From assembly GCA_963934255.1 (NCBI GenBank), contig CAWVXU010000023.1, positions 1 to 32,002 of the forward strand: 32,002 nt of DNA. Direction: 5' to 3'. This document shows, piece after piece, positions 1-32,002 of the stretch; positions within the stretch are counted from its first letter, which is position 1; every line of letters starts with the position of its first letter. This DNA comes from an uncultured Fibrobacterales bacterium. GTDB taxonomy: Bacteria > Fibrobacterota > Fibrobacteria > Fibrobacterales > CAWVXU01. The position numbers and the translations under genes were made by a program. Under the pieces are notes generated by a model. It was not told the origin of the DNA, did not search any database, and saw only the letters and a list, made by a program, of their open reading frames with translations.

Positions 1-512
1 AAAAAGTCGGATGTGCGATTGAGGTAGGCCAAGGTAGGGTCTTGAAGTTGAAGTAATTCTTTATGGGATATCGCCCAACTTTCAATTTCTCTAGAACGAC
101 TTCTTATTTGATGAGCTAAGGCATTAGCAATATGACCACCAGGAAGGACAAATGATTTGAGAGGCGGGAGTGTGGGAATCCAATCTGCCATCCACATTTC
201 AAGTTGAAGAGTTCTTTCTGGTCCAAATTGGCTTTGATAGGACGATTTTTGTTCAAATGAATAATAAGCCCCTAAATCAAAAATATCATTTTGGATTTGG
301 ATAAGAACTTGTGGATGCTTTAAGATTTCTTGATTGGATTTGGAGCATTCGTCTAAATAAGTACGAAGTGTACCTAACAAACAATTTAGTGAGTCAAGTT
401 GACCCATAAACAACACCCGTGGATGGTCTTTAGGTACACGAGTGCCACATGAGAGTGAAGTCTGTCCATGATCACCACCTTTGGTGGTCACTTTTGAAAT
501 ATCAATACTCAT
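1..512 (-). CDS. pduO: PduO-type cob(I)alamin adenosyltransferase (3' end runs off the window)
   Basis: Not in the ORF track. Manual translation from ATG at 512 gives MSIDISKVTTKGGDHGQTSL...RVPKDHPRV..MGQLDSLN...FVLPGG...YLNRTSDF, matching the PduO motifs TxxGDxGxT and YLNRxSD. GGAG RBS 5 nt upstream; lies downstream of B12 uptake genes. Confidence 0.92.
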   Translation of the reverse strand, partial: MSIDISKVTTKGGDHGQTSLSCGTRVPKDHPRVLFMGQLDSLNCLLGTLRTYLDECSKSNQEILKHPQVLIQIQNDIFDLGAYYSFEQKSSYQSQFGPERTLQLEMWMADWIPTLPPLKSFVLPGGHIANALAHQIRSRSREIESWAISHKELLQLQDPTLAYLNRTSDF

Positions 513-532
513 AACAACTCCAGGAGAATATA

Positions 533-865
533 ATGAAACAAATTACAAAAATATGTCAGATGATAGGCATCAGTATAGCACTTATTAGTACTTCAGCGAT
601 AGCTCGTGAAGTCGGCCCCTTTGAAGTCAGTATCAAGAAGCTTAGAATTGATAACAATAGCGGTAAACTCTTTGTAAATGAAGTTCCATACACTGATTGT
701 AAATACGGCATGCTTAAGGTTGACTTTAATGAACCAGGTGGGAGAGTCCAATGGCAAACCTTGTTATCATATCAACTTTCTCATGACTTAAAAAATCTGA
801 GAGTCTGGGCAGAATGGGCAGGCGAGTTTTGCAAACTTAAATCTCTGGAGGTTTTTCCAAAGTAA
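533..865 (+). CDS. Small secreted hypothetical protein (110 aa)
   Basis: AGGAG RBS; N-terminal signal peptide (MIGISIALISTSAIA); two Cys in the mature part; followed by a terminator hairpin. Confidence 0.75.
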   Translation: MKQITKICQMIGISIALISTSAIAREVGPFEVSIKKLRIDNNSGKLFVNEVPYTDCKYGMLKVDFNEPGGRVQWQTLLSYQLSHDLKNLRVWAEWAGEFCKLKSLEVFPK

Positions 866-897
866 AGTTGACTAAAGAACAATTAAGACAATAAAAG

Positions 898-932
898 AAA
901 ACACCCCATTCATCATCAGAAGGGGTGTTTTT
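898..932. terminator. Bidirectional intrinsic terminator
   Basis: AAAACACCCC-N14-GGGGTGTTTT with A/T tracts on both sides, between convergent genes. Confidence 0.75.
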
Positions 933-974
933 AATTAAATGCACAAATTTATTTTGACATTAAAGAATCAATTT

Positions 975-2213
975 CTATTCGCCTACAATGAGAATGTCAT
1001 AAGGAGGGAGCATATCTTCATCAACAATTTTTTTCTTATCATCTACTAAGAGTATAGCTTCACTGCCACCAACTCTTTGACCAACTATCCATTGAGAAGA
1101 TAAATTAGACCAGGCAATACCGCCACCTTGAGCTTTAACACTGACAAGTTGAGATGTTTGGGCGTCGGTATCAAGCTCTACTAGTTTGATGATAGAATTC
1201 CAAGAATCATCATACCCTTGTTTTACTTGGACAAATAATTTGTTGTCTACAGATTTCAAATTATGCGGGGTGCCTTCAAGATCAATATCTGTAAATAGGG
1301 TTTCTGAAATGCCTGTAGTGATGTCTAGGCTAAGAATCCCTCTTGATTTATCCGCGGCACTAAGATCTCCTAAATACTCTCCTTCCATACTAATAATAAG
1401 CTTCTGACCTTGCTTGATGATAGAGGTTGGGTTTTTTAAGGGTAGTTCATATTCTTTTGTGATAGTACCTGTCTTTGCATCAATGAGTAAGACAATGCCC
1501 TTGTTGCCAGTGGAGTAGCCATTCATGCCCTGGACTAGAACAAAAAGAGAATCATTGGAAAGTGTCATTTGAGCAGTATTCGCAAACTGAGTTTTGTCAT
1601 ACGCATAATCTGATACATCAATAACTTTTTTAGTACTACCGTCTTTAGGATTAATTTGTAATAGTTTGTTTGCATTTTGAAGAGAGACGTAAGCAATATT
1701 TTGATTATAAAACTTGATGTCCACGGGGTTAGAATTATCTGGAAGACTTTTCTGAAAAACAATATCCTTTGCGCTAGAGAAATCAAGTGGAAGCTTTACT
1801 AGATTGTCAGCACCAAGACGCTCTAGAACCCATAAGTGTTCTCCGTCTGTACGTAATTTTGAATCTTGATGAAATGAAATCCCGGCTGATACGTCTTTTG
1901 TTTCAAGATTGAGCGAATGAAGCTCTCCCGAATTATAATCAGACGTAAACATGAAGACTTTTTCAGTACCATTTAATTGAGTACTGTCGGCATCATTTTC
2001 TTCGAAGACATCTTCAGTCTCATTTAATTGAGTACTGTCGGCATCATTTTCTTCGATGACTTCTTCAGTAACATTTAATTGAGTAGTTTCAGCATCATCT
2101 TCTTCGCCTAGCAAACAAGCTGAAATAAGAAGTGAAGAAAAAGTGACAAATAGTGCTTTGGATAGCGCAGATTTTTTTGTCCGAATATTTTGTGATTTAA
2201 CTAGTGGATTCAT
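975..2213 (-). CDS. Surface lipoprotein, YncE-like beta-propeller, probable B12-binding partner of the TonB-dependent receptor (BtuG-like)
   Basis: Lipobox LISA-C; propeller-type motifs (NPVDIKF, AYVS, NPTSI); ATGA overlap with the upstream receptor; inside the riboswitch-controlled operon. Confidence 0.75.
   Translation of the reverse strand: MNPLVKSQNIRTKKSALSKALFVTFSSLLISACLLGEEDDAETTQLNVTEEVIEENDADSTQLNETEDVFEENDADSTQLNGTEKVFMFTSDYNSGELHSLNLETKDVSAGISFHQDSKLRTDGEHLWVLERLGADNLVKLPLDFSSAKDIVFQKSLPDNSNPVDIKFYNQNIAYVSLQNANKLLQINPKDGSTKKVIDVSDYAYDKTQFANTAQMTLSNDSLFVLVQGMNGYSTGNKGIVLLIDAKTGTITKEYELPLKNPTSIIKQGQKLIISMEGEYLGDLSAADKSRGILSLDITTGISETLFTDIDLEGTPHNLKSVDNKLFVQVKQGYDDSWNSIIKLVELDTDAQTSQLVSVKAQGGGIAWSNLSSQWIVGQRVGGSEAILLVDDKKKIVDEDMLPPYDILIVGE
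1961..2106 (-). repeat. 51-bp (17-aa) tandem repeat, ~3 copies, acidic linker
   Basis: CATTTAATTGAGTA recurs at 1970, 2021 and 2072; protein reads (TQLNxTEeVfEENDADS)n. Confidence 0.9.
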
Positions 2214-4279
2214 TTGTTTTCCTTGTTTGATTTTGTGTTTAAAAAGTGATGTGTGTATCTTAAAAACCAGGTTCGTCCCGGGGATGGGGTCGCTTGATAA
2301 ATTTTGTACTCACGAGTATTGAGCCAATTTTTTACTCCGAACTCCAATTTATCGTTCATAGTGATAACTTGTAGCCATGTGTTGAGGTAATGCTTTTCGT
2401 CAAGTTTTTGTGTATTGCCAATATCAGCCCATTGTTCGGAATGATAAATGTATTGAACAAAAACTCTCATTCTTTGAGTGAAAATATTTTCCCAAGTAGA
2501 GCTCATTGTATAGGGTGAAACCTCTTGTGGCAAATTCTGTTGATAATTTGCAATGTCGGATTGAATCCTAGGAAATTGAATATTTTGTTGAAATCTTAAA
2601 TTGGCTTTATAGATATGATTGTGATGCAAGGGGATAAGTATCTTTGTTTCAAGACCGATATTTTGTAGGTCGCCACTGTTTTTGGCGATAGGCATAGAGC
2701 GCGATGAGGTAGAATAAGCGATGCGATCTTCCAGATAGTAGGCATAGAGCTGGTTATCAATATTTTTATAATAGCGATGACCCAATGTTACTTTATAAAT
2801 ATTTTCAGGCTTGAGATCTGGGTTAGGGAGTAGGCCAGGGCTTAAACCAAATCGATCATGAATACTGACTTCTTGATAGAGTTTAGATAATTCAAAGAAT
2901 AAAAAATGAGGATCAGTGGGATGGAATTGAAGTTTGAGTTGACCACCAAAATAGTTCGACTTGTTGATTTTGTGTTGGGGCGCGCTTTCAATATTCATCA
3001 AATAGTTATGTGCATGACTTATGCTCCAAATTGAATTGAATGGATAAACAAAGGATTGACCTAATTGTAATCCATATCCAGTTTGTTCAAAGTCTGTGCG
3101 TTTGAGATGAGTACGACTAGGAAACAAAAGAGGTTGACTCCTAGATAGCTTTAACGAAACGCCTTTATCCCATTTTAATTTTGTTAGAGCTTTCATTTTG
3201 TGTTGAAGGGCAACTTTAGTATTAGTGAATTCGTTTTTCCAACTTTGTGAGAGTTTGGGACTATACCAAATATTATCTGCGCGAGTCCAATACATTTCAT
3301 CTTGACGATATTGATGAGATAGCAGTGCGGACCATTTTTTTTGCAAGAATTTCAATTGATATGAAAGTATGTTTTCTTCAAAAAAACTATCTCGTGTTTG
3401 GTTCTCTTCAAGACCAGCAAGGCCTCGTTTCTCAGTCAGAGCTTGAAATTTTTGATGAATTGAAAAATCTTTGAACTCATGCTGACTCAGCAATGTCCCA
3501 TCGTATCTTGTGACTTCATTATTGGTTTGTTTAGTGACATAATCATCATTAGCTTCATAGATTGTATTGTTATGGTTGAGATACTCAAAATCATTTTTCA
3601 CATAAAAAGCGTTGAGATAGAAACTCAAGTGAGTATCTAAGACATCCATATTCGTAGCACTCTGGATTTGGCTTTGGCTATAGGACCCTATCAGCCCAGT
3701 AAGTGAAGTTTTATCAATAGTTTTGGTGGTTAATACAAGACTACCACCAACAGGAGACTGTGCTGTAGTAGAATTTTGACCCATAGGATGAAAGCTCAGA
3801 CTAACTAAGCTAGAAGTATTGATTTGATGCAGCACATCTTGTCGGTGATTTACATCATTAACTACTACTCCGTCGATAATTATTTGTATTCGACTTAAAT
3901 CCAGGCCTTGAGCTATGAAGCTTTGAGGGCTTCCAATCCCTGCCGTTTCCTTAAGTTGAAAAACTCCTTGTTCTGCTAGAAAGTCTGCGACGCTATTGGC
4001 GCTAGAGAAATTTAAGTCTTTAATACCCCAAGTATGACCACTGCCTTGTAGAGCGAAGGTAGATTGAGATGTAGAGTCGGCATAACGAATAGTCTTGGGT
4101 AAAGACTTGATTGTAGAGTCGCGCCTGTCACTCAGGGCGTAGGTAATTGTGGTAAAATGAGGGGTGATCAATGCCAATAGCGTAGCTATTAAAACCCTTT
4201 GTTGGATTTTATTCTCAAATCGAGATAGCGTTTTATAGAGACAATTTAAAAATTGTCGTACTAGAGTCTGGCCTATCAT
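2210..4279 (-). CDS. btuB: TonB-dependent receptor, probable cobalamin transporter (BtuB-like)
   Basis: Plug motif IQIIIDGVVVN, barrel motifs PNPDLKPE, FGVKNWLN and PGRTWF; directly downstream of a cobalamin riboswitch. Confidence 0.82.
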   Translation of the reverse strand: MIGQTLVRQFLNCLYKTLSRFENKIQQRVLIATLLALITPHFTTITYALSDRRDSTIKSLPKTIRYADSTSQSTFALQGSGHTWGIKDLNFSSANSVADFLAEQGVFQLKETAGIGSPQSFIAQGLDLSRIQIIIDGVVVNDVNHRQDVLHQINTSSLVSLSFHPMGQNSTTAQSPVGGSLVLTTKTIDKTSLTGLIGSYSQSQIQSATNMDVLDTHLSFYLNAFYVKNDFEYLNHNNTIYEANDDYVTKQTNNEVTRYDGTLLSQHEFKDFSIHQKFQALTEKRGLAGLEENQTRDSFFEENILSYQLKFLQKKWSALLSHQYRQDEMYWTRADNIWYSPKLSQSWKNEFTNTKVALQHKMKALTKLKWDKGVSLKLSRSQPLLFPSRTHLKRTDFEQTGYGLQLGQSFVYPFNSIWSISHAHNYLMNIESAPQHKINKSNYFGGQLKLQFHPTDPHFLFFELSKLYQEVSIHDRFGLSPGLLPNPDLKPENIYKVTLGHRYYKNIDNQLYAYYLEDRIAYSTSSRSMPIAKNSGDLQNIGLETKILIPLHHNHIYKANLRFQQNIQFPRIQSDIANYQQNLPQEVSPYTMSSTWENIFTQRMRVFVQYIYHSEQWADIGNTQKLDEKHYLNTWLQVITMNDKLEFGVKNWLNTREYKIYQATPSPGRTWFLRYTHHFLNTKSNKENK

Positions 4280-4296
4280 CCGTAGGTTTCCTTTTT

Positions 4297-4460
4297 ACTC
4301 GAGGTAGGTCTTCTGACTCAACTTCATCCTACTCTTAGCCCTTCCCGACTCTATGGGAGTCAGTGGTGATACTAATTTCGTCAGTCTTACAGCGGCGGGA
4401 CCGTTTCCGATTTACACGGAATTCCCTTTTAATCTCTCGCTATGAGAGAACCTAGAGTTA
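4297..4460 (-). promoter_or_regulatory. Cobalamin (AdoCbl) riboswitch
   Basis: Minus strand reads AGGTTCTCT..AGAGATTAAAAGGGAATTCCGTGTAAATCGGAAACGGTCCCGCCGCTGTAAG..CCACTG..GGGAAGG..GAGTCAGAAGACCTACCT, containing the hallmark elements and the B12 box. Confidence 0.96.
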
Positions 4461-4593
4461 TGATCGAACAAACTTAGTTTGACTCTTAAAAAATGTCAAA
4501 CAAGATCTCTGCTCTATTTTGCTTTTGTTAAGTTTAGCTCAATATGGCTGAATGCATTTGAATTTAGCTGGTTGAAGTTTAAAAGGAGAAATA

Positions 4594-4998
4594 ATGAGAG
4601 TAGAGATGAGTGCACTTTGTGATGCAGCGACAGAAGCTGGGGGCAAACTCAATATATTAGGTGCTTTTGATGCTATTCAAATCCCTCAATACCCCTTTGT
4701 CATCCCTCATTGTGCACTCGTATTTCGTCTACGTTTTAATAGAGTTGAGGGTGGTGAGCACAAGATTCGAGTCAACTTTGTTGATCAAGATGGCAAAGAT
4801 ATTATGCCAGCACTTGAGGCCAATGCGCAGGTATTGATTCCAGAAGGCCAAGATTCTCGCGTGACTAACCTGATTATGAATATGTCTGGATTAAAAATCC
4901 CCTTAAAGGGAAAATATTCAATTGATTTGGCAGTGGATGGACGTCATGAAATCAGCTTACCTTTGACTGCATTAGAAATTAATTTACCAGAAAATTAA
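4594..4998 (+). CDS. DUF6941-like hypothetical protein
   Basis: LCDAA..GKLNILGAFD N-terminus and GKYSIDLAVDG C-terminus recalled for this family; AGGAG RBS. Confidence 0.7.
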   Translation: MRVEMSALCDAATEAGGKLNILGAFDAIQIPQYPFVIPHCALVFRLRFNRVEGGEHKIRVNFVDQDGKDIMPALEANAQVLIPEGQDSRVTNLIMNMSGLKIPLKGKYSIDLAVDGRHEISLPLTALEINLPEN

Positions 4999-5055
4999 AA
5001 CAGTAAGGTCGGCGGTTAAATAAAACCGATAAGTAAATAAACCCTACAAATAAAT

Positions 5056-5088
5056 AAAAAAGGCTATCCAAAAAATGGATAGCCTTTT
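5056..5088. terminator. Bidirectional intrinsic terminator
   Basis: AAAAGGCTATCCA-AAAAA-TGGATAGCCTTTT between convergent genes. Confidence 0.85.
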
Positions 5089-5123
5089 CAATTCATTAGC
5101 CTTTTAAAAAAGGCGAAAGCTAA

Positions 5124-5423
5124 TTATGCTTTTGTTTTTGCTTTTGCAGCAACTTCTTTAAGAGCTGTAGAAGGTTTGAACCCTACAGATTTAGAAGCTT
5201 TGATTTTGATCTCTTCGCCAGTAGCAGGATTGCGACCTTTGCGAGCGGAACGTTTTTTAACAGTGAAAGTACCGAAACCGATAAGTTGTACAACAGACTC
5301 TTTTTTGATACCAGTTGTGATAGCTTCTAGAACTGTTTTAAGAGCACGCTCCGCATCAGCTTTAGTTTCGATGTTGTTATTTTTGTCATCAAGGATGATT
5401 TCGATTAGGTCTTGTTTATTCAT
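5124..5423 (-). CDS. hup: HU family DNA-binding protein
   Basis: VQLIGFGTF..RSARKGRNPATGEEIKI..VGFKPS; AAGGAG RBS. Confidence 0.96.
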   Translation of the reverse strand: MNKQDLIEIILDDKNNNIETKADAERALKTVLEAITTGIKKESVVQLIGFGTFTVKKRSARKGRNPATGEEIKIKASKSVGFKPSTALKEVAAKAKTKA

Positions 5424-5652
5424 TGGTCACTCCTTAAAAGTGTTATATAAAGTTTGTTGCTAAAGAATAAGTATTTAAGCCAAGGTGGCAATAGGAAAAT
5501 GAAAATAAATGAAAATAAAGAGCAAAAAACCCTTTATTCATATGGTTTCAGGCACTTTTAGCTGTCGAAGTAAGTGAAAAGCAAAGGATTAAAATAAATT
5601 AAAAAACAGCCATTTTTTTCTTGACTATTTCTTGAATTTTTGCACTTAGGGT

Positions 5653-6594
5653 CTAATTTGCTTTCAGATTCTTTTCATTGAGGAACTTAAGCTGCCTATA
5701 GAGGGTATGGATACGGGGGAGATGCAGCCCTTTAATAGCAGCAAACTTCAAGGGTTGCTCAAATATAACACCGAGTTCAAGAGGTCTTTTGTTTCTTCGA
5801 TCCAGAAGCATCGAGGGTTCGTAAGGCTTCATTTCAAAGGTATCTTGAATCATTTTTTTGATAAATGCGTCACTGAGTTCCTTATCCCACTTACCCACGG
5901 CCCCTTGTAGCTCATGCATCATTTCAGTTGCTAGACTTACCATGTCAGGGTCATCGACAAGTTCCTTGGTGTCAACATCAAGCAATGCAGAAAGCCCATT
6001 GAAGGGAATATTCCAACAGAGCTTTTGCCATCGCGCTAAGAAAAGGTCGTTGACTATATCTGTGGGAATCTTGGCTGTACGAAGGTCCTTGGCAATATCA
6101 ATAAGTACCTCAGATTCAACTATTGGTAATCTATCCTTAGTGTGAATCCCCAAGCGAATCGCACCATAATCAAGATGCTTAATATGACCAGGTCCAGCTT
6201 TGTTCGAACAAAGGAAACAAAGTCCGCCAAGAATGGTAGCCTCAGGCATCCATTCACTGATCGCTTCTTCAACACCAATTCCATTTTGCCATAGTATAAT
6301 AATACCATCAGGTCGAACAAGTTTAGGTAGAAGTTCTGGGAGTAGATAATTGTGAAAGCCTTTGAGTCCTATGCACAAAACATCAACGGGTATCCAATCG
6401 TCTACAGAATTAAAAACATTCGGTTCTTTAATTTGGAAATCACCCCAAACACTTTCAATCTTCCAGCCGTGTTCCTTGAGATGCTTATAGTCTGAATTGA
6501 CAAAATAAGAAACATCAAATTGAGCTTTATCGAGAAGTGAACCATAAAGACCACCAAGTGCACCAGCTCCCAAAATTCCATATCGTTTTGACAT
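5653..6594 (-). CDS. panE: Putative 2-dehydropantoate 2-reductase (ketopantoate reductase family)
   Basis: GAGALGG Rossmann motif, QNGIG, WQKLCWNIPFNGLS, PSMLLD...LE. Confidence 0.9.
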   Translation of the reverse strand: MSKRYGILGAGALGGLYGSLLDKAQFDVSYFVNSDYKHLKEHGWKIESVWGDFQIKEPNVFNSVDDWIPVDVLCIGLKGFHNYLLPELLPKLVRPDGIIILWQNGIGVEEAISEWMPEATILGGLCFLCSNKAGPGHIKHLDYGAIRLGIHTKDRLPIVESEVLIDIAKDLRTAKIPTDIVNDLFLARWQKLCWNIPFNGLSALLDVDTKELVDDPDMVSLATEMMHELQGAVGKWDKELSDAFIKKMIQDTFEMKPYEPSMLLDRRNKRPLELGVIFEQPLKFAAIKGLHLPRIHTLYRQLKFLNEKNLKAN

Positions 6595-6600
6595 AATACC

Positions 6601-7980
6601 TCAACCTTTTAATTGTTGGTGAAAAGCTCTAAACTCTTGCCATTTGGCATAGGCTTCACCGTGGATAATTAATGATTTTAAAGTCCTAGCTATCGCTGCT
6701 GGATGCACTTGGGGGTCTAATGCACTCATCACCACAGTAGCATAGTAATGTAGTTGCTGGGACTCGATTGAGTCTGGCTCTCTCATTGCTTTGATATTCA
6801 TCGCTAAGTGCTCGCCTGGAGTACGCTCTTTGTCGAGTTCAATTTGAAAAGGGTCTATTTCAAATTGTTCAACTTGAAACACTCCGTCACTCATGCCTTG
6901 GAACTCTCCTTGATTCATATAGCGTGCAAAGTTTGTCGCTCTATTTCCAGGAGTCATTGGGCTGCCCTCAAGTCCTTTGAGGTTGACAAATGATGTTATC
7001 TGACCCGGACGAACTGAATTATTTTTCTCAGATTTTTCTACTTGACTGTCAGCCATTTTTTGAGCGAGATGAGGGAGTAGATCTTTGTATCCTTTGTGAG
7101 TATAACCACAAATTAACTCTTGAGAATTCTTAGCTTTTAATGGGCTGAGTAATTTTTCAAAAGTAGCTAAACAAGGGCGCTTGACCATTTCAATTCTGGT
7201 ATTTAGTAGGGCATATAATTCAGGAAAAGACACGCTTTGATCTGTATAAGAAAACCCCACAGTTTCCAAACATTTAGCAGAATTTTTTAAAGATATACAA
7301 GGCTCAATTTCTGCTGCTTGTAATATCTTATTGACGCTCACTCCAAATTTAGGTGGGGCTTCAAATGTACCATGCAGACTAACATGCATATCAGCTGAGG
7401 CAAGTAAACACGCAAGGGCAGGGCTGAGAAGTGGAAATCTATTTTGGCCATTATAAATATCAGCTATATCAACAATTTCGCTGACTTGGGTATTATGAGA
7501 AGTTGATTTATTTAAAAGAGATGACCATATTTCAAGATTCTCACCAAAGGTCTCTCTTTTGAGTCGTAGACCTTCTAGTGTAGATGCAATAACAGTTGTG
7601 TCACTGGTTTTGTTTAACCAGAACTTGACTAATTTTTTCACTTCTTGAGGGTTGAGTTCTTTTGTTTGCAAAATTTTATGATGCATTGAAAGTCCAAAGG
7701 TCATTTTTTTGTCAGAAGTGAGTTTCTTAAACGAGCTTGGCAAAAGTTGCCAAAGAGGTTCTGGTAAATCCTCTTTTCGACTCAACTCCTTTAACCAATT
7801 TGCCTCTTCGACGGTATTTTCTAGAAGTAAAAATGCAGTTAAAAGAGTGGCACGAGTGATGATGGACTCTTCATTACTGACCATTAAGTCACTTAAGTTT
7901 AGGAGGTCATCTTTGCATAGGCTTTTGGAGCCAAGAGGGCCCACACCTTTTGATTTGAGTATATCAGCTAATTTTTTCAT
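6601..7980 (-). CDS. Glycosyltransferase family 3 / anthranilate phosphoribosyltransferase-like protein (YbiB-like)
   Basis: KGVGPLGSKSL, LRLKRET, HGTFEAPPKFGV, KRPCLATFEKL, GYTHKGY, KGLEGS; no canonical TrpD GTGGD. Confidence 0.7.
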   Translation of the reverse strand: MKKLADILKSKGVGPLGSKSLCKDDLLNLSDLMVSNEESIITRATLLTAFLLLENTVEEANWLKELSRKEDLPEPLWQLLPSSFKKLTSDKKMTFGLSMHHKILQTKELNPQEVKKLVKFWLNKTSDTTVIASTLEGLRLKRETFGENLEIWSSLLNKSTSHNTQVSEIVDIADIYNGQNRFPLLSPALACLLASADMHVSLHGTFEAPPKFGVSVNKILQAAEIEPCISLKNSAKCLETVGFSYTDQSVSFPELYALLNTRIEMVKRPCLATFEKLLSPLKAKNSQELICGYTHKGYKDLLPHLAQKMADSQVEKSEKNNSVRPGQITSFVNLKGLEGSPMTPGNRATNFARYMNQGEFQGMSDGVFQVEQFEIDPFQIELDKERTPGEHLAMNIKAMREPDSIESQQLHYYATVVMSALDPQVHPAAIARTLKSLIIHGEAYAKWQEFRAFHQQLKG

Positions 7981-7992
7981 TGTATAAATTTA

Positions 7993-9198
7993 CTATTTCC
8001 CAAGAAGGTAAAGTAAAGAAAGTGTAAAACGTTCTTTGAGGCGATTTCCATGGCCGCCGGGATAGACTTCAAATTGATGTGGAATCTTTAAAAGAGAGAG
8101 AGTCTCGGATAAATTTTGATTGGGGATGAGCATTTGGAGATGATCTTGGACTCCAACGTCGATCCAGATCTTATGAGGTAAATGCGAGTGTGAACTAAAT
8201 CCTTTGAGGATTTCAATGGGATTGTGTTTTTGCCATCGCTCAAGAACATCAGGATTTTGAGTGCCGTCCAGTTTAAAGGGAAGCTCCACACTATAGAGTT
8301 TATGTTTGTTGGGGCTAAAAGCACCAGCCATACAGTAGAGCATAAAAGAATACTTACCTCGGGTGGGGTCAAAAACACTAGAATCTGGTGCGTTTGAGTT
8401 GGGGTAGGGGATTTTGTGGGGTTTCTGGTGCTCTTGGATAACGCGATATTGGAGTCTTTGAATTTCTAATAAATCAACAGGCCCACTGTGCATGGCAACT
8501 CCTCCCCAAGAGAGGGAAGATTTGAGGGCAAGTTGTAGAGCTCCAAATGCACCCATACTGTGTCCCATAATGAAATTCTGATCACGTTCTTGACAGGCTT
8601 TGTGATATTTTTGAGCAAATTTAGGGAAGTAATTGTCTATTAAATTGAAGTAGGAGCCAAAGAGTTTTGAATTGGTGTAGAAGCTAGCCGTGGCCCGCCC
8701 AACATTGCCATTGATTTGTAAAACTTGAATAGGGGCTATGGCGCCTGCTTGATCTAATGAGTCAATGACTTTGAGTAAAAAGGGGTAGCTCTGATGTGAG
8801 CCTCCAACTCCATGATAAAAATAAAGTGTGGGCCAGCAATCTTCGGGTTTTGAGGGGGCTGCTGCAGTGCGATAATGTCGGTAAGATCTATTGGGATTGC
8901 CTTTGGTTTTAGTGAGGTAATCTTTAAATTTTAAGTCCTGTACTTTACCGTGTAGGCCGATGAGTGCACTTTGATCCGGCGGCGCAATGGAGAAGGCATT
9001 GGAGGGGCCAAGCAGGCTTATAGACAAGATGACAAGAAGAGTTGAGAGGTTGCGACCAGTTTGAAGCGAAGAGTGCCGTGTTGGAATTCTAAAAATTGAA
9101 TTTGTAATCGATATTAACACTTGGTATTGTTTAGATTTTATAATGGACCGATGAAAAACTGACCCAAAAGGACTTGAAATGGATAAAAATTGGGTCAT
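7993..9198 (-). CDS. Alpha/beta-hydrolase, putative esterase (start may be further downstream)
   Basis: LYFYHGVGG, nucleophile elbow GHSMG, IDVGVQD, YPGGH catalytic His; signal-like hydrophobic segment at aa ~52-70. Confidence 0.85.
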   Translation of the reverse strand: MTQFLSISSPFGSVFHRSIIKSKQYQVLISITNSIFRIPTRHSSLQTGRNLSTLLVILSISLLGPSNAFSIAPPDQSALIGLHGKVQDLKFKDYLTKTKGNPNRSYRHYRTAAAPSKPEDCWPTLYFYHGVGGSHQSYPFLLKVIDSLDQAGAIAPIQVLQINGNVGRATASFYTNSKLFGSYFNLIDNYFPKFAQKYHKACQERDQNFIMGHSMGAFGALQLALKSSLSWGGVAMHSGPVDLLEIQRLQYRVIQEHQKPHKIPYPNSNAPDSSVFDPTRGKYSFMLYCMAGAFSPNKHKLYSVELPFKLDGTQNPDVLERWQKHNPIEILKGFSSHSHLPHKIWIDVGVQDHLQMLIPNQNLSETLSLLKIPHQFEVYPGGHGNRLKERFTLSLLYLLGK

Positions 9199-9327
9199 TT
9201 TAAGTCAATCCTCTCTGATTTGATCAATTTTTGAATTGCGTCTTTCTATGATACATGTTTTCCATTCAATAGTCCATCTTTTACTATTTTTGGCCTAACG
9301 ACAGTATTCAGATCAATCGAGGACCTC

Positions 9328-9867
9328 ATGGCGAAAAAGAAAAAAAGCAAATCAGGAGTGATTCGTCACCATATGACCGCAGGACAAAAGCTCCGCGCAG
9401 GTGATTTTCGTGGTGCAGTGGCAGAATACCGTGAGATTTTAAAACAAGACCCTAAAGATACTCAGGCCTTACAGATGATCGCTCAGTGTATGATACGGTT
9501 GAACAACCCAAAAGAGGCTGTAAAATTTGGCGAACGTGCTTTGGCTGTGGACCCTACTGACTTTAATACTCTTCGTTTATTGTCTGAAATGCATCTTGCA
9601 ATGCGCGATAAGAAAAAGGCGATGAACTACGCTAAAGTAGCCGCTGCAAATCCTCCGACAGATATGAAGCTTCCGAAGATTTTAAAATTCGCACTTGCAG
9701 TATTTGGATGGATTCCACCAGTGGGTCGTTATAAAGTGGCCAAACGAGAAGAGCTTGAAACTTTTAACACTTATAATCAAGAGTGGTTAGAAAAAGCCAA
9801 AACGGGTAAATTGCAAGCTCCAGGCTTAAGTGGTCAGAGCAAAAAACAACGCATGCGTCGTCAGTAA
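9328..9867 (+). CDS. Tetratricopeptide repeat protein
   Basis: TPR-like helices (AVAEYREILKQDPKD, AVKFGERALAVDPTD); GAGG RBS. Confidence 0.8.
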   Translation: MAKKKKSKSGVIRHHMTAGQKLRAGDFRGAVAEYREILKQDPKDTQALQMIAQCMIRLNNPKEAVKFGERALAVDPTDFNTLRLLSEMHLAMRDKKKAMNYAKVAAANPPTDMKLPKILKFALAVFGWIPPVGRYKVAKREELETFNTYNQEWLEKAKTGKLQAPGLSGQSKKQRMRRQ

Positions 9868-9885
9868 TAAAGCCATCGGTCAATA

Positions 9886-12800
9886 ATGAAGTCTGGTTCC
9901 AAAGCCGCACATAGAACTTTAACTCGAGCTGAAGATGTAATTTTGACTCGTGGCCAAAAGCTCATTTCTGCTGTGAGTGCTGTGAGTCTTTCACTTGATG
10001 AAGAAACTGTGTCTGCTGTGGTCTTAGGATCAAAACACTATGATGTGAGTATGGGTCCCCAAACGCAGTCTTGTAACTGCCCATACTTTGAACGTCATCA
10101 GAAAATATGTAAACACCTCACGGCCCTCGCTTTTTATATAACTGGTACAACCGCTCTAGATGAAAACCTAGGTTATACAGAGCCTGCTGATTTTGACTCA
10201 GCTGATTTTTCTCAGCGAAAATCATCAAATTCAAAGTTAAATGACAAGAATAAAAATAAAAGTAAACCTAACTCAAAAAGTATTTCGGCAAAGCCCTCTT
10301 CGATTGATGATTTAAAAAAACAATTGAATGCTAAGGGAGTTTTTCTTGAACAGTTTGGCACAGCGCAAGAACTTTTAGATGAGCTACCGCTGCTCAACTT
10401 TCGTCTTGAAATTCGAAATCATGATGAGGAGAAACAAAAACTTATTGATCAAGACCCTACTTGGTCTGTGAAAATATATTCTGATAATAACTACGAAGAC
10501 GAGATATCGGCAACAGATCTTTTACAAGATTATCCGTGGCCGATTGACTTGCAAGGTGCACTCAGGTTTATCCAAAAGTCTTGGGAAGTGAAGCATTGGA
10601 GCTCTCATGTAAGCGACAAAGTAACAGAACTTTTTTACCGCTTTAAAGACAGTCAATATTTACAGCAAGGAACGTTTGTTAATCCAAATAACATCCCTCT
10701 TATTTTTGATGAAAAGTCCTTCATGTTTCGACTTAATATACATGAAGTAGGACAAAGTATTTGTGTGACGCCTTATCTTAAAAGGGGAAATAAAAAAGTG
10801 GATATCCCCATAGATGCTGTATTTATATCTGACACGACGAGTGCAATTTTAATTGACCAAACGTTAACTCAACTTGATTCACCATTTATTATTCCAGGAC
10901 AACTCCAAAGCTATGTTAAAGAGTTTCAGGTTGATGAAATGGATCGCGAAAGGTTTTTATGGGAGATTCAGGATCTAGATACTTCATATATTGATTTACC
11001 CAAAAAGTTTCAAGTTGAATTAGTTGCAGCAGTACCTCGGTTTGCTGGGCTGATTAAAGAACATTCTTATGGCATTGATCTAACACTCGGCTATGTATAT
11101 GACGAAGAAAATTTCCGAGTACTCCATCGGACCTCAACTCAAGATGTTGTCTTTTATCAAGATGGCCAATTCCATCAGATATTTCGAGATAAAGAACTTG
11201 AAGCGACTGTCAAATCAGATTTTGAAGGAATATTAAAATTCTGTTTTAACACAAGAGAATATAAATCAATTACTCGAGAGGCCTGGTATGGGGAGTATAC
11301 CATTGCCAAAAATTTATTAGAACGCTTTGCTACAGAAGTTTTACCACAAATCAATAAAGATTACTTTGAAAATATTGAGATACTTGACCTCTATAGAACG
11401 ACCGAAGCTGAGATTGAAATTCAATTAGGCTCAGGACTTGATTGGTTTGAATTACATGGGAAGGTGAGTTTCGGTAACGAAACAATGACCTTACTTGAAC
11501 TGTATAAGAAGATGTATCTCAAGGGTAAAGACTCCTTCGTTCAATTGAGTGATGGATCAAAGGGGATTATACCTGATGAATTAATTGCTCTAATTGAACG
11601 TGTGAAGTCACTAAGTGAGATAAACACTGATGAGTCTAATAAACAAGAACCCCCTGATGAATCAGTGCTTCGTATATCTAAACACCAAGGCTCTTTAGTT
11701 CAAGAGCTTTATGAACTTGAATGTGTGAAGGTCAAAGATAGAACATCATGGAAGTCTCAACTTAAACGACTTGCTCTTAAATCTCCAGCTAAGAAAAAGG
11801 TCCCCAAAGGGATTAATGCGACTCTGCGGCCTTATCAAGAAGAGGGTGTTCATTGGCTTAGAACGATGCATGATTGGGAAACGGGTGGCATTTTAGCTGA
11901 TGATATGGGGCTAGGAAAAACACTTCAGGTGATTACCCTTATTGAACATATCAAATCAGTGAGAGAAGACCCCATATTAATTGTGCTCCCGACATCTCTT
12001 TTGTTTAATTGGCAACGTGAGTTTGAAAAATTCTCACCTAAGCAGAGTGTCTTCATCTATTATGGTAAGAACCGTAAGCAGGAGTTACCGGGGTTCTTAG
12101 AAGTAAAAAATTCTGTTATCTTAACGAGTTATCAATTGATGCAGCGAGATATCAACGAGCTTATCCCGGTGCAATTTGATTATGTGATACTAGATGAATC
12201 TCAAGCTATCAAAAACCCGAGTACCAAAACACATCGGGCTGCAAGACTACTTAAGTCAAGACGTCGTTTAGCGATGACAGGCACTCCTGTTGAAAATAAT
12301 TTACTAGATCTTTGGTCGCAATTTGATTTCCTAAACCCTGGGTTTTTGGGCAAAAAATCATTCTTTATTGAGCACTTTATGAAGCCGATTCAGGATAAAA
12401 AAATGAAGAGCCGAATCGAGAGTCTTAAAAGTCTAGTAGAACCTTTTTATATGAGACGCACCAAAGAAGTTGTTCTTAAAGAGCTGCCTCCTCTACAGGA
12501 CTTAGTTATTTGGGTTCAGCTTGAGTCCGAGCAACAAAAACTTTACGATAAATTAAAGAAAAAATATCGAGATGAGCTCTTAGAAAAGTTAGCTGAAGAT
12601 GGACCGAATAAAACACGCGTCAAGGTTTTAGAAGGTCTTTTGAGATTACGACAAATCGCTTGTGATCCACGCTTGGTTGACCCTGAGTCTCGAGTCAAGT
12701 CAGCTAAAATGATGCTTTTGATAGAAAAGCTAAAAGTAGATGTGATAGAGAACCACAAGGCTTTAGTATTCTCTCAATTTACATCGCTACTTAAATTGGT

Positions 12801-13206
12801 GGCCCAGGAACTTGAAGCCGAAGGATATGAATACACTTACCTTGATGGTTCAACAAGAGACCGTCAAAAAGTAATTGAGTCTTTTACGGAAGATGAGGAT
12901 AAGAAAATTTTCTTAATTTCATTAAAGGCTGGCGGTGTGGGGCTCAACCTCACTCAGGCAGACTATGTGTTTCATTTGGATCCATGGTGGAACCCTGCAG
13001 CTCAAGAACAAGCCACAGCAAGAGCTCATCGAATGGGGCAAAAAAACACAGTGATGAATTTCAAACTTATTGCAACGGGTACTGTCGAAGAGAAAATTTT
13101 GGAACTTCAAGAGCAGAAGAAAAATCTATCCAATGAAATATTAAGTTCTGATTCGGGTATGATATCTCAACTAGATGCTGGAACAATTGAAAAGTTATTT
13201 GGTTAA
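9886..13206 (+). CDS. SWIM zinc finger / SNF2-family helicase
   Basis: SWIM motif CNCP..ICKH; GGILADDMGLGKT, LDESQ, MTGTPVEN, SLKAGGVGLNLT, QATARAHRMGQ. Confidence 0.95.
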   Translation: MKSGSKAAHRTLTRAEDVILTRGQKLISAVSAVSLSLDEETVSAVVLGSKHYDVSMGPQTQSCNCPYFERHQKICKHLTALAFYITGTTALDENLGYTEPADFDSADFSQRKSSNSKLNDKNKNKSKPNSKSISAKPSSIDDLKKQLNAKGVFLEQFGTAQELLDELPLLNFRLEIRNHDEEKQKLIDQDPTWSVKIYSDNNYEDEISATDLLQDYPWPIDLQGALRFIQKSWEVKHWSSHVSDKVTELFYRFKDSQYLQQGTFVNPNNIPLIFDEKSFMFRLNIHEVGQSICVTPYLKRGNKKVDIPIDAVFISDTTSAILIDQTLTQLDSPFIIPGQLQSYVKEFQVDEMDRERFLWEIQDLDTSYIDLPKKFQVELVAAVPRFAGLIKEHSYGIDLTLGYVYDEENFRVLHRTSTQDVVFYQDGQFHQIFRDKELEATVKSDFEGILKFCFNTREYKSITREAWYGEYTIAKNLLERFATEVLPQINKDYFENIEILDLYRTTEAEIEIQLGSGLDWFELHGKVSFGNETMTLLELYKKMYLKGKDSFVQLSDGSKGIIPDELIALIERVKSLSEINTDESNKQEPPDESVLRISKHQGSLVQELYELECVKVKDRTSWKSQLKRLALKSPAKKKVPKGINATLRPYQEEGVHWLRTMHDWETGGILADDMGLGKTLQVITLIEHIKSVREDPILIVLPTSLLFNWQREFEKFSPKQSVFIYYGKNRKQELPGFLEVKNSVILTSYQLMQRDINELIPVQFDYVILDESQAIKNPSTKTHRAARLLKSRRRLAMTGTPVENNLLDLWSQFDFLNPGFLGKKSFFIEHFMKPIQDKKMKSRIESLKSLVEPFYMRRTKEVVLKELPPLQDLVIWVQLESEQQKLYDKLKKKYRDELLEKLAEDGPNKTRVKVLEGLLRLRQIACDPRLVDPESRVKSAKMMLLIEKLKVDVIENHKALVFSQFTSLLKLVAQELEAEGYEYTYLDGSTRDRQKVIESFTEDEDKKIFLISLKAGGVGLNLTQADYVFHLDPWWNPAAQEQATARAHRMGQKNTVMNFKLIATGTVEEKILELQEQKKNLSNEILSSDSGMISQLDAGTIEKLFG

Positions 13207-13237
13207 AACATCCGAGGCATGGTATTCAAGTAAGCTA

Positions 13238-13537
13238 TTATTTAGTCATCGGTTTGAAATAGACTGTGCGCTCATCGTGTGAAGAAGTAAAAGTACTTTC
13301 AGGCCATACTTCTATGTTGACATCACCGGCGATGGGGTGATTAATATGAATATTCAATAAATACTTTTGATGTTGATTCATGACATTAATAGCTTCTTTT
13401 TTCCCTTCATCTATCATAAAGTCAAAAAGATTCATACCAATCAAATCAGCAGTTTCTAGACCAAGGAGTTGTTCGGCCCTAGTGTTGACTGATAGTATGA
13501 CACCATGTTTATGAGTTAAAGATCCAAATGCTTTCAT
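13238..13537 (-). CDS. Stand-alone PAS-domain protein
   Basis: GVILSVNTRAEQLLG...LIGMNLFDF PAS signature. Confidence 0.75.
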   Translation of the reverse strand: MKAFGSLTHKHGVILSVNTRAEQLLGLETADLIGMNLFDFMIDEGKKEAINVMNQHQKYLLNIHINHPIAGDVNIEVWPESTFTSSHDERTVYFKPMTK

Positions 13538-13750
13538 GTGAAGCCTCAGCTATGATTTATATGTTAATTTATATTATCATTTCTAAAACGAAAAATCAAG
13601 AGTTTTAATTATGCTAATCATATCAAGGTGTAACTTGCTAAGATTCGTGTAGCTTTGTACTAAAAGAAATCATCTAGAATGTGTTCATATGTAGTTCCTG
13701 AAATAGTCAGAGCGCCAGAATAACCATAAGACTCAAAAATAAATATCACG

Positions 13751-14593
13751 TTAAACGGACTCTAGATCACTATCCCAAACAAAGTTTGATTCCATGCAAA
13801 GGGCTGGGATATCACCACTAGGCTTCCCCACCATTTTGGCTGGAACCCCTGCATAAGTGGTATGATTAGGAACATCAACTAAAACGACAGCACCTGCTCC
13901 AATTTTGGCATTGTTTCCGACTTTGATATTACCCAAAAGTTGAGCGTGGGCACTTAAAAGTACACCATGGCCAATTTTTGGGTGTCTATCTCCAGATTCT
14001 TTACCCGTTCCACCAAGAGTCACTCCATGTAGTATGGAGACATTGTCGCCAACTTTAGCCGTTTCACCGATGACTAAATTAGTTGCATGATCAATTAAGA
14101 TACCAGTACCAATTCTTGCAGCCGGGTGTATATCAACTGAAAAACTTTGAGCTGCTAATGATTGAAGTAATTTAGCGGTCATTTTTTTGCCTCGACGCCA
14201 GTAGACATGAGAGGCTCGATAAACTTGTAGTGCTTGAAAGCCTTTAAAGAAAAGAAGTGGTTCCAGATAATATTTACATGCCGGATCACGGTCCACATAG
14301 GCCTTCATATCTTCACAAGCGGCCCAAAGTAAATTGTCTGAGCGTTGGAAGGCGTCAAGGAGTAGAATCTCTACCTCACAAGAATCGAGACTATGATGAT
14401 CAAGCTTAAGTGAGAGTTGGTGAGCGAGCGCTTGACAGAGAGAGTCGTGTTCGTGGACTTGGTGAATAAAGAACTTATTGAGAAAAGGTTCAGCTTTGAC
14501 CACAGTACGTGCCTGAGATTTGATTTCTTTCCAAAAATCTTGATGCATCTTACGTTTGTCTGTAGATGTAGTGACTTTGTTTTTTTGACTCAC
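13751..14593 (-). CDS. cysE: Serine O-acetyltransferase
   Basis: RDPAC, FKGFQALQ, VDIHPAARIG, DHAT, VTLGGTGKESGDRHPKIG; GTG start with GAGGAG RBS. Confidence 0.97.
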   Translation of the reverse strand: MSQKNKVTTSTDKRKMHQDFWKEIKSQARTVVKAEPFLNKFFIHQVHEHDSLCQALAHQLSLKLDHHSLDSCEVEILLLDAFQRSDNLLWAACEDMKAYVDRDPACKYYLEPLLFFKGFQALQVYRASHVYWRRGKKMTAKLLQSLAAQSFSVDIHPAARIGTGILIDHATNLVIGETAKVGDNVSILHGVTLGGTGKESGDRHPKIGHGVLLSAHAQLLGNIKVGNNAKIGAGAVVLVDVPNHTTYAGVPAKMVGKPSGDIPALCMESNFVWDSDLESV

Positions 14594-14708
14594 GATGACT
14601 CCTCAGATTTGACTAAAATATAGGATTTTAGACTCAATATCAGTTGAATTTGGGTCTAAGGAGCCCGTTTGGGGTGAAAATCACGAGTTTAGGAGTCATT
14701 GACAGCTG

Positions 14709-14942
14709 TTATTCTGGCTCTGCTGCTGACTCGGAGCTGGCTAGAGCTTGGTCAAGGTCAATTATCTTGGTCGCATTTGTCACTTCAGTGCTATGACCAT
14801 TTTTGACATAACGAATAAACTTTCTATGAGTCCAGATAATCCGATTAATACTTTTGCGAAGATCCACTAGCTCTTCACTTGTGAGCTCTTGTTGCTTGAG
14901 CAAGTTTTCATAAGTATCAAATTTATCTTCACAGTCCTTCAT
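14709..14942 (-). CDS. Hypothetical 77-aa helical ORF, possibly a remnant of a disrupted gene
   Basis: ORF only, adjacent to pseudogene fragments; no motif recognised. Confidence 0.3.
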   Translation of the reverse strand: MKDCEDKFDTYENLLKQQELTSEELVDLRKSINRIIWTHRKFIRYVKNGHSTEVTNATKIIDLDQALASSESAAEPE

Positions 14943-15018
14943 ATCAAATGATGTCTTTAAATGTCAGATTCAAATCACTGACTTCAGAGATGATAGTCGT
15001 CATTGAATCACCACCTGA

Positions 15019-15225
15019 GATTTTATTCATATTACGATATGAACCTTGCAGTTTGAAAGGCGGCTCGATACGATATTCATCAGCTTGACCAGCAGACTTG
15101 ATGCACTGAATATTGACTTTAAGTATCACATCTTGAGCACGTAGCATCTTTTTTAAGACATTTACAATTTCGTTAGTTTCTTCCGCAGCGTAATTAGCTT
15201 CAAACTCGATTCCTTCACGTGATCC
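15019..15225 (-). pseudogene. Internal fragment of a large 'DNA repair ATPase' (DUF3686-type AAA protein)
   Basis: EIVNVLKKMLRAQDVILKVN..IKSAGQADEYRIEPPFKLQGSYRNMNKI matches the block I recall from this family. Only ~70 codons of a normally very large gene are present. Confidence 0.75.
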
Positions 15226-15286
15226 AAATTCACTGAAGCTTTTGTGAAAACTCTTGAGTGAGCTGAGATTTCTGTTCATGGAAACT

Positions 15287-15866
15287 TTGAAAGAGAGGGG
15301 TGGTCTGTTTTTGGAAATGTTCGAGACGACGAGCAAATTCAATATAGTCTAGAGAATATTTACCTTCAGTGATTTGAGAATGATCACCCATCATCGCAGG
15401 TATCTCACTCGAAGAACTCGCAGGAGAAGGCTTGTTTGAAGCAGATCTTTTGGCTAGGATCAGTCATACAACTTGACGCATTCCCCCAATCAGAGAGCGG
15501 CGTGAAGACATCCCAAACCTTACCCTTCATTTCATTCAAGAAATGCATCAAGATATTCCGAATTGAGAAGAACGAAAATTTGCCCCCAAAGTATTTAAAA
15601 CTCTTCAAGAGTATCATTGGCCAGGAAATATTCGTGAGCTCAAAAACACTATCGAGTGCTTATACTTATATAGCATCAATAGTGTGATTTAAATGGATGA
15701 ATTACCTGTAGCTCTTAACGGGCAAAAAGTGGAGTCCTTTCAGCGAAGCTTGTTGATGGAAGCTATGGAGGCAAGTGGACATAACCCAAAGACTGCTGCG
15801 GATAAGCTGAGTATGAGTTATGATCAGTTCAGACATTATTTTAAAAAATTAAAAAATACTCTGTAA
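15287..15866 (+). pseudogene. Sigma-54-dependent enhancer-binding activator (PspF/NtrC-like) pseudogene
   Basis: One frame from 15405 reads GLFEADLLARI..*RIPPIRERREDIP..*..YHWPGNIRELKNTIE..*..AADKLSMSYDQFRHYFKK (Fis HTH), with in-frame stops at 15474, 15564 and 15690. A degenerate HGNFER/GGLFLE (GGTLFLDE-like) block lies upstream; the 5' end is missing. Confidence 0.9.
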
Positions 15867-15905
15867 GGCTTTAGTGAATCCAAGTTATTATGATCGAAAT
15901 CAGCT

Positions 15906-15949
15906 AAATAAAAAGGCTCCCCTATCTAACATGGGGAGCCTTTTTATTT
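15906..15949. terminator. Bidirectional intrinsic terminator (3' end of the conserved element, copy 1)
   Basis: AAATAAAAAGGCTCCCC-N10-GGGGAGCCTTTTTATTT. Confidence 0.85.
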
Positions 15950-16032
15950 TTCAGGAGAATAAGAATGAGCCAGCGAAAATGAATATTACAAAATGCGAAT
16001 GATGTGGTTTTTCAAAAATTGAGTGGCTCAAA
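15911..16032 (-). ncRNA. Candidate sigma-associated structured ncRNA, copy 1
   Basis: Homologous to 28421-28545 (~63/81 identical in the core, hand alignment); closing stem TGAGCCA/TGGCTCA; ends in a terminator; no conserved ORF. Confidence 0.5.
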
Positions 16033-16052
16033 CGAGCGAAATTAAAGTTTGC

Positions 16053-16109
16053 TATGACACATTGATTCTAGAAAAAGGAGAGAGAAGTTTTAAAAATCAA
16101 TGTGCCATA
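16053..16109 (-). other. Long hairpin with a pyrimidine-only loop
   Basis: Minus strand TATGGCACATTGATT...AATCAATGTGTCATA (15 bp with one G-U, which favours the minus strand) enclosing CTTCTCTCTCCTTT. Confidence 0.65.
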
Positions 16110-16119
16110 AAATGAGCTT

Positions 16120-16174
16120 GAAAAAAGGCCCTCCCTCCAAATTCGGATACCTGAATTTGGAGGGAGAACTTTTC
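16120..16174 (-). terminator. Intrinsic terminator-like hairpin after sigma copy 1
   Basis: CTCCCTCCAAATTC-N8-GAATTTGGAGGGAG followed by GGCCTTTTTT on the minus strand. Confidence 0.75.
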
Positions 16175-16191
16175 GGGGTTGTAAATTTTTG

Positions 16192-17049
16192 TTATGCTGC
16201 AGGGCGAAGTTCGCGTCCAACACCTAGCCCGCGTAGTTGAGCTAAAGCCTTTTCTTTGACTTGTCTTACGCGTTCTTTAGAGAGTCCAATCATTTTACCA
16301 ATCTCTTGTAAATTCATGGTAAATGATGATCCGATACCATAATAGTATTTAATCACTTCCTGTTGTTGAGAGTCAAGTTGATTCATTGAAGCTGTGATGT
16401 AATCTTTCATTGATTTGGCTTCACAGTATTCATCAGCACGAACTCCATCAGAAGGAGTAAGCTCAAGTAAATTAGATTCACCCTCTTCACCAACTGGTGC
16501 ATCAAGTGAGGCATGACGTTGACCCATTTTTAAAATATTGGCCACTTGCTTTTCATCATAATCGGTACTAGCTGCGATTTCTTCGTGGTCAAGAGTATAG
16601 TGGCCACCAATCGTTTGAACTAAGCGACTTGATTTTTTGTTTAAACGACGTAGTACGAGCTCTTTCTCAGCAGAGATACGGACGACGCGAGCTTTCTCAG
16701 CAATCGCTCGTGTGATTGATTGACGTATCCACCAAACAGCATACGAGATAAATTTGATTGGTTGGTTGTGATCGAAACGACGTGCGGCTTCCATCAGTCC
16801 CAAGTTGCCTTCGTTAATGAGTTCGTTGACTGCAATACCTTGGTTCTTATACATGAATGCGATATTAATCACAAATTTCAAATTTGAAACAACCAGTTTA
16901 TCCATTGCACGGCGATTACCGCGGCTTGCAAGTTCAAGAAGAGTCTTCTCTTCAGCTCTTTCAAGAAGCGGGTATTTGTTTACTTCTTTAATATACTGGT
17001 TATAAATTGAGTTCTCATCCCAGTCTTTGCGAGTAGCAGTTGCAGCCAT
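16192..17049 (-). CDS. RNA polymerase sigma-70 factor, RpoD/RpoS-like without region 1.1 (copy 1)
   Basis: Regions 1.2 (YIKEVNKYPLL), 2 (SNLKFV, LINEGNLGL, KFISYAVWWIRQSI), 3 (SLDAPVG) and 4.2 (LQEIG..LSKERVRQ). ATG at 17049 preferred because of the AAGGA RBS; the ORF track starts at GTG 17070. Confidence 0.95.
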   Translation of the reverse strand: MAATATRKDWDENSIYNQYIKEVNKYPLLERAEEKTLLELASRGNRRAMDKLVVSNLKFVINIAFMYKNQGIAVNELINEGNLGLMEAARRFDHNQPIKFISYAVWWIRQSITRAIAEKARVVRISAEKELVLRRLNKKSSRLVQTIGGHYTLDHEEIAASTDYDEKQVANILKMGQRHASLDAPVGEEGESNLLELTPSDGVRADEYCEAKSMKDYITASMNQLDSQQQEVIKYYYGIGSSFTMNLQEIGKMIGLSKERVRQVKEKALAQLRGLGVGRELRPAA

Positions 17050-17128
17050 CTTAAGTTCCTTTGTTCGCACTGAATCATTACTTGTGCGTTTTCTTATATA
17101 TCTAACTTATCTCTTTATGAGCACTTGA

Positions 17129-17180
17129 TTGTCACAAGTTTGTCACACTTAGGCAAAAGACCTGTCGCGGTTTTGTGGCA
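17129..17180. promoter_or_regulatory. 11-bp-periodic direct-repeat operator upstream of sigma copy 1
   Basis: TGTCAC 17130, TGTCAC 17141, TGTCGC 17163, TGTGGC 17174; same phasing in copy 2. Confidence 0.65.
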
Positions 17181-17445
17181 TTTCTGACCAAAGGTTGTTT
17201 ATAGCCGATAAAGGGTAAAATGGGTTAAAATAAGTTTTTGAGAGTAGGGAAGTTTTGAAAGAATTACTGGATTGTACTGTGATAAATAAATCTCGGTAGA
17301 TGACTACCTGTCTGAGTTGAATGACACTAAGGCGTGGCCTTCATTTTTCCTTTTTGTTTTTCATCAATCCCTGTATCTTAAGTACTTTTAGTTCTTGTAT
17401 AAACTGACTACCTTTCTTTCTAGGAAGAATTGAAATGGGCGAATC

Positions 17446-18699
17446 ATGAAAAGTGACATAAAAATACACATCATTGGCGCCGGAATGAGTGGTCTTATCG
17501 CTGCGAAGGTACTTGAAGAGAATGGTTATGCTCCCATCATTCTCGAGGCAAGTGATCGAGTCGGTGGTCGCGTGAAGACATCCATCATTGATGGTTATCA
17601 TCTCGACCATGGATTTCAAGTTCTTCTCACTGGTTACCCTGCGGCTCAGAAGCATCTCGATTACACAGCTCTTGACCTTCAGACGATTGCACCTGGGTCT
17701 GTTATATTTAAACTCAAGCAACAGAAGATAATGGGTGACCCGATTCGTGATTTATCCCTCTTGCTTCCTACGCTTCTCTCAGGCATTGGAACTCTCCAAG
17801 ATAAGCTTAAGATACTGAAGCTCAATTCCGAATTAAAGTCGAGCCGGATATCTGATATCTTTAATAAAAGTGAGAAATCAACACTGATCTATCTAAGAAA
17901 TTATGGGTTTTCTGAAGGGATCATCCAAGAATTTTTTAGACCCTTTTTTAGTGGTATTTTTCTTGAGTCACAGCTCAAAACTTCTAGTAGGATGTTTGAG
18001 TTTGTTTACAAGATGTTCGGAGAGGGTTATGCTGCCATCCCCAGAGAGGGGATGGAGGCGATACCCCGACAGGTTTATGATGGGCTTGCTCAATCCACTT
18101 TCCTGTTTCAATCACCCGTAGAATCTATCCGCGAAGGGAGCATTCATCTTGAGGGTGGAAGGAGACTCACCACAGATTATACTATTATCGCCACTGACCC
18201 CTCTATGTTCATACCCGATCGAAAACCGACGAATTGGAAATCATGCGACACTCTCTATTTTAAATCTAAGAAGAGAGCCATAAGGCAAAAATTAATCGGA
18301 CTCATTGCAGAAGAAGGTTCATTGATTAATAACCTATTTTACCCGAGTTGCCTAGGACAAAGGCAGCTCCATCAAGAAGAGCTTCTCTGCGTCACAGCCC
18401 TCGATAGTCAGGGCCTCCATGAAGATGATTTGATTCAGAAAATAAAGCATGAACTCGAGGAGTATTGCGACATTCGGGACATCACACTGGTGAAGGTAAT
18501 GAGAATTCCCCAATCTCTGCCTGATAGAGCAGACCTACAATATCATTCAGACCAAAGTCAGACGCTCCACAATCAAACTGTATTTATAGCAGGGGACCAA
18601 GAACTCAATAGCTCTCTAAATGCTGCTATCTTATCAGGAGAAACTGCAGCTAATAACTTGATAGAACTAATCACGAACTCGGGTGATTCTTCGAATTAA
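17446..18699 (+). CDS. FAD-dependent oxidoreductase (flavin amine oxidase / protoporphyrinogen oxidase-like family)
   Basis: [33 protein letters not shown]...[10 protein letters not shown]. Confidence 0.9.
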
Positions 18700-19380
18700 C
18701 TTACCCACCAAAATAATCAAGAGTAGAGTAGAGACAGCGCCAAGAACGAGAAGCCACCTACTAGAGCCTTGTGATAAATCTAACTTGGACAAACCGGCCC
18801 CCGCCACGGCCACCATGACAATTCTAGGGGCTAGCCCGATGCTACTTCCGATTAAGAAGTGAGGCATCTTCGCCTGGGCTGCTGATAAAAGAACATTAGT
18901 CGCCGCAAAGGGCATGGCCGGAGAGAGTCTGATGAGAGAGATAAAAAAAATAGACTTCAGAGCACTCTTTTCCAAAAGCTCCTCTCGGACTTGACTGACA
19001 GCCGGGCGCCTCAGGAGGATTTGAGTATTCTTTTTTTTGATCACCAAATTGGCCAAAACCATAGAAAGCATGGCTGACACAACAACAACAAACAGCGCAA
19101 TGGGGGGGCCAAGCCAGAGGCCAAAAGTCATTCCGGCAATTAACGAGGCAGCATGAGTAGGGACCAATGATATCCCGACTAGGACAATGCTAGAGCCTAG
19201 GAAGAGATAGAGCTGCTGATCGGCAGCCATCGCAAGAAAGAGAGGGAACCATTCTTTGGAAGTAGTGATTAAGGCTAAAGCCCCTAGGGCAGGCCCTGCC
19301 AAGGTAAAGACCATTAGTGGGGTCAGGATACCTAAGCCTTTAAAAGTTTCCCATAGTATTTTTAACTTTTTCATCTCCAC
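18667..19380 (-). CDS. TVP38/TMEM64 (VTT/DedA) family membrane protein
   Basis: Multiple TM helices, [31 protein letters not shown]. 3' end overlaps the convergent oxidoreductase by 33 nt. Confidence 0.85.
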
Positions 19381-19822
19381 TCCTCACCCTTCATCTTCGT
19401 CTCTGAGTCTTGATTAACATATAAACTAATAAACAACTCAGTCCTTTACTCTCGCGAAGAGCTGATGCGACACGAGGAAGCTATCAAACCCCTCTTTTCG
19501 GGTATGAAAAAGAAGAAACTCTTTATCATGACACCCTGCTTGGGGTTATTTGTGGTTTGGTTATTAAGGTTGTTTGAGTTTTTAAGCCTGATATCGGGCC
19601 TGAAGGTGAATTATTAGGGGTTTTATTACGTTTTTTGTTTTTGTTATTCAGAAAAAGAGTATAAATTCTTGGCTCAAGCAGTTTAAAAAGTAACTGTTAA
19701 ATCCCATAATATTACTCACAATCCTACTTCTCATTATGTAAGAAGCAGGAAGATTGAATGGGCTGTGTTTTATTAAATAATACGGCTTCATTTTTAGGTT
19801 ATCACTTTTTCAAAGGCCATCA

Positions 19823-22024
19823 ATGTTAAGATATCTTTTACTCGTTTTCTCTAGTCTCCTTTTCTTTAGCGGTTGTTACGACTCAATCATTCCTGATGAG
19901 GAATCGAAAAGTCATGAATCAGAACTTTTTGATAAGGGTACCTTATCCTTTCTTCAAGATGATAATGGCGTCCGCAATGTTTATGGTTTTAAAAGTGCAC
20001 GTTTGACAGATACACTCAAAATGACGTGGAATGATGAATTTAATGGTAAGACTCTCGATGGCAATAAATGGTCCGCTGCACCAGAATGGCCCAGACAGGG
20101 CGGAAGTTACTGGTCTGACAAAAATTATGAGATGACTGGTAATGGCCAAGTAAAATTAAAAGTGAATGAAATCAATGGCGTTGTTTATGCCGGCGCAATC
20201 CGCACTCACAAAAAGTTTGATCAGAAGTATGGATATTTTGAAACAAGAACTAAGCTTCCAGAGATCCGCGGTGGATGGGCTGCTTTTTGGCTCATGCCTT
20301 ATGGTAACAACCCGGGAGGGTGGGGACACGATGGCACGGAGATTGATGTTTTTGAGTCTATTAATGGTTGGAATGGCAAGATCAATCACGCACTTCATTG
20401 GGATGGTTATGGCGCTGAACATCAAAAGTCATCCATTAGTCAAAACAGACCCGATCTCTACGATGGGAAATACCACACTTTCGGTATGCTATGGACACCG
20501 GACGAATATGTGTTCTATATCGATAACGTTGAATCTTGGCGCTCTGACGCTGGTGGCGTTGCCGATGTGAGTCAATACTTAAAGCTCACACTTGAGGTGT
20601 CCTCAGGGACATGGGCGGGAAATTGGAATCACCAGAAGGAAAGGTCAATTGATTGGTTAGTCGATTACGTTCGTGTGTATGACTACAAAGCAGCTAAACC
20701 TGAACCTAAGCCTGAACCTAAACCTGAACCTAAACCTGAGCCTAAACCTGAGCCTAAACCTGAGCCTAAACCTGAGCCTAAACCTGAGCCTAAACCTGAA
20801 CCTAAGCCTGAACCCCGAGACCCTTTGAGTGTCTCCTATGCTAAACTCACATCTGGAACAAGTGTTTCAGTGGGAGCTCAAATCCCTATGGATGTTGAAC
20901 TGGCTGGACAACTCAGTGATGCTGATGAGCTTCAATTCCTTGTGAGAAAAGGAAATGGGTCATTTGAAATTCAGAAAAAAACAGATATCGGATCAAAAAC
21001 CAAGTATGCTTACACATGGACTCCTCGTGAACCGGGTGAATACGCACTGAGAGTGACTGCCAACAAGAATGGTAAATACCACACACATGTTATCTCGAAT
21101 ATAACCGTGCAAGGCTCCATCACCCCATTTGCAGTAAAATTTGAAAACCTCAGCTCTGGTCTTAGCTTCCAAGCCAATGAATCAATCCCGATGAATGTTC
21201 TTCTTACTGGAGATCTCACCGATGTCGATGAACTTCAATTTCTTACCAGTTTGGGCGATGGTGACTTTATCGAAGTTTTCACCACTCAGGTCAATCAATC
21301 AGACAGGTATAACTACTCTTGGGTCCCAACCCAAGCTGGAGAGTACAATCTCAGGGTGACAGCCAAGAAGAAGGGTGCTTATGTCAAACACACCGTAGTC
21401 AACGATATCACCATCATAAAGGTGGCTGAACCTCTTAAACTAGCCTATACTATCCTGAAGAACAATGATGTTTACGGGGTGAAAGATCAGATCCACATGC
21501 ACGTTGAACTTTCTGGTGATACGGAATCAGCTGATGAGTTGAGGTACACTCTTCAAAGAAAAGGCGATCCTTCTTCAGTCCTTCAGTCCTCTTCTATTCA
21601 CCTTGACCAGAATCTCTATTGGAACACCTGGGTCCCCACTGAGGCAGGAAGATATAAACTTAAGGTAATTGCCTATAAAGATGGTCATCAATTGACCCAC
21701 ACTGCGTCATGGGTGACTATCAAGGAGCCTTTGAAGATAAAATACCGAGTACTGAAGAATAACTCCAAGTTCAAACTCGGCGCCAAAATAAATATGCAAG
21801 CTGAAGTCTCAGGTGATTTAAGCCAAGCCAATAGAATGAGTTTTGTAGTTCAAAAAAATGGCGGACCTGACAAGGTGATTAAGTCTAATGTGATCCGCTC
21901 CTCCAAAACGATCTATAACAAGAAGTGGACTCCCTCTGAGCCAGGAAGGTACAGACTCAAAGTTCAACTTTACCGAGACAATGACTTTCTTAGTCACCGA
22001 GTCGCTAATGTAGTCGTTAGATAA
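19823..22024 (+). CDS. GH16 glycoside hydrolase lipoprotein with KPEP linker and four Ig-like repeats
   Basis: Lipobox FFSG-C; WNDEFNG, WAAFWLM, catalytic EIDVFE, VDYVRVY; four ~100-aa repeats with WxPxxxGxYxLxV. Confidence 0.92.
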   Translation: MLRYLLLVFSSLLFFSGCYDSIIPDEESKSHESELFDKGTLSFLQDDNGVRNVYGFKSARLTDTLKMTWNDEFNGKTLDGNKWSAAPEWPRQGGSYWSDKNYEMTGNGQVKLKVNEINGVVYAGAIRTHKKFDQKYGYFETRTKLPEIRGGWAAFWLMPYGNNPGGWGHDGTEIDVFESINGWNGKINHALHWDGYGAEHQKSSISQNRPDLYDGKYHTFGMLWTPDEYVFYIDNVESWRSDAGGVADVSQYLKLTLEVSSGTWAGNWNHQKERSIDWLVDYVRVYDYKAAKPEPKPEPKPEPKPEPKPEPKPEPKPEPKPEPKPEPKPEPRDPLSVSYAKLTSGTSVSVGAQIPMDVELAGQLSDADELQFLVRKGNGSFEIQKKTDIGSKTKYAYTWTPREPGEYALRVTANKNGKYHTHVISNITVQGSITPFAVKFENLSSGLSFQANESIPMNVLLTGDLTDVDELQFLTSLGDGDFIEVFTTQVNQSDRYNYSWVPTQAGEYNLRVTAKKKGAYVKHTVVNDITIIKVAEPLKLAYTILKNNDVYGVKDQIHMHVELSGDTESADELRYTLQRKGDPSSVLQSSSIHLDQNLYWNTWVPTEAGRYKLKVIAYKDGHQLTHTASWVTIKEPLKIKYRVLKNNSKFKLGAKINMQAEVSGDLSQANRMSFVVQKNGGPDKVIKSNVIRSSKTIYNKKWTPSEPGRYRLKVQLYRDNDFLSHRVANVVVR
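20696..20815 (+). repeat. 12-bp tandem repeat x10 encoding (KPEP)10
   Basis: AARCCTGARCCY repeated over 120 bp. Confidence 0.95.
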
Positions 22025-22049
22025 CCTAGCTAAAATAGCTAACCTAGCT

Positions 22050-22103
22050 AACCTCTCCCTGACCACTGAATATTTCATTCACTAGTCAGGGAGAGGTTTT
22101 TTT
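22050..22103 (+). terminator. Intrinsic terminator of the GH16 gene
   Basis: AACCTCTCCCTGAC...GTCAGGGAGAGG followed by T7. Confidence 0.85.
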
Positions 22104-22850
22104 GCTTTCTATCACTTTACCTATTCCGATCCCTCATCACCGTTCCAGTCATGACACCTAGGTTGTCTTCTTATTGGTTGTATTTTCTGACTTCTACGTC
22201 GTTTAAATCAGCCAAAAACAGAGTGGATAGCGTGAGGATCAAGGTTTTTTGCGCCGATAATAGGATCAACAAACTACTCAACATCACTGCCATTAGTTAT
22301 TGAGCTAGCCTGTCCAAAGCATTTGAAAAAAGACAATAACGAATCCTTATCTAGCTGGAAAGGTTCATTTACTAATTTATCCCTATTCTTAAATTATGCT
22401 CAAGGCTGAACGAGCTCTCTGCCCTGCTCCTACTCGTGATGATTTATGCTTGTACATGAATCATTGCCGATGAGACTCAGTGGGGAGAGGTGCCTCAGAA
22501 ACTCGCCTATGCTTGGGCGGATACAAGGGTATTCTTAAGAACAGTCCCAGGTGGCCATCACTCTCAAAGTCAAATGACGATCTTCCAAAAGAGCCCGCCA
22601 TCCTTGGTGCTCGCGGAGATAATGCATATTCATTTTTCTCAATAGATACCATTGAGGAAAAAATTCATTGAGCGATACTCACAAGTAAGTCATCCCGATC
22701 AAGTTTTGCTTAAAGAAGTGACTGGGTGGAGCGACTATTACCGAGAGTGAGTAAAACTTATCTAGGAGGCCCTCTTCCACTCATAACCCAGTGGTTGAAG
22801 ATGTCTGCGTCTGTTTATACATTACTGAATCAATAAACGCCTAAATAGAA

Positions 22851-23519
22851 ATGCGATTCATGCGTCCTATCCTCTTTTTAATAGCCATCTATAGCCTCAT
22901 AGGGGCAGAACCCATCACTAAAAAACAAAGTAAGCAATCCGGTATCACACTCTCTGAGAAGAATACAATTAAAATAGCCAAAGCGATGGGCTTCGGGGAA
23001 TTCATCCCTCAAGAGGGCGATCACACTCAAGATAGTATCCCTACTCAACATATTATGAAAATGGATACGAGCCAGTGGTCGCATCAAGTTCACCAGCAAT
23101 TTGACAATATGTGGAAGTCTATCATTGAGAATGACATGATATTGTGGTCAGCTTCTACAGGGATTGACTCGACCCAAAGCCTCTATAACAAGTACAAAAA
23201 TCTTATTCCACAACTTTCTAAAAAATTAAAAACCATGGAAATTCAACCTCCAAAAATCTTGGCCCTCTATTCAAGAAATCAGGTTTTTCTTTTGGTGGTG
23301 GAAGAGTCTTTTCGAAAGAAAAAATCAAGAAAAGAAAACTTTGCATTTCAAGTTGGAAAGGAAGTTTTCATTTCTGATGACCTCTCGGTCAGAAGCCCTA
23401 CTTATCAAGCAGGAAGCAATACTCAAGATAGGGATTGGCTTTTTAAATATTGGCGTAAACACCGTCAGGAGATCATCAAAGAAGTGGAATCAAAACAAGA
23501 AGCCCCCCTTCCCTTTTAA
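22851..23519 (+). CDS. Hypothetical secreted protein (222 aa)
   Basis: Signal-like N-terminus (ILFLIAIYSLIGA); no recognised motif. Confidence 0.7.
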   Translation: MRFMRPILFLIAIYSLIGAEPITKKQSKQSGITLSEKNTIKIAKAMGFGEFIPQEGDHTQDSIPTQHIMKMDTSQWSHQVHQQFDNMWKSIIENDMILWSASTGIDSTQSLYNKYKNLIPQLSKKLKTMEIQPPKILALYSRNQVFLLVVEESFRKKKSRKENFAFQVGKEVFISDDLSVRSPTYQAGSNTQDRDWLFKYWRKHRQEIIKEVESKQEAPLPF

Positions 23520-23529
23520 AATGTGATTT

Positions 23530-23558
23530 ATGAGTGTTTAATACACTTAAACACTCAT
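23530..23558. other. Perfect 12-bp inverted repeat (terminator or operator)
   Basis: ATGAGTGTTTAA-TACAC-TTAAACACTCAT between convergent genes. Confidence 0.5.
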
Positions 23559-23740
23559 TTATCGATAAAACAAATTTAGAACAGATAATACCAATTGAAC
23601 TGAATAAGACCATGAATGACCAAGGACAGGCTGACTTGGCTAAGGCGAACCCATTGGAAATACCTAGCCTAGATCATCTTTAAATTCAGTGCTGCCGCCC
23701 TCCTCGGTAGACAACACTTTCATGAGAAGTCACTTGCCGC

Positions 23741-24025
23741 TTATTTGGGCTTATACTGTGTTTTACAGTGAAATCGAGACATTTCAGACGATCGTTTTGA
23801 TAAGTGCTTCATACTCACTTTCGAGTTGACTCGTTTGCGCCAATTTCGAAAGGAACGAGACTTGAGATGGGAACGCATGCAATCGATCACCTGTTTCTCA
23901 CTCATTCCAAATTGATATTCGATCGCTTCAAAGGGTGTGCGGTCTTCCCACGCCATCTCGATGACTCGCGTGAGGTCTTCTGCTTTGAGACTTTGTTCCA
24001 CAGGGCGTTTATTTTTTTTATCCAT
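23741..24025 (-). CDS. TIGR03643 (DUF2805) family protein
   Basis: RVIEMAWEDRTPFEAIEYQFG..MRSHLK..SFRNWRKRV signature; commonly found beside photolyase genes. Confidence 0.9.
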   Translation of the reverse strand: MDKKNKRPVEQSLKAEDLTRVIEMAWEDRTPFEAIEYQFGMSEKQVIDCMRSHLKSRSFRNWRKRVNSKVSMKHLSKRSSEMSRFHCKTQYKPK

Positions 24026-24130
24026 GAGCCTAACTTAACTTGATTTGTTCTATCAATCTATCATTTCAGACCAAAGGTGATTTTAAGATTATTGCAGTGA
24101 TAATGATGACTATCACCAAGAAGCTCCATC

Positions 24131-25612
24131 TCATTGGTAAAGTCGCTGCAAATAATCCTCTGCGATTTTCAGATGCTTCTGCTGTTTTTCCGGGGCTTGC
24201 CGCTGCCAATTGGCATAAATCATCTTCGTTCTAAAATTCTTGGAAAAGAAATCAGCATGTTTAGATATAAATCTCCAATAGAGTGCATTCCAAATCTCTG
24301 TCCATTCACCCTTAGGGTAGTTAGACATCTTGAGGATATAGTTTGATCCGGCTATGTAGGGCTTAGTAGCGAAGATACCCCCATCTGAGAATTGACTCAT
24401 ACCATAAATATTGGGGACCATCACCCAGTCATAAGCATCGATATACATCTCCATAAACCATTGGTAGACATCGTCTGGTTTGATCTCACAAAGCAACATA
24501 AAATTCCCCAGTACCATGAGTCTTTCTATGTGATGGTTATAAGCTGTTCCCAAGAGCTTCTTGATCGTTTGATCAATGGGAGGAATACCGGTCGTTCCTG
24601 AATAAAAAGCTTCCGGCATACTACGATCAAAACCCCAATAATTCCTCGTTCTCATCTCAGAGCCAACTGTCAGATAAAGGCCCATCATAAATTCTCGCCA
24701 GCCAAGTATCTGCCTGATGAAACCTTCTAAAGAATTAATAGGAATATTCTGTTGAGCCGCGTATTCGATAGAAGTACTGATGACCTCTTTCGGTTCTATT
24801 AAGCCTGTATTTAACATCGGACTGATCACAGAGTGATTTATCCATGACTCCTCACTGAGGATCGCATCCTCGTAATCACCAAATTCAATAAAGCGATGCT
24901 TCAGAAAGTCTTTGAGCCACTTATGAGCGCTCTCATGGTCAATTGGGTAGGTAGAATGGGTCGTCAGGCTACCTGGATTATCAGGAAAATGTGCCTCGAC
25001 GTAGAGGATGGCCTCATTCCATTCGACTCGCTCCCCCAGGGTTGTCATGTCAGGGGGGGTCTTATTTTTAGGATATTTTTTTCGGTTGTCATGATCAAAG
25101 GACCATTGACCACCTATGGGCTCACCTTGACCATCGACTAAGACCTTCCATTTTTTACGCTGAGCCTTATAAAAGTGGTGGTGTAGTATGGTCTTATTTT
25201 TTTTAAACTGATTGTCAAAATAGGAGTGTTCAGAATTTATCATCATAGGTGAAGTTAAGTAATTGATCTCAACACGATCACTCCATTGATCCAAAGCTTT
25301 CTGCACCCAATTATCATAGGGTGAGAAGAAGGAAACCTGCGTCCAATCCTGTTGGATGAGATAAGGATCCCAATGAGTCAGAGAGGCTTCCATTTGGTGG
25401 TGCTCAATATAGAGTGTTTTCAGCCCCTGCTTCTCTAACTTTTTCTGGAAGGATTTCATAGTCGCTCGATGATAAGCTAGCTTCGCTTTATGAAACGAGT
25501 AAAGGCTAAAGAAATGATACTCTTCAATAAAGACAATCAGATCAAATTCAAGCTCCTTGACAGAATGAAAAAGTTGGTTGGGCAGTAGTACAAGTACTTT
25601 ATCTTTTGACAT
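24131..25612 (-). CDS. Prokaryotic (6-4) photolyase / FeS-BCP family member lacking the Fe-S cysteines
   Basis: PNQLF, HKAKL, GGQWSFDHDNRK, EGFIRQILGWREF, YNHHIERLMV, DAYDWVMVPN, TKPYIAGSNYI; only one Cys in the protein. Confidence 0.88.
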   Translation of the reverse strand: MSKDKVLVLLPNQLFHSVKELEFDLIVFIEEYHFFSLYSFHKAKLAYHRATMKSFQKKLEKQGLKTLYIEHHQMEASLTHWDPYLIQQDWTQVSFFSPYDNWVQKALDQWSDRVEINYLTSPMMINSEHSYFDNQFKKNKTILHHHFYKAQRKKWKVLVDGQGEPIGGQWSFDHDNRKKYPKNKTPPDMTTLGERVEWNEAILYVEAHFPDNPGSLTTHSTYPIDHESAHKWLKDFLKHRFIEFGDYEDAILSEESWINHSVISPMLNTGLIEPKEVISTSIEYAAQQNIPINSLEGFIRQILGWREFMMGLYLTVGSEMRTRNYWGFDRSMPEAFYSGTTGIPPIDQTIKKLLGTAYNHHIERLMVLGNFMLLCEIKPDDVYQWFMEMYIDAYDWVMVPNIYGMSQFSDGGIFATKPYIAGSNYILKMSNYPKGEWTEIWNALYWRFISKHADFFSKNFRTKMIYANWQRQAPEKQQKHLKIAEDYLQRLYQ

Positions 25613-27062
25613 ATTTATCTACAATCGCTAAGTGATATTCTCTTGCTGAGTATGATTTTTTCAGTCCCCAAAGTTTGTCTTTGGCACGCTTTCCAGAGAG
25701 GCCCACATCAGCTATGGGTGCTGGATAATCCTTGGTAATTTCAAAAAGTAGCTTCTCCATCTCATTGAGTTTCCAGGGCTCATGGATGGTATGTTCTGGG
25801 TGACCCCTCAACTCGGGAATCCAATGTTTGATGAATTTGCCTTGAGGATCTTTCTGTTGAGATTGACGGATCGGATTATAAATCCGAATGGTATTGATAC
25901 CCGTGGTTCCGGCTTGCATTTGAAACTGAGGATAATGAATACCTGGCTCGTAGTCTAGGAACAATCTAGCCAAATGATAACTGCCCTCTCTCCAATCAAT
26001 ATCAAGATGATGGCAAAGGAAAGAAACCAACATAGCTCTCATCCGGAAATTGACCCATCCTGTTTCAATGAGGGCTTTCATGCAGGCATCTATAATGGGT
26101 ATTCCTGTGGCCCCTTCCTTCCAAGCATTCAGATGTTGACTTGAGGAGTTCTGGTAAACGTCTTCGTAAAGGGGGTGAATGCATTGATTTTCGTAATGAA
26201 CATTTATCTCTAATTTCTGTGTAAAATGACAACGCCACCTTAAACGGTCCTTGAATGCCTTCACTTGCCTCTTTTGACCTTTCTCGAACTCATAATTATC
26301 TATCACTGTATAGATTTGTTGCGCACTGAGATTACCCCATGCAAGATAAGGCGATAACCGACTGCATGACTTGCGACTTTCGTAGGGTTGAGAGATATGG
26401 TAGGTGTAGGATTTTATCCTTTCTTGAATGAATCCATTGAGATACCTCCATGCGTAGGACTCACCTGCTGGTTGATAGAGTGGAGGATAGGATTGAAGCT
26501 TATTTCTCAAATCATCGGGTAAATTGAACAGTGCCAAGCTACTTTGACTGAGAGGTCTGATGAGGCGAGAACCCAAATGCTGCACTAGATATTTCGGCAT
26601 GGCCGACTTCATTTTTTGGTACCACTTTTTCCTCCAATCGCCCCTCTTTTCTGATCCGCGGATAACTCCGTCCTTCTGAAACTCCACCCACGTGATTCCT
26701 TGAGCATCGAGATGACGCTTGACCTGCTTATCTCGATTCCAGGAATTGAGAATCCCTGTCTCTTGATAAGAGTAAACACTTTTGATGGTGAAATGCTGCC
26801 GCAGGTGTTCTATCACGTCAAGAGACTTTCCATAGAAAATCTCCACCCGACTTTGCAGGCTCTTCAGTTCCTCATTCATAGAGGCAATGGAATGGTAGAT
26901 AAATTGCAGGTGCCTCAAAGAAGTGTCATGGTGTTGAATGAGTTCGGGATCCATGATATAAAGGAGGATAAAATCTTGATCGGCATTGAGAGCTGCCTCG
27001 ATTGCATGGTGTGCTCTCAACCTGAGGTCTCTCTTCAGCCACACTACATTGATGGGCTTCAA
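25599..27062 (-). CDS. DNA photolyase/cryptochrome family protein (canonical two-domain topology)
   Basis: VVWLKRDLR, SRLSPYLAWG, GWVNFRMRAML, FLDYEPGIH, RIYNP; TTG start overlapping the upstream stop. Confidence 0.9.
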   Translation of the reverse strand: MKPINVVWLKRDLRLRAHHAIEAALNADQDFILLYIMDPELIQHHDTSLRHLQFIYHSIASMNEELKSLQSRVEIFYGKSLDVIEHLRQHFTIKSVYSYQETGILNSWNRDKQVKRHLDAQGITWVEFQKDGVIRGSEKRGDWRKKWYQKMKSAMPKYLVQHLGSRLIRPLSQSSLALFNLPDDLRNKLQSYPPLYQPAGESYAWRYLNGFIQERIKSYTYHISQPYESRKSCSRLSPYLAWGNLSAQQIYTVIDNYEFEKGQKRQVKAFKDRLRWRCHFTQKLEINVHYENQCIHPLYEDVYQNSSSQHLNAWKEGATGIPIIDACMKALIETGWVNFRMRAMLVSFLCHHLDIDWREGSYHLARLFLDYEPGIHYPQFQMQAGTTGINTIRIYNPIRQSQQKDPQGKFIKHWIPELRGHPEHTIHEPWKLNEMEKLLFEITKDYPAPIADVGLSGKRAKDKLWGLKKSYSAREYHLAIVDKYVKR

Positions 27063-28195
27063 AATATTTCACCCTTTTCATCCAAGGCAATTCGGTATTG
27101 TGTGCACTTCTTCCAGTACTTAAAAAAAGAGGGGTAGTAGCCCTGAATTGGATGAAGAGTTTCTTTCGGATAGGAATGCCCCTGATAATGAGTGCATGTG
27201 GGATGCTCTTGATAGTGCACCACAGAGGCTCCTACTTGAGCCTTGAATTCACTGTACTCACCGACAAAAATCTTGATGCCAGGGATATTCTGAGAGAGGT
27301 CTAACATGAACTGAGCACACTGAGATGATATGGGGAAGCGTTGAAAGTGGCTTGGCTCCAAAAGAAGGACACGCTGTGCATCCTGCTTGTCTTGATGCCA
27401 CAGAGGATCTAAATGGTAATAATTCGAGAGGATCGTCTCCCTGATTTCGAGGGTGTCTGACTTCAGCTTTCCTAACCAGTCAATGGAGAGGCAGAGATCA
27501 AGTTCCTGTGGACTGATAACATCTTGAAGTTTGGCTGGTCTCTTTGATAAAGGGAAATTCTCGTATTCTGTATCGAGGAAAGTGCCCTGCTGGTCACCTT
27601 CAAAGAAGTGGTTCATGTTGGATTGATTCATCCAATACTTCTTGTTGGAAAAAGTCCCTGCAACCCATTGCCAACTCAGAGTATTAGAAGCGATGTCTCC
27701 GTCTAATAGATGATAGTAGAACCACTTAGCACCCATTCTCCAGTCACAATCCGCAAAATTGGTGTGGACTGAAGCGAGATACATTCTCAAGTGGTTATGA
27801 ATGAAACCACTCTGATTTAGTTCATCTATGGCGCGATTTATGATGTCAACACCTAAAGAGCCATCAAAAAAACATCGAGGAATGCCTTTCCTGATCTCGT
27901 CACCTTGTGAGTGTTTTAAATCATCAAATAATTTGTCACCAAGGGCTTCCCAACAACCCTGGTAGTATTCTCTCCAAGTGAGCTCCTGTAGGAACTTGAA
28001 GCATTCCTTGGCGCTGTAGCCCTGGGTTCGAATTCTATGATAGATCCAACGCGGAGTGATGACACCCCGAGAGATATAGGGTCCAAGTTGGCTGATGTGA
28101 CCTGAAGAATAATTTCTTGTCTTGGCGTAATCTACCGGATTGATTTTATCAACAAGGGAGATAATCTCATGCATTTGTGTCGGAAAATTGTTCAT
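27059..28195 (-). CDS. Short photolyase with N-terminal FAD-binding domain (NewPHL-like inverted topology)
   Basis: YAKTRNY, SQLGPYISRG, QELTWREY, HNHLRMYLAS and LLDGDIASNTLSWQWVAGT all lie in the first ~185 aa; no N-terminal antenna domain. Confidence 0.82.
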   Translation of the reverse strand: MNNFPTQMHEIISLVDKINPVDYAKTRNYSSGHISQLGPYISRGVITPRWIYHRIRTQGYSAKECFKFLQELTWREYYQGCWEALGDKLFDDLKHSQGDEIRKGIPRCFFDGSLGVDIINRAIDELNQSGFIHNHLRMYLASVHTNFADCDWRMGAKWFYYHLLDGDIASNTLSWQWVAGTFSNKKYWMNQSNMNHFFEGDQQGTFLDTEYENFPLSKRPAKLQDVISPQELDLCLSIDWLGKLKSDTLEIRETILSNYYHLDPLWHQDKQDAQRVLLLEPSHFQRFPISSQCAQFMLDLSQNIPGIKIFVGEYSEFKAQVGASVVHYQEHPTCTHYQGHSYPKETLHPIQGYYPSFFKYWKKCTQYRIALDEKGEIF

Positions 28196-28259
28196 CCTAT
28201 AAAACTACATTAGGATAGTGATATGAGGAATCCATTCATCCCAATAGATCAACCTCTAG

Positions 28260-28400
28260 TCTAAGAGTCTACCAAAATCAGTCAAATAACTCTGAATATC
28301 TTCGTCAAAGGCATTAGCAGTTCGATTATAATGAAAATTGTTTCAGCCTGATTATCTTGAAGATAGGCAATAAGGTCAATAACAGTTAGGAACTCAATAC
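28260..28400 (-). pseudogene. Degraded response-regulator receiver (REC) domain remnant
   Basis: Minus strand reads IDLIAYLQDNQAETIFIII, then after a frameshift TANAFDEDIQSYL (28283-28321), resembling the receiver beta4-alpha4 motif (TANAFxED). Confidence 0.45.
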
Positions 28401-28420
28401 ACCATGCGCCGACATTTTTC

Positions 28421-28545
28421 AAAATTCCCAATCTAAAACTGGGAGCCTTAATTGTGTGTCTATGAGGAGAATGAAATTGAGCCTACTCAAATGAATATGA
28501 CAAACTGTGAAGGATGTGGATTTTTAAATTCTTGAGCGGATCAAA
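28421..28545 (-). ncRNA. Candidate sigma-associated structured ncRNA, copy 2
   Basis: Homologous to 15911-16032; closing stem TTGATCCGCTCAA/TTGAGTAGGCTCAA; homologous terminal hairpin GGCTCCCAG..TTGGGAATTTT; begins 35 nt after the sigma stop. Confidence 0.5.
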
Positions 28546-28580
28546 GTCATGATAATATCTAGAGGTTGGGTCTTTATTAA

Positions 28581-29438
28581 CTATGCTGCAGGGCGAAACT
28601 CGCGTCCAACACCTAAGTCACGTAATTGTGCAAGGGCCTTTTCTTTGACCTGACGCACACGCTCTTTAGAAAGTCCAATCATTTTACCAATCTCTTGCAA
28701 GTTCATGGTGAATGAAGATCCTATGCCATAGTAGTATTTGATTACTTCTTGTTGTTGAGCGTCTAGTTGATCCATAGAAGCTTTGATATAATCTTTCATT
28801 GATTTGGCTTCTGTGTATTGGTCAGTAGAAGCGTCATCAGCTGGAGTCAGTTCAAGTAAAGTTGACTGGCCTTCTTCACCGACCGGTGCATCTAGTGACG
28901 CATGACGTTGACCCATTTTAAGGATATTAGCGACTTGCTTTTCATTGAAATCAGTGTTCTGAGCAATCTCTTCGTGGTCAAGAGTATATTGCCCACCGAT
29001 GGTTTGAACCAAACGAGTAGACTTTTTATTTAAGCGACGAAGTACAAGTTCTTTTTCAGCCGAGATACGAACACAGCGAGCTTTCTCAGCGATAGCACGA
29101 GTGATTGACTGACGGACCCACCAAACGGCATACGAGATAAACTTGACCGGTTGCTTGTGGTCAAAACGACGAGCAGCTTCTATGAGCCCCAAGTTACCCT
29201 CGTTAATCAATTCATTAACTACAAGTCCTTGGTTTTTATACATAAAGGCGATGTTGATCACAAATTTCAAATTCGAGACCACCAATTTATCCATGGCATG
29301 TTTATTACCTTGACTTGCTAGTTCAAGAAGGGACTTCTCTTCTGCATGTTCTAATAGTGGGTGCTTGTTCACTTCTTTAATGTACTGGTTATAAATTGTG
29401 TTCTCATCCCAGTCTATACGAGTAGTTGCTGTAGCCAT
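28581..29438 (-). CDS. RNA polymerase sigma-70 factor, RpoD/RpoS-like (copy 2)
   Basis: Same motifs as copy 1, ~38/285 aa differences. ATG at 29438 has an AAGGA RBS; the ORF track starts at TTG 29459. Confidence 0.95.
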   Translation of the reverse strand: MATATTRIDWDENTIYNQYIKEVNKHPLLEHAEEKSLLELASQGNKHAMDKLVVSNLKFVINIAFMYKNQGLVVNELINEGNLGLIEAARRFDHKQPVKFISYAVWWVRQSITRAIAEKARCVRISAEKELVLRRLNKKSTRLVQTIGGQYTLDHEEIAQNTDFNEKQVANILKMGQRHASLDAPVGEEGQSTLLELTPADDASTDQYTEAKSMKDYIKASMDQLDAQQQEVIKYYYGIGSSFTMNLQEIGKMIGLSKERVRQVKEKALAQLRDLGVGREFRPAA

Positions 29439-29516
29439 CTTAAGTTCCTTTGTTTGCAAAGATTATTGCTTGTGCGTTTTCTTATAGATATAAGTTATCT
29501 CTTTATGGGATAGCCA

Positions 29517-29568
29517 TTGTCATAGGTTTGTCACAGCGAGGCAAAAGAGATGTCGCGGTTTTGTGGCA
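29517..29568. promoter_or_regulatory. 11-bp-periodic direct-repeat operator upstream of sigma copy 2
   Basis: TGTCAT 29518, TGTCAC 29529, TGTCGC 29551, TGTGGC 29562. Confidence 0.65.
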
Positions 29569-29735
29569 TTTTGGACTAGGAGTTGTTTAAGAACGATAAA
29601 GGGTGAAATACATTGTCCAAAGCAACATACTCATAGCTTTAGTTTATCAAAGAAGTTTTGCATTTTAAATAATATACCCTTGACTCCATCCCTCAAAAGT
29701 GATTAAATTCAATAAAAATTGAGAGGGAGACTCCA

Positions 29736-31286
29736 ATGCAGTTTTATAAAAAGATGAGTTTAGTCGGCATTGCCAGTTTAGCGATGACACTTGGGGCTTG
29801 TGGTATAATAGAAGACACTCAAGATTCACTTGAGCAAAAAGTAAGTGAGCTAGAGGGGGCAATCAACTCTACCCTAGCAGATGCTAAAAGGGACGCCAAT
29901 GGTTTATTAGAAGACGCATCACTTCGAGACAGTGCCCTGTCTCGTCTAAAAGATATTCTCCCCGATAGTTTGGCGGTCTCTTCAGTGCTGGAAGGCGGTG
30001 ACTCAGAAGATGGATACTTGACCAAAATTTCTCGACTGGATTCGGTACTCAGTCGTGCCTCAAGGGAGACCGATCCCATTAAAGGCATACAAGGTTGTAT
30101 GAGAGCATTGCCTCGAAATCTCAATCAGATGAATTCACCTAGCTGTTATGGCCCATCACTTGATTACAATCCAGACAATCACCCCGACAATAATGGTGGA
30201 GGTGGAACAAGTCCTGGTAACCAAAATATGTTACCGGGTGGAGACCTAGGTATTTGGGATGCCAATGCTCAAAATGGACAAGCTTGCGCGGCTGCTAAAT
30301 TAAATCAACTCAGTCGCAATGCTTCTAAGTATTCAGATCTAGCTACCGGCTCGATGGCCATGATGGTCTGTGTCGCGGCTTTTGCCGGGGATACTTTACC
30401 GGGCCCAGGTGAGACTTTAGATATATCCAATTTACTAGCTCAACTAGAAAGCAAAGCTCAGTTTAGCCTGCAAGGGATGAACCTAAGCCAAGCCAAGGTG
30501 ACCAACTTAGAGGGTAGCTTCAAAATATCTCTTGAGGGGACTTATAGAGAGCAAAAATTTAGTGTCAACGCCACTCATAGTCCTACTGACAAAAAGGGTG
30601 TGATCTCAGTGGTGAGTGGTTCTGATCAGATCGACCAACCTCTGCAACCTCTGCAACCCAATAATGATTGTATGGGTGGATTTAGCGGAAGCAGCTGGAG
30701 AGTGGCAAGTTTAAAATATCAAAGATCCACTGACGGAATTGCTTATAGGATGATAAGCTCAGCTCAATCAAGTCAGAGCGAAGCCTTGGACGCTATTACA
30801 GCAAGTGGTGAAGTCTCTACAGATTGCAAAACCTTTGCAGGAGATTTAAATGTGGTACAGTCTGAGGCTGGAGTGAACGGTGGCTCCATGGGATTTGGTT
30901 GGCAAGCGGGTTCGGGTGATGGATTCTTGAGAGTATTTAACGCCACAACGAGGAGTGACGTGGGTACTGCATGGTTTGGTTATTCACCACACACAAGTGA
31001 ATCCATTAAGGACATGCTGACTATTGATAGGATGATTTGTAATTGGGCAGGTACCGGTAATGATAAAAATGGTCAGTCCGATTTACTTCAAATGCAAAAA
31101 ATGGAACGACTCAATGATCGTGAATGGACTGCAACAGAATCCAAAATAAACTATGCTCCGACTAATAGCTGTTCGATGGGTGGCGTGGCTCAAGCCGATG
31201 TTTTCCCAAGTATCACCTGGGACGTCTCTACTCACGGCCTTGCAACAAAAAGCGAGTATGACTTTGTGATGCCAACGGGGCCATAA
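29736..31286 (+). CDS. Hypothetical Cys/Gly-rich lipoprotein (516 aa)
   Basis: Lipobox TLGA-C; GAGGGAG RBS; N-terminal coiled coil followed by a beta-rich region with 8 further Cys. Confidence 0.8.
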   Translation: MQFYKKMSLVGIASLAMTLGACGIIEDTQDSLEQKVSELEGAINSTLADAKRDANGLLEDASLRDSALSRLKDILPDSLAVSSVLEGGDSEDGYLTKISRLDSVLSRASRETDPIKGIQGCMRALPRNLNQMNSPSCYGPSLDYNPDNHPDNNGGGGTSPGNQNMLPGGDLGIWDANAQNGQACAAAKLNQLSRNASKYSDLATGSMAMMVCVAAFAGDTLPGPGETLDISNLLAQLESKAQFSLQGMNLSQAKVTNLEGSFKISLEGTYREQKFSVNATHSPTDKKGVISVVSGSDQIDQPLQPLQPNNDCMGGFSGSSWRVASLKYQRSTDGIAYRMISSAQSSQSEALDAITASGEVSTDCKTFAGDLNVVQSEAGVNGGSMGFGWQAGSGDGFLRVFNATTRSDVGTAWFGYSPHTSESIKDMLTIDRMICNWAGTGNDKNGQSDLLQMQKMERLNDREWTATESKINYAPTNSCSMGGVAQADVFPSITWDVSTHGLATKSEYDFVMPTGP

Positions 31287-31339
31287 CGCAAAAGACGCAA
31301 GTCAAGTTGAATAAAGATTTTTCAATTTAATATTACTGA

Positions 31340-31365
31340 AAGGGCCGCTTGTATAAGCGGCCCTT
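31340..31365. terminator. Terminator hairpin between convergent lipoprotein genes
   Basis: AAGGGCCGCTT-GTAT-AAGCGGCCCTT. Confidence 0.75.
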
Positions 31366-31371
31366 GATGGT

Positions 31372-31965
31372 TTATTGTCTTATAAAATAGTTGTCGTCAA
31401 AACTACCTAGGTTAGAGTTTATCGCAGTTGAAATTTTTGAAATGTTTTTACCAAGAAGTAATTTATCATCATCTCTTATTTTAAGAGGAGTATTCAAAGT
31501 TTCAGTAATTTTATTTGGGCATATTGATTCATTGAAGAGGAAAACTTGAGTATTTAGTTGCCATTCATCATTGCCACAAAATACTTCATTGTTATAGCTT
31601 TCAACTGCTTCTTCAGCGTTTAAAGTAACATCGATGTCGTAATTAGAAAGTTCGGTTTCGTACTGGCTTGTCGTTGCATTATAAACGATGCCGTAGTTAC
31701 CCTGGGCTTGTGTAGTCGATTCTTTAGTTTGGCAGTCTGCTGAATATCTGGTATTGATGAGTGTAAAGGTCGAGTCTTTAAATTCAATACGACTTTTAAG
31801 TTGAGTTTCAATGGAACAATCACGAACCCAGTTCCCTTTTACATTTATTCCAAAGGCTTCGCCAAGTTCTCCAAACTCATCTTCAAGTAATTTTTCAAGT
31901 GGATTACTACAGCCCATCAAAAGTCCTGCAACTAAAATTATTTTGCCTAAAATTTTCTTTTTCAT
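31372..31965 (-). CDS. Hypothetical lipoprotein (197 aa, lipocalin-like GxW beta-rich)
   Basis: Lipobox LLMG-C; KGNWVRDC; four further Cys; AAAGGG RBS. Confidence 0.8.
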   Translation of the reverse strand: MKKKILGKIILVAGLLMGCSNPLEKLLEDEFGELGEAFGINVKGNWVRDCSIETQLKSRIEFKDSTFTLINTRYSADCQTKESTTQAQGNYGIVYNATTSQYETELSNYDIDVTLNAEEAVESYNNEVFCGNDEWQLNTQVFLFNESICPNKITETLNTPLKIRDDDKLLLGKNISKISTAINSNLGSFDDNYFIRQ

Positions 31966-32002
31966 TATTATACCCTTTCAAGATATCAGTTAATTCAGTT
32001 AA

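Follow-up and report, generated by a model that had tools for sequence, protein, structure and literature searches.

The 3′ end of an alternative sigma factor mRNA of Fibrobacteria probably also acts as a small RNA switching other genes off

Introduction

Base-pairing small RNAs (sRNAs) of type II, which derive from the 3′-untranslated region (3′UTR) of an mRNA, include CpxQ (from cpxP), SdhX, SorX, RsaC and s-SodF, as described in the accessible parts of PMC7821165 and PMC9438474. The tail of the sigma factor mRNAs analyzed here resembles this class, since it shares the mRNA terminator, its 3′UTR is more conserved than synonymous sites, and repression in trans is predicted. Also, its seed differs between lineages, as is described for SdhX in the accessible part of PMC7821165. 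Unlike in that class, the parent is a sigma factor mRNA and Hfq was not found, and both processing and repression are predicted here. Table 1 of PMC7821165 names no sigma factor mRNA as parent, the closest being ArgX from argR.

Another related system is MicL of sigma-E, a non-coding repressor arm of the sigma regulon (accessible parts of PMC9438474 and PMC7821165). Like MicL, the sigma tail would give an activator-only sigma factor a means of repressing genes, but MicL-type sRNAs are made by the sigma factor from other loci, whereas here the regulator would reside on the sigma mRNA itself. In Staphylococcus aureus, the icaR 3′UTR carries a UCCCC anti-RBS motif acting in cis on its own ribosome binding site (RBS) (PMC7821165, accessible part). 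The sigma tail likewise has an anti-Shine-Dalgarno (anti-SD) motif in the 3′UTR of a regulator's mRNA; in contrast to icaR, a preference for its own RBS was tested and is unsupported. The cuckoo/CcsR RNAs of Alphaproteobacteria and RepG of Helicobacter are sRNAs with CU-rich anti-SD loops. A CU-rich single strand in a loop is also present in the upstream hairpin of one copy described here (copy A) and in one genus (g29), but the element has no Rfam match at gathering score, belongs to another phylum and is embedded in a sigma 3′UTR. With 6S RNA (RF00013, RF01685), association with sigma is the only likeness; there is neither a model match nor a conserved rod with a central bubble.

Our literature search, covering titles and the beginnings of abstracts, found no sRNA of Fibrobacterota and no sRNA derived from a sigma mRNA. 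If the reading preferred below is true, the element would be a family of regulatory RNAs in a phylum where our searches found no sRNA described so far, would place the repressing arm of a sigma factor on the mRNA of that factor, and would show how seeds diverge once a gene has been duplicated.

Results

Two paralogous sigma factor genes

The window, i.e. the whole stretch of 32,002 nt analyzed in this study, is one contig of a 2.67-Mb assembly with 38.6% G+C and a completeness of 92%. It harbors two sigma-70 family genes, copy A and copy B (Table 1), whose named relatives come from Fibrobacter, Hallerella and Fibrobacteria. For copy A, the ATG at 17049 was taken as start codon, whereas the open reading frame list begins at the GTG at 17070. 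Both proteins score below the cut-offs of the RpoD, RpoS and RpoH models and pass only that of the sigma70 superfamily (TIGR02937), and they were therefore classed as alternative, non-primary factors. Four more distant sigma-70 genes are located elsewhere in the genome. A match (E 1e-70 or better) was obtained in 195 of 296 Fibrobacterota genomes, nearly always as a single gene and only in the own class. RNA runs containing the window region are of marine or aquatic origin. Among the relatives, an orthologous sigma factor and the T9SS-type candidate target described below are identical to proteins of the cultured, cellulolytic strain Fibrobacter succinogenes S85 (ACX74459.1; FSU_1684/ACX74826.1).

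Table 1. Positions of the sigma factor genes, their upstream regions and the predicted parts of their 3′ ends in the window.
Feature	Positions	Strand	Remarks
Terminal intrinsic terminator of copy A	15906..15949	-	U-runs on both sides
Seed of copy A	15953..15976	-	anti-SD CUCCU (mostly unpaired), spacer, anti-AUG, anti-codons 2-4
Variable loop of copy A	15986..16004	-	7/19 positions differ in relative X9
Closing stem of copy A (7 bp), 5′ arm	16024..16030	-	pairs with 15966-15972; no compensatory change
Long A/U hairpin, copy A only	16052..16110	-	limits approximate; loop shows UCUCUCUCC at 16077-16085
First terminator-like hairpin, copy A only	16121..16169	-	17 bp and U-run; single copy in genome
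Sigma-70 family factor copy A, 285 aa	16192..17049	-	alternative, non-primary group
Conserved promoter/5′UTR of copy A	17050..17225	-	TGACA direct repeat, 11-bp spacing, at 17130-17146
Terminal hairpin of copy B	28421..28449	-	weaker; G-U pairs forming on the minus strand only
Seed of copy B	28465..28489	-	unpaired anti-SD and CAA (anti-UUG)
5′ part and loop of the copy B element	28490..28545	-	
Sigma-70 family factor copy B, 285 aa	28581..29438	-	86% aa identity to copy A; dS ~1.06
Conserved promoter/5′UTR of copy B	29439..29613	-	same TGACA direct repeat at 29518-29534

The 175 nt upstream of the two sigma genes are as conserved as the 3′ element (139 of 175 identical); conservation between the copies is not unique to the 3′ side. 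In this upstream region, the TGACA direct repeat precedes a TA-led -10-like hexamer by about 20 nt, and with the same 11-bp spacing it is found before the sigma gene throughout the class (L002, L018, L151, L162-L178). The repeat resembles an OmpR/PhoB-family box. When the own genome was scanned with a promoter matrix, just three weak sites came up besides the promoters of the two sigma genes, and no regulon could be drawn from this.

A constrained element between sigma stop codon and terminator

Between the sigma stop codon and the intrinsic terminator of the same mRNA lies an element for which the original prediction had claimed homology of the two copies, slower divergence than at synonymous sites, unequal distance to the stop codon, an anti-SD-like motif with a homologous terminal hairpin, and neither a conserved reading frame nor a known RNA family. 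These claims were borne out. Positions 15953-16032 and 28465-28545 share 63 identities in 80 columns plus one gap (93 of 119 over the full predicted span; blastn E 1e-12), and the absence of a third copy in the 2.67-Mb assembly by blastn shows that the element is no genome-wide repeat. Both copies carry the anti-SD-like ATTCTCCT followed by the homologous terminal hairpin. The distance to the sigma stop is 160 nt in copy A versus 36 nt in copy B, and two hairpins private to copy A fill its longer spacing. In comparison with the element, the four-fold sites of the sigma genes are more diverged, with only 49 of 104 identical (pS 0.57, dS ~1.06, at a dN of 0.08); for the core of the element (51 of 64) against these sites Fisher's test gives p 2.6e-5, an optimistic value, as the core was picked as the best-matching stretch. 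The plus strand offers SD-led frames of five codons and overlapping 7/14-codon frames, but no peptide is kept, and by eye the latter frames are changed almost only non-synonymously in a third variant, X9 (see below). In the Rfam 15 scan of the window and eight orthologous loci, the element stayed below gathering score, with sub-threshold, terminator-driven hits only. Considering constraint relative to dS, the lack of a conserved peptide and the absence of a repeat, the view of a constrained, non-coding, sigma-linked 3′ element holds: it is a real, constrained 3′-end module of a class-wide alternative sigma factor.

Searches with the element itself, by blastn in 296 Fibrobacterota genomes and by nhmmer on 30 loci, returned only short chance hits outside the own genome. 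The nearest available genome with an intact 3′ flank has about 57% sigma identity, and the same-family assembly G001 breaks off inside the sigma gene. In a metagenome scan for the sigma locus, an identical copy (L031) and a truncated contig were recovered; two scans of genome contigs for closer sigma loci gave nothing in the first case and mostly other phyla in the second.

The conserved part is an unpaired anti-SD segment

The fold is more weakly conserved than predicted. A closing stem kept despite sequence changes had been proposed, and copy A indeed forms seven base pairs, but copy B breaks two of these seven and none of the changes is compensatory. With the two copies as input, RNAalifold retained the terminator and not the closing stem, and folding z-scores of the closing-stem region are only -1.8 and -2.0. 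The idea of a conserved structured RNA thus finds no backing, as these two sequences show no covariation. Instead, the conserved part of the element is the unpaired anti-SD segment just before the terminator, not the fold. According to folding, four of the five anti-SD bases in copy A and all five in copy B are unpaired with a probability of about 0.9-1.0.

A consensus -10 motif at 16065-16070 in copy A is altered in X9, and an internal promoter of the element is therefore unsupported. The element does not fit a CsrA sponge of the CsrB/RsmZ type, because several GGA motifs in loops are required for this and none is present on its minus strand; a search for CsrA in two Fibrobacteraceae, both of which keep the tract described below, gave no hit.

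RNA coverage in a close relative

Four of 22 listed RNA runs were mapped to positions 14000-18500 of the window, using assembled, strandless contigs. In run X9, a metatranscriptome contig of 1063 nt with about 95% identity extends from 17016 to 15955, i.e. from the sigma coding sequence (CDS) across the extra terminator-like hairpin of copy A and through the element, and stops short of the terminal hairpin by a few positions. Coverage of this kind is absent from the flanking genes. The other three mapped runs contain the CDS only or end just past the stop codon, where the lack of cover is uninformative. The X9 contig may thus represent RNA coverage continuous from the sigma CDS into the element, presumably from a single transcript of the sigma strand, although DNA carry-over in the RNA library may also account for it.

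Changes in X9 were counted among the 40 of 56 differences listed, the remainder apparently lying beyond 16614 to judge by their order. Among the differences listed, none is located in the 31-nt seed, against a pS of 0.10 (P 0.036). Two changes, one in the closing stem and one in the first hairpin of copy A, keep the pair as G-U, and three in weaker helices break a pair.

A pyrimidine tract before the terminator across the class

In the 3′ flanks of sigma orthologues, a U-run is followed by (UC)n, often with CCU, and then by an A-rich spacer and the terminator. From 146 genomes of family f3 with a sigma match, identified as Fibrobacteraceae by protein names, 45 loci were taken (best-scoring ones returned plus hand-picked ones; genus g11 left out). 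TCTCC or TCTCTC is present within 60 nt of the stop codon in all 45, compared to 13 of 290, 19 of 291 and 71 of 1985 other genes. The motif was defined after viewing Fibrobacteraceae flanks and kin are non-independent, so that the counts describe a pattern rather than test it: UCUCC/UCUCUC lies within 35 nt of the terminator stem in 42/42 Fibrobacteraceae orthologues with a called terminator, and in 2/59 (G029, sigma removed), 1/60 (G039) and 6/295 (own genome) controls, pooled 9/414, where 400 kb each of G029 and G039 were sampled and simple custom scripts served to call genes and terminators. Among sigma homologues from other phyla the tract was found in 1 of 26. One locus titled Fibrobacteraceae (L034) has no tract.

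In other families of Fibrobacteria the tract is patchy. It precedes the called terminator in both f4 loci, in the single f6 locus and in 13 of 19 f7 loci, and in none of two f5 and five f8 loci; in two f2 loci no terminator was called. An alignment with the long f4 tails gave no convincing homology past the final motif. Nine genomes of genus g29 have a nearly invariant CU tract inside a closing stem and a terminator stem with two-sided compensatory changes, and the architecture of this tail resembles that of the element in the window. The Fibrobacteraceae form consists of about 35-55 unstructured nt plus terminator. A tract of this type, UCUCUCUCC, occurs in the long A/U hairpin of copy A, this loop being one of 10 occurrences of the 9-mer in the own genome. 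The only core common to all families is UCUC in a single-stranded U/C-rich stretch.

In the four genomes that yielded a 16S sequence (no match was obtained in the own assembly), the anti-SD of 16S rRNA is canonical. An altered 16S anti-SD is thereby excluded in these four, where the tract can accordingly be called anti-SD-like.

A candidate target of copy A

The seed of copy A is predicted to pair with a start region located on a different contig of the same assembly, that of a DinB-like gene (L244:1935-1957, minus strand; G000:C116). The duplex comprises 22 Watson-Crick pairs with one mismatch and one bulge; in it, the SD faces the anti-SD and AUG faces CAU. This site, settled after seven query segments had been tried, ranks first among 2202 start regions with -36.3 kcal/mol, the next reaching -29.9. 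It is also the best non-self site among 1386 seeded sites genome-wide on both strands (-35.3 versus -26.7), for a 24-mer cut after the match had been seen. None of 85 energy shuffles of the first set matched it. In three constrained shuffle sets, the anti-SD together with the anti-start, the entire GC-rich core, or every base in common with copy B was left unchanged; the energy of the target was attained in 0/294, 0/304 and 0/322 cases (0/920 in total), by a shortcut that was checked on six cases. Under a match-count null it was reached by 21/1511, 30/1361 and 66/1314 (p 0.014-0.05); an anchored match-score null was similar but leaky, with gaps reaching the anchor, and adds nothing.

The gene encodes 144 aa and precedes a glutaredoxin-like gene. 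It has no Pfam hit of its own, but aligns (34%, E 2e-19) to a protein above the DinB_2 cut-off, and the base composition of its contig fits the own genome. A DinB-like gene was found in only 9 of 295 other Fibrobacterota, so that conservation offers no test of the pairing. Bacillithiol transferases are among the DinB/YfiT-like proteins (PMC10950700, accessible part), and the protein may be one. In one other genome (G280), the orthologous sigma gene is followed after 3.2 kb by a DinB homologue (L287:3541-4011), a single case that was not used.

Copy B and candidate targets in relatives

At the DinB-like site, copy B pairs poorly (rank 66 of 2202). By eye, all seven private seed bases of copy A pair with this target, while those of copy B give five mismatches and two wobbles. 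The best start-region match of copy B is a UUG-started methyltransferase gene on contig C27, which heads a cluster with bshC-like, bshB1 and bshA genes; copy B has CAA where copy A has CAU, and copy A ranks this site 16th. The match is not significant, as it was reached by 13 of 104 energy shuffles and by 166 of 1216 or more match-score shuffles. The locus (L286, G000:C27:16500-23300) combines the methyltransferase with genes of bacillithiol synthesis, possibly in N-methylated form, in a marine Fibrobacterota. N-methyl-bacillithiol is made by a methyltransferase in Chlorobi and Bacteroidetes (PMC6282198, accessible part), and the C27 enzyme is possibly such a methyltransferase. Because the copy B match is not significant, the thiol theme common to both targets is only a lead.

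When five f3 genomes were searched with a pattern, one family of secreted proteins of about 300 aa with a T9SS tail stood out. From 25 loci examined, 22 were used after dropping one wrong start and two paralogues of 28-29% identity without the repeat; ten partial-domain loci lay outside this set of 25. AGAGAG is present within 22 nt before the AUG in all 22 members, compared to 3 of 291 and 0 of 288 control start regions; GAGAGAG is found in 18 of the 22, and 18 of the 22 had not been selected by the pattern. With the sigma tail of the same genome the AG-repeat forms 7-12 perfect pairs in all 21 cases with tail sequence, and in G124 both the tail and the T9SS start region show matching changes. 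The energy rank of the site is only 46 of ~291 and 22 of ~288, and tail and T9SS site covary only weakly, with a permutation p of 0.02-0.03 that becomes a median p of 0.07-0.10 when each genus is represented by one genome. In the leader of this family, which is short and conserved (FSU_1684 and kin; L225, L233, L234, L236, L245-L259), a small GCCC/GGGC hairpin and an A/C-rich stretch are followed by the AG-repeat, which replaces the normal SD. A literature search on FSU_1684 found nothing.

In G274, the tract has just one other perfect match, which covers 15 bp and falls at a start region; this target is not common to 13 homologous start regions in eight other genomes. For family f4 no convincing target was obtained. 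An AG-repeat before rplP was dropped as a target, as it is the end of the upstream coding sequence. Accessible seed complementarity accordingly differs between the cases: for copy A it was reached in 0/920 shuffles by energy and is borderline by match score, for copy B it is not significant, and for Fibrobacteraceae it is weak.

Discussion

A sigma factor mRNA with a predicted repressing tail

We consider it fairly probable that the 3′ end of the sigma mRNA is a base-pairing repressor in trans, either derived from the 3′UTR or acting as full-length mRNA, in genomes where Hfq was not found; the sigma factor message would then probably also act as a small RNA switching other genes off. Of the two roles proposed by the original prediction, that of a 3′UTR-derived sRNA gains support from the anti-SD tract across Fibrobacteraceae and part of the class, from the strong candidate target of copy A, and from RNA coverage in a relative.

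In the proposed mechanism, transcription would start at the sigma promoter, presumably on the minus strand, and proceed through CDS and 3′UTR to the intrinsic terminator. The last 75-130 nt expose the unpaired anti-SD 7-15 nt before the terminator stem, as folding and positional conservation show. Release may occur by endonucleolytic cleavage in the A/U-rich loop, possibly by RNase E/G, which is encoded in all five genomes searched, or the RNA may act as full-length mRNA. The anti-SD would serve as a toehold pairing with the SD of other mRNAs, zip across the start codon and open the weak closing stem. Thereby, loading of the 30S subunit would be blocked and the sigma factor would gain a repressing arm. 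The predicted target of copy A is the DinB-like gene leading the glutaredoxin-like operon. The seeds diverged after duplication, and copy B most likely has other targets, possibly the methyltransferase heading the bacillithiol cluster. In Fibrobacteraceae, the module is the short U-run with (UC)n, and the candidate target the secreted T9SS-type family with its AG-repeat before the AUG.

Hfq (PF17209) was found in none of five genomes, where the control matched 5 of 14 and the own assembly is 92% complete. The Hfq-dependent sRNA class is not fitted, since Hfq was not found. Long pairing over SD and start codon is what is expected without Hfq. A wider reading, which we offer tentatively as a possibility, is a sigma mRNA with two outputs across much of Fibrobacteria: the protein would switch genes on, and a re-targetable, Hfq-free cassette against ribosome binding sites would switch genes off. 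This cassette would be conserved in position and re-aimed in each lineage, towards the AG-repeat mRNA of secreted proteins in rumen Fibrobacteraceae and towards thiol-redox genes in the marine lineage, where the tails of copies A and B would split AUG and UUG targets, both related to bacillithiol.

Alternative explanations

The tract could instead be a cis element for protein binding or decay (RRM protein, S1, Rho-type YC tract or nuclease entry) that sets half-life or 3′ end of the sigma mRNA, with target matches as by-products. UCUC in single-stranded context being the sole core common to the families would suit such an element, as would an RRM protein in four of five genomes, own included, and the restriction of targets to lineages or their weakness. 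We nevertheless regard it as unlikely: it does not account for the match of 22 bp that copy A makes in register, for the 31-nt seed staying invariant in X9 or for the conserved complementary AG-repeat in one Fibrobacteraceae family, and G039 keeps the tract without an RRM hit. Control in cis could also take the form precedented by S. aureus icaR (PMC7821165, accessible part), with the anti-SD folding back on the SD of the own sigma gene and limiting translation. All orthologues viewed have an SD, with which any anti-SD pairs over 4-8 bp, and the permutation of own 5′ against own 3′ ends leans in this direction (p 0.08). Against this stand the lack of significant covariation of these ends in 60 orthologues (p 0.078, inflated by kinship) and the rank of the own start region, 352 of 2202 for copy A and 1555 of 2202 for copy B, which make the fold-back decidedly improbable.

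For the other role originally proposed, an RNA binding sigma or RNA polymerase (6S- or Ms1-like) and co-inherited with its partner, no positive evidence turned up, and we hold it very improbable. The linkage to the sigma gene fits it, as does the result that RF00013, with its control matching, found no 6S RNA in G000, G001, G002, G029 and G039, which leaves the 6S RNA of the phylum unaccounted for; Fibrobacterota 6S RNA may be divergent or missing. The element has no conserved long helix with a central bubble, however, the closing stem is without covariation in two sequences, the Fibrobacteraceae form is unstructured up to the terminator, and there is no 6S match in Rfam (the RF01685 search, run without a positive control, carries no weight). 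An antisense tiny ORF or uORF-like unit on the plus strand is a highly improbable source of the conservation, even though both copies show AGGAG, 7 nt, AUG/UUG and AGC and a stop after five codons at the same position. The peptides differ without a synonymous pattern, the overlapping longer frame is broken in copy A and carries non-synonymous changes in X9, the bidirectional terminator of copy A leaves no space behind it for a plus-strand promoter, the hairpin of copy B needs minus-strand G-U pairs, and the antisense AUG is absent from most Fibrobacteraceae tails. Gene conversion or a DNA-level site without RNA function could be suspected from the loop, in which 4 of 19 positions differ between the old paralogues versus 7 of 19 between copy A and its 95% relative, and from a TTGAG-N3-CTCAA palindrome in the 5′ part of the copy A element. 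This explanation is barely credible, because recent conversion would give near-identical tracts and not 79%, because three X9 changes make a perfect 7-bp helix, as one template switch would (by eye), and because the tract keeps its orientation and position with respect to the terminator from one family to the next.

Further features of the window and of relatives

Converging on the copy A terminator, positions 15400-15866 of the plus strand contain a fragmented remnant that by eye resembles a C-terminal portion of a sigma-54 activator, ending in a PspF-like helix-turn-helix. Directly downstream of the weak copy B terminator, 23741-28195 (minus strand) encodes two photolyase/cryptochrome-like proteins, a photolyase-related protein and a TIGR03643 protein, and read-through past this terminator could link the photolyase cluster to the sigma gene. 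A cobalamin riboswitch (4286-4470, minus strand, 118 bits) is followed downstream by genes that were named by eye: one for a probable TonB-dependent receptor, one for a lipoprotein and a cobalamin adenosyltransferase-like gene. Furthermore, a probable glycoside hydrolase contains a PEPK-type 12-nt tandem repeat (20670-20837), and a lipoprotein contains a triple repeat of 51 nt (1953-2105). Behind a tRNA gene of one relative (L181, G016:C4:5500-6200), a tRNA 3′ end is repeated several times in degenerate form with hairpins following, resembling an integration-site scar or tandem tRNA-derived repeats.
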